Source: Spirogloea muscicola (Eukaryota). From it: a stretch of 64,000 nt of DNA. Every line of letters starts with the position of its first letter. The stretch's first letter is position 1. Below are positions 1 to 64,000 of this stretch, piece by piece. The translations under genes were made by a program, and so were the position numbers. The stretch lies in the NCBI GenBank assembly GCA_009602725.1, contig WELB01000022.1:18288-82287 (forward strand). Direction: 5' to 3'. The notes under the pieces are model-generated. The model was not told the origin of the DNA. It made no database searches and saw nothing but the letters and a program-made list of their open reading frames with translations.

Positions 1-158
1 GGGAGCGTGAGCCGACGGCGCGCCGTGGCCCGGCGGGCCCCGCGGATGCGACAGTGCCGCCCTGCCCGTTCCTCGGCGCCACGGCCCTCCGGCTTTCACA
101 CCTCCCCCCCCGCCATGCCAGCCCCCCGCGCGCCGCTGCCGCCGCGCCCGCGCGCGCC

Positions 159-2863
159 ATGGAGGGCTGGCTCTCCTCCCTGGTGCCTCCCTCGCCTCCG
201 CCCCCTCCCTCCCCCTTCCCCGACCCCCCCCTGGGCCCCGCCCGCTGACTGCCCGCTGGCCTCCGCAGGGCCTGGAGGACCCGGCTCTCGTCCGGCACCT
301 GGAGCAGCTCGTCGCCGCTCCCCGGGCCCCCGATGCGGCGGCGATGCCGCCGCCTCCGCCCCACGGCGTGGGCGCGGCCGCGGGCGCCGCCTGCCAGGAC
401 CTGCCGCAGCTCATGGACTCCTACTCGGCCGCGCTGCTGGCCTCGCAGCTGACCACGCTTCCCCCCCTGCCCGCGATCCACCACGGCCACGGCCACGGCC
501 ACGGCCACGCGCGGGCGGCCACCTTGCAGGAGCTGGCCTTGCCGACGGCCAGCACCGTCGCGGATCCACACCCGCCCCGCCTGCCCCTCTCGCCCGCACA
601 TCCGGCACTGCTCCCGTCCACAGGCAGCTCGGCGGACGTGCAGCAGAGCGCGGCGACATGGACGGACCTGCCTTACGCGCAGGAGGCGTCGGTCCAGGCT
701 GGCCACGAGCAAGGCGCGCACTTTGCGCACGTTTCCGACTACGTGCCGTGGGAGCTCGGGCAGCATTTGCCGGCCCCCGGTCGAGATCTGCCTGCCTTGG
801 CTGTGAGCTCGCAACCTCGTGGCTGGCCCGCGTCGGACGGCTCCACCGCTCGCTGCGCCTCCCCTCGCACGACTGCCCCCGGGGCTTCCTCTGCTGCACC
901 TCCTGACCGTGCGCCGGGGGGCTGTGTCTGCGGGATGGCCGCAGTCCAGGGCCGCTTCGTACATGCCCGTGGCAGGAAGCCAGCCCCAGGGCCACGTGCC
1001 AGCTGGAGGGTTCCTGCAGAGCGCGGGCAGAGCAGCTGGCAGCTGGATCGGCCACGAGGAGCTGCATTTCGCCGCTCCGCACGCGGCTGCAGGTGCTCAC
1101 AAAAAGCGCTCGTCTCACAGGGCTCTCTACCGGCTGGGCACTTGACTCCTTTTCGCGTTGCAGGGCAAAGTGTCAGCCGTAGGGGCTTGCGACTCACGCA
1201 GTCACGCAGAGCTTACTTCGGATGCAGTACCGCTGACCAGGTCCTGGAGTTTCTCGTGCAGCCATCAAGGAGGAGGCCAGCTCACTGTCAGGCAGTGCCT
1301 CAGGAAACAAGCGGAGGCTCCCTCAGGTTGACATCCTCTTTTTGCACACAGCGCTAGCTGAGTGAAAGATTACAGAGGTGGTCTCCTGGTGGTAGCCTAG
1401 GTCATGCCTCTCGCACCCCGAGGCTTGCTGTCACCAGATCATGCTTGCTCTGACGACTGACAGAGGGAGGACTGTGCAGCTGCAATTGCCTGAGCAGACA
1501 AGGGAGGATGAGCTGGACACCCCTCTCAGTGGTAGTGTCATTTCTCGACCTGGTAGCGGCAGAACACGAGTGCATATCATGGCTGAACGGAAACGCCGGG
1601 AGCAGCTCAACGAGAAGTTCATTGGACTCAGCCTGCTCCTACCAAGTGTTTCTAAGGTACAAGATACTACCAGTTGAGCAAGTTCTTTGCGTGACCAGTG
1701 ACTTGCACTTTTACGCTCTGCAGACGGCAGCAGTGTCGAGGAGGAAGCTGGCATGCGAGCAGCCGGAGTGGGGGGCGGGGGGGGGGGGAGAGGTGGTGGG
1801 GTGTGGTGATTTAGGGACGAGGGCTATGCATTTTGACTGTGGACGCCTGCTGGCCAAAACAGTGTCTTTCAAAGAAGCTGAAGATTTGCATGTGAAATGA
1901 GAGGACCTACACTTGAGGCAACGTTAGAAAAAGGTTCGTAGCTGGAAAGTCTTGTATCAACAAACACCTAAGATGCCGTGGCCCTGTCTGCAGATGGATA
2001 AAGCTTCCGTACTTTCCGATGCTATTAGGTATGTCAAGGACTTGCAGGACCGGCTCACGAGTCTGGAGCAATTGGAGCAGGCCACCAAAGCAGCTCAAGC
2101 TGCAGCTGACAACCCGAGCAGCATCGCTCGCATGGATTTCCTGAGCAGCCCTCATCCACCAGGTTGCTGGGGCTATCACGCAGCACAAGAGCTCTAGCAT
2201 CTAGGAGTTGTGGCAGTCTAGCAGACGCTCAAGACTGTATCAAGTGTTGCCTGCTCGTTCTGGATGGTTGCTGTGAAGCCCTGTTGTACAACTAGTGCCT
2301 GGCAAATGTAACCCGTATTGAATCCAGCAGCTCTCTCTGACATTGGTGGTCTTGTGGACGCGGCTGCAGAAGCTGCTGGATCAAGGGCGTCACTCATACG
2401 GAGGGTGGATATCAGCATAATTGGACATAGCATGACAGTGCGTGTGCAGAGCCCAAGGCAGTGGGGAGCTTTTCAGAAGGTCGTGGCTGTTGCTGAAGGC
2501 GTCCCTGGCTCATCAACGCTACACGCGAGCATGCACCCAATACTCGATGGATGGGTTGAGATGACACTCTCGCTTCAGGTTGCTCCAAGCTCGCTGATGG
2601 TAACAGGATCCAGAGAGGCAGACTCTGCAAGCTTGGCTTTTCATTGCGACCTGATTCACTAGCAGTATATTGCTCTTCTGCATGCATATTGATTGTTATG
2701 GATGGTCTGGCAGCAGGCTCAGATCGATGGTGACACAGGCTCACATGCACCACTGATCCAGTTATTCTGCGACTGTTCTCTGATGCAGCTGCAAGATGCT
2801 ACCCAAGTCAACGGTCACCTTGTTCTTGCAGAGATACAGGCAGTGTTGGCAGGCCACTGCTGA
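159..2863 (+). CDS. bHLH transcription factor (subgroup IVa-like) with C-terminal ACT-like domain; multi-exon
   Basis: Exon 1 MEGWLSSL (159-182) splices to GLEDPALVRHL. bHLH domain VHIMAERKRREQLNEKFIGLSLLLPSVSK|MDKASVLSDAIRYVKDLQDRL (1570-2070) is split by a GT-AG intron. ACT-like VDISIIGHSMTVRVQSPRQWG. Last exon ends ...QAVLAGHC TGA at 2863. Internal exon structure between 900 and 1450 is uncertain. Confidence 0.85.
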
Positions 2864-3646
2864 TGCCTATGGAGCATGGCATCATTTTCTTCATTATTGC
2901 GCTCTACAGAGGAGTTGCAGTGGCCGCTTCTTGCGCTTCTAGGACCCTTGAAGCTGTTCTAGCGTCCCTCGTGCGTGCAAGGATGATCCCTAGCCAACAA
3001 GGGATCAGCTTGCACGCGCGGTCAGTCGCCCCGTGTTTTTGTCAGCCAGCTTATGGTTGCCCGGCAGGGCTCTGGCATGCATGCTGGAGGTGCCCATGTC
3101 TGTGGCGGCAACTGGCTGATTAATAGCATCAGGAGTACTGCAGGAGAGTGGAACGAAGGGCAGATTGCTCGCCCTCCCCTGTACAGGATATATGGAGCCT
3201 GCTTTTTTTGGGTCATTGCCTGCTCGCCCTCAAGGGTGGAACTCGAAGGGCTACAGTGCACCTGGCCTAGCAGCCGAGCTCCTCAGAGTAGTCAACCTAT
3301 TGAACTTTTTTGCCCCCATTGGCAACAATGAAGGAGGCGGCACGAGTAATGAGTAGGGAGATACCTCTTAGAGCATCACTTCTGCCTAGACGAGATATTT
3401 TCCTGCTTCCAGCGATCTTGCTGGCCAATGTGATATATCTACCCGGAGACATTTGGAACATGCTCAAAGATCAAAGCACCAGGAGAGGGTGCACAATGTC
3501 AGCACCAACATCGCCAAGCTCTTCTTAGCGGGAAATTGTTGTTGACGTTGCAAGCACAGTGTGATCAGTAGTGGTTGCTGCAGTTGGTACGTCATCATCC
3601 CGGCCCACTGATTCTTCATATTACTACATTGAACAGCCGGGCTATC

Positions 3647-3898
3647 TGTCAGTCCTATGGCTGCGCCCCGCGTGGGGACGGCTACTAAGCCAGACCCTCG
3701 GTAGGGTCATCACCTTCTGCCGGTGCCTCAGGGTGTAAGACTTCCGCTGCGCTGTGTGCGCATATGTGCGCTGTGCGCGCTGGCGTTCACTCTGTAGGAG
3801 GGTCGTCCCAGAACCCCCCTAGGTCGAAGCCCAACGAGGACGTACTAACCCCTCCCTGTGTGTATAGGGATGGTTTCGTCACAGATATGCACTTGACA
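3647..3898. mobile_element. Candidate solo LTR (252 bp)
   Basis: Begins TGTCA and ends TGACA (TG...CA, 5-bp inverted termini). Flanks CTATC / ATGTC match only 3/5. Abuts the end of a decayed retroelement ORF. Confidence 0.3.
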
Positions 3899-4330
3899 AT
3901 GTCTAGTCAGGAGCTGTGACTCGGAAGGACTAGCAGCCGGAAAGCAATCCCCTTGGCAAAAGCCAGAGGCTGCAGAGCACAGCCAGCGTGCAGGTGCAAG
4001 GCGTGGGCCTTGGACCGTGGAGTGGTATGGACAGGGGCATGCGAAACGCGCGCGCTAGCGAGCAGCGGCGTTGAAGTCAGTCTGCTCGCCTCGCCTGTGG
4101 GACACAGCGCGTCACGCAAGCTGGGCCAACAGGTCAAGCAACTGAGGCCCGGAAGCCCTGTGCACATCGACGGCCAGTGGACGAGCTCGGCCCCTTCCGG
4201 GTGGTGGTCCGCGTACTTGGCCGCTTGGCCACGACCGGTGTTCGCAGCTGCACGTCCAGCCTTGGAGGCAGAGAGCCCCGGGTTGGAGCGGCCAACCACG
4301 TCTGTGTGACCGAGAGGCGCTGAGGCACAC
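3899..4330 (-). mobile_element. Decayed C-terminus of RLE-type (CRE-like) non-LTR retrotransposon ORF
   Basis: Frameshifted minus-strand peptide pieces KYADHHPEG..PLAVDVHRASGPQLLDLLAQLA..RSKAHALHLHAGCAL, matching the copies at 17940-18240 and 36965-37222. Confidence 0.7.
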
Positions 4331-4530
4331 AAGGGAGCAAGTACCACGGCGGATGGACGCGCGGTGCTGTGAGCGGAGCGGGCGAAGCGAAGGTCGGGAG
4401 CCAGCGGTGAGCGGGCCAGGCATGCGGGGAAGGAAGCGGGCGGGGTGCCCCAGTCGTCCAGGCCGCCGCGCCGGGCCGCTTGCCCGTGACACGCCGCTAC
4501 TACAGTAGGCCGGCGGTCAGCAGGTGGCCA

Positions 4531-4764
4531 GGAAGAAAGTGCTCGCCCATGGAGAATAGGGGCTGGAGCAACCAGCCCGAAAAAGAATGAACAGAGTACG
4601 AGAAGGGGGCCAGGGGAAGCGCTGAGTAACAGAAACAGAGCTGCTACGAGGCACTCAGTAACCCCTGCTAAGCAGCCGCAGATCAGAGATGCTGGGCTCC
4701 TGGAAGTGGGTCCCCTGGCCAGAGCCAGAGGCAGCAGCGAGGGCTCTGCCGGCACGAAGGCGCA
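4531..4764 (-). mobile_element. 3' end of non-LTR retroelement (family A: ...SDLRLLSRGY* plus 3' UTR with hairpin)
   Basis: Minus-strand peptide RLRAGRALAAASG...SDLRLLSRGY*, followed by a UTR nearly identical to 36810-36911 and 57270-57400. Ends at the N at 4765. Confidence 0.85.
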
Positions 4765-4765
4765 N

Positions 4766-7700
4766 GCGCCCCCGCTTCGCACCCGCATCCCCCACGCTGC
4801 CGCCGCCGCCGCCGCCAGCCCAGCCGGCAATGGCTCCGCCGTCGCCGCCTCCACGCCCGCCACGCCCGCGCCAGCCTCGCCCCTCCTGCCCGCTGCTGGC
4901 CTCTCCGCTCCCCTCCCGCACGACGGCTGGGCCTCCGGCGGGGAGACCTCCTCGGACTCCGACGCCGATGGCAGCAGCACGGCAGCCCCGGCCATCGACA
5001 TCAGCCAGCTGGACACCATGGAGGAGAGCGCCATGGTGCAGGAGGCCTGGCGCCTCCTCCGCGAGTCCGTCATTACCTACTGCGGCCAGCCGGTGACGCC
5101 CTTCTCCGCTCGCCTCATGCACGGCCCCTGGCCTGCAGTGCTGGTGACACCACCTGCCGCACACGACCACGTGCCACTCGAACATCCGCCTAGCACGGTC
5201 ATAGCTGAGTATCTTATGCACCCGCCCCGGAACTCATGGGCCAGGTGGGCACGTTGGCAGCCTGTGACCCCAACGACGAGGACCTCGTGAACTACGACCA
5301 GGTCTTCATCCGGGACTTTGTGCCTTCCGGGATTGCCTTCCTCCTGGCAGGGGAGTCGGAGATCGTCCGCAATTTCCTCCTCCACACATTGCAGCTGCAG
5401 GTGACTCACGCGGCCCACCACCTGCTCTATCCTAGCCGTTGAGCACTACTGACAGAATCCCCGGACAGCTTTACTCGTTATCGTCAATCTGGTCCTTCTG
5501 GATTCTTTCCAGCTCTGTGTTGATGACTCGGCCAAACCCTCTCGCCGCCCCGTTTGGCTGGTGTCAGTCCTGGGAGAAAACCTTAGACTGCTACACGCCT
5601 GGTGAGGGCCTGATGCCGGCGAGCTTCAAGGTGACCACTGTGCCCCTTGAGGACGGACCTCCGGGAGCAACAGAAGAGATTCTGTACCCGGACTTTGGCG
5701 AGTCTGCTATAGGGCGAGTTGCTCCGGTCGACTCAGGTCCTGGGCAGGCAGCCACACTCCAAGATCTTTGCTAGATTCCCTCCTGCTGCTGATACCAACG
5801 TGCTGCACAAGGAAGGCTTCTTTTGTCATCACGTACAATGAGCATGCTTCCCTACTCATACATGCCTTCGGATCTTGGTGTAGTGTAGCCTGCTTGCAAG
5901 GGTTTATAGAGGACATGTTTTGCCTTGACATCAGGAGTCATTTCACTGAATGTAGGCTTGTGGTGGATATTCTTACTGCGGGCATATGGAAAGGCAACCG
6001 GAGATTTGTCACTGCAAGGGCGTGTGGATGTCCAGACTGGAATCAAGCTCATTCTGAAAGTATGCCTGGCTGATGGCTTTGACATGTTCCCCACATTGCT
6101 GGTCACCGATGGCTCATGTATGATTGATCGTCGAATGGGTATCCATGGTCATCCTCTTGAAATTCAGGTGAGCATGGCAATGCCGATTTTGTCTCAATAC
6201 ACATCCCTCGCTGCATTGCTACTGTAAGGCAGGCCAACAAGCCACTTGGAAGACTGGCAGATCGGATTGGACAACAACCTGTCCTTCATGGGCTGGGCTT
6301 GCATTTCAGCTGTTGGCCCTTTCATCATTGTTTCCAGCTATCTTGATCCACGACGCTCTCTGCAAGATGGATCTCAGTTCTTCTCACATTGCTGCGGCCA
6401 GATGGGACAGGGACAGGCACTCTGCTTATATCAGCACTCTGAGACCAATGCGTAAATGTTGCTGATCTGTGATACTTTGGACCTGGCAGGCTCTCTTCTA
6501 TTCGGCACTGCGATGTGCAAGAGAAATGCTGATTCCTGATCAAGCAGGTCTTGAGCTCATCCGCAATGTGACTGCTCGCCTTACGGCCCTGTCCTTTCAT
6601 GTTCGAGAATATTACTGGATTGATCTTCGTAAATTAAACGAGATCTATCGCTACAAGACCGAGGAATATTCAGAGGAAGCCATCAACAAACTTAATATCT
6701 ACCCGGAACAAGTGAGTTCTTACCCAGCATCTCCGTGAAAAATCCTCGGACCAGGTCAAATTAGGCTTGGAACTGATCACTGGTGTCATTAGTATTGCTG
6801 GTGGGTACTTATATATGGAAATGCCTGTGTCATGGCTGGCTCTGCTTTCCCTTTCTTACTTGACTAATGAGCTGTATAGGTTTCACCTTGGCTCGTGGAT
6901 TGGATGCCAGAAAAAGGTGGCTACTTGGTGGGCAACGTGCAGGTCGGAGCACCTGCCCTTAGTAAACACCTTAAACAACCTGAACAGTGATTGGGGATGC
7001 ATCTTAGCCAAATTGTCCTGCCTGTCGTGTACCAGCGGTCGGTCCAATCTGAGATGTTGATCTGAACAGTGCATCTGACTTGAGCAGACTGGATTTGGAG
7101 CAAGGGAGAGTGACCCAGAGCAGTTCTTGACACTTGGATCTCTTCTCTATCTGGCTTGCAGCCTGCCCACATGGACTTTCGGTTCTTCATGTTGGGAAAT
7201 CTGTGGTCCATCATGAGTTGCCTAGCAAGCGAGAAACAAAGTGCTGCAATTCTGGACTTGATTGAGGCCCGCTGGACTGACTTGATCGGAGCGATGCCGC
7301 TGAAAATATGTTTCCCTGCACTCAATCACCACGAATGGCGAATCATCACTGGGGCAGATCCAAAAAACACGTATTGGTTTCCCCTCACTGAGGACCTACT
7401 ATCAGCTGCCACCTTTTAAAGCTCCAGTGACACTTCATGATTGTGTATGACATGCAGCTGAATGTGGGAGGGTTGACTGCTCTAGTTGATTAGCAGCAGT
7501 GCTGAAGACAATCGCCGTCCTGTCATGTGTCAACCCTGACTACACCCATGGCATTGTTGCACAATCCTTGATGGGTGATTCCTTTGTTGTACCTATGTAT
7601 TCTGATGCAGGGAGTGGAGCTATCACAATGGTGGGTCTTGGCCTGTGCTACTCTGGCAGGTTGGTCTTATTATCGCTCATGGCTGTTCCCACCGGCTGTG

Positions 7701-8320
7701 ATCATTGGTGCATTGAGAAAGTTTAGAAATGCTGTGCGGCCTTATGTAGAACTCATGCCAAATGGAGGACCGATTGTTTAGTCTTATCTGCTCGTCTTAG
7801 AGGAGCTAGTCCGCCGAGTAGGCAGGAAAGGCAAGCTCTTGAGTGTCTGTCATCTGTGCCGCTGCTCTGGCAGTTCACTGCAGCTTGCATGAAGATGGGG
7901 CGCAAGGACCTAGCGCAGCGGGCTGTAGAGGTTGCTGAAAAGCGCCTGCAGCAGGATTGCTGGCCTGAGTACTACGACATGAAGAATGCACGCTTTGTGG
8001 GCAAGAAAGCCCACCTTTTCCAGACTTGGTCAATTGCTGGCTACCTGTGTGCAAAGCTCATGCTTCGTAACCCGCAGGTAAGGTCACTTACCTTCCGATA
8101 CTTGTTGTTGCTCGCTGGTATTACCTTGTATTGGCAAAAGAGCCCCTCTACCATTGATCCATCTTGATGCTTTGAGCAGGCTGTTGATATCCTCACATGT
8201 GACGAGGACTGGAACCTGCTGGAGGCCTTTGCTGCTGCTGGCTTGAGGAAGAGAAGGAGGCGTGCAAGCTCAAACCCCCCCCCTTCGTTAGAGGTCCCCT
8301 CGACCCACCGACCTGCTTGA
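4766..8320 (+). CDS. Alkaline/neutral invertase (GH100), organellar alpha-group type; 5' start lost at N 4765
   Basis: Exons encode [119 protein letters not shown] and [16 protein letters not shown]. Stop TGA at 8318-8320. Confidence 0.95.
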
Positions 8321-9261
8321 CCTGCTGTTGCCCTTATCGGTCAACTTATTGACAGAGGCCGAGCTCCTATAAAGTGACGAGGTCTTTGCATTAAATTTCT
8401 TATTTGCTAGTGCTTGATTTAATCCAGTTATATTACCATGAGTGGCCTATGTTGGCCCCAAATTGGTGCTGCGAAACAGCAGCAACAGCCATCCTAGATC
8501 GCTATCTAGGCTCATTGGGGCTGACATTGTCATCAGCCCTTGGCGAAGAGTTTATCCTGGACAGCCAGGCGCGCAGAGTTGGAGGCTTTTTCTGGCGTTT
8601 TGATTAGCCTGGCAGCCTCTTCGGCGACTTGCCCATGGTATACGCTGCAGTGGCGCGCAGCCATTTTTGTTCCTCGTGATGTTGGGAGTGTGCAGACATT
8701 GGTTTTGCAAAGAGGAACTTGTTGTCCAAGGTGTGGTAATGGGCCTTGATGGGTATGATGCAGTGCCCAGCTACTGGCTCAGTCATGTCATTGTCTGTTA
8801 GATTGTTGACCAGACGTGACTCCTGGCATTAGGCAGACTTCTTTCCGGGCTGGCAGTTTACAGCCCTCGCCCCCTTTGGGAGGGCCAAACCCGTTATTCA
8901 GTGCCTAGTGGCCACTAGACTCGCTGTGGGCTTTAGCGCTTTGCTGGCCCCTTCGAACGTTGTCCATTCTTCTTTCTATGCTGGCCAACCCACAGCCATC
9001 GCCCTCTACTTGGAAGAGTCTTCCTTCTATCTACCCTGTTGAGCAGAAGGCAATGGAATGTGTACTGATGATGGAGGGCCAAAGGCAAGCACATGGACAG
9101 ACGTACATCACCTGCTGCTCAGCTGACCCGCCCAGGAACCACAGGCAGGAGCAGGAGGGATGAGCGAGGCGAAGAGCTGGCGTGATGCATGATGCTGGGG
9201 CGGGGTGAGGCCACGCGGTGACTCGGGCTTGCCCAGCGCCCGGCGAGCCGGGAGGGTGGCG

Positions 9262-9760
9262 AGCGAAGATGGGCTCGCCCAGAGAGAATAGGGGCTGGAA
9301 AAGAATGAACAGAGTACGAGGAGGGGCCAGGGGAAGCACCAAGGAGAACAAGCACAAGAAGAAACGAAGCAGCTACGAAGCACTCGGTAACCCCTGCTAA
9401 GCAGCCTCCGATCAGGAGAGGAGGGCTCGCCCATTGAGGATAGGGGCTGGAAAGGAATGAACAGAGTACGAGAAGGGGCCAGGGGAAGCACCAAGGGAAA
9501 CAAGCACAAGAAGGAACTGAGCAGCTACGAAGCACGCAGTAACCCCTGTCAAGCAGCCTCCGATCAGAAGAGAAGGGCTCGCCCATTGAGGATAGGGGCT
9601 GGAAAAGCCAGCCCAAAGTAGGACGAACAAAGGACGAGAAGGGCGCCAGGGGAAGCGCTAAGAGAAGGCAAGCACAGGAGGAAATAGAGGAGGAGTGGCT
9701 GAGCAAAGCAGCTACGAAGCACGGAGTGACCCCTGCCAAGCAGCCTCACGTCAGAGAAGG
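9262..9760 (-). repeat. Three head-to-tail ~150-190 bp copies of the family A retroelement 3' end
   Basis: Repeated unit (minus strand): CTGATCGGAGGCTGCT..AGGGGTTAC..GTAGCTGC..CCCCTGGCCCCT..CCAGCCCCTATCCTCAATGGGCGAGCCC, with unit boundaries near 9415 and 9566. Confidence 0.9.
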
Positions 9761-9929
9761 CGGGTCCGCTGGCCACAGCCGGAGGCGAGCGGGGCCGGGG
9801 CAGCGTGGCCCCGGGCCGGCGGAGCAAAGAAGCGCCGTGCGTCGTGTGTTGGGAGCAAGCCGAGTGTGCATAGGCAAGCGCATCGCAGCGGGCTGCCCCG
9901 CTCGCCGGCGCGGCTCCCGGCGGGCCGCC

Positions 9930-12900
9930 ATGCCGGTGCCGCGCGNCGCTGCGCGCCCGGGCAGTGGAGCAGCGGCGGCAGCCGGCCCTGCGCGGCCGCC
10001 CCACCGCCGTGGTGCAGTACAACCCCTGGAAGGGTGGCGCCCTCATCGCCGTCGGCTACGAGGCCCGCGCCGCCGGCGTCAAGCGGTGCGCAGCCCACCC
10101 CCCCTCCCCTCACGGCAGCGGCTGCCTGCTCGCCTCGCCCGCCGCTGAGCGCTCCTCGCCAGGGCTGCCTGCAGGCAGATGCGCGGCGACGAGGCGCGCC
10201 AGCTCTGCCCGGATCTGCAGCTGGTGCAGGTGCCAGTGGCATTCGGCAAGGCCGACCTCGCCCGTTACCGCGACGCGGGCTCCGAGGTCAGCACCCCTGC
10301 TGATCCTCAGGCTCTGCTGCACTGCTGCACTGCTGCACTGCTGCACTGCTGCTGCTCCTGCTGCTCCTGCTGCTGTCGGTGCTGGTGCGTCTGCAAGGCT
10401 GTATCTGGCTGTATCGCCACCCCTGCAGCGGCCAGGAAGGCATTCAGCTCCGGAGCCGGAAGCGTCTGCACCAGCCCTGCACCGATGCTGTGGCCCTGCA
10501 CCTGTAGGTGGTGGCAGTGCTGCAGCAAGGCGGCCCTTGTGAACGAGCCTCCATCGATGAGGTGTATGTGGACCTCACGGACGCAGCCGCAGCTCGCCTG
10601 CAGCAGTCGCCTCCAGCCAAGCCCCACCTCCTGCCCACCTATGCGGCCCGCAGCCATGTCCTTGGACACGACCAGGTAGGTCTTTCTCCAATGGTGGCCC
10701 CTTCCTTATCTCATACCTGTTCAGTCTAAGATGGAGCCATAGCTGTGCAGGCTTGACCTTGCTACAGCATATAGTTTCTCCTTGGCTGCAGCAGCCTGTA
10801 GCTGATGGAGAGGCTGGTGTTCACGAAGTAAGGAGGCGTGTGGAAGCTTGGCTGTGCAATGAAGCTGCTGAACCCGGCGATCGACTTCTTGCAAGCGGTG
10901 CCGTTTTAGTGGCCGAGCTTCGTGCTACTGTGCTGGCTGAGACACAGTTCACTTGCTCTGCAGGCATTGCTCACAACAAGGTGGAAGCAACGGCCCGGGC
11001 CTCTCCGAGTGTTCTTGCACCTGACCGTCTATTGTCACGGCACTACAAATACGTCATGACCTGTCGTCTGATCTGCACCACAGTGTGGCGTTTGGTACAG
11101 ATGCTGGCCAAGTTGGCCAGCGGGATGCACAAGCCTGCCGAGCAGACCGTGGTGCCAGCCTCAGCAGTCCAAGACCTTCTTCACAAGCTGCCCATTCGCA
11201 AAATGTGGGCCCTTGCTCTTCCTCATCTTTAGCTATTCGGTGCCTCATCCATGTGCTCTTTGGCTAACTCTTCTGAGCTATCCAACCATTCACTGTCTCT
11301 ACTATAGCCGCCTGGCCTCCCTTGCCCTTCTCTTGTTATGTTGCCGGAAATTTGTTGAGGGCGGCTCGTGAAGCCCTTGTTACTGCTGAATGCAGCATTT
11401 GACGACTACAAGTTTGACGACTACCTTCGGCATCAGTGACCAGTCCTCAGGGCTGGTAGCCTCTACTTAATGTGATCATCGTGTACAATGAACGATAGGT
11501 GGTGCTTATGACGGTGCCAGGGAACATAGTTTGGGTCCCAACAGTTTCAGCTTCATGACATCACAGCTTGCTGCATGATGCCTTTCAGGAAGCAGCTAGG
11601 CGGCAAGCTTGGACTGAAGCTGCAACAGGAGCTGGGCATTCAAACAGTTGGGGACCTGCTGCACTTCTCTCTTCAGCACTTGCAAGACCGTTTTGGAACC
11701 AACACTGGGTCTGCCTTGGCACCTTCTCTGCTGTCATGGCTGTGTGTACCTGAGAAGCTCCTGCAGGTAGGATTGACTAAGTTGGACCTTGTGTCCAGGC
11801 TGTGGTTGCGAATGGTGGCTGAGGGTAAGGATGGCACTGAGGTCAAGGACCGAGTGCTTCCGAAGCAGCACTCCTCAGGAAAAACATTTGTTGGCCCGGC
11901 AGCTCTGGTGGATGTGTCCACCGTCAGCCACTGGCTTTACGAGCTGGCTGGGGAGCTGCAGATGCGCTTAGAGCTCGACTTAGCAACCAGCAGAAGGACA
12001 TCTAGGCTTCTCACTGTGCAGGTCACTTTCCAACTGGTAATTGTGCTACACCACGAAGAAAGCAGCGCTTTGATGTGGGTATGGGTGCTGCTCTTATCTG
12101 CTGCCTGATGTCCTAGTTGTTGATGATGCAATGCCCTTGTGAGACCGTGAGTGCGTGGCAAGCACATACAGGACACCCATGCTTGTTGGGCTGTTAGCAG
12201 GACAAGACCCGAGGAGGTGAAAAGAAGACCATGTCTAGGTGTGTGGCCCTGAGGGGTGGCAGAGAGGCTATGGCAGAAGATGCTCTGGGCATTGTCAAGC
12301 GCCTCCTTCTGGAGATGGCTATGCCAGGCACGAAGTGGATGATTGTCTACATGGGCCTCTCCGCATCTCAAATTGCTGCCACTCCACAGGTGCCCTTGAC
12401 ATTCCAGACTACCAGATTAGATCAACATGGTCTGCTAATCAGAAGCAGTCTGTCTGCACAGGACCTTGGTAGACTGTGAGCCAAGCTTTTGTTAGACCAT
12501 TCTGGGAACTCTTTCGCTTGTCCAGCTTTGCTTGGTATAGGGGTAAAACCCTTCGTACGCAGTCAGTCTAAGCCAAAGTTCCTTGCCTGGCCCAGGGTGT
12601 TGCTCCAATCACAAGTTATCTGGGGCCATCAGATCCACCGTCGACGGAACCTGCCCTTCCAGGGAGTTGTGAACCAGAAGAGCATCTCCCAACCTCTCTG
12701 CACCCCTCTCAGGAACAAGGCATGCCAGGCCCGGCCAACGTGGCACCCGATTCTCTTGGACCCTTGGGGCAGAAAATAGCCGCAACAGGAGAAGGTGGTC
12801 ACGGTTCTCACCTGAAGCGAGGACTATCTTTTACAGTAACGGAGGAAGGTCAAGCAAACAGATCTTGTTCACAATCTCCTTCCAAGGTGGAGGACTTTGG

Positions 12901-13300
12901 GCCTCCAAATGTACCTAATTCTATGAGCGCCGAGCAAAAATGTCCGCCAGTGGACTTGGACACAGAGTCAGCAGACCAAGCTACGAAAGAACATTCTAGA
13001 GAGTGCCAGGTCGAGGCCCTGGAAGCCCCAGCACAAATGCTGCAGGAAGTCCCGGAAGCAAGTGGAGATGGCAATGGCCTCTCCATGGCTGCTGAGGGGC
13101 GTCCATCGACTAGCAGGGATACAACTCATAGTGCAGGCAGTAGCACACAAACACAGGTCTACAAATTAGAAGAGGTGGACATTGAAGTCCTAAGAGAGCT
13201 GCCACAGGAGATTCAGCTTGAGTTGCGACTTGCTTTCAGTAGGAAGAAGCCTCGCACGACTCCATCATGCTCTATTTCGTCTTACTTTAAGCCACTTTAA
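9930..13300 (+). CDS. POLH: DNA polymerase eta (Y family); multi-exon
   Basis: MPVPR.. (gap N at 9946), then EQRRQPALRGRPTAVVQYNPWKGGALIAVGYEAR, GKADLARYRDAGSEV, CERASIDEVYVDLT, FTCSAGIAHNK|MLAKLASGMHKPAEQT and KQLGGKLG. C-terminus has a UBM-like EEVDIEVLRELPQEIQ and a PIP-like SISSYF. Confidence 0.95.
10314..10375 (+). repeat. Intronic CTG/CTGCA microsatellite
   Basis: ctgctgcactgctgcactgctgcactgctgcactgctgctgctcctgctgctcctgctgctg within a POLH intron. Confidence 0.8.
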
Positions 13301-13989
13301 GCCAAGATAAAATGTCCCATGCATGCGTTGCAATCTCATCATCCCATCTTGCTGAGTATCGAGTGAGTCTAGCTTTGCTTTGGGTTCATGGTTCTTCATG
13401 GTCTTAGTTAATGTCAGCGCACTTCAACATGATCACTTTGCACTGTGCACTGTGCAAGTGTCCCATTCAGGTACAAGCAAGTGCACATTGCAACATGCAA
13501 CAGCCTAGCTCCTGTTCACGTACTCCGTTTGTCAATATATGACGCCACCTGAAGGAGACATAGTCCTAGTGACTGTGCATCGTAGGTGCACCAAAAGTTC
13601 AACAAGACAAGCTAAGATGACAATTACTCAAAGTCCAAGAAAGATACGAGAGCAAGACCTTGAGTCAACCTTGAGGCCAAGAAATTGCTATCGGTCACAA
13701 TCAGCGACCAGGTTCTTGCATTACTGGATCCTTGACTGCGAGCTGCAATATAATTTTACCTGGCCTCGTCAAATACATTGTGCGATGTCCCTAGCAAGAT
13801 ACAGTGTCCTCCTCAAGTAGTATGGCCCTGGAACATTTGCTGTGAGGAACACTGGTGATTGAAAGAGATGTATCGTGAATAAATAGCTACACACATAGAG
13901 CAGGTAAGCAGAGCAGGTAAGCAGAGAGTAAGAGAGACTATGTACATCTTGCCCTGGGACAAGGCCACGCAGGTGGCTAACAGCAAAGG

Positions 13990-16252
13990 TTAGCCAGGCA
14001 CAAGCTCTGCCACTGAAGAAGCTTTGTCGAGGATGCATATTGCCTCTCCTACTGCCACTGCCGGCCCCCCTGAGAAGTTGCAAATGGCATTCATCCCGAA
14101 CAGTTTCTGTAGAAAAGGACAAGAAAAACTTCAGCTCGACTGGCAAGCAGGGGCAACAAGAAGCTAGGCTGATGCCATTCTGAGCTTGTCTTATTATGCA
14201 GACCAGGTGCACATGACAAGGCAAGGCTGCTCTTCTTCACAGTGTTCACGTTGAGAGGTCGAGGGCCAATTACAGACCTCATGCCACATATTCTTGGGCA
14301 ACTGCAAATGGCTCCCTTTCCGGAAAGCAGCGAGCGTCTGTAAATTACACGGTTGCAAAAACTTCATGGATGTGACAAATGCCCTACTACATGAATGCTG
14401 TTCGATGCGGTGCTTGCAAGGGCTGCACACATATCATGGTACTGTCGGGATGAGGCCAGTGGTAAGAGTATCAATGCTTGAGTGCTGAGCACTCCAATGC
14501 TCTATGTAGCTGACTGTGGCAGCATTGACTGTTAATGAGGCAATGCGGGCCTGACATAAGTCTACCTTGAGTGGTTCCTCTCCAACCTCACCGGTTGCCT
14601 GGTTGGTTGTTGTGACCTGTCAGAGAGAGATTGAGCCATGATTAAGTAGGAGGCTCTGGGGCCCTCCAGCTAACATACAATGCTACATGTTCTGTTCTTA
14701 TCAGCGCACTATACTAGCACCGCTTGCGCACCAGGCAGAAGCAGGCCTGTTTCTTCCATCACCTGGCATTGCGCGTACATGCTGCGCTGCGGGTGCCAAC
14801 CACACCAATTTCCCAACATGCATCTTGAGGTAGTCACGCACCTTGCAGCGCCCGCAGGGCTTCACTCCTCGAAAGACTCGTCCAGCAACTCCACCAATGG
14901 TGAAAGCTCTCCAAGTATCTTCCTCAAACGCTTCGCAACCTTCAATGAAGATGCTGTAGGCGTCTCACATATGAGCCTCATGATGGCAATCACAGAATGC
15001 CATCGGCAGAGCAGGGGTGTGAGGGAGGCAGAGTGCAATGGACAGGGTCAGATCTTGGGGCAAGGGAAGGTGGGACGTTGCGCCTGAGTTCCTTTCTCCT
15101 TTGTAAGGCTAGAATTGGCCTCCCTTTCAATTTCATGCGCACCGCGCGCCTTCTCTCTTTCTGCACGCACTACCCTGGTGAAGGCTCCGCTTGACTACGG
15201 TCCACACATCGACACTTATCTGGACCAGTAGGGAACTCGCACTAACAAGTAGGTTTGGGAGGCAGTACTTGGGTCTGAAGCGATTGATAGGCAACGCCAC
15301 TTCCATGTGCTGGTTCAGAGCGTCCAGAGATGCCTGCAGTCAGCCATTACGCGAGACAATGAGTCAAGAGGGCTGGTAACTAGCAGTACAGTCGCGTTCG
15401 CAAAGGCCGCCTGCGACCTTGCCCAGGTAAGTGCTGCCAGCCTCATCTTTCGCCCGAGGCATTGCCTGACAGAGAAGCCATGTGTCACAGCTGGTGGCAG
15501 GAAAGCCTCGACCTGGGAGATGACGAGGAACGGGAAGCCATCCGAGAAGCAGGTTTCGGATCCTTCTGCGTAGTCGGGGTCTGTCGGCCGCAGCTCACCT
15601 GCATTCCAGCATGCGCGAGCGTGGAGGCAGCTCAGGAGCTCGCTGATGGCTGCATGTCCAGCCGCCGAGGCACGTGGCGCAGCACAGTGCGCTTGTGAGA
15701 TGGTTCACCTGGCGCGAAGCGCACGAGGCGGCTGGGCTTGCCCAGGTACGTGGAGAACCAGGCAGCAGCGTCGTCGCCCTCGTCCAGGGCGTGGCCGGAC
15801 CACTCCCACACCGAGGCCGGCACTCGGGGCCTCTCGTAGGGCGGGGCCAGCAGGACGTGCAGCGGCTCCATGCCCGGCGCCGTGAGGGCTGCCACCAGCC
15901 CCGCCAGCGACGGCTCGACGTCAGGGGCAGCCGAGTGGCAGGTGGGGGAGCGTAGCCGCAGGAGGCGGAGGCGCTGGCGGGCAATGCGGGCCAGGGGGCG
16001 TGGGGCCTCACAGAGGGCGGCGGTGGCGTCGAGGGGCGCCCAGGCGTCGTCGAGCGCGGGCTGCGGGAGAGCGGGGCGCACGAGGGCGAGGGCGGGGTCG
16101 GCGCGCTGCGTGCGCATGCGCCCGCGCTCGTTGACGACCATCCACTGGCGGTCCCAGGCGAAGCCGGAGGCGGCCAGGTGCGCGCGCGGCAGCGACAGCC
16201 CGCGGCACGCCTTGACGGGGTACACGAACAGCGACGCCACGGACGGCGCCAT
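13990..16252 (-). CDS. MOSC-domain protein (mARC / molybdenum cofactor sulfurase C-terminal-like); multi-exon
   Basis: MAPSVASLFVYPVKACRGLSL..DRQWMVVNERGRMRTQR, VWEWSGHALDEGDDAAAWFSTYLGKP, FSDGFPFLVISQ, INRFRPKYCL, CAPF..DLW, VTTTNQATGEVGEEP. Last exon KLFGMNAIC..VPG*. Confidence 0.9.
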
Positions 16253-16289
16253 GGCGGGCCGGGCTCCGGGGTGGCGGGGCCGCCGCAAT

Positions 16290-16565
16290 CAGGGAGAAAG
16301 AAGAAGAAGGGCTCGCCCATTGAGAATATGGGCTGGAACAGCCAGCCCAAAAAAGAATGAACAGAGTTCAAGAAGAGGGGGGGGGAAGCCAGGCGAAGCC
16401 CTAAGGCGAAGCAGCAGAAGTGACAAGCACACAAGAAAAAACAAAGCAGCTACTAACCACTCAGTGACCCCTGCTACGCAGGCGCAGGTCGGAGAGGCTA
16501 TGCTCCTGGAAGTATGTCCCCGCGCCAGGGCCCCTATCCTCAATGGGCGAGCCCTTTCCTCTCGC
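16290..16565 (-). mobile_element. Family A retroelement 3' fragment immediately upstream of the MOSC ATG
   Basis: Same UTR and hairpin, GGGCTGGCTGTTCCAGCCCATATTCTCAATGGGCGAGCCCTTCTTCTTC. An extra inverted piece lies at 16530-16560. Confidence 0.8.
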
Positions 16566-16599
16566 GGGCTGCAGCTCTGTGAGCCAAGGACGCTTCCAT

Positions 16600-17135
16600 G
16601 AGAAAATGCGTGTATATTAAGAGATGGGGAGGCCATGTGTGGCCAAGTACAAAGGCAAGCACATTGGACAAATGTACGTCACCTGCTGCTAAGCTGACCC
16701 GCTCAGTAACCACGAGTCAGCACATAGAGGTCGCTAGCTGACGCTCGAATACCGGACGGCAATTGACTAGCTCTTGTGCCAGCAGCTAAGGCTCGACCAG
16801 CTTTCTGATGCAGAGCATACGCCTGAGCTCGTTGCAGACAGGTTGACACTCGACGTCGCAGAAATGACAGATAGGCTGCCGGCATACCCATCTGGGCTGG
16901 GAGCATATCCTCGCGTCGTGCATATCCCAGACTCGCTATGTTCTCGAGTAGGGTATGGAAGCGAGGACCCAAGCAGCCGAAAGTGTCGATTGCGGCCGGG
17001 AGGAGGTGGTCACTGCGGGGGTAGTCTGAGTAATGTCGGAGCTTTTTCTGCTCAGCACCTCCCACTGCGTGGCCAGCAATGTGTGTGGAAGCGGAACTCT
17101 TGTATGCCTCAGTCACCACCACATCAACCAAAGCT
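16600..17135 (-). mobile_element. 5'-truncated non-LTR retrotransposon, family B: open RLE C-terminal ORF plus 3' UTR
   Basis: ORF 16703-17131: VDVVVT..AEQKKLRHY..AIDTFGCLGPRFHTLL..RRRVSTCLQRAQAYALHQKAGRAL..SDLYVLTRGY*. The D-V..E..K..Y / G..G / R.S..LQR.QA pattern is typical of the restriction-like endonuclease end of CRE-type elements. UTR ends ..AATATACACG. Confidence 0.8.
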
Positions 17136-17190
17136 CGTGGGCCTCCGCCAGGTTAGAGGGCGGTGGCTGTGATTGGCCAGCCCGGAAAAA

Positions 17191-17774
17191 GAGAAAGCGG
17201 CTGCTGATATGAAAGAATCGGCTGTGAAATGCCAGCCAGATGCATACAGGTGTTCATGACGGAGCCGAAGGCTAGGCAGACAGGGCGCCATCAATACCCC
17301 CGTGTCAGCAGTAGGAAGTCAGATGAGCTGAGGGGAGGAAGAGCAACCCCGCTGCGCAAGCCAGAGGCTGCTGCAAGGGCATGGAGAAGAGAGAATGAGC
17401 AAGGTGAACAGGGGACTGCTCGAGTCGCTGTGTGCTGTGGATTTCACTTGTTTCATGCCTTGTCCCGCCCGTTCTCTGGGCTGGTGGCTCGGTGCCTTTG
17501 GGTCTCGTGTCCTGCTACCGTATGCGATTGTCTATGTCCCTGCAGCGCTCCCAAGCGCTTGCTTTGCACCGCCGCGCTGGTCGCGCCCTTGCAGCAGCCT
17601 CTGGCTTGCGCAGCGGGGTTGCTCTTCCTCCCCTCAGCTCATCTGACTTCCTACTGCTGACACGGGGGTATTGATGGCGCCCTGTCTGCCTAGCCTTTGG
17701 CTCCGTCATGAACACCTGTATGCATCTGGCTGGCATTTCACAGCCGATTCTTTCATATCAGCAGCCGCTTTCTC
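17191..17774. repeat. 190-bp near-perfect inverted repeat formed by two family C retroelement 3' ends
   Basis: 17191-17380 is the reverse complement of 17585-17774 (1 mismatch seen). Both encode ..ALAAASGLRSG..SDFLLLTRGY*. Confidence 0.95.
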
Positions 17775-17939
17775 CATGGGCGAGCTCTTCCAGCTTTTCC
17801 AGCCCCTATCCTCAATGGGCGAGCGCTTTCTCTTTAGCTCTACTCTCTCTGGGCTGGCCATTCACAGCCCCCGCCCCACCTTCGGCAAAGCTCACTCCTT
17901 CCTGTTGAAGCGCTGTTGTTCCTGCTTAGAAGCCGCATG

Positions 17940-18700
17940 TGAGAAAGTAGTCTCCAAGTAACGAGTCTCCTGCCGCCCTCTTCTGGAAGATACCGCGGAT
18001 CCTGTCCATGGCCAGAGGCTGCAGCCAAAGTGCGAGCGGCACGCAGATGCAACGCGTGTGCCATAGACAGCTGCAGCGATGCTGACGCGCATGCGATACA
18101 CCTGGGCGAGGAAGCCTGCCGCGCTGACAGAGGCCTGCTTCCCTTGACGACGGGACACAGCGCTGCAAGCTAGCCGGTGCAAGAGCTCAAGCCACAGAGC
18201 GCCGAATGCCCCGTGGACGTTGATGGCAAAGAACTGGAGTGATGGAGGGCCTGAGTGGCCAAGTACAGAGGCAAGCAATTGACATGACAGATGTACATCA
18301 CCTGCTGCTAAGCTGACCAACTCAATCAGCACGAGCAGCACGTAGAGGTCGCAAATTGATGCCCGAATACCAGACGGCAACTGACAAGCCCTTGTGCCAC
18401 CAGCTGAAGCTCGAACAGCTTCCTGGTGTAACGCATGAGCCTGAATGCGCTGCAAACAGGCTGACAAACAACGTCGCAAAAACCACAAATAGGCTGCTGG
18501 CATGCCCATCTCGGCTGGAAGCATATTCTCACGACGTGCATATCCTAGACTTGAGATGTTCTCAAGTAGGATATGAACCTCGTGGACCCATGCAGCCGAA
18601 GATGTCAATTGCGGCTGGTGGGAGGTGAGCGCTACGGGGGTAGTCACGTTAGAGCTGCAGCTTTCTCTGAACTGCACTTCCCACTACGTGTCCAGCAATG
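17940..18700 (-). mobile_element. Two further decayed RLE-retroelement C-terminal copies (family A/C-like and family B)
   Basis: FFAINVHGAFGALWLELLHRLA..QVYRMRVSIA (17940-18240) and LLENISSLGYARRENMLPAEMGMPAAYL..LPSGIRASICDLYVL (18320-18690). Confidence 0.8.
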
Positions 18701-19769
18701 TGGGTCAATGTGGGTCGAGCAAGGGGGATGAACTCGTCCTCCGGCGGATGATTAGCATATTGATGACCATCTGCCTCAGCCGTGTGGGCCGTGGGCCTGC
18801 TCCCTGTGAGAAGTGGCCCCTCGTATTGGGCCCATATCTGGATCTGAGGCGACCTTGCTGCTGCTCCAGTGCGTCCTAGCTATGTCTGTCTGTGTGACTG
18901 AGTGTCTGATCTTTGTGTGCCTCCATGAGCGGATCTACGTCTGGACTGTTTGTGAGACGAGGGCGGTCTGCTGGTCCTCCGGAGAAGGGCAAACGTCAGT
19001 TGAGGACTCTGAGTGGAGGTGACGAGAAGCCGAGGCTGCTGAAAGAGATTGACGGGAGCAACATCAGAAGCAGCCAGATCTGCAAGCTTCAATGATCATC
19101 AGATGATTGACAACGTTACACAGGGGGAACAGAAGTGCCAAGGGACAAGAGGCTTGGCGAACACTTGAAGACAGGGGCTGGCCACCTCGACAGGCTGGAT
19201 ATGGAAGGTGGCCAGCTTTCTTTGAGTTGATGCATCGCACATCAAGATCACTGCACATGATAAAGTGGTCAGAGTCTCGCAGTAGGCTGAGCATATCCTA
19301 CTAGTCTTACCTCAACCTACTTCGCTTGGAATTGGTGTGACTGCCATCTCGCTTCAGATGTCATGCACACCCCCATCATTGGTCACAGATGCTCCCCAGA
19401 TTGCTACCCATCAACCCCTCTACTCCACATACCTCGCCATGGATTCTTCAGCTGCAGCAAAGGACTGCTGCAGCCAGAGCTAGTGCTCCTCTTTGCACGC
19501 ACTGTAACCTGCCGGCCTCTCACCGGTTCCACCTTGATCGGCTTTACTCTCCTTAAAGAGATTCTCTTGTACAACGAGCAGGCCGATCACTTGGCAATCT
19601 GGATCTTTGCATGCACAATTGAAGATACTCTATACAAATAGGAAGCCAATCTGCATTCCGGCACTCGCCACTAAACCAATAAAGAATGATACAAAATTGT
19701 TCTATACACGTGAGCAACTGCTCAAGGGAGGGGCCAAAGGCAGCATGCGCATGAGATTGACAGACGATG

Positions 19770-22700
19770 CTATCGTTTGCGACCTGCAAGGATGCGAGAG
19801 ATCTGGAGGCCTCGGCTGAAGGCCTGGTTGAAAAGGAGCCGTGTCTGGAACTCAGACACAAAGGGGAACCAGGCTAGCACCGCAATCGGTGCAAAGATAA
19901 CGATACCCATGAGCCACTCAAATGCCCTGGCCAGTGTACGGATGCTCTCCCACAGGCCCGCTTGCTCAACGACCGGCCTAAAAGCCTGTGCAATCTGCAC
20001 GCAAGACCTCCAACTTATGCAACTTGTAAGCATAATACAAGGGACAGATCACTAAGTAGGGCCCGTCAACTCAGCTCTTGCAGGTTGCTTACAGGTAATC
20101 AGCTTACCAGTAGGATTGCCCAGGCGGTGGGCAGAAAGGCTAGGAGGCAGGCAAAGAGATCGCCGACGGTAAGCCGTGTAGTTGCCAGAAGGACGCCCAG
20201 CGTTAACAGAACAACAAGCAACACAACAGCCTTAACCAGTCGGAATATGAGCTGAAAGTCTGCACTGAATCTTTTGCGCCCCAGTGACACAATCTTCAGG
20301 CACAGCAGCACTGCGAAAACGACCACCCAAGACAGCGCATATACCTGCAAGACAGAGAGTGGCAAGTCAGTTATCCAGTCTACTTAGTACTCTTCCAGCC
20401 ACCTGAGCTGCTGTGTGCCTTACAAACGGAACAATCAAGGGTTTCACTTGCATGCTATTCAGATATCTGCTCAATAAAATCTTGGACAATTACTCACCCC
20501 TATGGACTTGTTCTGGTCAGAAATGTCGAGCGCATACACAATCCCATACTGAAAAAGGAGGAATCGAAGTGCCAGCACAGCCTCCGTGACTCGTCCAATC
20601 AAGCCAGTTGTCTGCAGGTGTTCTTGCTCCTCGTCCCACCATGTTTCCCAACTCTGAATCAATGCAGTGCATGTTATGTAGCATCAGCAATCAGGAAACT
20701 CTCGTTAACTAACTCAATGCCAGGATGCTGATCTAGTGGGCACCTTGTCAGCCTTGATGCCGATGCCTCCATGACTTGCAAGCCATTTGATCCAATCCTC
20801 CCAGTCCTCCACAACCTTTTGCCACTCAAAGCCCGAGGGATTGAAAAAGAAGGGTGCAAAAAGCCAGCTGCAAAAGAGTGTTCTGCTGATTAAGGTTTTG
20901 TTTGTGATCTCCTTATTGTGTGGGCATAGTCATTGGCAACAGCACTGGAGGGTCAGAGCTAAAGTGGAGGGAAGTCATATGCAGGTCACGTGCAAGTCAG
21001 TGTCAATGTTTACCTGACCACAAGGAACCACATGGAGAAGGTGAGAAACAAGAATGCTGCACCCTTGCGCATTTCTGCGGCACCATATGTGCCGTACAAG
21101 ATCAAGAGAATCAAGATCTCAAAAGCCTTGATAAAGTGTGAGCGTGAATATAGGCGGTAATTCTCAGCAAACTTTTCATGTACCACAACAAAGCCGCGAC
21201 CAGTGGCACGATACTTGGCTCCTCCATGAAGAATTGCGCGCCCGAAGTAGTGAGCCTGTGGTCACAGCAGGATGCATCACAACCACCTCCATGCCAAGTG
21301 GATGGCAGTGCCATTCAATTGATAGCACAGCAAGGCTGGACATTTCCTCGTACTGGATGTAGGAATTGATTACCTTGGTACCGAGGGAAAATGTGAAAAA
21401 GACCGAAGCTAGCTGTAGTTGCATGATGATGAAGTCAAGCACAGCTGTCCTGAAACCCCTCTCCAAGCCAATTTCCATGACCATTGGCAGAGCCATCAGC
21501 AAGCCCAGCTGCACAAGGCTCTGCGCTGCTAGGGCTCCCTGCAGTCCATTGTTACCACTAATTGCGGCATTGTTGAGCAGGCTCTGCTCCACGCCACTCA
21601 ACGCCATGTAAACTCGTCCATAGAGGAATGCATAAACAGTCAGGACGACAATCTGCCAGCCAGGTCCCACACACAGCGACAATCAGCAGCCTGCCTCTAA
21701 CAAAACGTTATGCAAAGAGGAGGCGCCTGCTGCAACGACATGATTTTCTGAACAAGTGTGGTGTTCTGCATGCACTGACCAATGTGGAGACGTAGAAGCC
21801 AACAGTGGTGAAGTAGGCAGAAAGCATGCGGAAGAAGTCAAAGCGATGTCCCAGCCGATGGACATCTCTGGATAGAGTTTGCTCGCCATTCCCATTGGCA
21901 ACCTTGGCCTCAAATAAAGATATCTGATTCAGGCCAACATCACGGCCCTTCCCCACCTGGATGTACTCATGATGAGTCACATTTCCCTGTCGCAAGGTTG
22001 TGTTAAAGCCTGTGCAAAGCAACATTGTCAAAGTTAAGAAACTTATGTCCAAATGCAGGAATGGCCAGACTTTTGCTCGAGCACAGTAGCATGAAGCTTA
22101 CAGATGAAGCAGCTGTTGCACTGTACCGGCAAAGATGTCCTCTGAGAGATTGATGACACGAGAGGCCTTGCTCATGCCACCACGAGTGATGTGAAAGAGC
22201 CGGTCAAAGACGTCTGGATGACCATAATGGAAGCGTACTCTACAGCAGCAGTGAAAGGCACAAAGTCAGGCCTATGGCAGATGGCTGCCCCGCTACTGGT
22301 CTACATAAAAGAGTCAACCTAGATAGCACTTGGGGTAGCTGTCATACTTGAGAGGCCAAGCAAGGACCCGCTGCCCGATTGTCACAAAACTCGTCTCCTG
22401 GTTTGACATGAACCACGCCAACGACGACACACTGCATCCACTCCAGATATTGCACATCAGCTGACAGCTCGTCGATAACTAGAGTAGACCATTACAGCAC
22501 CCACTCAATTAGGAAAGGAGATAAGCTCACAAGCATCGCATAGGTCAGTGAGAAGTCTGTGCACAACCTGCCAGTAAAGATGTGCTCTCGCACACCCAGA
22601 ATGCTTGGAGGCCGTACGCCATGGTCTTCCTTGAACTCGGCCAACAAGTTACGCATCTTGAATGCTTCCTCCAGATAATTGTCCTGTGACACCACCCAAA

Positions 22701-25700
22701 GGAACCAGCCTCAGTTGAAGCCGGTGCAAAGTAGGACTCAGCCAAGGAAGTGCTCTTTGCTGTCCAGGCGCACCTGATTCATGTCGATGGTCTGTAAAGC
22801 ATCGCCACGGGTGAAGATAACGGCGTGGTTTTGATTTTCCGGTTTGCCCTCCCCGAGCTTAGCAGGGCCAGGAAGCCGAATTCGATAGATTGGCTGCTCT
22901 AGACCGTTGGAGGCTTTGACCAGCACGGAATAGTAGGTCTTACAAACTTTCCCCTTCTCCTCCAACTCCACTTCGTCCATGTACGCAACTCTTAGCAGTG
23001 GGTGGCTGGAGACACGGGGGCAATGAAGCTATCAATTCATTGCTAAGATCGTCACTGGGCCTAGCCTAAGCCACATGCCCTCTTTAGATAACGGCATGCA
23101 GGCGCGACGTAAGTGTTGCAACAAGTCCACTTCGATTCGCAGGTCTGATATCAAAAGAAAGGAATGATCAGCCTAGTCTGTCAAGGACTTGTATCCAGTT
23201 CAGAAGCTTCTTCAATATCCATCGAAAGTGGTCATCGTTCAATCTCAAAGTCACGGACGCCCAAGCCCTTTGCAAGAGTTTAGCAATATACTCACGTATT
23301 CATGAGATCAAAAATGTCCGTTGCTTGTGACAGTTTTGATCGCTTTTGGGCGCCATAGATCTGGCATGTAGCTACATACGTGAACTTGATCGCAGCCATG
23401 GCTTGCAACTGTGCCCAGGTGCTCTTGTGTGGCTCCCCAGCCTTACCTTGTCCAGCTTCTCCCTTCATTTTCTTGTAGCCTTCAGCAAATTCTGCAAGCA
23501 CGCATGATGCACGTAGCTTGGAGAGATTGGCCATGATACTCATGCAGCCTTGACTTTTTCCCAATTACACACGACACCAAATACTAAACGAGCTGAGAGA
23601 AGGACTACTCCACGCATTGCCTCTTGTAGACTCACGTTCATCAGATGATATGTCAAGGAAGGCTTGCAGCTCCAGTGCCCGATGGTAGTACATCATTCCC
23701 CGCACTGCAGGACAGGTAACGAGAGCATGAAGCTATCATGATGAAGAGTTGGTTAGGAATTGGTCGTGCAACGTGGCAAGGATATGCTGTGCCTGGGCAG
23801 CACACCTGTTCGAGAGAGGGTTTGACCCCGGTATGAAGCCCAAAGGCGCAGCTCTTTCTCTCCATCCTCGCGCTCATAGAGTTGCTGTTCCCAGTTCAAT
23901 GCAGTGCAACCCATGCGCTCCAAGAAGTTGCTCCATTCATCTGCAGCAGGCAGGACCATGAGTCACCCACTTTGCATTTAAGCGGGAGCTAGACTCGAAT
24001 ACAACAGCAAACAAGGGGGCTTGTCAACAGACAACACATGCTGAGGAACACAGAAGGGAATTGCCATACCTGGGTATATTTTCTGTAGGTAATACAAGAT
24101 GGATATGCCATCCTCGTTCTCTTCATTCAGCTGGTGGCGACTGTACATAACATCCTCGGAGTAATATGGAGTCAACACTGAGAAGGCTAGCATCTGTCTG
24201 ACCCGGGGAGCCCTAGGCATGTCCATGAATAACGAATTTGTGAAGAATGCTATCCGTCGACGCGCCTCCAAATTCGATGGCACATCCATCGCACTCTCTT
24301 TGACGGTCAAAAGCAGGTGAAACCGCTTCATCTGCACGCAACGCTCTAGAACTTAGTCAGCAACAGATGCTGTACAGAATGAATGATTTACAGGTCCCCT
24401 CTGCTATGCCTCTCCTGTTTACAACAAGAAAGAGTAGTTGGACAGCGTAAGAAGCTGTGTTCATCTGCATCACTTTGCACGACTGCCAAGTCAAGGGAGC
24501 AGCACCTGCTCAGCCCATGCCTCAGTGGCAGGAGGAGGAAACAACACTGCTGGGCGGGGCTGCATTGTGGCAAAGAGATTGACCGTTCGCCTCTTGGCGA
24601 GAGGACCATTTCCTGCCTCCAGTGCCTCCCTGTAGGAAGAATGGACGATTGCAAGTGGTAAGAGGAGCTTGTCATGTGCCTGTCATCACATTTCAAGACT
24701 GGTATGGCTAGCTAGATCAGTGGATTGTCTCGCCATGTCCACTGTTTGCAGCAGGAGAGTGCACCACAGCACCTTGTGCTGGTAGTCATCATATCACGGG
24801 TGACAGTATCAAACATGTCCTGCAGAAGCCTGACAACCATTCCGCGCTTTGATGGATCAGCTTGCATCTGCCACCGCACCAAACAAGCAAGTTGCCATCA
24901 GAGGGGCAATGATCTGCTACTACCTGCTGTGAGGGCAGGTCAAAAGGAGCGCGAGAAGTGGACAGAAGCCACATCTTACCAGGAGCGTCACCAGTTCAAC
25001 GGTCTGCTTCAGGAAATTCGGCAGGTGCTCAAGGTTGAACGTGGTCACCAACGAGCCATTGCTGATGCACTTCCTCACTTCACGCAGCAGGGCATCCATT
25101 ACCACACGATCGTTCTCTCCTCTCACGATTGTGTACAGCATCTGCTCAAACAGCTTGTTCCCCTCTTCCACGGCCTTGTTCATGTAGCGTATGGCCCTCA
25201 TCCTACGCAACAACTCCGCATCCGAGGTTGCCTTGCTAGCCATCTGCACAGCAATCGGGATCTGCTCCACACAGACGAGAAACATTCAACACCTGATCTG
25301 ACCGGCAAGAGTGCAGCCACTCTGGGGCTCGCAAAGCATCTCAAGGAAATGCCAGTAGGCCAGAAAGCTCACACAGTGCTGCCTCACCTTGCTTGCAAGT
25401 AAGAAGGGTGGCCATTGCACAATATCCAGCTGGTTGGACGAGTAGGGCACGAGCATAAGGTCCAACTCACTGTGGATGCCAGCGTGCATGGATACATAAG
25501 CCAGGCTGTCAAGCTGACCAGGATGGACTAACAACTGCTGCCCACTGCTGCTTCAAAGGCCACCGCAGAAGCACAAGGAAGTGACACCTACCGCTGATTG
25601 ATAAGATCCTCTTCTCGGAAGCTGGTGATGACCTCGTTCCAGAGCTGTGCAAACCTTGCTGCCTCTTTTGTTTCCTTGTTGGGCTGTTGCATAGTACATG

Positions 25701-28700
25701 CGTTCAAACACATGAGTAAGCCCTCAGATGTTGCTCAAAGTAGAGCCCATACCCATCTCTCCAATCTGCCCCACAGACCCGAAAATCCTTCCCCCACCCC
25801 CCCTCCTACCCATCTCCCCCATTCTTCCAGGACGAAATGTGCTACAGGGGAAGTTAGCACTTGACGAGCGACCCAAGGGGGACTCCAGGATGAAAACAAA
25901 AGCACTTTGAAGAGGAGAGTGTTGGTGCACCTCATTGTACTTGCGAGATAGGGAAAAGATACGCTTGGGGGGGCGGTCCGCAGGTACAAGGTTGGCATTG
26001 AATGCGCCTGGCAGCGACAAGAAGCGCGCACGAAGCATACCCAAGGTGCGAATCTACATGGAAACAATATGTGACCCTGATAAGCACAGAGCTGGCAGAA
26101 GCAGTGGGCACCCTCCAAGCACCCTGTTTGACAGTCAAGCAAATACTATGCAAGCTCTCTGCTTAGGAGACATTGGCTCGTTAGTCATACTTCGCCTAGC
26201 CGCTGGAGTGCTCCAGTTAATCCTCCAACAAGGGTGGACATCACCGCGTACCAGATTTGAGTGTCCATGAAGTAAACCTGAGATGAACAAGCATAAGGCA
26301 AGCCAGTCAGTCTTGACTTCGAGCCAGGGTTCGGCTGTGAGTATGCTTCATCCAGCTGTTTGTATGCTTCATTGTTCAAAAAAACATAGAGGACTCTGCT
26401 TGCGCAGGTACGTGCGCTACATCATGAGGCACTTCCGGCTCCCAGCAAGCACCAGCCAAGCGACAGGGCACTGACCAGCCCAATGGGAGCCCAGATAGCC
26501 ACTACAGCCCCAATGTTCTTGTGGTCTGCATGTACAAAGCTCCGATCAAGTCAGCTGCTGAGAGCAGCAAGAAGAAAGTCCTTGATGATGTTTGCTTGAA
26601 TAGTGGGAACAAGGCTCACTGTTTGGGAAGAACTCATGCCAGCTGTACACCACATTCCACGTGGCCATGATACTCTTTGTCGGCCCTACCAGGGGCCCAA
26701 TCTGCGGCACAGTCTTTCCATGTCAGCAGCAGGCCAAGCCTCTCAGTCTGCCAGAGCGTGTTCTAAGGAGAACGAGAGCTGGATCGAGTATGTAGCAAAA
26801 GCAGCTGATCAGAGTCATTGCCTGAAATTTGTAGCTGAAAGCAAGCTTGCCGGCAACCAAGAGACACCAGAAGAGAGTGTAGCCAAGTAGTGTGAATGAG
26901 CTCTCGTGCATCCCTCTTCCCACATACAGCCGTGGCTGCACAACAGGAACGAGCACTGAGCTTACGCACCGCTGCAGGACATAGACTGCTCATTCAGATG
27001 CCAGCAGGAGAGGGGATGCCAGCTACGTCCGAGTTGGTGGCTGTGGCGTGTGCACACCTGGGACCACCACAGGAGTGCCCAAAAGATGTGCCAGTTGGAA
27101 GACTCCACCCAGCGACGAAGAAACGGAAGCACAAAAAGCAAAACTCCAATAGCACTTGGTATCAAGTACACTGCTACGGCTGCCAGGTAAATGCCAGGAC
27201 TCTTCCAGTTGCTCCCAAGCCAGCTTTTCACGCTCTGTGCCAGTATGGTAGAGCGAGAAGTAAAGCGTCAAGAAAAATCGCAACAGAAGCTCAAAGAAGT
27301 CAATTTGCGACAGTACAGCACACTGTAATGCATGATGTATCAGCAGGTTCAGGAGGTGTTACCCTGCCAAGAGCTCCAGGATTGTCCCAGGAGTGGACAT
27401 AGCACACTGCCAGGACAATCATCCACGCCCCAAAGTAGACCATCCTCAGGAACAGGCGCACAACTGACCTTGCCTTCATGCTTTTGTATATGCCCCAGCT
27501 AAGCAGTACATCAAGGAATGCTGCAAGGCAGCCATAGGAGGACATTGTCAATGGGTGGCGCAGGTTCCCTACATGAAATTACGAATGAATGAAAAGGGGG
27601 GAAGTGGGGGAAGGGGGAAGGCAAGAAGGGGCGGAGGGACAGAAAAGGGACGCTACTTGACTACTTTCTATCGGCTCAATATTGTTGATGGTGTTATCAT
27701 GCAGACCGATGCAGAGAGCTGATTGGGACCCTGCAGCACTTTCAGAATAATGTAGCCCCAAACCATGCCCGCCCACTTGCTCATTGCTGGGCAACGCTGC
27801 TCTCAAAACAAAAATTCCAAGATTGAGCCTGCAGTCTTTACCTAGACATCATGCTCTGCAAGTGTTTGATGAGAATTGTTTGGCGCCTGACCTTGCACGA
27901 GGTGGAGGCCTGCGTGTGTGATGAAGATACTGAGGACTTTCTTGAAAGTACCCAATTTGGTCACAACTTCGTAGAATGGGCCATTCCAAGCCATGATGAG
28001 CATAGCCTGCACCCAAATGTCAGCACCAAGTCAGGCATAATAAAGGCAGTTGCAGTGGCCTTGCTGTGCACAACATGCAGTAGCCTATGCCGCTGAGCAA
28101 CCTTTAAGATGGGGACATGGCATGTCATGTCAGCTGAGAGGAGACCTGGAAACAAAGTATGAAGAATATCCACATTCTATCGAAGGACCTTAGGATGTGT
28201 AAGAATGTCCTGTGCTCCACAAAGCTCTGCTTGCCTTCCCGCTGACCACTGGCCTTACGTTTCTGGAATAATGAGACACTTGCACCAAGGGGCAGTTGTA
28301 AGTGTCCCTCAGCTGACTGCTGAACAGCAGGTTTAAGGGTCACCGAGCAATCAAGTATTCCTTATGAAAGAAAGACTCTTCCAGTAGAGGCAATGGCTGG
28401 GATTGGCCAGCCCAGAAGAACAAAGTTCGAAGGGCCAGAAAGATGTAGATGAAGACTCCCTGCCAATGACATATTGCTCTACATTGTTTAATATCATGGG
28501 AAACAGTAAAGCTCACCTGGTCATTGGCCTTTGTGCGTGGAAGAGGAGGAACGAAGAAGTTTGCATCGAGGCGCATAGGCCATGAGAGCGAGAAGCACTT
28601 TGGAGACCTGTGAAAGGTGACTTCGAAGTATCAGTTAATGCTGTTGTTAAAGCCTGACGTGCCTGGACACCAACTCCTGAGCTGAACAACAAGCCCCCCA

Positions 28701-31700
28701 ATCAAGAGATTAGGCTTCTACTCGCCAGAAATACTCGTTGAAGTCATCATAATTTCGCCAAGAAGAGTGAGGAGCCTTTCCTTCGCCATTATTTTGGGCT
28801 TCCTGCAAGATCACCACCTGCTCATCATAAACCGACGCAAGCGGGTGACAGCTACAAACAAGCTCACTTTGCGGCATTGGTAATTGATAGATGACAAAAT
28901 AACTTCTAGGCGCTCACCTTGCGAATGACATCATAAATGGGTGTGACGATATTACGCAGGAAGGATTCATCGCCACCACCATACGCAGGTTTGATGTTCT
29001 CGCCAGTGGCCTTGCTAACATTGCCCATGATCATCCCAATGACCTCCCATGCCATCTGTACACAGTTCAGAGCAGAGAGAAGCTTGTCTAGGCTGATGAG
29101 CACAATCCTCAGCTACCTCAATAAGCCTGACAAGGGTCACAGTGACGCCCGAAAAGGCCAAGGAACTTGGGGCAAGGGGGGCCTGAGAGGCGCACATTGT
29201 GGAAAATATAGCAGAGGCACTCTGGAAGGAATCGAAGATTGGCAGCCTCTCCCCATATGAGCAAATATAGACCAATGTACAGCAACTTCCGCTGCTGTTT
29301 TTCCAAGGAAGCATCTGGCAGGCTGCGACACTTCAACAAGGAGCGCACATTAGGGAGGTTATGTGGAAAACTTATGCTGGAGGGGTAGCTGGCAATATAT
29401 GCTCTGTGCGATGAGTGCTTGCAACAATACAGAAGGAGGTGAACTCAACAAGACGAGGTAAGATGTGGAGCTTCCGGCAACCTGAGATTTGGCTTGTGCC
29501 CAAGAAATCTACACCACTTCTTGTAATTATCAAACGTCTTCACGTAAAGCTCACTGACTGCTCGGTCATCCATCTGGCACAAAGATTTTATAATCTCAGT
29601 GCCGCTTCTGCTTCCATGTCATCGCTGTCAGAAGCTGAGGAGGAGAACTGATTCATGAATCTAGCACTCTTGAGCTTGCATGAAGCACACATCAGATTGC
29701 CATCCCTCAAGCTTAAAGCAGATTTTGAAGCTTACAGGCCAGGAACAAAGTCTGCAGCAAGATCCGCGGACAAGTACCTTGTGAAGAGGGTCAGGCGCCG
29801 GCAGCTGCCGGACATGTGTGTTGGCCAACAATAAGATCAAGTGCTCACGCTGGTTGCGCACGCTGTCGCGCTGCATCCCACCTCAGTAGTGCTTGTGAGC
29901 GGAATTGAGGGGCTTTGGGCAAGGGAGCCTTCTCCGTCCATTGCCATGGAAGCCTCTGTCAATCTCATCGTGATAAGAGGCGCATTATGAGCTCCTTGCA
30001 GGAATTCAATTCGTGGACAGAAGGCAGAATAAGGACCTGGAAGCCAAATGTTGCCTGCAACCAGTCCAGTACATCCCAGTCCTGGGTCTGGGAGTCCCCA
30101 AAGCCAGGTACCCTTGGCAGCCCTCGCACGTTGCGAAGAGCGTCCAGAGCAGCAACAATCTGCACACTCAGGTGATTGCAGATAAGAGATTGCAGGGGGC
30201 TTCAGCATCAGCAGGGCCGTGCCTGTACCACGCTCCTGGCAGAGCAGTGTACCCTCCCTGCTGCCATCAAGAGCAACGCAGGTAGCAAACTGACACCTCA
30301 GCGCGAGCTGGCACATCATGTTGCCCACAGTTGAACAACAGCCTTGTTGCCATCAAGCCTGCTGCCAGGCTTACACTTCCTCGGAACAGAACTCCTGCTC
30401 ATGCTGAACGACAGAGGGCAACTGCACGGGAAAAAGGATCCAGCACCTCTGGCAACTGCATGATCGCCTGGTGTGCACCGGTTGCATCAAGTGGCAAGAT
30501 GTTGTACGGCTGGTACAGCTCCTTCTCTGCGGCCACAGCTTGCCCGGCCGCCAAGACCTGCCCTTTCCCAAGCGCAGCAGCCTCTGAGTGCCAAGCAATG
30601 CCGCGGTGGACGAAAAAGGCTGGCTCTGCAGTGGTCGCTGCGAATGGAGTGCGACTGCTCAGAGAAGAGCATACCTCAGGTGCAACCTCCGCAGACTCGC
30701 TCTTGTTGACCGAGCAGAGCACCTCGAATAGCACTGCCGCCGTCTGGAAAGCTTTCGCCAGCTGGACCCTGCCCACCGTCGAGTTTGATCAGGGCCACAT
30801 CAAGACATGGGCAGATGCTCAATCCAACAGCAGCTGGAGCGCAGCACTAGCCAATCACGTGGCACGACCAGTCTAGCAGGAGGTGGCAGGCCATAACAGA
30901 AGAACGTTCTGAGAATGTGCAAGCTGTGCAAGTTGCTGGCTGTGAAACAAACAGGGCCCTCGGCCCCAACAGCAGAGAGCGACGGTTCACCTATCTGCGG
31001 CCCCAACATCTGCAAGAGCCTTGACATAATTCTGGTAGTACTGCTGGTAGAAGCTCTGTATCTCCCGTGCATCGCTTCCGCGCTGCCTTTGGGCCTTGGT
31101 GGGCTCATTGTCCTGCTCGAGTACAGGCCTGCGTCAGTAGGGGAACTCAGCAGCCAGCCGCCTTGGCTCGCCTGTGCCATGATATCTGATGGTGCCTGTG
31201 GAGCAGGGCTCGGCAGCAACACCAGGCCTGCGCTTGAAGCTGGCAGCATATGACTGCGCTGCAGAGTCTGGGCTCCAATCGCAGTATGCCAAGCCCACTG
31301 TGTCATGGGCTGCCGACCAGCGAGCAAATGGCAGGTGCGAGCCGCCTGGGCTGCCCGCAGCAGAGAACGGCAGCAGCAGAAGTACCCCACTGGCAGCCTA
31401 GGACGTTGACCCACAAAGTCCTTGCAAGCGTGGGCCAGCCTCTCCAGCCTATCCAGCCTATCCAGAGCCTTGCCCAGGTCCTGCCATCCCTGAGAGCTCC
31501 GCCATCGTGCCGGGCTCCTGCTTGGCTCACCTTCTCCAGCCGAGCTAGCAGCGCAGTCTTGAATTGCCGGACACCGCGGCCGCTGGAAGTCGAGTCCAGG
31601 CGGTGCGCGCACTCGAAGGCATGGAAGCGGCCTGAGTCGCGCAGGCAAGAGGTGCAGGAGACGCCGAGTTCGAGAGCTCGAGTGAGAAAGCGTGCGGAGC

Positions 31701-32104
31701 CATCTCGCTTAGCCAAGTGCGTGCACGGAGAGGAGGGAGAGAGAGGCCCCTCCGAATCCCTGACCGCCGTCCCGCGGGGGGGGCCAGAGGCTGCGAGAGC
31801 CTTTGGGCCAGCGGAGGGGCGACGGACGCAGCTGGCAATAGAAGCCACAGCAGTCGTCGCACGTGTAATTGTCGGGCGTCCGCTGCGGCGGCCGCTGCCT
31901 GGCCGAGCACAGGCTTGGTGCGCGGGCGCGGGAGGCGGGCTCACAGAGGTAGGCGACGCGGGGGCGGGCGGCCTCGACCTCGTTGGCGGCGCGCAGGAAG
32001 CGCTCGACCTCGAGCAGCGAGGGGGGCACGATCTCGCTGCCGGGGTCGTCGGGCGCGCCGCCGGTGGACGCCACCCGGAACCCGCGCTCGCGCGGGGCCG
32101 CCAT
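19770..32104 (-). CDS. CalS: Callose synthase (1,3-beta-glucan synthase, GT48); roughly 40 exons
   Basis: [198 protein letters not shown]. Confidence 0.97.
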
Positions 32105-32130
32105 NCCTCCCTTCCTCCCTCCGGGTTAGC

Positions 32131-32331
32131 ACCAGAAAGCTGGGCGAGCTCTAGTAGGTGGCAGAAGGGCTCCGTTCCTGGCATCTAGTATTCATGCATC
32201 GAGTAGTGACCTTTATGTTTTGACCCGTGGTTATTGAGCGGGTCAATCTGCCTGCTGTAGGTTATGTAGATTTTTAGATGTGCTTGCCTTTGTACCTGGC
32301 CATTTGGCCTACATTTCTTTCTAATACACGA
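32131..32331 (+). mobile_element. 5'-truncated family B retroelement insertion with 23-bp target-site duplication
   Basis: Encodes the decayed end QKAGRALVGGR..SDLYVLTRGY* plus UTR ending TAATACACGA. Flanked by TCCCT(T/C)CCTCCCTCCGGGTTAGC at 32108-32130 and 32332-32354. Confidence 0.9.
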
Positions 32332-32564
32332 TCCCTCCCTCCCTCCGGGTTAGCGAGGTTGCTACTACACATGGCCCTCCCCTTAGTTACTGATACGCTG
32401 TTTCAGGTGCCCACCTTGCAGTAGGGCAGCTTCTTGCACCACTTAGAGGGTTGAATGCATAACAAATTCCCGCCCCCCCCACCCCTCTCCGCCGGCGCCG
32501 TCATCTCCGTCACCTCGCCGGCAGCCGAGAGCCACCACCACCCCTCCCCGGCCGTCGTGTGTCG

Positions 32565-32855
32565 GCCTGTTTGCAGCGTGCTCGGGCTCATGCTTTGCAC
32601 CCAGAGAACTTTTCGTGTATTTGAAACAAACGAAGGCCAAATGGCCAAGTATACAAGAGAGCTGGGTGAGGTCTAGTTGGTGGCAGAAGGGCTTGAATCT
32701 GCCGTCCGATTGTCAGGCATCGATCAGCGACCTCCATTTGCCGACTTGTGGCTACTGAGCGGGTCACTTGCAGTGATTAATGTATGTTACCAGATGTGCT
32801 TGCCTTCTTACTTGGCCACTTCGGCCTTCCGATGTTCCAATACAAGCAAGTCCCT
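32565..32855. mobile_element. Nested family B fragments in both orientations
   Basis: Plus-strand CLQRARAHAL piece, then a minus-strand 3' UTR (32610-32655), then a plus-strand RAG..PSGI..RGY plus UTR. Confidence 0.7.
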
Positions 32856-33522
32856 GGGAGCAGCTCCCCCACTCCTCAGACTCCGTTCATTCATTTGGGC
32901 TGACCTCTCACAGCCATAGCCTTACGTTTTTTCAAGAGCTCTCTCCCACTGCCCCGCTGCGTCTCACCGCAAGATCGCTTCCTTGTAATCTTGCGTGCCT
33001 CCTTGCAATCGACTTTGTCAAGCGACATGCACTCCACAGTAGTGACAGATTAGCCAAACCCCCTGGACTTAGCAGTACCTAATCTCAAGCATTGCACTGC
33101 TGGCCTCTGCTCTTTCTTTGGGCAACGGCTGCATGAGTGAGTGGCTGCCCAGCGAGCTAACAAGTGTTCCTCATTCACCCTGCAGCTTCTATACATCGGC
33201 ACACGCCCCTCAACCCCAACCCTCCTCTCCCACCACACAAGCCACACCCATTGACCAACAGGTGCTGGCCAAGTCTTGCAGAAACAATATTTCGTATGTC
33301 AAGTAAGGTACATGAAGTAAGGTACATGTAGTAATAACGTACATGATGTACAGTATGAGAACAAGAATAGTGAGAGACAAGTTGGCGGCGGGCATCATGC
33401 CCTTTGCCTAATGAATGGAATGAATGAACGCAACACCCTCACTCCCACCATGTAAAGTATGGGCCAACAGCTACGTGGATACACAGCACCACACTGCACA
33501 GGCTTGCCATCAATCGGCAAGC

Positions 33523-35243
33523 TCAGTAGTAGCCAAGCGACCTCACGCGCTCCTGAATCAATTGCCGCTCCCATGGGGCGACATCGGTGAAAGCATAGTC
33601 AGGGAGCTCTTCCAGTGGCTGCTTTGAGTTGTCAAATTTGGCAAAGTCATAGGTGGCTCCCCTAATAGCTTCCTTCTTGGGCCCACACGGCCTCTTGGAT
33701 GTGAGAGTGTGATAAGCTGTCCCCATCTGTTACCAATCCACATTCACAAACAAAACAGTGCGGAATGCCACAGTCAGACCTTGACTGATGGTAGTTGGGC
33801 AACCAAGAGGCCAAGAACAAGAGGTCCGCCATTTTCTGCTGAATCACTCATGCAAGGCAGCAAGCTCGGATGTTGGCTGCAGTACTCACATCCATGTCTT
33901 GGAACCAAAAGAGGTATGCAATCGCCACTGCAGGAGCACGACCCAAGCCTGCTGTGCAATGAATGTATACTTTCTCTCCCTTGCTGACATGGTGATCCAC
34001 AACACCTACTGCACCTGGAAGCTCGTGCCTCAGAGAATGAGGGTCAAAGTCCTTTGCCTGCCAAGATCAAGGCTGTTGATAATCAGAAACTCTTGAGATC
34101 TTGAGAAGGGAAGCACACAGGATCGCGTCCACAGTGAAGGAGGTGAAAGGGGAGGCTCATGGCAGGTCACTCGCATGGCGGCCTGCCCTGTGCAGCTGTG
34201 TCCATGGCAGCATCACCATATAGATGGGCAGAACACTTACCGGCCTGCGTACGTGGCGGATACCCAGCTCCTCACACTTGCGAAGAATGGCATTGAAATC
34301 AGTGCCCCAGTATGCTATGTCCTTGTCTTGTTGCAGGTTGAGGATGACCTTCACCCCCTCTCTGTGCAGCTGCTCAATATCCTCAATATTCTGAGGCTGA
34401 GAGCCGACGATGATGTTGTTGGTGATAGGCGTATAGTACATGCCTGTAATTAGCATAAAAGCACAAGCCAGATCAGGTTCAGGCCACATTACTGCTAAGC
34501 TCCTTATGGCCTCATGCAGGGATACATGTCACAGTATGCCTGGTAACCCCTCACCTAGAGACTACCTGACAACAGACAAGCTGTGGCATGCCAGGAGCTA
34601 CCACAGCTGCAAACTCTCCTACGTTTGGCTTGCTTGACAACTCTCTGCGGTATATGCGATGACACCATGTGTCGCAGCATGCCACAAGCTGCATTGGCTG
34701 CTTGAAAGCCCGCAAGTCGAGCTTTCTCGTCGTCCAAAGATGTGGCTCACCATGTGCTACTGCTGCTCTTAGATCACACTCAGACTTGACATCACATCGT
34801 GCAGGGACTGTGCTTGGTTGGTCAAGGCTACACAAGGATCTGGACGGGTTCGCACGCTGCAGGCAGCGATCAGACGTGCGGCGCGGCTCACCCAGCTCGT
34901 GGTGGTACTCGTACGGGTTGGCCATCTGGCGCTTCATGGCGTCGTTGTACTGGTCCACCCTGGAAGAGGCCTGCTGCTGGTGCCCCTGCGGTGGCGCGGC
35001 TATGGCCATGGCGGGTAGCCGGCGAGGCGCAGGCGCTTCGAGGCGCCTCGGCAGGCACGGGAGGGCGCCGCCGCGCCGGGCTGCCAGGGCCCATGCGGCT
35101 GAGGCCGCCGGCCGGGGCGAGGCCTCGGCAGGTCGAGACCGGAAGGAGGCGGCGGCGGCGGCGGCGGAGGCGGAGGAGGCGGCGGCGGAGGAGGAGGTGG
35201 TGGCAGCGGCGGCGGCGGCGGCGGGTCCTTCTGGACGACGCAC
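33523..35243 (-). CDS. LSF2: Phosphoglucan phosphatase LIKE SEX FOUR 2; start codon uncertain (first in-frame ATG 35009)
   Basis: YNDAMKRQMANPYEYHHELG|MYYTPITNNIIVGSQPQ..ILNLQQDKD, DFDPHSLR, VYIHCTAGLGRAPAVAIAYLFW (CX5R motif), LTSKRPCGPKKEAIRGATYDFAK..WERQLIQERVRSL*. Confidence 0.93.
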
Positions 35244-35855
35244 ACGCCGCCGTCGGCGCCACCATCGCAGAGCAACGGCGGCTCAGGGCGCGCCGCGTCC
35301 GCGCCCTGGTGGGAGGATGACAAGGACGGGCACTACGTCTACCAGCTGGGCGAGAACCTCACACCGAGATGTGAGCGAGCCTTTCCGTTCGCCGTCTCTG
35401 TCACAGCTGCGTCCCTCTGGCGGCTGTCTGTCGCTCCATCTGTGTGACGTGCGAGCCAGAGGTCACGACAACACAGCTTGGCCACGGCACTGTGCACGAT
35501 GACGAGGCCGGTTGCTCTGCGTGTTTGCGTGTGTGCAGACAAGATACTGAGCAAGATGGGCGAAGGTAAGGCGCTGCACTACACTGGCAGCTCAACTCAG
35601 GGGCTGCACAGCTGGACGTGCAGCATCACACACTGCGCCTACGGACCACCATTGCTTCAGCTCCATGAGTGCGCCTGGCGAGCCAATAAGGTTGCCGGTC
35701 GTGAGGTGTGCTGGCCGCTCATGGCTACTCTTCTGCGGCGGGGCTGCGACCGGGCGAGCAGGGACGTTCGGCCGCGTGGTGGAGTGCTGGGACCGCAAGG
35801 CACAGGAGTACGTGGCCATCAAGGTCATCCGGAACGTGCAGAAGTATCGCGATGC
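35230..35855 (+). pseudogene. AFC: AFC/CLK (LAMMER) protein kinase, 5' three exons only, broken at N 35856
   Basis: SAPWWEDDKDGHYVYQLGENLTPRY|KILSKMGE|GTFGRVVECWDRKAQEYVAIKVIRNVQKYRD, with GT-AG introns. No downstream kinase exons in the window. No in-frame ATG after the TGA near 35100. Confidence 0.8.
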
Positions 35856-35856
35856 N

Positions 35857-36185
35857 TCCACCAGGATGCTGTGCATCGCGTCCCGGAGGCGGTCGTGGGC
35901 CGCCGTCCTCTCGCCGCCATGGGAACAGCGCAGGACGTGAGCAGCCAGCTCGCCAGGCTTGGCCCCTCGCTCGCCACACTGGCATTGACGCACGCCCTGG
36001 AGGCATGGAGGCGGCAGCCCCAGGAGCCGGTGGACGGCAGTGCGAAACACCTCATCTGGGAGGGTCAGGGCGTCAGTGATGGGGAGTGCCTGGAGCCACG
36101 CCGCTGCCACGCCGCTCCTCTTGCCTTGGTACTTGGCCACACGGGCCCTCTCTCCATACACTCCCCGTTCCTTCCTCCTCCGGCC
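35857..36185 (-). mobile_element. Retroelement fragment with CCHC zinc knuckle preceding the RLE domain
   Basis: AAAWLQALP..LPDEVFRTAVHRLLGLP..CQCG..HVLRCSHGGERTAAHDRLRD: the AWL..P / C-x-C..H...C / (R)HD signature of RLE non-LTR elements. Confidence 0.85.
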
Positions 36186-37225
36186 TCCTCTCACAGCCCT
36201 TGCCCCCATTGTTTGCAGCGTGCTCAGGCTAATGCCTTGCCCCAGAAAGCTGGACGAGCTGTAGTTGGTGGTAGAAAGGGCTTCGTATCTGACATCTAGT
36301 ATTCATGCATCGACTAGCGACCTTTATGTTCTGACCCGTGGTTACTGAGCGGGTCAATCTGCTGTAGGTTATGTAGATCTTCAGATGTGCTTGCCTTCGT
36401 ACTCGGCCATTCGGCCTACGTTTGTTTCGAACACACGTAATTTTTCGTGGCCCCTTCTCGTCCTTTGTTCATTCTTCTTTGGGCTGGCTTTTTCCAGCCC
36501 CTATCCTCAGTGGTAGAGTATGTAGGTCTTTAGATGTGCTTGCCTTTATCCTCAATGGCCCTCCTTTCTTTCTTTCAATGGGCGAGCCCCTTCTTTGAAG
36601 CGCTCGCCCATAGAGAAGAGTGGCTGGCAAAGCCAGCCCCAAAAGAATGGACATTATCCCAAGCCAAAGAAAGAGGTGCAAGAGGTTCTTTCCCATTGTC
36701 CATCGAGGAAGAAGTGGCACTCCCAATGGGGGCAAGGGCTGCGAAAAGCCAGCCCATAAAGAGTTCACAAAGGTTCAGAGGGGCCTTAGAGCGGTGAGCA
36801 GCTACAAAGAAGAAGAAAGTGCTCGCCCATTGAGAATAGGGGCTGGAACAACCAGCCCGAAAAAGAATGAACAGAGTACGAGAAGGGGGCCAGGGGAAGC
36901 GCTAAGTAACAAGCTACAAAGGGGCCTGAGGATGCTATGGTAAAACAGGGGGAGGATGGATCACTCAGTATGTTCGAGTGAGGAGCCTCAGATCCGACAG
37001 ACTAGCTGCCGGGAAGCTATCACCCTGACGAAAGCCAGAGCCCGCAGCGAGAGCACGGCCAGCTCGCAGATGCAGAGCGTGGGCCATGGACCGCTGCAGG
37101 GATACAGAGAGGCGCATCCGATATACCTGAGCCCACGAGCCCGCGGCGTTGAAGTCGGCTGGCTCGCCGCGTCTGCGGGACAGCCCGACGCGCAAGCCTA
37201 GCCAACAGGCCAACAGGTCCATCCA
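36186..37225. mobile_element. Nest of family A and B 3' ends and hairpin units in both orientations
   Basis: Family B end (+) at 36210-36440. Hairpin units at 36481, 36622, 36737 and 36840. Family A ORF end (-) at 36965-37222: YRMRLSVSLQRSMAHALHLRAGRAL..SDLRLLTRTY*. Confidence 0.85.
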
Positions 37226-37713
37226 GTACCAGCAACCACTTCCACTGAAGCAGAACTTAGAAGACGACTAGAAAATGGTGGTAGTAACAAAAACTCTGAT
37301 ATTGTTCAATGGAGGAAATGCCGTTTCTGGGCTTCCTATTATGATGGGAACAAACAAATTACCCAACCCACCAATCATTCTATTATGGCTGGCTTTTCAC
37401 AGCCCTTGCCAGCATTTGGGAGTGCCACTTCTCTACTATGATAGGAACAAACAAATTACCCAACCCACCGATCATAGAGGCCATAAACACTAGGAAAACA
37501 TCAAATAAGCGTGAGGTGTCATTAACAACATTGTACAACTGATTACACCGCCCAAGATCTGATTTCCGGGTTTGTGCCAATGCCATGCGAATGGAATGAG
37601 ATGAGCATGTACCCATGACTCCCGCAATAGCACCAAAATTAATATACAAGGTACCTGTCCTTGTGGCTAGTAGAGAAGAGCTTCCTCTGTGCAATATTAT
37701 TATTTGGAGGCAT
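37215..37713 (-). pseudogene. cox1: NUMT: 5' part of mitochondrial cox1, frameshifted and interrupted
   Basis: Decayed [86 protein letters not shown]-rich. Confidence 0.9.
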
Positions 37714-37949
37714 GTGTTACTAATCTTCAGCAATGCAATCCTATGTTGAGCTAGTTTAGTTGATGTTTACGTGATTTTGAGAAACAAAATTGATTACACT
37801 CACTGTCCCGAAGAAGGCCATCGTTTTCGAAAATCAGCTAACATGTTGTCTTTAAGGACAAGCAAAGCCTGAGGATTCTTTCCACTTTGTTGTGAGATTT
37901 GCCCAAGTACTGTTTGTCTTACATCTTGGCCCACTAAATTGAAATATTA

Positions 37950-38600
37950 GTCAACAAAAATTCTCCTATCATTTGTGTGCTAGTACACAATTTATCACTT
38001 CGCAAATGGTGTGAGCAATCAATTCCGAGATTATAGATTTTTGAGAGCTCATAGATCGTTGTAAGTCAGACAGCATGGAAGACTTTCTTGCTTTAAAAGT
38101 AGCTTTAACTGTATCTCCAAAAGCTCTCACTCTTAAAAAGCAAACCCAAGAAACTTAGAGCAACGATATACTATTCTTCATTGGATGGAGAGTTTTGCTT
38201 AGAAGTCAAAATACACAAAAGTATATGGAGAATAGAAGGACTTCACGCATTTCTATGATTAATTCAGAGAAAACTGAAGAACGAATGTTCACCATTTGAG
38301 CAATCATTAGGTTTCCCAGGCGATTGTAAATTGCAAAATAGCAGCTAGGAATACACAAGGACCACATCTGCTATATTAAGGTAAAAAGGGAAGAAGCTAC
38401 ATATTAAACAAAGACAAAGTCATGTAGGTACGCATAAGATGAGAGCAAGATGAGTCTGGTGAGATATTTGTGGAAAGGTATCATTAACCAAGAGAGAATA
38501 GACTTCTATCAATAATATCAGTCAATGCATATTGGATGATCGAGATGCATGAATGAGCAATACGCAAATCTTGAGATATAATTTGAGAAACGAAGTCCAT
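37950..38600 (-). pseudogene. tatC: NUMT: decayed tatC/mttB-like sequence
   Basis: Minus-strand TYMTLSL.. and LI*QMWSLCIPSCY resemble the mitochondrial TatC motif YQIWCFLIPSCY. AT-rich and flanked by other mitochondrial pieces. Limits approximate. Confidence 0.5.
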
Positions 38601-38759
38601 CTTCAGTTCTATGGTTGCATTCTTAGCTCAGATGGAAAGAGCCACAATTTTGTAGATTGAAGGCCACAGGTCAACTCCTGTAGAATGCGTAAAAGCGAAG
38701 AATTAGGAGGCTGTCTCGACCCTCCACGAAGGCCCTCATCAAGCCTCGACGAAGGCAGA

Positions 38760-38843
38760 GGGAGAGTGGCCTGAGTGGTTAAAAGCGGCAAAATGAGACT
38801 CTGTCAATATGTTTCTACGTAGGTTCGAATCCTGCCTTTCCTG
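38760..38843 (+). tRNA. trnY: Degenerate mitochondrial-type tRNA-Tyr pseudogene
   Basis: GGGAGAGTGGCCTGAGTGGTTAAAAGCG..CTACGTAGGTTCGAATCCTGCCTTTCC matches the plant mitochondrial trnY pattern; anticodon mutated. Confidence 0.75.
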
Positions 38844-39276
38844 AAAGGGTGGTAGACCTTTTGTACAATTGACAGTTACTACAGCTATAGTACCACAAAT
38901 TAGAAGAGTATTCTTCAGAGTAGCTTGTTTCGATATACAACACCGCATTACCAAAGAAAGGTATAGTTTTAGAGCTACGAGAACAAGTAATGGGTATCTC
39001 CAGCGACTTTACATTTCAAAGTCGTAGTACAGTTTTGGAACAAGAAGAACAAGATCTAAGTTATCTTGTTACTTCAGTAGCAAGAAACCCAACATTGGCT
39101 AAGCAATAAATTGGATAAGCTAATGGTTTGCTTTGACTGAAGCAATTGCTCTGATGATTTTTAATTTATTTATCTATACTTATTTTTATCTCGGGCACAT
39201 GTTGAATGTTTTCACGCCAAGTGTTCGAGGAGTCTCCAATTATCTTCGACGACTTCTCCAATGCAATGCCCAGTAA

Positions 39277-39350
39277 GGGCTAATAGCATGTTTGATTCAA
39301 AACGCACCGTTCATAACGGTGACATTATAGGTTTGAGCCCTACGTCCTAC
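39277..39350 (+). tRNA. trnI: Degenerate mitochondrial-type tRNA-Ile(CAU) pseudogene
   Basis: GGGCTAATAG..AAACGCACCGTTCATAACGGTGACATTATAGGTTTGAGCCCTAC; intact anticodon arm with CAT. Confidence 0.7.
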
Positions 39351-39360
39351 TGTTACGAAC

Positions 39361-39440
39361 GGGTATATGTTCAGTTAGCAAAGCATTGGGCTTCTGATCT
39401 CATCATCAGTTGTCGCAGGCTCCAAGCCCTGCTACACTCA
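39361..39440 (+). tRNA. trnK: Degenerate mitochondrial-type tRNA-Lys pseudogene
   Basis: GGGTATATGTTCAGTTAGCAAAGCATTGGGCTT..GTCGCAGGCTCCAAGCCCTGCTACACTCA. Confidence 0.6.
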
Positions 39441-39441
39441 G

Positions 39442-39521
39442 GCGGGTATGATGGAACTGGTAACATGCTAGGTTCAGGTTCTCGTGATATTTTCATGGGG
39501 GTTCGAGACCCTCTACCTGTA
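39442..39521 (+). tRNA. trnL: Degenerate mitochondrial-type tRNA-Leu(UAG) pseudogene
   Basis: GCGGGTATGATGGAACTGGTAACATGCTAGGTTCAGGTTCT..GGGGGTTCGAGACCCTCTACCTGTA. Confidence 0.65.
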
Positions 39522-39523
39522 TC

Positions 39524-39570
39524 CGGATGGATGTCTGAGTGGTTGAAGGTATCAGTCTTGAGTATTGAAT
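39524..39570 (+). tRNA. trnS: 5' half of mitochondrial-type tRNA-Ser(UGA), cut off by a hairpin unit
   Basis: GGATGGATGTCTGAGTGGTTGAAGGTATCAGTCTTGA.., followed directly by the reverse hairpin unit at ~39572-39610. Confidence 0.6.
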
Positions 39571-40400
39571 CAGAGGGCGGAGACTGTGATAGGCCAGCCC
39601 AGAGAAGAATGAACCCAAGAGGAATGGACTAGGCCCCCTTATGGCTGCTATTGCTCCCTTTTTTTCTGGGATTGGAAGCTTAAACATCTGTTTGGTTTTC
39701 TCCTGGGCTGGCCAATCACCGCCATCACCGCACAAAATCTTCCGCCGACGCCCTCTACTAGTACAGTCGTACTCTCTGATGGACTAGTGCCGAAGGAGGA
39801 AGATTCGTGTATTTGAGACAAACGAAGGCCAAATGGCCAAGTACAAAGGCAAGCACATCTAAGATCTATATAACCTACAGCAGAATGACCCGCTCAGTAA
39901 CCGCAGGTCAAAACATAAAGAAGGGGGTCTAAAGCCACAGCCTTACACTGGTACAGCTGCTCCTTGTATGCGCAGTGTGTTCGCTTCGATTGGCCTCCCT
40001 TTCTTCCCATGCGCACCACATGCCTTTCTCTCTTTACGATCCTTTGGCAATTGGCACTTTCCGGCCCATTCTTCTCCGGCTGGCTTTTCACAGCCTCGCC
40101 CCGTGTGGATGTTTCGTTTCCGCCTTCATCAGACCTTGTACAGTCTTTCATGGCTGGCTTTCAATTGTCTCGCCCCATTGGAAGAGCTTGGATTCTTATA
40201 GCCGCTACTGCTGTCTCAACCCAGCCCACTTTGCTGTGGCGGAGCAGAGCTCTCCCTAAGGAGAGAAGGCGCAGGGTGTGATGAAGTGAAGGGAGGCCAA
40301 GCTGAGTCGGTAAGCTGTTAATGGACAACTTTCAAAGGATGGGGCTACTCAAAGCGAAGCCCAAGAAGGAGACAATGGTTGTGAAGGCCAGCCCGGTGAG
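39571..40400. mobile_element. Cluster of hairpin units and a family B 3' end
   Basis: Hairpins at ~39583(-), 39704(+), 40078(+) and 40380(-). Family B end LYVLTCGY* plus UTR (-) at 39800-39925. Confidence 0.75.
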
Positions 40401-40758
40401 ATGGACAGGGTCAGAGGGATTTCCCCAACAAAGAACACTGTGGCAGGGGTTGAGAAGCACCCAAGCTAGGGGTAGGATGCCCAGTGCTGCGCACGGTACA
40501 ATAATTAGTAAGCACTGACAGTCGCTTGACAACCTTGCAATACAAATTAGCCCAAAGATGACCCCTGAGTGAGCTGCCTGTCAATCATGTGCTCAAACAC
40601 AGGATCTTATGGAGAGACTACCTGTAAGAATGAAAGAATCAGGCGAACAATCGTGGCCGCCTTAGTCAAGGCATCTGTACAGCCTATCACTACTCAGCCA
40701 GATGTACACGCAACACAGTCAACGTGACGAGCTACGAAGCTGGCTGCCAGCTACTACA

Positions 40759-43700
40759 TCAGCTCAGGTCAAATCCAGCTGCCGCGTTGATGGCATACAG
40801 CAGTTTGTCCTCAAGGTTCTCCTTGCTGCAGCACCAAGCTCGGCACTGTAGTCAGTGTTCACCATTTGTCTGCTGATTCTGCTGCTCTGCTGCACTCTAA
40901 ATCTGATGCAGGCAATGCTTGTTGATTGATTGCAAGAGCTCAACTGATCATCCACCAAGGCAAACGTCACGAACCTCTTGTATGCAGGCAGCTTCAGGAG
41001 GTTCATACAGGTTGCGGCAGTCGGCAAGCGGTCCATGGGTCCATCTGCAGTCTCGTCTGCCGAAGCTCTGTGCAAGCATCGACAACAAAAAGCTCGTGTA
41101 TAGCCTGATGGATAAGACCAGGTACCTGCTGCAAATGCTATCTAACAGAGAAGTCTTTCGACTTAAGCAACAGCGAAAGGTCCTACTTATCAATATTGTC
41201 TCACCTCTGTATACAAAAAGCAGGCTCCAGGTGCTTGAAGCCCAAGAGGGGCCCACGAGAGCAGCCAGTCACAAATTTGAGCAGCTTGCCACGCAGCTGT
41301 GAGTCCATCTTATCCACCACCTCCCAGAACCAGCCAATGACCCAGTGATTCTGTCCACAGTACAAGGAGTCACACAACTTCACGCAACTCACAACTTGCA
41401 CTACTTCGTCATAGGAGCAGGTTGAGGACATACAATCAACCGCGGGATACACAACCCTTCTCATAGCATAGGAAAAAGCAAAAGCAGCAAAGCAACCTGA
41501 TGGTACCCTCCCGCGTAGTTGGTATTTTGGCAAAGATCTGCACTATCCCAACCATCTCGAGATCCAGATATGAGGATCTGCAGTTCATGCTCGTCAAACA
41601 TTGCCATCCAATCCGGCTCTATTAGGCGTTGGAAGCCCTGCAGGAACGCGGCACTTTGCTGCCTAATCTGCACCCATTCCAATTAGATCGTTTCAGTGTG
41701 ATGTAACCTCTGGTTCTCAGAAAGGCAAACTGCACACAAGGGATGCCATGCAATAACAAAGGGCGGAAGGAGAGTTTCTGGCGGCAAGCCACATGCTAAC
41801 ACGGCTCAATTACGCCAGCTGCAGCATTTGAATGACTGACCTGCGTATTGAGACGGTGGTTGGCCACAAGCCAAATATATCGAATGCGGTTCTCGCTTGT
41901 GACTGGCACATTCCTCCCATTTGGAATCAGATCTGTCTCCATCCGCTCACCAAACTCATTGTTCTCTACCACAAAGTAAAGTCCAAGGTCTTCGATGTTG
42001 CCATCATAGTGCTGTCCCAACACATGAGACAAGGGCCAACAATGAGGCCATTGTTTCGTACTACCGCTTTTGCTCATTCAAATGCAAGCCTGAAGACAAG
42101 CCTTGACTTCACTGCAGCTGCTAACGAGAGGCAAGCTTTCCGGTGCTTGGATGAAAGAAAAGGTCAGGTCACCTTCAAGAAAAGAAGGCTGTGGTATAGC
42201 TCAGGATCCAAGGAAGGCAGATCATGGAGGTAATTGTATCTGCAGACAAAGCAGCACTGCGTTGTTGAATGACGCAACTGCAATCCCCACAGCATAGCAT
42301 GTGGATGCAACACGAAGACTTAGGAGGAGTAGTGAAGCAGGTCAACATGCCCCATAAAAGGCCCCAAATCTACTGCACAATTTTTGAACACCTATCTTGT
42401 CTCCTGATATTGCCTACTTGTTTCGCAGCTTGCTGAGGAAGAACGTCGCAAATGGAATGTCCACAAGGATGCCTTCATACATTGCCTGCACGACTTGCAC
42501 AGGAGAAGAACGTGTTGGGGACGTGCATATAGTCCACGTTTGCTTGAGGACAAATACCTTCATTTTGTTACTCAGTGTTACTCTGTGGTGCAAATCAGGT
42601 ACTTGGCACGAGGTGAACGTGAGGTAAACGTGACACACCCACCTTGCCAAGAATGCTTCCAAGAAAATCAAAGTAATTGAGGTGATCTGGGACCTGGTAG
42701 GAAGCTGGATTGGGATAGAGGCGATGATCTGATGTCTCCTGCATACACAACAGACTATCTAAGCAGCCAGCAGCACAATGCATGCACTCCATCTTACAAG
42801 TATGGGCAACTGTGCAAGACTAAAGCCATTGCTACCTTGAAAAGGCCATACTGGACATCAAATGCTGTTTTGGTTATATTCTCGACCCAATCCTTGAAGA
42901 GGCCTCCTCCATCGACGCCGACCTCCTCGGCGCCTAGCTCATTGGTGTATTGAATCCTTATCTGACAAAGGCTCCATGCAGCAAGCAATCAGGCAAAGTG
43001 CCAGTGTTTTAGGTAAATGAACTGCATAGCCCACTGAAAGATGGAGACAAGTTGGATTTCAGTACCGTTCCACGAAGGATGTTGGCTGGCTGATTGTGCA
43101 ATTGGTGGTAACTATCGAGCACTATGGCATTTCTCCTTATGTTCAGCCGCAAACCCCTCCGAAGTGGGGCCCTGGCCTCGCTTTCCCTTGCTCTTGATTC
43201 TTCTAGCTGCATCTGCTCAACCAACACTATTGTCAAGTTGACTTCCTCCCAGATGCTGCAAAAAGGCAAGACCTATGATGCCACTTGCAGGACCTAAATC
43301 AGCAATGCTGAGGGAGCTACCAGCTGCTTACAATGTAAATGCGGACTCTGTCAGTGAAGGGTATCAAGAAAGGAGCCTTCTTCAGGATCTCACTTGCAGC
43401 ACCTCCAACCTGACAAGTGAGAACAAGTCTTATGTCAACACAGAGATCAGACTTCTTAAGGATGCACCTTCCTCCTTCTTAGCAGTTTCTGAAGGGAAGG
43501 AGCAATGCTACTTCTGAGTTGCACATATGGACACTGATAAAAGGACCTGAGTCACGAAGTTCTCGTCCACATCAGCTCGAGCATGGAACTCCTCTGGTTT
43601 GGCAAATTCTCTCCGGCTGTTCCTATCGTGGAGCTGCAAAGAGACAAACAAACATTTATGCTGGCTCGGACAAGTGTAGCAATGCAAGCCACGAGTACCA

Positions 43701-46700
43701 ATGGAAGTGCTAACAATCTGCAAGATGCGAGGCAGTGCAGACCAAAAAGGAGACGTCATATGCAACACACGAATATACAGCGGCAAGATGCTGAAAGAAG
43801 TACCTCAGCTAGGAGTCTTGCTGCAACAGTGCTGACATGGCGCTTGAGAGCCTGCACTGAGAGTGCTGTTAAAGGCAACGTGGCTGGCGGTGGCCCTATT
43901 GGCTTTGACTGGTGGTGAAGCTGTTTGTTCGTGCCCGCAGGCTCGTATCGTGTGCTCTCAACCCAAAGAAGCTGCCATACGGCCTGCAAGATGCACCTGC
44001 TAGGTCAGCAGACAATCTGAGTGTGAGACTAGAATAATCCAAATGCACATGAATAACCAGCATGGGCACCAGTGACGCCGTCCATATACTACCTCCTTCA
44101 AGATGACAATGAGGAGGCGAAGGTCTTCATGGGCAAGTGGTTTCTGCTGCTCATAGAATTCCTCATTGTCCACAGTGAGCAGCATGTAACTGGCACATGG
44201 TAATGTGCAACCACTGAGACTCAGGATCTCACTCATAAACCTGCTGCAGAGCTTTCAAGTACCAGAGGGCTGACAGTGAAGAGATGCAACTGCCAGGAAC
44301 CTGGCAACAAGCCATGCCTGCAGCATCTCATGCACCCTAGATATGCTCGCTGGGCAATCAAGACACGCAGCGAAAGGGCTCTGTGTGCACCTGTACACTG
44401 GACAGAAAACAGCCAAAGGCAGTAGATGCCCGAGCTCACCATCAACGTAGCTGCCTTCAAGCTGCTGGCATGTTGGCCAACATTGCCCCAGGTGGCAGGC
44501 CCTCATGTGCCGCCACAAGCGGGGGACAAGGTTTGCAGAGTATGCGAGCGCTGTCAGAATGTGCGATCTCTGCTTGGGAAACAACGTCATGGATGTGTGC
44601 AGCAATGCACATAGTGCCACAATGCTGTCGCTCTTCCATTTTTTCTCTGGATTTGATCTGAAGGCACCAAGCGATAGCTGGCCCACTGGGGTATCGGGCA
44701 CAGCATTGAAAACCTGTGACAAGGACATCTCCACCAGTGTCAATCTTGAGTTCAAGAAGCAGCAGGCTATGGGTTGTGAATTAGATGCTGATAATTGAGA
44801 GTTGAGAATGAGAATAGGATGGCAATGCCGGAGGTAAAGACACCAACTCTTACTCACAAGGTGGTGGAGAACTTCTGGACTACCAAGTTGACTGAGCTGA
44901 CCCTCAAGGGCAGGATTGAGTTGCCTAAGTGCCACTGTCTCAATAGAATCATCCCAGATTGGTCCTGTGCACAGCACAATGGACAGCAAAACCCATTATG
45001 GTCATTTTGGTGCTGTCAGCAAAGTAAGCCTTGCAGATTGCATGCACTTCCATATGCGCTTTCATACCATCAAAACTGGATTCGCCAGGTGCCGAGATTT
45101 GAGCTTGAACGCCTTCAAGCAGATGGACAGCGATCACTGCGAACATAGTTGCCTCGACCGTCTGTAAGGCAGCAACATCAGACAAGGCCTACCAGTGAGG
45201 TTGTGTCCCTGCAGCTCCTCCACCACATATGGAGCAGCCAAGTGATCTCACTCAGCAGCCGTGCTAACGGGAGAAGTGTGCACTAAGCAGCAGCTCAAGC
45301 AGCAACCCATTTCAATGGCCACTCAAGTAGACGGACTAACCAGGGAAGCAGTACTGAGGCCACGTGAAAAGACGAGACCACACATGGAAACAAGATTGCC
45401 GAGGAGGCATGCGCCAGAGGGCACGTCAGGGGATGTAGATGGAGGCAGGGCCTGGTTTATCTCAGGGAGGCTGTTATTCAGCCTATATACAGAATACCTC
45501 CACAGACGTGTCCACAGTTCTTCCTGCAGCAATGAACCAGCAAGTCTTCAGCAGACAACCACAGTAGCTGCACTATCAACGTGCAGATACCCAGGTGCTA
45601 TATCATCAGGTCTGCATGTGACTCCTTCCAAGAACAAAGACAAGCAACGCCTGACCTGAGCAGACCTCATTAGGCTCCCAAGCGAAGCCAAAGACGAGTG
45701 TTTGCAGATGCATTAATCACCTCACGAGGTGGAAATTGTTGCCATCTCAGGAAGGGTATGGACATGATTTGCATGGGGATGTCATCCCGCAGGGCAATCT
45801 GGCCGCCTGGCTCCTTGTGCTGACCTTGTTCAATCTCAAGAACATAGCGAGCTGCTAGCAACAGCATGGCATGCTCCACCACTGTGACGTCCACTTCAAG
45901 TTCCATGTTTGGCGTATCATCCAAAGCCTGGATTGCATGAAGCGAATATGAGCACTGATTATGTTGCTCGTCCAGGCAAGACAAATGTAGGCAAGTTTAG
46001 CTGGACAATTGTCCTGCACACATCCCCTGCGATTGCCACACCTGGTCCAGCCGAATCCCCAGCCCCCAAAAATCAAACCCACCAATCCCCTCCCTCTCCA
46101 ACACCCCTTGGTCAGCAACAATTGTTCCCCAAAGAATCCCCTAGACACGCTTACCTGAAGCAGGACAAGGTTGCGAAGATGCCCAAACATTCCCCCTTTG
46201 TCTAAAAATCTGAGTAGATGACTCGCCCAAGGTTGCCGGCTCGTCAGAGCAAGGAGGGCGTCCACAAGGACCGCTGCTCCATTCTCATCACCTTCACCAA
46301 GCTCATGAGACCGCCAGGTCCTAAGCAGCTCACCTTTTGCTGCTACTCTGCAGCAGAAATCTCAGTAGCAGTACCAGCAGTGTGTAAGAACATGGCGATT
46401 AGAGACAACAGAGGCTGCATATATCTGTGCATCTTGACGTAAGGGACAGAAGTAGAGGCGCACAGTGCACCTTTGCCAAGCTCTCAATATGCTTAAGTGC
46501 TCGTGAAGCAAACAAGCTGTACTTTCTCTCATGGCACTTGCAACATAGCTGGCAGAGCACGGCCATACTCAAAGCACAAGGTCAGAGTACAGGTAAGCAG
46601 CAGGAACAACAAAACCAGGGCTGAGTAAGGCACCTCTGGAGGTCAAGAGACTGCAAGCAGAGCAGCGCCAACCTCGTCACTTGACAATTTACGAGTCCCT

Positions 46701-47766
46701 CGACCTCTGGATAAGGCTTGGTACAAAAAGCTCTGCTCGACTCTGTTGACAGCAACACCGCAGCTGATTGTAAGACGGAATGGATGAATTCGTTCATGGT
46801 CATGCTGGTCAATTGTTGACCAGCATGATTAAAACAAGTACGATGGGCCGGAACAAACAGCTGCATTTGTCGCGTGTCACTCGAGTGGATACAAGAGCAG
46901 CACCAGAGCAGAATGTACGATGACAAGCTGCAAGTCACGAGGCTCACCAGCATGCAGGGCTCCAAGAGTGAGACGACAGGCAGCAGTAAGGCGAGCAACA
47001 TCCCCTTTGTTACTGGGCCGGCAGAAGAAGAGTAGCTGCGGCAGGAAAGCAGACTGCTCCTGCAGCGCGGACCTGTGGAGTGAGGATGCAACCGTGTGAG
47101 CTACAAGACAGCAGGCAAGTGTCAGTGGAGAGGCAGTCGTGGGTGAGAGGAGGTCAGCAACTGGAGCTAGCAGATGCTGGATTCACAGGCCTTGCCTGAC
47201 AGCGTAAGAATCGAGTGCCGTGCGGAGATCATGGCTCAGTCCGTAATAGTTCCGTGCCATGCCAACGTGCTAGCAAACAAGTGGAGGCAGAAGTGCCATT
47301 CTTATCTCACTGGTCACCCACGACTAAGTGCAGCAAATAGAGGCAGGAGTAGAGAGGCTCTGCAACCTGTCTGCCCTGTTGCCAAACTCTCCATACACTT
47401 GCTGCCAGTCCAAGCGCATCTGATCCCGCTCGCGTTCAGCAGCCCTCCGTCCTCTCCAGCACCTCTGGCGACGGTACACGAGATGCATGCATCAGGGAGG
47501 TGGCTCGCTTGCAATTGTGACTCAGTCGCTCATAGTCGGGTGCTGATGACGTCTGACTGCACAACTCCTTCCCAGCGCAGCAGCGAGCAGGCGGCAGCGG
47601 GCACCTGGATGACGAGTGCGCTCCTGGCCTCGAGGCGGGACCGGTGGCGGCGCTCGCGCTCGACGCGGGCGGTGTCGAGCAGCTGGCGGCGGTCCTGCAC
47701 TCGGCTGGAGCTGCGGCCGCCGAGGTCGACTTTGCGCCGGGCGGCGGCGTTGCCCGGCAAGAACAT
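40759..47766 (-). CDS. UPL6: HECT E3 ubiquitin ligase UPL6 (UBE3C-like); multi-exon
   Basis: MFLPGNAAARRKVDLGGRSS..ERERR..SALVIQ (IQ region), TVDNEEFYEQQKPL, LHDRNSRREF, GVDGGGLFKDW, AMYEGILVDIPFATFFLSKL, LLKFVTGCSRGPLLGFK, DRLPTAATCMNLLKLP (catalytic Cys), KLLYAINAAAGFDLS*. Confidence 0.95.
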
Positions 47767-48039
47767 GGCGCCGGCACGCGTCGTCGCCCTCTCTCATCCA
47801 CCCGCCTCCACCAGCAGAGCAGAGCTCGAGCTCGGTGCGGCGCGGAGGAGGCTGCCGTGCGAGAGCCTCGCCGCGGCTACGGCTCGGGCATGGCAGCCGC
47901 GGCGCGGCACTGGCGGCGCAGTCGAGCGCAGCCCGCTACGCCGGGGCCGCGGCGCGAGCAGTGCGGCAGCACGATGTCTCGCCAGCCGCCGCCGGCGGGC
48001 ACTCCACAGCAGGCGGCCGCGCAGCCCTTTAGCGGCCCC

Positions 48040-48259
48040 NNNNNNNNNNNNNNNNNNNNNNNNNNNNNNNNNNNNNNNNNNNNNNNNNNNNNNNNNNNNN
48101 NNNNNNNNNNNNNNNNNNNNNNNNNNNNNNNNNNNNNNNNNNNNNNNNNNNNNNNNNNNNNNNNNNNNNNNNNNNNNNNNNNNNNNNNNNNNNNNNNNNN
48201 NNNNNNNNNNNNNNNNNNNNNNNNNNNNNNNNNNNNNNNNNNNNNNNNNNNNNNNNNNN
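48040..48259. other. Assembly gap (a second gap lies at 57821-58021; single Ns at 4765, 9946, 32105, 35856, 52059, 62930)
   Basis: Runs of N, all in very GC-rich gene 5' regions or at repeat borders. Confidence 1.
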
Positions 48260-48409
48260 GCCGCCGCCGCCGCCGTCGCCTCAGCGGTGGCGCTGGCGCC
48301 AGCGCCGACCTCTGACGGCGGCGTGCCGCCAATTGCGGCGCGGCAGGCGGTGAGGGGCGTCAGGAGCTTGGAGGAGGGAGACGGCGGCGCGGCGGCGGGC
48401 ACCGCCGGC

Positions 48410-50159
48410 ATGTACTCTGACCAGGGCGAGGGCCGGCAGGCGGCCCGTGCGGGAGGCAGCCGCCGGCTCGCCGACCGCCTCGGGCCCGTCGCCGGGGCCA
48501 CGTTCAAGCCCAAGGCCGCCACGCCCGCCGTCGCGGCGCTCAGGAGGTGCGCCTGGCTCGCAGTCTGTGGCGCTGGCTGCGGCTCCCCTGCCTTCAAAGA
48601 AGCCCTAGAGCGGCAGTACAAGGGACAGCCGGCCGGCATCTTGCCGCGGGACGCTGTTATTGAGGCTCTGGCGGGCTGTGCCCCACACCGCAGGCTGCGG
48701 GGCGCCGCTGACAATGACAAGTGGCAGCATGACATGTACGAGGTGCACAAGAAGGCCGAGAGTATCCTTTAGCACGACCAGCCCTCGCCCGAAGAGACTC
48801 ACGCCACTAGCGCTGGCTGGCCGGGGGCTCAGAGCATTGCTGCCTCCTGCCCTGTGACAGCAACGCGAGGTAGCTTGCTGCTTCGCTGCACAAGGTGCTG
48901 GAAACAGTGTCTGGTCGTTGCCTCCACCTTGCCTCCTCCTGCTGCTTGCCTCCTTGACTGCTCGTCGCACAGGCACATCCGGCGACCTGAGGGCCACACT
49001 GGCCCGACGGAGCATCGAAGGCAGCTCCGGGACCAGCCTCACCGTTGTCATGGGGGGAGGGCCGAAGAAGGTACATGACCTTCGTGAGAAGCTGTCAGGG
49101 CCCATCCCAGCCCCCCAGGCGTCCGGAAGCGTGGTGCGCACGGCGGCTCCTGCGCGGCCGGCCCCTCGGCTGATGTCGGTGGTGCAGAAGGCAGGCGGGG
49201 AGACGGTCACGGTCAAGTCTGGCTCGGGCGCGAGAGCAAGCACGGCAGCGGGAAGATCGAGAGAGCCAGCCCGGACGCAGCCACGTGCGGAGGCGGCGCA
49301 CAGGCTTGCGGACGATATGGAAGTGGAGCAGGAGCCGCCACGACCAGCTGCAAGGGCCCCCACAAGAAAGACTGCGGTGAGCGCCCGCCGGGTCTCATTT
49401 GGCCACCACCTGCCGGTTGCACGTGGCCAAGGGCGTCATGTTGGCCACCCATGGTTCCGCTCCTCGATGTTTGCTGTTGTCTATTGCTGACCTGGGGACT
49501 TCATGCATGGCCCCGTGCAGGACGCACAGTCTAGCATTGCTCACCTGCTGCAGTCGCTTGGGCTGAGCAAGTACCTGATCACCTTCCAAGCTGAGGAGGT
49601 AGGGGTCCGCTTCAGATGGCCCGGCGCCCTTGAGCGCCTTCTTGACTGTCTCCTTCTCAATGATGCATTTGTTTGCAACTCAGCCGTGCCACCAAGACCT
49701 TGCTGGCTTGGCTCTGCTCTCAAGGAGCACTTACCTCAGCTGCTTGAGCTCAGCCTCCCCCTCACTGCAGTCGGAAAGAGCTGTCACCTGCAGGTCGACA
49801 TGGCCGCTTTGCAGCAGATGCAGGACCAGGATCTGAAGGAGCTCGGCATTCCCATGGTGAGTATGTGCGCTCCTGTCTCCCAAGGGCGGGGCGCTTGTGG
49901 TAAGGGCTGCCAGACATCGTGCAGTAATTTGTCACCTGTGCCTTTGGTGGGAAGTTTCACTGCAGGTCCCCTTTGTGCCTCGAGTCATCCTGCCGCTTGT
50001 GTAGAGGTGATGCTGCACAGCTGGTGTGTGGGACCAAGTCGTCTTCGTGAGCTACCACGCAGGCTCATCACACAGAAGAGTGCATATCACAGGTCATCGT
50101 GGCCTTCCACTCGTGTGCAGGGCCCGCGCAAGAAGATCCTGCTGGCCCTGAAGCGCTGA
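48410..50159 (+). CDS. Plant SAM (sterile alpha motif) domain protein; multi-exon
   Basis: MYSDQ..LADRLG, DKWQHDMYE, DLRATL, DLREKLSG, SIAHLLQSLGLSKYLITFQAEE|VDMAALQQMQDQDLKELGIPM|GPRKKILLALKR*. Confidence 0.9.
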
Positions 50160-50639
50160 CTTGGAAGTCTTGGGGCAGTTGCACGCCTCCGAGCATTGTA
50201 GGGGCCAGGCCGTGCCCGGGGCTAGCCCTGCGCTGTGCATGTGGTTGTGAGGGCAGGGTGTGGCAATTGTGCCTCAACATGAGTAGCGTCAACTGCCACT
50301 TCTCAACGCACTATGGCAGCGTCAGGTGCCATTGTGGGGACGAGTCAGCCTGCGCTCGAGCAGATTTGATGTGCTGCATTAGTTGGCAGCCTTTGGAAAC
50401 CCTTTTGAATACCTGTCAAGTCACTGCGAGCTTTGCTGTTGGGAAGGGGGACTGGCTGGTGTCGAGGGGGGCAAATTGGCGGAGAGGGGGTTGAGTTTCG
50501 CCATGACAACTGTGCGGCTGCAGGTTACTCTGACTTGCGGCTGCTGAGTACAGGTTGATACTTCTCTTGAGCACCCACTTGTAGCAGCCACTTACGTAGC
50601 TGTGTGATTCTCGCTTTCGAGCCCCTTAGGACCTTGTCT

Positions 50640-51430
50640 TGTACTTACTTACGGGCTGGCCAATCACAGCCATCGCCCCCTTGTGTGCAAGAATACTCCC
50701 GATAAAGTGCCTGGACGGGGTCCGAACGAGCTGCTGAAGCCTTCTCCTGCGTGCTATCCGCTTTCCATCTTTTGAGGGCCTTGTCCAAGCTACTTATCCT
50801 TAAGCTTCTCGGTCACAATCATCGCCTTGCTTTGGAGGAGCTCTGTCTCTTAGGCTGGCCTCTTACAGCCATCGCCTTGCATCACAAGAGCTGTTTCGCC
50901 AGACGAGATGTAGCTCATCACAGTGAGGCGAAGGCTGCAGAGGGCCAGCCCCCAGAACAAGCAGCTGTAGCTCTTCCATGGCCTGTTCGTTACCTTTGGG
51001 CTGGCCTCTCACAGCCATCTCCTTACTTCTGGAGTTGCTGTGTCCTTTTGGGCTGACCAATCACAGCCATCGCCCTACTGAAAGAATCCCTCACACTTTT
51101 GGGCTGGCCTTTCGCAGCCATCGCCTGACACTGGTGAGGCTGATTTCTTTCCCCATTTGAGTCGCCGTGTGCGAAAACACCTCTTCAGATCGAAGGCCAA
51201 GGGCTGCGAAGGAAAGGAGAGGGCCAACAAGAGAGCTACTCTTTCCTTTGTCCTTTGAGCTGGCCTTTTCCCAGCCACTACCCTTGAATTGGAAGAGCTT
51301 CCTCGTTTACTCCTCTATTTCCAGTAGAAGAAGCTCGCCCAGTAGAAGAAGGTGGCTGGGGGAAAAAGGTACAGCTCCTCCAGATTGACAGAGCGGCTGT
51401 GAGAGGCCAGCCCAAAGAAATGGACAAGGT
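50640..51430. repeat. Array of ~51-bp hairpin units with conserved head and variable tail
   Basis: GGGCTGGC....CACAGCCATCGCC at 50653, (50802 degenerate), 50852, 50998, 51050, 51101 and 51257; reverse copies at ~50933 and 51395. Confidence 0.85.
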
Positions 51431-51494
51431 CTGAGAGGGCCGGAAGGCGCAGAAAAGCAGGATACTAGTCTCTAAGACGTCAGCAAGTCGGCTC

Positions 51495-51800
51495 TCAGTA
51501 ACCTCTAGTCAGTGATTGCAAGTCTGAATGACTAGAGGGCGGAAAAAGCGTCGCTCTGACAAAGCCGGATGCAGCAGCCAAGGCACGCGGCAAAGGCTGC
51601 AGGGACGGTTGCCCTCTGAACCTTTGTGAATTCTTTTTGGGCTGGCTTTTCGCAGCCCTTGCCCCCATTGGGAGTGCCACTTCTTCTTCTTGTTGCCAGG
51701 TGCATCCTGAACACAATAGACTGGACAAGGTCCAAGTAGAAGAAAGTCCAAGTAGTAGAGGGCCTCTGTTTTCTTGGCAATGGCTGTGAGGGCCAACCAG
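51495..51800. mobile_element. Retroelement ORF end (-) plus family-type hairpin units
   Basis: RALAAASG..SDLQSLTRGY* (51495-51600). 51615-51690 is nearly the exact reverse complement of 36708-36782. Confidence 0.8.
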
Positions 51801-52059
51801 CCCGGCGAGAGTGACGCAGAAAGTGGCTGTACCAAGAGGAGGGCCGTGAGCAGCCAGCCCGACAAGAGTGGGCAGAGTCCGAGAGTGACGAGGTGACGAG
51901 GGACGAGGGAGGGGGCCCAGGCGGCGAGGGCCCCGAGCGGCGGGCTGGGGTGGCCGTGAAGACGGGCCCGGGCCATCTTGGGAGCCAGAAGTCCGCAGAG
52001 CCAGTTCGCGCGCCCCACCCCTGCCCCCTCCGCCCGCGCCGCCCGCCATGACCCCGCCN

Positions 52060-52297
52060 GAATCGCATTGTGATGCCAGTGGCAAGTGAGAGAGCCGCTC
52101 GCCTGTGTGCAGCGGTAGTAGCTCCGCAGGTGGCCTGGCTCGCCGATAATGGGCTTCTGGCCGTACTTCCGCCAGCTGTAGCCGTCCATGAGGGGGTTGA
52201 AGCCGTGGAACGGCGGCGGCGGGGAGCTGCCTGCCGCCGGCGGGGACGTCGCCGACGCCCGCCCTGGCCCCTCTCCCCGCCGCCATAGCCCCGCCAT
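52060..52297 (-). pseudogene. WRKY: WRKY transcription factor 5' fragment, broken at N 52059
   Basis: [40 protein letters not shown]. The second Cys and HxH of the zinc finger are not clearly present. Possible GC donor (CAG|GCGAG) after RCTQ. Confidence 0.8.
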
Positions 52298-52329
52298 CGC
52301 CTGGCCCCAAGCCCCCAGCCCCGAGCCCC

Positions 52330-52354
52330 AAACCCTAACCCTAGCCCTGAGCCC
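52330..52354 (+). promoter_or_regulatory. Telobox / degenerate telomeric repeats
   Basis: AAACCCTAACCCTAGCCCTGAGCCC, 9-33 nt upstream of the TRB ATG. Confidence 0.65.
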
Positions 52355-52362
52355 GCCGCCCC

Positions 52363-55178
52363 ATGGGCGTGCTGAAGCAGAAGTGGACGACGGAGGAGGA
52401 GGCGGCGCTCAAGGCGGGCGTGGACAAGTACGGGCCCGGCAAGTGGCGCGCCATCCAAAAGGACGCCAAGCTCGGGCCCTTCCTCACCCAGCGCTCCAAC
52501 GTCGACCTCAAGGTGCGCCCCGCCCCGCTCTCCCGCCCCAGCTCCCGGAGTGCAGCAGCCGACGACCGACTTGCGGCTCGGGAGCTCCTTGGCCGAGCAG
52601 GGCACTGCAGCTGCGCTCTGCACGCCGCGATTGCGCCTCACCTGCGGGACCGGTACCTCCGCTTCGGTGTCCTGTGGGGGGGCTGGCCAGGACAAGTGGC
52701 GCAACATGTGCGTGGCGCCCGGGCTCGCGCTGCCCAAGTCTTCGAGGGACGAGCGGAGCCATGGCAGAGGTCGTCCGTGGCTTCGCCCCCCTTCCAGTGG
52801 CCCTGTGCTCAACAGCCTGACGCTGAGAGCGTCTTGTCTGCGCAGTCACTCTCATTACCGTCCGCAGGTACTTGACATAACTGCTGTTTGCTCTTTTCGG
52901 CTTGCAGCTCGGAGCTCTGAGACGAGCACAGTAGAGAAGGTGCCAGCTGGTGATATTGAGGGCCGAGGTCGCGTGAAAGGAAAGGCGCTAGCACGTGCCA
53001 GCTCCAAAGCGTACGTAGCTTACCTCGCTGATCTCCCCTCTAGCCAGCGTCCAGATTGTAGGGTCAGGGAGCAGGATGCCGATGCAGATCAGGAGTTTCC
53101 CTCGAGGATAAGCTCACTGTGGACCAGAGGCCACTCGCCCGGCAAGCGGTGGGGTGCTCCAGAAGTTGCAAGCCAGGGGTCTTCAAGCCTTGCCTCCAAG
53201 CCACGATGCTGCTGATGCTGGACTTGGTGCAGTGAGAGTGGTCAGGCCAATTTCACAAAGTGCTGTGCAGGGATTGACACTGTGACATTTATTCCAATGT
53301 ACACAGGCATGCGGAGTTCTTGGTTGAGGCAATTCTAGCCCTGGATGAGCCAGAGGGTTCCAGCCTCACTAGCATCGTCCAATGGGTAGAGGTGAGCAAG
53401 ACATTTGCTGGTTTGGTTCCTGCTTCTTGAGCTTAGGACATTGCGCATTTGCTTGTGCCCTGTTGTTGTGCCACTCCTACTGGTACGAATGGTAGGTGAA
53501 GTGCACCTCTCAGACTAAGACGGAAAGTGGGTGTTCTGAAATCAGGAGAACAAGCCAGTCTCGGCCACCAACAACATCAAAAAGCTGCTGCAGTCTGGCT
53601 TGAAGGCACTCACAGAGGAGGGCAAAGTAGTCAAAGTGATTATTCTTCACAATGCACCTGCCTCTCTGCACTACACTGGCAGTGCATCATGTAGCTTCAC
53701 TGGCGATTGGCAATCCACCCCTTCAATAGCATCTTGTCTAGATGTTGTTGGAGTATGGAATTCGTTGCAGACATGTTGAAAACCATGTGGATGCGGATAC
53801 TCTTTGCGAAGTTGTTCGTATTCATTGATCAGTTGAGGCGTCTGCGACTCTCACTTCCTTGCAGGCACGGCAAAATTACAAGCTTCACGAGGACTATGCT
53901 CTATCAAGGGCATTGAAGAAGCCCAGGCTTGATGCTGACAGGTCCAGGCTGGTGGTCCAGCATGGCAGTGATGGTGTGGCGAAAGTGAAGAAAGATGTCA
54001 GCAAGAAGAGCAGGTTGTGACCTTCATTTCTACTGCATGCTGTTGGGTCTGGCCCGTGTCAAGCCGGGCATCCTCACATTGCAGATCTTCTACCTCATTG
54101 CTTACCTCCTAGTGATACGATTATGGCTTGTTCAAGTACATACATGATCCATGAAGTAGGTAGTGTTTTCATGATTGCAAACTGTGTAGTATGATGCAGA
54201 AAGGTCGTGCACCAGTGTGCACACCTTGCTGCTCTGTGCTAATGTCCTGAAGCAGTAAGCAATGAGGGCGCATCAAACTAGTCTGTTTGCAGCTTCTTAT
54301 ACAAGCTTGGATGTGCCCAGGTTGGAGGAGGATGTAGCACAGGCGAGCTTGAGGACAGTGGAGGAAGCCGCGCTTGTGGCTGCCCAGGTGCCCGCTTTGC
54401 CTCTGTCATTGCAATCCCATGCCTGGCCATGCCTTGATTTGACGCAATATGATCGTCTTACTTTGATATCTCTACTTGAGATGCTGACTAAACACCCGCT
54501 GCTCTCTCTTGACCAAGGTGTACTGTGTCCATTACCCAACGCAGTCTGCTTGTAGACGATTGTAATGCGCTGGTCAGATTAACGTGCTCTCAAGGGAGCA
54601 GAACTTTCACTCTTTTGATCTTTGCAGGCAGTTGCAGAGGCAGAGGAGGCCGCAGCAGCTGCTGAGCTGGCTGCTCGGGAGGCCGAGGCAGCAGAGGCAG
54701 AGGCTGCAGGTCAGTGGCTGTACCTGCCAGCTGACCACGCAATGGGTGCTCCATGCTACCTTCATACGTGCCGCAAGCCAGTTCTGTGTTGTTTGCGTCC
54801 ACAAGAAAGTTATCTGGTCTTGGTGTCGGGGACCTGTTTATCCCTTTCAGCGCGATCTGCTCTGTCAAGTGATAGAGGTCCTTGAGGGTGCTTCATTCTT
54901 ACTCTACAGTGCCACTTCTGGCCCCTCGCCAAGTTGGTGGATGGCAACGGAGCATGCGTAGCAAGTCTGTTGAGGTCGGCTTGCACTGAATTAGCAAATG
55001 TGACGTGCGACTGATTGACTTGCTCTTTCTGTGACCAGCTGCCGAGGCTGCAGCAGAAGCAGCGGCGGCAGCAGTTCGGCCTCCAAAAAAGCGAGCGACA
55101 GCAGCAGGAGCCAGCAGTCCTGCTGTTGCACCCTCCATGGCTATGCAAGTCGCGACTCCCAAGCCAGTCCAAGTGTGA
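52363..55178 (+). CDS. TRB: Telomere repeat-binding factor (single-Myb-histone: Myb + H1/H5 + coiled coil); multi-exon
   Basis: [45 protein letters not shown]1/5 domain [36 protein letters not shown]. Coiled coil [35 protein letters not shown]. Stop at 55178. Confidence 0.95.
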
Positions 55179-56329
55179 GGGACCTCCACAGGTCGAACTT
55201 GTATAGACAGCAGCAGTTAAAGGGCCAGACCAACAGAAAGTTGTCCGACATCATCGCCAAGCAAGGTCCTGAGCCACGGGCAGGTTGGAGAAGCTGCCAA
55301 TACCGACCGCCATTGTCGGTGCAGCCTGTCATGCCCGCGGGGGTAGCCAGCCTCTCACACACACCAGCAAGCAAAGTGCCAGGAGTTGGCAGCTTGCCAA
55401 GTAGGCAGGAGAACGAGACTCGTGCATGAAGCAGCTTGCTGAAGCGGTGTGACACGCAGGCGAGCCTCAGGCAGGTCAGTGCTTGCCGACCAAGAGGCTA
55501 AGCTGTGCCGGTCGTGACAATGGTAGTTGGCTGTGAAGAGCCTGGCAGTGGAGTACATGCTAGCATGGCCTTGCCAGCACCAGCACGTGCGAGGGGCCTC
55601 AGTTGCCCTGCAGCGTTGCGTGCCAACTTGCTCCTTGGCTGCTGGAACTCCTGACCCCCTCGGTTTCTGCCGTCCCTTAATGGGGAATGTACACAGAGTA
55701 CGGAAAAATGAGTGTAGTCATGTGAATTTCAGTGGGGCATGGGTGTTGACTAAGTTGGCAGCAGATTGCCTGGTCAATCCCCATTGGTATCGTGAATGGG
55801 GCAGCCTTTGTGCCGGGGGCTCAGCAGATGATCACAGAGCTGGGGGCCATGCTGCAGCAGAGTGGGGCCCTGCAGAGTGCCAACTTCATTGGGTGCATGC
55901 GCAGGCCAGCAGGACCGATCACAGTGATGCATGCCACAGGACGGGGCCTGAAATTCCCGCAGTCTTCACCATCCTGCAAGAAGCCGTGCGTGCCATGCGT
56001 GCCGGTGGGTGCTTTGACAGGCCAGCCCAATGCAAAAATGAACGGACAAGGATCACTCCTTCAACTTGGGCTCTGAGGCAAGGGGTGGCAACCAGGCTCT
56101 AGCCATGCATCAGAGTGCTGGGCGCGCACCAAGCCAGGCCACTGACGTGCGGGGTGGTGCTCCGGTGCCCCAGATAGTCTGGCAGATATGTCATTGCTCA
56201 CGTGTTGGGACTTCTGTCGTATTTTCGTTCTGTTGACCTTAGCCCCTCTCGAGAGTTCTACTATGCCCTTCTCACAAACAGTGCACTGGCTACTACACTG
56301 TTGGGCCTCCCTCTCCTTTCGTGCATACC

Positions 56330-57600
56330 GTGCCCTCCTCTTTTGCGGGCTGGCTTTCTACAGCCCTCGCCCCCCTTCTTGGAACGACCATGGCCTTACT
56401 TTTGACTTTTGAGGAGCTGTTCCATTCTTCGCCGCTCCACAGCCAGCTTGCTCGGGAGGAAGGAACACCTCCTCCAGCGGGAGAAGCAGGAACAGCTTTG
56501 CCACTCCCTCGGGCTGGCTTCTCACAGCCACCGCCTCACAGCTGTCACTGCCAGTGTGAGGCAGTGACTGGGGCACGCCAGTCCGGAGGGGAAACAGCAC
56601 TTCCAAAGTAAGGCATGGCTGTGTGAGAGGCATCTCATTGAAGAACGACTTCTCCAATAGAGGGCGATGTCTGCACTTGGCCAGCCCAGTCAGAGGAATG
56701 AACAGAGTCCGGAGGGGCCGGAAAAGCGCTGTAGAGAAGAAGGGCTCGCCCATTGAGGATAGGGGCTGGAAAAACCAGCCCAAAAAAGAATGAGAAGTAC
56801 GAGAAGGGAGCCAGAGGAAGCGCTAAGAAAACAAAGCACACAAAGAAAGCACGCGGTGGCTCGAGTGGCCACCGGGTGCTCAATGCCCCCTGCTGAGCAG
56901 CCGCAGGTCAGAGGAACCATGTGCAAGGAGAAGAAGGAAGGGCTCGCCCATTGAGGATATGGGCTGGAACACCCAGCCCAAATAAAGAATGAGCAGGAGG
57001 AGAAGGCCTCTTCCCGCAGAGGCGCCATCCGGCCCCTCCCGACCTTGTACATACTTTTGGGCTGGCCTCACAGCCACCTGTGTATCCGGAAGCGCTGTTG
57101 CTCGATGGCTGGCAGAGGCCAGCCCAAGCAGGAGAGGAAGGCAGACTCGTCCAGGAGAGGGGGGCGGGTGCTGAGCTTCCCTAGTATGTTGTCGTGTTTG
57201 GTAGCGTAGTCCTCTTTCTTTGGCTTTGGACATTGTCCATTGATTTTGGGCTGGCTTTGCAGGGGCTACTGAGTGTCTCGTAGCAGCTTTGTTCCTGTTA
57301 CTTAGCGCTTCCCCTGGCCCCCTTCTCGTACTCTGTTCATTCTTTTTCGGGCTGGTTGTTCCAGGCCCTATTCTCAATGGGCGAGCACTTTCTTCTTTCT
57401 TCTTTGCAAGCCCCTCTTCTCGATGGGCGCGCACTTTCTTCTGTGAGCGGGCAGCCCGGAAGCCCGGAAAAAGGGGCCGAGCAAAAGGTCGGAAGGGGCC
57501 CGGAAAAGCGCAAAAGCGCACAGCCACGCGAGCGGCCAACGGGATCCCCCTGTTGAGCAGCCGCGGGTCAGCGAGGAGGAGGAGAAGCAGGGCCCGGGTG
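56330..57600. mobile_element. Nest of hairpin units and family A 3' ends in both orientations
   Basis: Hairpins at 56347, 56510, 56667, 56763, 56961, 57059, 57107, 57248 and 57348; SSDLRLLSRGH* at ~56880-56915(-). Confidence 0.85.
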
Positions 57601-58021
57601 GGTGGCGGCGGGGTCCGCCGATGGGAGGCAGGCAGCCAGTGGGGGTGGGCGAGGGCAGCCAGCAGGGAGGCGCCGAGATCGAGGGGAGAGGGCGGGAGTG
57701 GCCCACGTCCGCGGGGGCCGCGGCGCTTGCGCTCCCCCGGCGCCGCGGCGCTGTGGGCCACGAAAAAGCGCGGGAGGGCACGCGCCGGCGGCCGCGCTCC
57801 GCCGCTCGCTGCGCGCGGCCNNNNNNNNNNNNNNNNNNNNNNNNNNNNNNNNNNNNNNNNNNNNNNNNNNNNNNNNNNNNNNNNNNNNNNNNNNNNNNNN
57901 NNNNNNNNNNNNNNNNNNNNNNNNNNNNNNNNNNNNNNNNNNNNNNNNNNNNNNNNNNNNNNNNNNNNNNNNNNNNNNNNNNNNNNNNNNNNNNNNNNNN
58001 NNNNNNNNNNNNNNNNNNNNN

Positions 58022-61000
58022 CCGCCGGGCGCGGCCGCCGGCGACGGTGCGGGGGGGCGGCCGCGGGGCCAGCGGGGACGAGGACAGCGAGGAGGAGGAG
58101 GAGGAGGAGGAGGAGGGGGACGAGGAGGTCGCGGAGGAGGCGGAGGAGGCGCGGAGGCGTGACAACGCCGCGGCCTGGTCTCCGGTGGCGGCGGCAGCGG
58201 CGGCGCCGACGAGCCCGGGGGCGCGCGGCATGCGGCTGTTCGGCATCAAGGTGGAAGAGAAGCCCGAGGCGGGCGGCGGCGGCGCCCTCGACCCCACCGC
58301 CTGGACGCTGGCGCCGCAGCCGCACGTCCGGAGCTTTGCGTCCGGTCAGCCGCCGCGCAACCCCTTCTCCGCCTGGCAGCGGCCCGCCACCGCCAGCGCC
58401 GGCAGCCAGGCGGACTTCACGGCGCCGCCCTCGCTGCCGGGCCTGCACGGCGCCGCCTCGCCGGGCCTCCCAAGCGGCGGCTGTGCAACGTGGCTGGACC
58501 AGGGCGAGCGGCGCAGCCAGGAGGAGGATCCCGAGGGCCGGCCCAGCGGCCGCCCGGGCTACGGCGGCGGCGTGGCTCACGGCCCCCTGAGCGTCACGAG
58601 CCTGGCGGGCGCCGCGTGGGCGCCGGGACATGGGACAGCCGCGGGCGCCGCGAAGAGGAAGGGCAAGGAGGCCGCTGCCGAGGATGGCGCCGGGAGCAGC
58701 ACCGAGGAGGACGGGGACGACAGCGTGGCCAGGGGGCGGAGGGAGGCCCACAAGCACGAGCGCATGACCGACGGCGGCGGCAGGGAGGCGGAGGAGCAGG
58801 ACACGGCGCGGCAGGGCAAGGGGCGCCCGGATGCGGCCAGCAGGGCGGAGGGCGGCGAGGAGGAGGGGCAGAGGAGGGCGCAGATCCCTCGGCCCAGCCC
58901 GCTCGCTTGGCCGCCACTCGCCGAGGAGGCAGCGCGGCCCCTGCCGGATGCCCGAGGGACGACGGCGGCTGCAGGCGACCCAGAGGCGCGAGCGCTGCAA
59001 GCGTGGCAGGTTCGCTCGCCCGGCCTCGCATCCACGGGGTCGAGGATGGATAAAGATGGCCAGGCTCCAGCAGCCAGCGAGGCTGCAGAGGCCAGCGTAG
59101 GACCTGGGATGGAGAGGAGCGCGGAGAGGAGAGACGACGGTCAGGCGGACGTCGCCATGTGGCCAAGCATCCGAACGTACACGGGCACTTCCAGTACAGA
59201 GTCGTCGAGGGAGAGAACGTCGGGCTCGTGGCCGCTGCCGTCGCCCGCGGAGCAGCAGGTCGGCAGACAAACGTCCTCCCGGCAGGAGAGAAGCCTTGTT
59301 GTCTCAGGCTGCATGCACTTCAGGGTCCTGCCTGCATGATAACACGGACCTGCATCACAGCTGGGATGTGACAAGTACAAGAAGCATTGACGGTGTGGCT
59401 TGCTGCCTCTGCTCCAATAACAGACCAATGAATACCCGTGCAGCTTCTGCGGGAAGCGCTTCTCCACCTCTCAGGTATCACCTAGAGCTGCTCACCTCAA
59501 GTCAACTAGCTCCTGACTCCGAGTCTGCCGACGTGCTAGCGTGCACTGCTATCTATGTCATGCACAGCCACTACTTTGACCAGCGGTCATGAGCACCAAA
59601 GAGGGCACCCTTTCTGTCAGCATGTGTGCGTGCTCCGATCACTAAACGCCATGCAGCAGGTCGGGCGCTCGGCACAGGAGTACTTGATGGGCTGTCATTC
59701 ATATGTCTTGATCCTGTCAAGCAAGACAAGGTGCTTACTCACTCTTGCTGACCACGTGCAGGCACTTGGAGGTCATCAGAATGGGCACAAGAAAGAGCGG
59801 GCGCAAGTAAGCCCCGTCCTTGTGGTCCTACGCGCTGTGGAGGCAGTGTGTCATGCTGACGCCGTCTCTGCTGAAGATCAAGTGCACGACCCTTAATTGC
59901 AGGACTGACCACGTGATCGGCTGCGGCCCTGGTACGCAGGTGAAGAAGGCGAGGCAGCAGGCGTCAAGAGCAGCTGCATCGAGCCGCATGTACGGGTTCC
60001 TCTGACCAGCTCCACCCAAAGACTGGGCGGTTGCCCCGCTTGACCCTGTCTTCGAGGTCCAGGTGGCCCCCATCCTCGCAGTCATTTCCTTCGCAGGATC
60101 AAACGGGTGCTCACAAGTGCTCTTCTGCCCGCAGGCTGGCAGGGCAGTCGAGGCTGCAACCGCAGCAATCCTTCCAGCTATCTCACCACTCGTATCAGCC
60201 CCCGGCCTCGTCGCTGGGGCCACCCGGCAGCACCGAGGGCACGGCCTCGCACGTGGCGGCCGCCACAGCGATCGCCATGGTGATGACGCCTGGCATGCAG
60301 TCTTTCCGCCCGTCCTACTCGCTGCACCCGTGGTTGCCCCAGGGGACCGTCACCATGCCCGGCACAGGCGGGGGCTCATGGGTCTACGTCCCTCCGGGTG
60401 GCGCTGCCCTCGGCCACTTGGGTGCTCCGGCGATGGGGGGCCAACCGCCGCTGGGCGCGCAGCCTTTCATGGTTGGCCGAGAGGGTCCCCATCGGAGCAC
60501 ATACCCGTTCCCCCGCCCCAGCCCGTCCGCACAGGGTGAGCGCAGGCTTGCTCCAGTCAATGTTGCAGAGGTTGTTAATAAGCTCACGCTTGTCTATGGT
60601 AGAGCCAAAGGTGACGACATCTTCTCAATCCTGCCAATGTGTATCTGTTGTCCGTGCAGGGGGCCCGTCGGACGATCGCCAGACGCATGGCTCGTCCTTC
60701 ACTGGTCTCCAATCGCAGCACACGGCGCAGGAGTTCAGCTCCGAGTCCGGCCAACGCGAGCCAGTCGACAGGGCGAGGGTGGAGACCACGCAACCTTTGC
60801 CACCGCCAAGGCCGCCCCCTCCCCAGATCGACCTGCCGCTTGTCTCCCAGACCGATCGGCCGGCCGCCAGCCAGTTGGGCCGGGCGCCTTCCAACAGTGC
60901 CAACAACCCCCTGGCCCAATTTTTCGGGAACACGAGCTCGACGTGGCAGCACCTCCAGCCGACCAACAGGGCCGCAAAGCTGCTGCAGGAGCCAATGCAT

Positions 61001-61243
61001 AGCCGAGAGCACGGTGCCTCCGGTGTGGCTCTGCAGCCCGGTGGCAGCGAGCACATTCAACCCGGCAGCCGCTTCGACGTGGAGCAAGGGACGGCACGCG
61101 GAGAGAACTTGCAAGGCCGGCCTGGCCAGGCACTGGACCGTGAGCACGACACATCAACACTCGCAATTCCGCAGGAGGACTCGTCACTGCTAGACCTTCA
61201 GCTAGGGCTGGGGCCGCCCCCTTTCCCCAGAGCCCCAAGGTGA
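58022..61243 (+). CDS. Single QALGGH C2H2 zinc-finger repressor (GIS/ZFP-like); start lies at 58230 or in the upstream gap
   Basis: MRLFGIKV (RLFG repression-type motif). YPCSFCGKRFSTSQ|ALGGHQNGHKKERAQ|VKKARQQ. C-terminal EAR motif LLDLQLGL. Stop at 61243. Confidence 0.88.
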
Positions 61244-61989
61244 CGCGCATGCAGCCACTGCAGAGAGTGGAGAGTTGGGGGGCCCGCTCCTCTCCCTGAC
61301 TCTGGCTGCAGGCTTCATGCCAATCCTAGATGCACTTCAATGTAGTGCGCATACCCTTGCTTGAGGACTCCCCTACCAGCTCCGGCAGTACTGGTACTTC
61401 TGGTGCACAGAAGATGCTGTAATTGCAGATTTAATTGCTGTAAAGTGCTCCATTGTCGATGCTGAAGCTCGGCACGCTGAATCTCTCAGGAGCTCGATTG
61501 CGCCCTGCTTAGCCTTGCGCAGTCGCATGCCCGACCATCGCCACGTGGTCTGCTCAATCACGGCCGAGCATTACAGCTACGAGGCAGATGCACGAGCCGC
61601 ATACTCCATGAGGGCCCGTCCGCTTTCGTGGTTATCTAGAAGACCAGCCTCTCTCCTCAGGATTGATCCGTTGCACCTGGGGGCACTGTTGTCCAGGCTG
61701 TGCTGGCTCGCATCACCCATGCAGGTGCTTGGGCACGGCCAGTGTGACCACCGTCGTAGGACAACAAGCCAGGGCTGTTGACGGAATAGAGGCGTGGCAG
61801 GGCTTCCACACAGAGCGGCGGCTGTTGTGCAGCGAAGCCCGCTGTCCAAGGCCCCGCAGCGGGTGGTTCTCAAGAGTCTGTGCTGTGCTGTACTTGAAGG
61901 ACAGGCCCCGTCAGACCATCAGACCGCCCGGCTGCTTCCTCCCGTCCGGCTTGCCTGCACGGAAGGCATAACGCAGGGGAAGGAGCTCA

Positions 61990-62800
61990 GCGGCTGAGGC
62001 CCTGGGAGTGGCCATGTGTCGTCGCCGTCAAAATGATGCAAGTGGAGGAGCACGGAGGTACTGAGCTGAGCTGCTGTCTCCTCTCGGCTGCCGCCATCGC
62101 CCCGCACCTGCTGAAGGGCTGCGCCACGGCCTGTCCTGCTGGAGCAGGCCCTCGAGCCGCCGCGCAGCGTCGCTCGAGCTGCGGTGCCTGCCGGCCTCCT
62201 CGCGTACCGCCTCCTGCAGCTGCTCCAGCGCCCTCCGGAGCTCCTCCGCTTCCCCCTGCGCCGGTCCGCTTGACAGGCGCTGCAAGTGAGCGGCCAGCTA
62301 CATCTTGACTTGCGCCTCCTCTTTTCCCACGCAGTCTAGTGAAAGCTGAGCCCAGAAGGCAGCAGCGGGCGCGACAGCAGCGCTGCCTGGGGTCAGGAGG
62401 CGGAAGGTCGCGCGCGGGCGCGGCAAGCGGACCTGCAGCTGGGCGCGCTCCGCCTCTCGCTCCGCCCTGGCGGCGTCCAGCTCCTTGCGCTGCCCGATGA
62501 GGCGCACTGCGCAGCACCACCGGGCCGGCCAGCCAGCTCCGCGTCGGTCCTGGCCGGCTCGGCTCAGCTCGGCCGCGGGCTGCAGCTCGGCTGGAGCTGA
62601 GCTCAGCCCGGAGCTCCGCCTCGGCCGCTCAACCAGAGCTCAGCTGCAAGCCTCGGCGCATGCGGCGGCGCGGCGGCGGCGCCGGACCTGCCAGCAGGCC
62701 GCACGAGGCCAGCAGCGCGATGGTCCCCAGCGCGTGCCGCTGCGCCGCGAGCTGCCGCCAGAGCCCCCCGCCGCCGCCGATGGCGGGGCCCGGCGCGGCC
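61990..62800 (-). CDS. Probable small membrane-anchored coiled-coil protein; ends undefined
   Basis: Spliceable pieces LWRQLAAQRHALGTIALLASCGLLA|VRLIGQRKELDAARAEREAERAQLQ|RLSSGPAQGEAEELRRALEQLQEAVREEA with GT-AG borders. No recognised family. Confidence 0.4.
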
Positions 62801-62930
62801 GTCGCCAGATCGGAAGAGACCCTCCCGAAGGAGGCGCGCTAGAGGGCCGCGCTGACGCGTGACAAGGCGCGGTGACGCTGACGCTATCCGCTGACAGGTG
62901 TCCCCTCCGCGCTGGGACATCTTCATCTCN

Positions 62931-62962
<32 letters not shown>

Positions 62963-63039
62963 TGTCGCCGCGACGTCTGGCGGGGTCGGAGGCCGCGCGC
63001 CGTCGGGCTCGCCGCTAGCGCCTCGCTGCGCCGGCCGCC

Positions 63040-64000
63040 ATGGCGACCGCCGCCGGCAAGGCAGGGGCCGAAGGTGCGCCGGCCTGCCCTCTTGCTCTCG
63101 GCCCATGCTCTCGGTCTCGGCCCCTGCGCTCGGCCGCCGCCGCCGGGCGCCACCGCCGTCTCGGCGCCTGGCGGCCGCCACGCCGTCGCGGCTCGTCGAC
63201 CATCCCCTGCCCGCCGCGCGCTCCATCTTTCCGGCGCGCAAGGCGATGCCCGCTCAGCACCCTAGGCTAGGGCGTGCTGCCGGTGGAGCTAACCGGGACG
63301 CGGCGGCGGCGACGGCGGCGGCAGGCGCCGCTGCTCGCAGTGGCCCGCTCGCTGGTCTTAGTGCCAGCGCAGAGCTGTGCGGCTCGCTCGCTGCTCACTT
63401 GTCTGTCGCCCTCTGTGCTGCGTCAGCCGACAAGGCGGCTGCGGCTGCCGAGGACCAGCGCAACGCGGCCACGCCGCCGCAGCCGGAGTCAGAAGACCAG
63501 GGCCGCGCCGCGGAGGACATCACGGAGGGCCTGCAGCAGATCAGCCTGGGGGGGCGGCCCGCCGGGGCCGTCGGCCCCGGCGGCCAGCCGCTCGACTTCT
63601 CCGCCATGTCCGGCTTGATGAATGTGAAGCCTCCACATCCCCGACCACCAGTCCGGGGCTGCGTCAGCCCTGGCCTTCTAACGGGACTCAGCTCCTCACC
63701 CTCTTGCATCCACTGAGGCAGGCTAGCTGAGGCACAGCGGCCCTTTGTGCTCAGCTCAGTCCTCTGGTTCGAGATGTCGGAGCTCTTGCAGTTGTCCACT
63801 TGTAGCTGTTCTTGTTGCGGTGCTCAGATGATAGTGGCAGCAGAGCTAGCTATTGCTAGCGGAATGCATCGACAATTACATGGCCATTGTGCTGATGCTG
63901 CAAAGCTTTCTCTGCAAATATATTTATGCAGGACCCGAGCATCAAGGAGATGGCTGAGCAGATTGCCAAGGACCCCACGTTCACACAGATGGCACAGTCC
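63040..64000 (+). CDS. AKR2: Ankyrin repeat-containing protein 2 (AKR2-like), 5' part; runs off the window
   Basis: MATAAGKAGAE|..PLDFSAMSGLMN|DPSIKEMAEQIAKDPTFTQMAQS matches the conserved AKR2 N-terminal motif. Confidence 0.85.

Follow-up and report, generated by a model that had tools for sequence, protein, structure and literature searches.

Units stacked in an intergenic island of Spirogloea muscicola (GenBank assembly GCA_009602725.1, contig WELB01000022.1) are almost certainly the 3' ends of LINE retrotransposons that encode a restriction-like endonuclease (RLE). They very probably consist of the last ~50 nt, i.e. a hairpin (the head) and a tail, of several related reverse transcriptase (RT)/RLE non-LTR families, and were likely stacked by repeated target-primed insertion of heavily 5'-truncated copies into earlier ones. 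Positions refer to the window, the whole stretch of 64,000 nt that was analysed. The island (50529-51885) contained the following features:

50529..50558, strand +: last ORF codons, SDLRLLSTG* (translation, and profile hit 50515-50580, E 0.002)
50559..50700, strand +: 3' UTR of the copy ending at 50558, with pyrimidine tract, head 50653 and diverged tail
50802..50899, strand +: pair of 3'-end units with a period of 50, one with the degenerate head 50802 and the other with head 50852
50902..50957, strand -: 3'-end unit in inverse orientation (head 50951), its tail facing that of 50852
50998..51049, strand +: 3'-end unit, its tail related to the ORF-bearing copy with head 51413
51050..51100, strand +: 3'-end unit of another subfamily, nearest to solo copy 28413
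51101..51150, strand +: 3'-end unit, nearest to 50998 and 50951
51246..51301, strand +: 3'-end unit with head 51257 and a tail of the common GGAAGAGC type (E 3.5e-6; for the tail, none of 500 shuffles as good)
51361..51587, strand -: 5'-truncated copy with ORF end RALAAASG...SDLQSLTRGY* (51587-51495), 81 nt from stop to head (51413), and tail (tblastn E 1e-9 to P0124)
51611..51688, strand +: young 3' end, 96% identical to 36705-36782 (sharp terminus at 51687-51688, unrelated flanks, 62-71 contigs)
51776..51885, strand -: two degenerate inverted units, heads 51800 and 51860

A pattern scan with GGGCTGGCYWWTCACAGCCATCGCC retrieved the heads 50653, 50852, 50998, 51050 and 51101 with zero to three mismatches, and 100 shuffles gave no chance match. 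Hence, the heads that the preliminary description had claimed in 50640-51300 are genuine, and the spacings claimed for them were correct as well (50 nt for 50802/50852; 52 and 51 nt for 50998/51050/51101). Since contigs spanning 50524-51024 and 50997-51424 matched the window with no differences, the assembly is sound there. Only three plus two units were in register. Four inverted heads (50951, 51413, 51800, and 51860) and one further head (51639) occurred in the same island. Over the whole window and both strands, 16 heads had at most three mismatches, 10 of them outside 50640-51300. A profile for which 17 copies from beyond the island served as training set gave 43 head/3'-end matches in the window (E <= 0.01, training copies counted). 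Pattern scans of viral contigs gave no matches, and those of metagenomes gave none and then two loci with the same sequence around the match, which comprised only 19-32 matching bases and was taken as chance. No Rfam family matched the units, the island giving three weak hits (E 1.4-3.4), and folding of 50600-51900 returned a stable structure, which, in a run without shuffles, was left out as evidence. The heads were more conserved than the tails, as had been claimed, among the seven units (mean identity 0.76 versus 0.57) and among 39 window units (0.72 versus 0.54); these differences have to be read against the choice of the units by their heads and against a value of ~0.48 that unrelated flanks already give in gapped alignment.

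The inverted arms described for the heads were largely retained, the GGCTG/CAGCC stem being unchanged in 28 of 37 heads. Head 50802 had lost its stem, and no compensatory pairs occurred among the 37 heads, so that the stem is without covariation support. The head is a stem-loop situated ~50 nt before the 3' end of non-LTR retrotransposons. Similarly, a sister family possessed a GGCC-loop-GGCC hairpin ~25 nt before its 3' end, of which the loop varied and the arms were constant. The start of the head, TTTGGGCT (window 50995-51003, and in other heads), contained TGGGCY, the plant site II promoter motif, which may be there by chance. By analogy with R2, which needs 3'-UTR stem-loops for the start of reverse transcription according to the accessible text of PMC13586686, the hairpin is likely a recognition signal for the RT; such a putative role would account for the greater conservation of the head than of the tail.

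Self-comparison of the window revealed nine repeat islands, composed of related pieces sharing one end. Read in the direction of the heads, the far parts of these islands were coding, and the frame upstream of the heads, including that in the island described above, ended in SDLxxL[TS]RG[YH]*, the C-terminus of an RT plus RLE ORF. This motif occurred 11 times (15 rows, four of which were spurious). In seven copies outside the sister family, the head followed 52-112 nt after the stop, and an eighth such case was 50529-50558, with the stop 94 nt before head 50653. The other four ORF ends belonged to the sister family, with the GGCC hairpin at a similar distance from the end. The presence of an ORF end and a stop upstream of the heads indicates that the head is a 3'-UTR hairpin and the tail the element's last ~25 nt. 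Indeed, tblastn placed RLE C-termini, that at 51587-51495 among them, in seven of the nine islands, in line with the early suggestion that the units are 3' termini of RLE retrotransposons. Among the other copies in the window were the following:

4532..4759, strand -: copy truncated on its 5' side but retaining the ORF end, 76 nt from stop to head, situated upstream of invertase
16703..17152, strand -: fragment coding for the C-terminal RLE domain, 149 aa, of the sister family with its different 3' hairpin
17191..17381, strand -: truncated copy between another copy's pyrimidine tract and head 17183, spacing 55
17483..17774, strand +: same young family as 17191..17381, 99.5% identical over 190 bp, with more ORF
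32131..32331, strand +: 5'-truncated sister-family copy with a 23-bp direct repeat (22/23 identical), just before the ATG of callose synthase
35739..36107, strand -: portion of an ORF of this kind that codes for the CCHC zinc knuckle (tblastn to P0128, E 9e-34)
36812..37225, strand -: copy truncated on its 5' side, with the RLE C-terminus, 106 nt from its stop (36965) to the head, and a (CTT)n end
37379..37432, strand +: lone ~55-nt head-plus-tail fragment flanked by a 43-47-bp direct repeat of low-copy DNA
16596-16662, 18244-18278, 32280-32331, 32796-32855, 36117-36160, 36387-36450 and 39797-39856: GGCC-loop-GGCC hairpins of the sister family

The CCHC part at 35739-36107 was joined, on the opposite strand, to a kinase-like gene fragment (window 35200-36110), presumably of a LAMMER-type kinase gene. 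The copies 17191-17380 and 17585-17774 stood back to back, 204 bp apart, as either twin insertions or an inverted duplication. A reading of all islands as one collinear element of more than 1 kb was dropped, as the segments are separate RLE C-termini.

The window ORF at 16706-17152 (reverse strand) matched 11 eukaryotic gene models, of an id series labelled S. muscicola, with up to 98% identity, and the ORF ends of the window were 86-98% like gene models with RT motifs and CCHC/RLE. In P0126 and P0131, RT motifs are followed by a CCHC knuckle and then by the window's sequence; in P0128, RVT_1 was hit weakly (E 2.4e-4). Among the 82 hits obtained from 1.84 billion representatives was P0168, a single ORF of 1096 aa. 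This protein has a zinc finger in its N-terminal part, RVT_1 (E 6.6e-19), and a motif of the REL type, and the window ORF aligned to it over 135 residues at the C-terminal end (954-1088). In the Atlas, P0168 fell in unnamed RVT_1 clusters only, and P0126 had no match among PDB sequences. The predicted structure of the window ORF (pLDDT 81) gave nothing at E <= 0.001 in Foldseek. In a wide fold search, the C-terminal region of R2Tg (9dou_A) was the only match to the whole alpha/beta domain among the best 50 rows, a weak one (Z 4.9, hence below 8; rmsd 3.0 over 101 residues). The window harboured no full-length element or RT-coding stretch as judged by Pfam and tblastn, and the link with an RT is provided by homologous gene models and by distant relatives, the RT itself being absent from the window. 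Of the 399 stop-to-stop ORFs of at least 75 aa, 364 were scanned with Pfam, which is without a model catching this RLE end; they contained neither a transposon domain nor a Cas family, as expected from the initial remark that cas genes are absent. In the accessible part of PMC12857005, the REL motif of the CRE clade reads C-x1-3-C-x7-8-H-x3-4-C-x9-10-RHD/N...E...R/KPD...D/E. P0168 was among the three of 12 proteins that fitted a widened REL pattern, with a C-to-H gap of 10-13; the S. muscicola models, which are degenerate, did not fit. The elements probably belong to the CRE clade, an assignment based on layout and motif style. The gene models P0121-P0131, P0136, P0141 and P0175 were made of or fused to RLE C-termini, the fusion partners being formyltransferase/CSD, AAA, and AP2 genes. 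P0124 and P0128 contained chained ends of two or three families, and P0136 (nine matches) is a perfect repeat of one RLE piece, which was left out as evidence for stacking.

As a set, the seven tails of the island aligned better than all 1000 shuffles (z 7.5), with z 4.7 for the four tails quoted originally and z 22 for 39 window tails, falling to z 4 for the sequence further downstream. Taken singly, the tails were diverged, three of the seven reaching p < 0.05 against tails outside the island. Their common form was roughly YYCAWT-GG-RRGAGC-NCTTTCTTC, the weak tail motif noticed before. The idea of the tails as unique spacers does not hold; judged by these alignments, the tails are homologous 3' ends of related families and not spacers. 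No link was found between head similarity and tail similarity over 37 units (Mantel rho 0.05; 554 of 2000 permutations). Furthermore, contigs of other loci showed a head, then a similar tail, then another head, with head-to-head periods of 44, 48, 50, 53, 55, 60, 60, 77, 83, and 92 nt (at least 10 distinct joints, among the joints listed for run X1), indicating that ~51 nt is the short end of a continuum.

Contigs left the window sequence at 51687-51688, 36708 and 36810-36811 and entered unrelated DNA, the flank agreement past these termini being 0.35-0.38 (55-132 contigs per row), and an extra CTT was often present between the terminus and the unrelated flank. The joints linked a fixed terminus to many internal points (36744-37017), one of them changing strand; they often carried a few extra letters, and C/T microhomology was present. 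Contig ends and joints together display a precise 3' end, a simple tail, and variable 5' truncation. A single fixed target was not seen, the flanks being unrelated past the termini and the joints lying at many positions. The contigs matched, all runs representing one sample, numbered 10,509 and 7,930 on 1.7 kb, and 18,363 and 11,450 on 871 bp. The summed depth was 1e5-6e6 at the heads versus 60-330 in unique flanks, a measure that is not a copy number and shows only that the ends are very abundant. It dropped with distance from the terminus, as 5' truncation predicts; divergence of the reference copy could add to this drop. Window copies ranged from 55 to ~560 nt, and fragment lengths formed a continuum from ~40 to more than 300 nt, at odds with the discrete ~50-nt RNAs that had been proposed as units.

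Target duplications were of variable length (23 bp and 43-47 bp), only two being clear from 41 heads scanned plus the sister family. Direct repeats as high-scoring as the 23-bp and ~45-bp ones occurred in seven and one of 3000 random near pairs, respectively. The duplication at 37379-37432 was at unique-DNA depth, and the presence of this lone unit within a duplication indicates that single ~55-nt units do arise by insertion. No target duplication was distinguishable within the stack 50998-51150. One copy (17381-17191) ended directly before head 17183, and its 5' flank resembled the tract preceding the heads (none of 500 shuffles and 13 of 1000 random 60-mers being as good); the DNA 5' of 50998 was no closer to that tract than shuffles (141 of 300). 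Sequential addition by an RLE RT, as postulated at the outset, thus has a direct nesting example in 17381-17191 and lacks a resolvable duplication in the stack 50998-51150 itself.

The relationships among neighbouring units bear on the way in which they were assembled. The unit 51050 was closest to solo copy 28413, 22.6 kb off, its neighbours ranking 8th and 16th of 36 and their tails 21st and 34th of 36. The units 50998 and 51101 were mutually nearest, as were 50802 and 50852. The affinities of 51050 show that adjoining units stem from different relatives rather than from plain triplication. With 51050 nearest to 28413, and 50998 and 51101 nearest to each other, the arrangement fits an insertion into an older pair.

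Target-primed reverse transcription is established biology, and underlies the steps of nicking, priming, and truncation proposed here. The RLE would nick C/T-rich DNA resembling the element's own CTT tail, this tail would help priming, and reverse transcription would mostly stop early. The C/T tract just before each hairpin may serve as nick site, whereby copies would attract copies. A new copy in this tract would bring its tail ~50 nt before the old head and, if itself cut short at its own tract, would leave a ~51-nt unit; insertion in the pyrimidine tract just before a head would thus yield a spacing of ~50 nt. Nested insertion is somewhat favoured as the main builder of the stacks. Some units are 3'-cut or inverted, for which deletion or recombination is needed too, and the block similarities together with the recurrence of 50788-50951 indicate that blocks were copied as well, which argues against pure nesting.

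Alternatively, each stack may be the product of a single event of template jumping, which the preliminary description had brought up, with the RT moving on from one RNA template to the 3' end of another. Such end-to-end jumps via microhomology are known for the R2 RT (accessible text of PMC13586686). Template jumping would leave joints similar to those of nesting, and the fixed 3' ends joined to variable internal points, often with extra letters, as well as the C/T microhomology, suit it. It is rather unlikely, as the units of a stack differ in age and strand, the inner copy 17381-17191 has parts of a single host copy on both sides, and none of the eight whole islands tested was surrounded by a target duplication.

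Improbable, and more so than template jumping, is that the short period originated locally, through duplication or slippage involving the C/T tract before a head and the CTT tail, or from a tandem repeat within the 3' UTR of one master, followed by divergence. The mutually nearest pairs (50998/51101 and 50802/50852) are what it would produce. In addition, 50794-50876 is 72% like 50990-51074, 17237-17157 is 75% like 50999-51076, the whole segment 50788-50951 is present again at another locus, with 21 differences, and 9267-9607 is a true 152-bp tandem. The closer affinity of unit 51050 to a solo copy 22.6 kb off than to its neighbours speaks against duplication, as do the periods of 44-92 nt elsewhere and the failure of TRF (score 30) to find an array at 50640-51300. 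The 152-bp tandem itself comprises an ORF end and UTR, and two units have the same deletion within the hairpin.

That the units are the ends of a DNA transposon (MITE, Mutator, Helitron, or Replitron) or of a Penelope-like element is very improbable. A DNA transposon would fit the 190-bp inverted pair (99.5% identity) and the position upstream of genes, and partial tandems and inverted truncated copies are typical of Chlamys/Naiad according to the accessible text of PMC8557442. The inverted pair holds an RLE ORF end, however, with one arm extending further into the ORF; the coding part is of the RT/RLE type and not GIY-YIG, DDE, or HUH; the duplications are long and unequal; and six longer motifs were absent from the available supplement text of PMC8557442. 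A TIR transposon or MITE was rejected, as the 190-bp inverted pair is without flanking duplication and contains an ORF end. The Replitron (PMC10288648, in its accessible part), Helitron, and Mutator readings were dropped, as the segments are RLE C-termini, and so was the Penelope-like one (Chlamys/Naiad; accessible parts of PMC8557442 and PMC9977147), as the ends are RLE-type and linked to LINE RVT_1.

Of negligible probability is the CRISPR-like reading in the preliminary description, taken as a record with a constant repeat, acquired spacers, and ~50-nt guide RNAs against past elements. Heads more conserved than tails and three units in 51-52 register would suit it, and, as in a CRISPR array, each short palindromic unit is followed by sequence that varies more. 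Nothing in the DNA analysed pointed to a role as record or as source of small RNAs, however: the tails are homologous, fragment lengths are continuous, the register extends to three units at most, the heads are dispersed in mixed orientation on both strands, the unit is a retrotransposon 3' UTR, and no Rfam family matches.

Zepp, which reportedly forms self-nested clusters of truncated LINE copies in an alga, had been put forward as precedent. ZeppL is an L1-clade LINE of centromeres according to the accessible text of PMC9977147, whereas the element described here encodes an RLE, for which Cnl1 of Cryptococcus is the closer precedent. Cnl1 shows tandem self-insertion and is mostly 5'-truncated (PMC9942834, available text), and it groups with MoTeR1, SLACS, CRE1/2, and CZAR (PMC12857005, available text). 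Its nested arrays are the closest known system, set beside the present stacks by layout: both concern an RT/RLE non-LTR element with mostly 5'-truncated copies in nested arrays formed by self-insertion. The Cnl1 arrays are subtelomeric, of one family, and with full-length copies, whereas several families, 55-75% alike, occur here in short intergenic islands, on both strands, and as fragments of 40-500 nt. CRE elements, as described in the accessible text of PMC12278014, combine RT, RLE, and zinc fingers in one ORF, end in a poly(A) tail, and insert at a fixed target with duplications of variable size. The single ZnF-RT-RLE ORF (in the relative P0168) and the variable duplications are shared with the CRE clade (CRE1/2, SLACS, CZAR), whereas the elements described here showed no fixed target gene, end in CTT runs (AATACACG-like tails in the sister family) instead of poly(A), and occur dispersed and in very large numbers. 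Target specificity is the rule among RLE clades, though less marked in HERO, and the 3' ends of Utopia are sometimes followed by other Utopia copies (PMC4640811, available text). With R2 and Utopia, the elements share the C-terminal RLE fold (the weak match to 9dou_A), precise 3' and variable 5' ends, and a structured 3' UTR. R2 and Utopia target rDNA or U2 genes, in contrast with the ends examined here, beside which no such target was found. No description of these elements was found in the literature searched, which excluded Repbase, Dfam, subscription papers, and the genome paper; the accessible parts of PMC10088271 and PMC9915684 contained nothing on them.

Retrotransposon pieces covered ~11.5% of the window. 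With gene spans being approximate, 42 of the 43 end hits lay outside gene bodies, which fill ~75% of the window, and one inside. Stacks occurred directly upstream of invertase, Pol eta-like, MOSC, callose synthase, Myb/TRB-like, and C2H2 genes, some at most ~40 bp from the ATG:

4532-4770, 9266-9790, 16290-16560, 32108-32354, 51611-51885 and 56330-57445: gene-upstream stacks (small numbers, approximate gene spans)

None were found in two convergent gaps (~13310-13700 and ~61245-61900). The invertase is 86-87% like land-plant enzymes. The region 37500-39560 was an AT-rich, organelle-like insert with three tRNA hits (38617-38689, 38760-38843, and 39442-39521; Rfam, gathering level); a further tRNA-like start at ~39520 ended at a retrotransposon fragment. 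In addition, a telomere-like CCCTAA/GCCCCAA run (52304-52348) stood just before the ATG of the Myb/TRB-like gene.

The feature is genuine and its cause commonplace: the stacked 3' ends of RLE LINEs very probably add a further case to a familiar class of selfish DNA and do not constitute an immune record, which removes the false lead of a eukaryotic CRISPR-like array. They point to a group of RLE LINEs that is abundant and seems to lack a single fixed target, in an alga closely related to land plants, with a conserved hairpin as candidate RT-binding signal. Gene models (P0121-P0131, P0141, and P0175) are contaminated by their fragments, a point to be borne in mind when gene families are counted in this genome. 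Of interest are, furthermore, how abundant the ends are, that different families are stacked together, and that the stacks lie immediately before genes. In this respect, it is a tentative thought, with the chances rather against it, that several long-diverged RLE LINE families of this alga share the 3'-UTR hairpin and use the adjoining C/T tract as a mutual landing site, and that the gene-upstream stacks, ordered and made up of several families, record successive waves of activity and may now form promoters or 5' UTRs of many genes.
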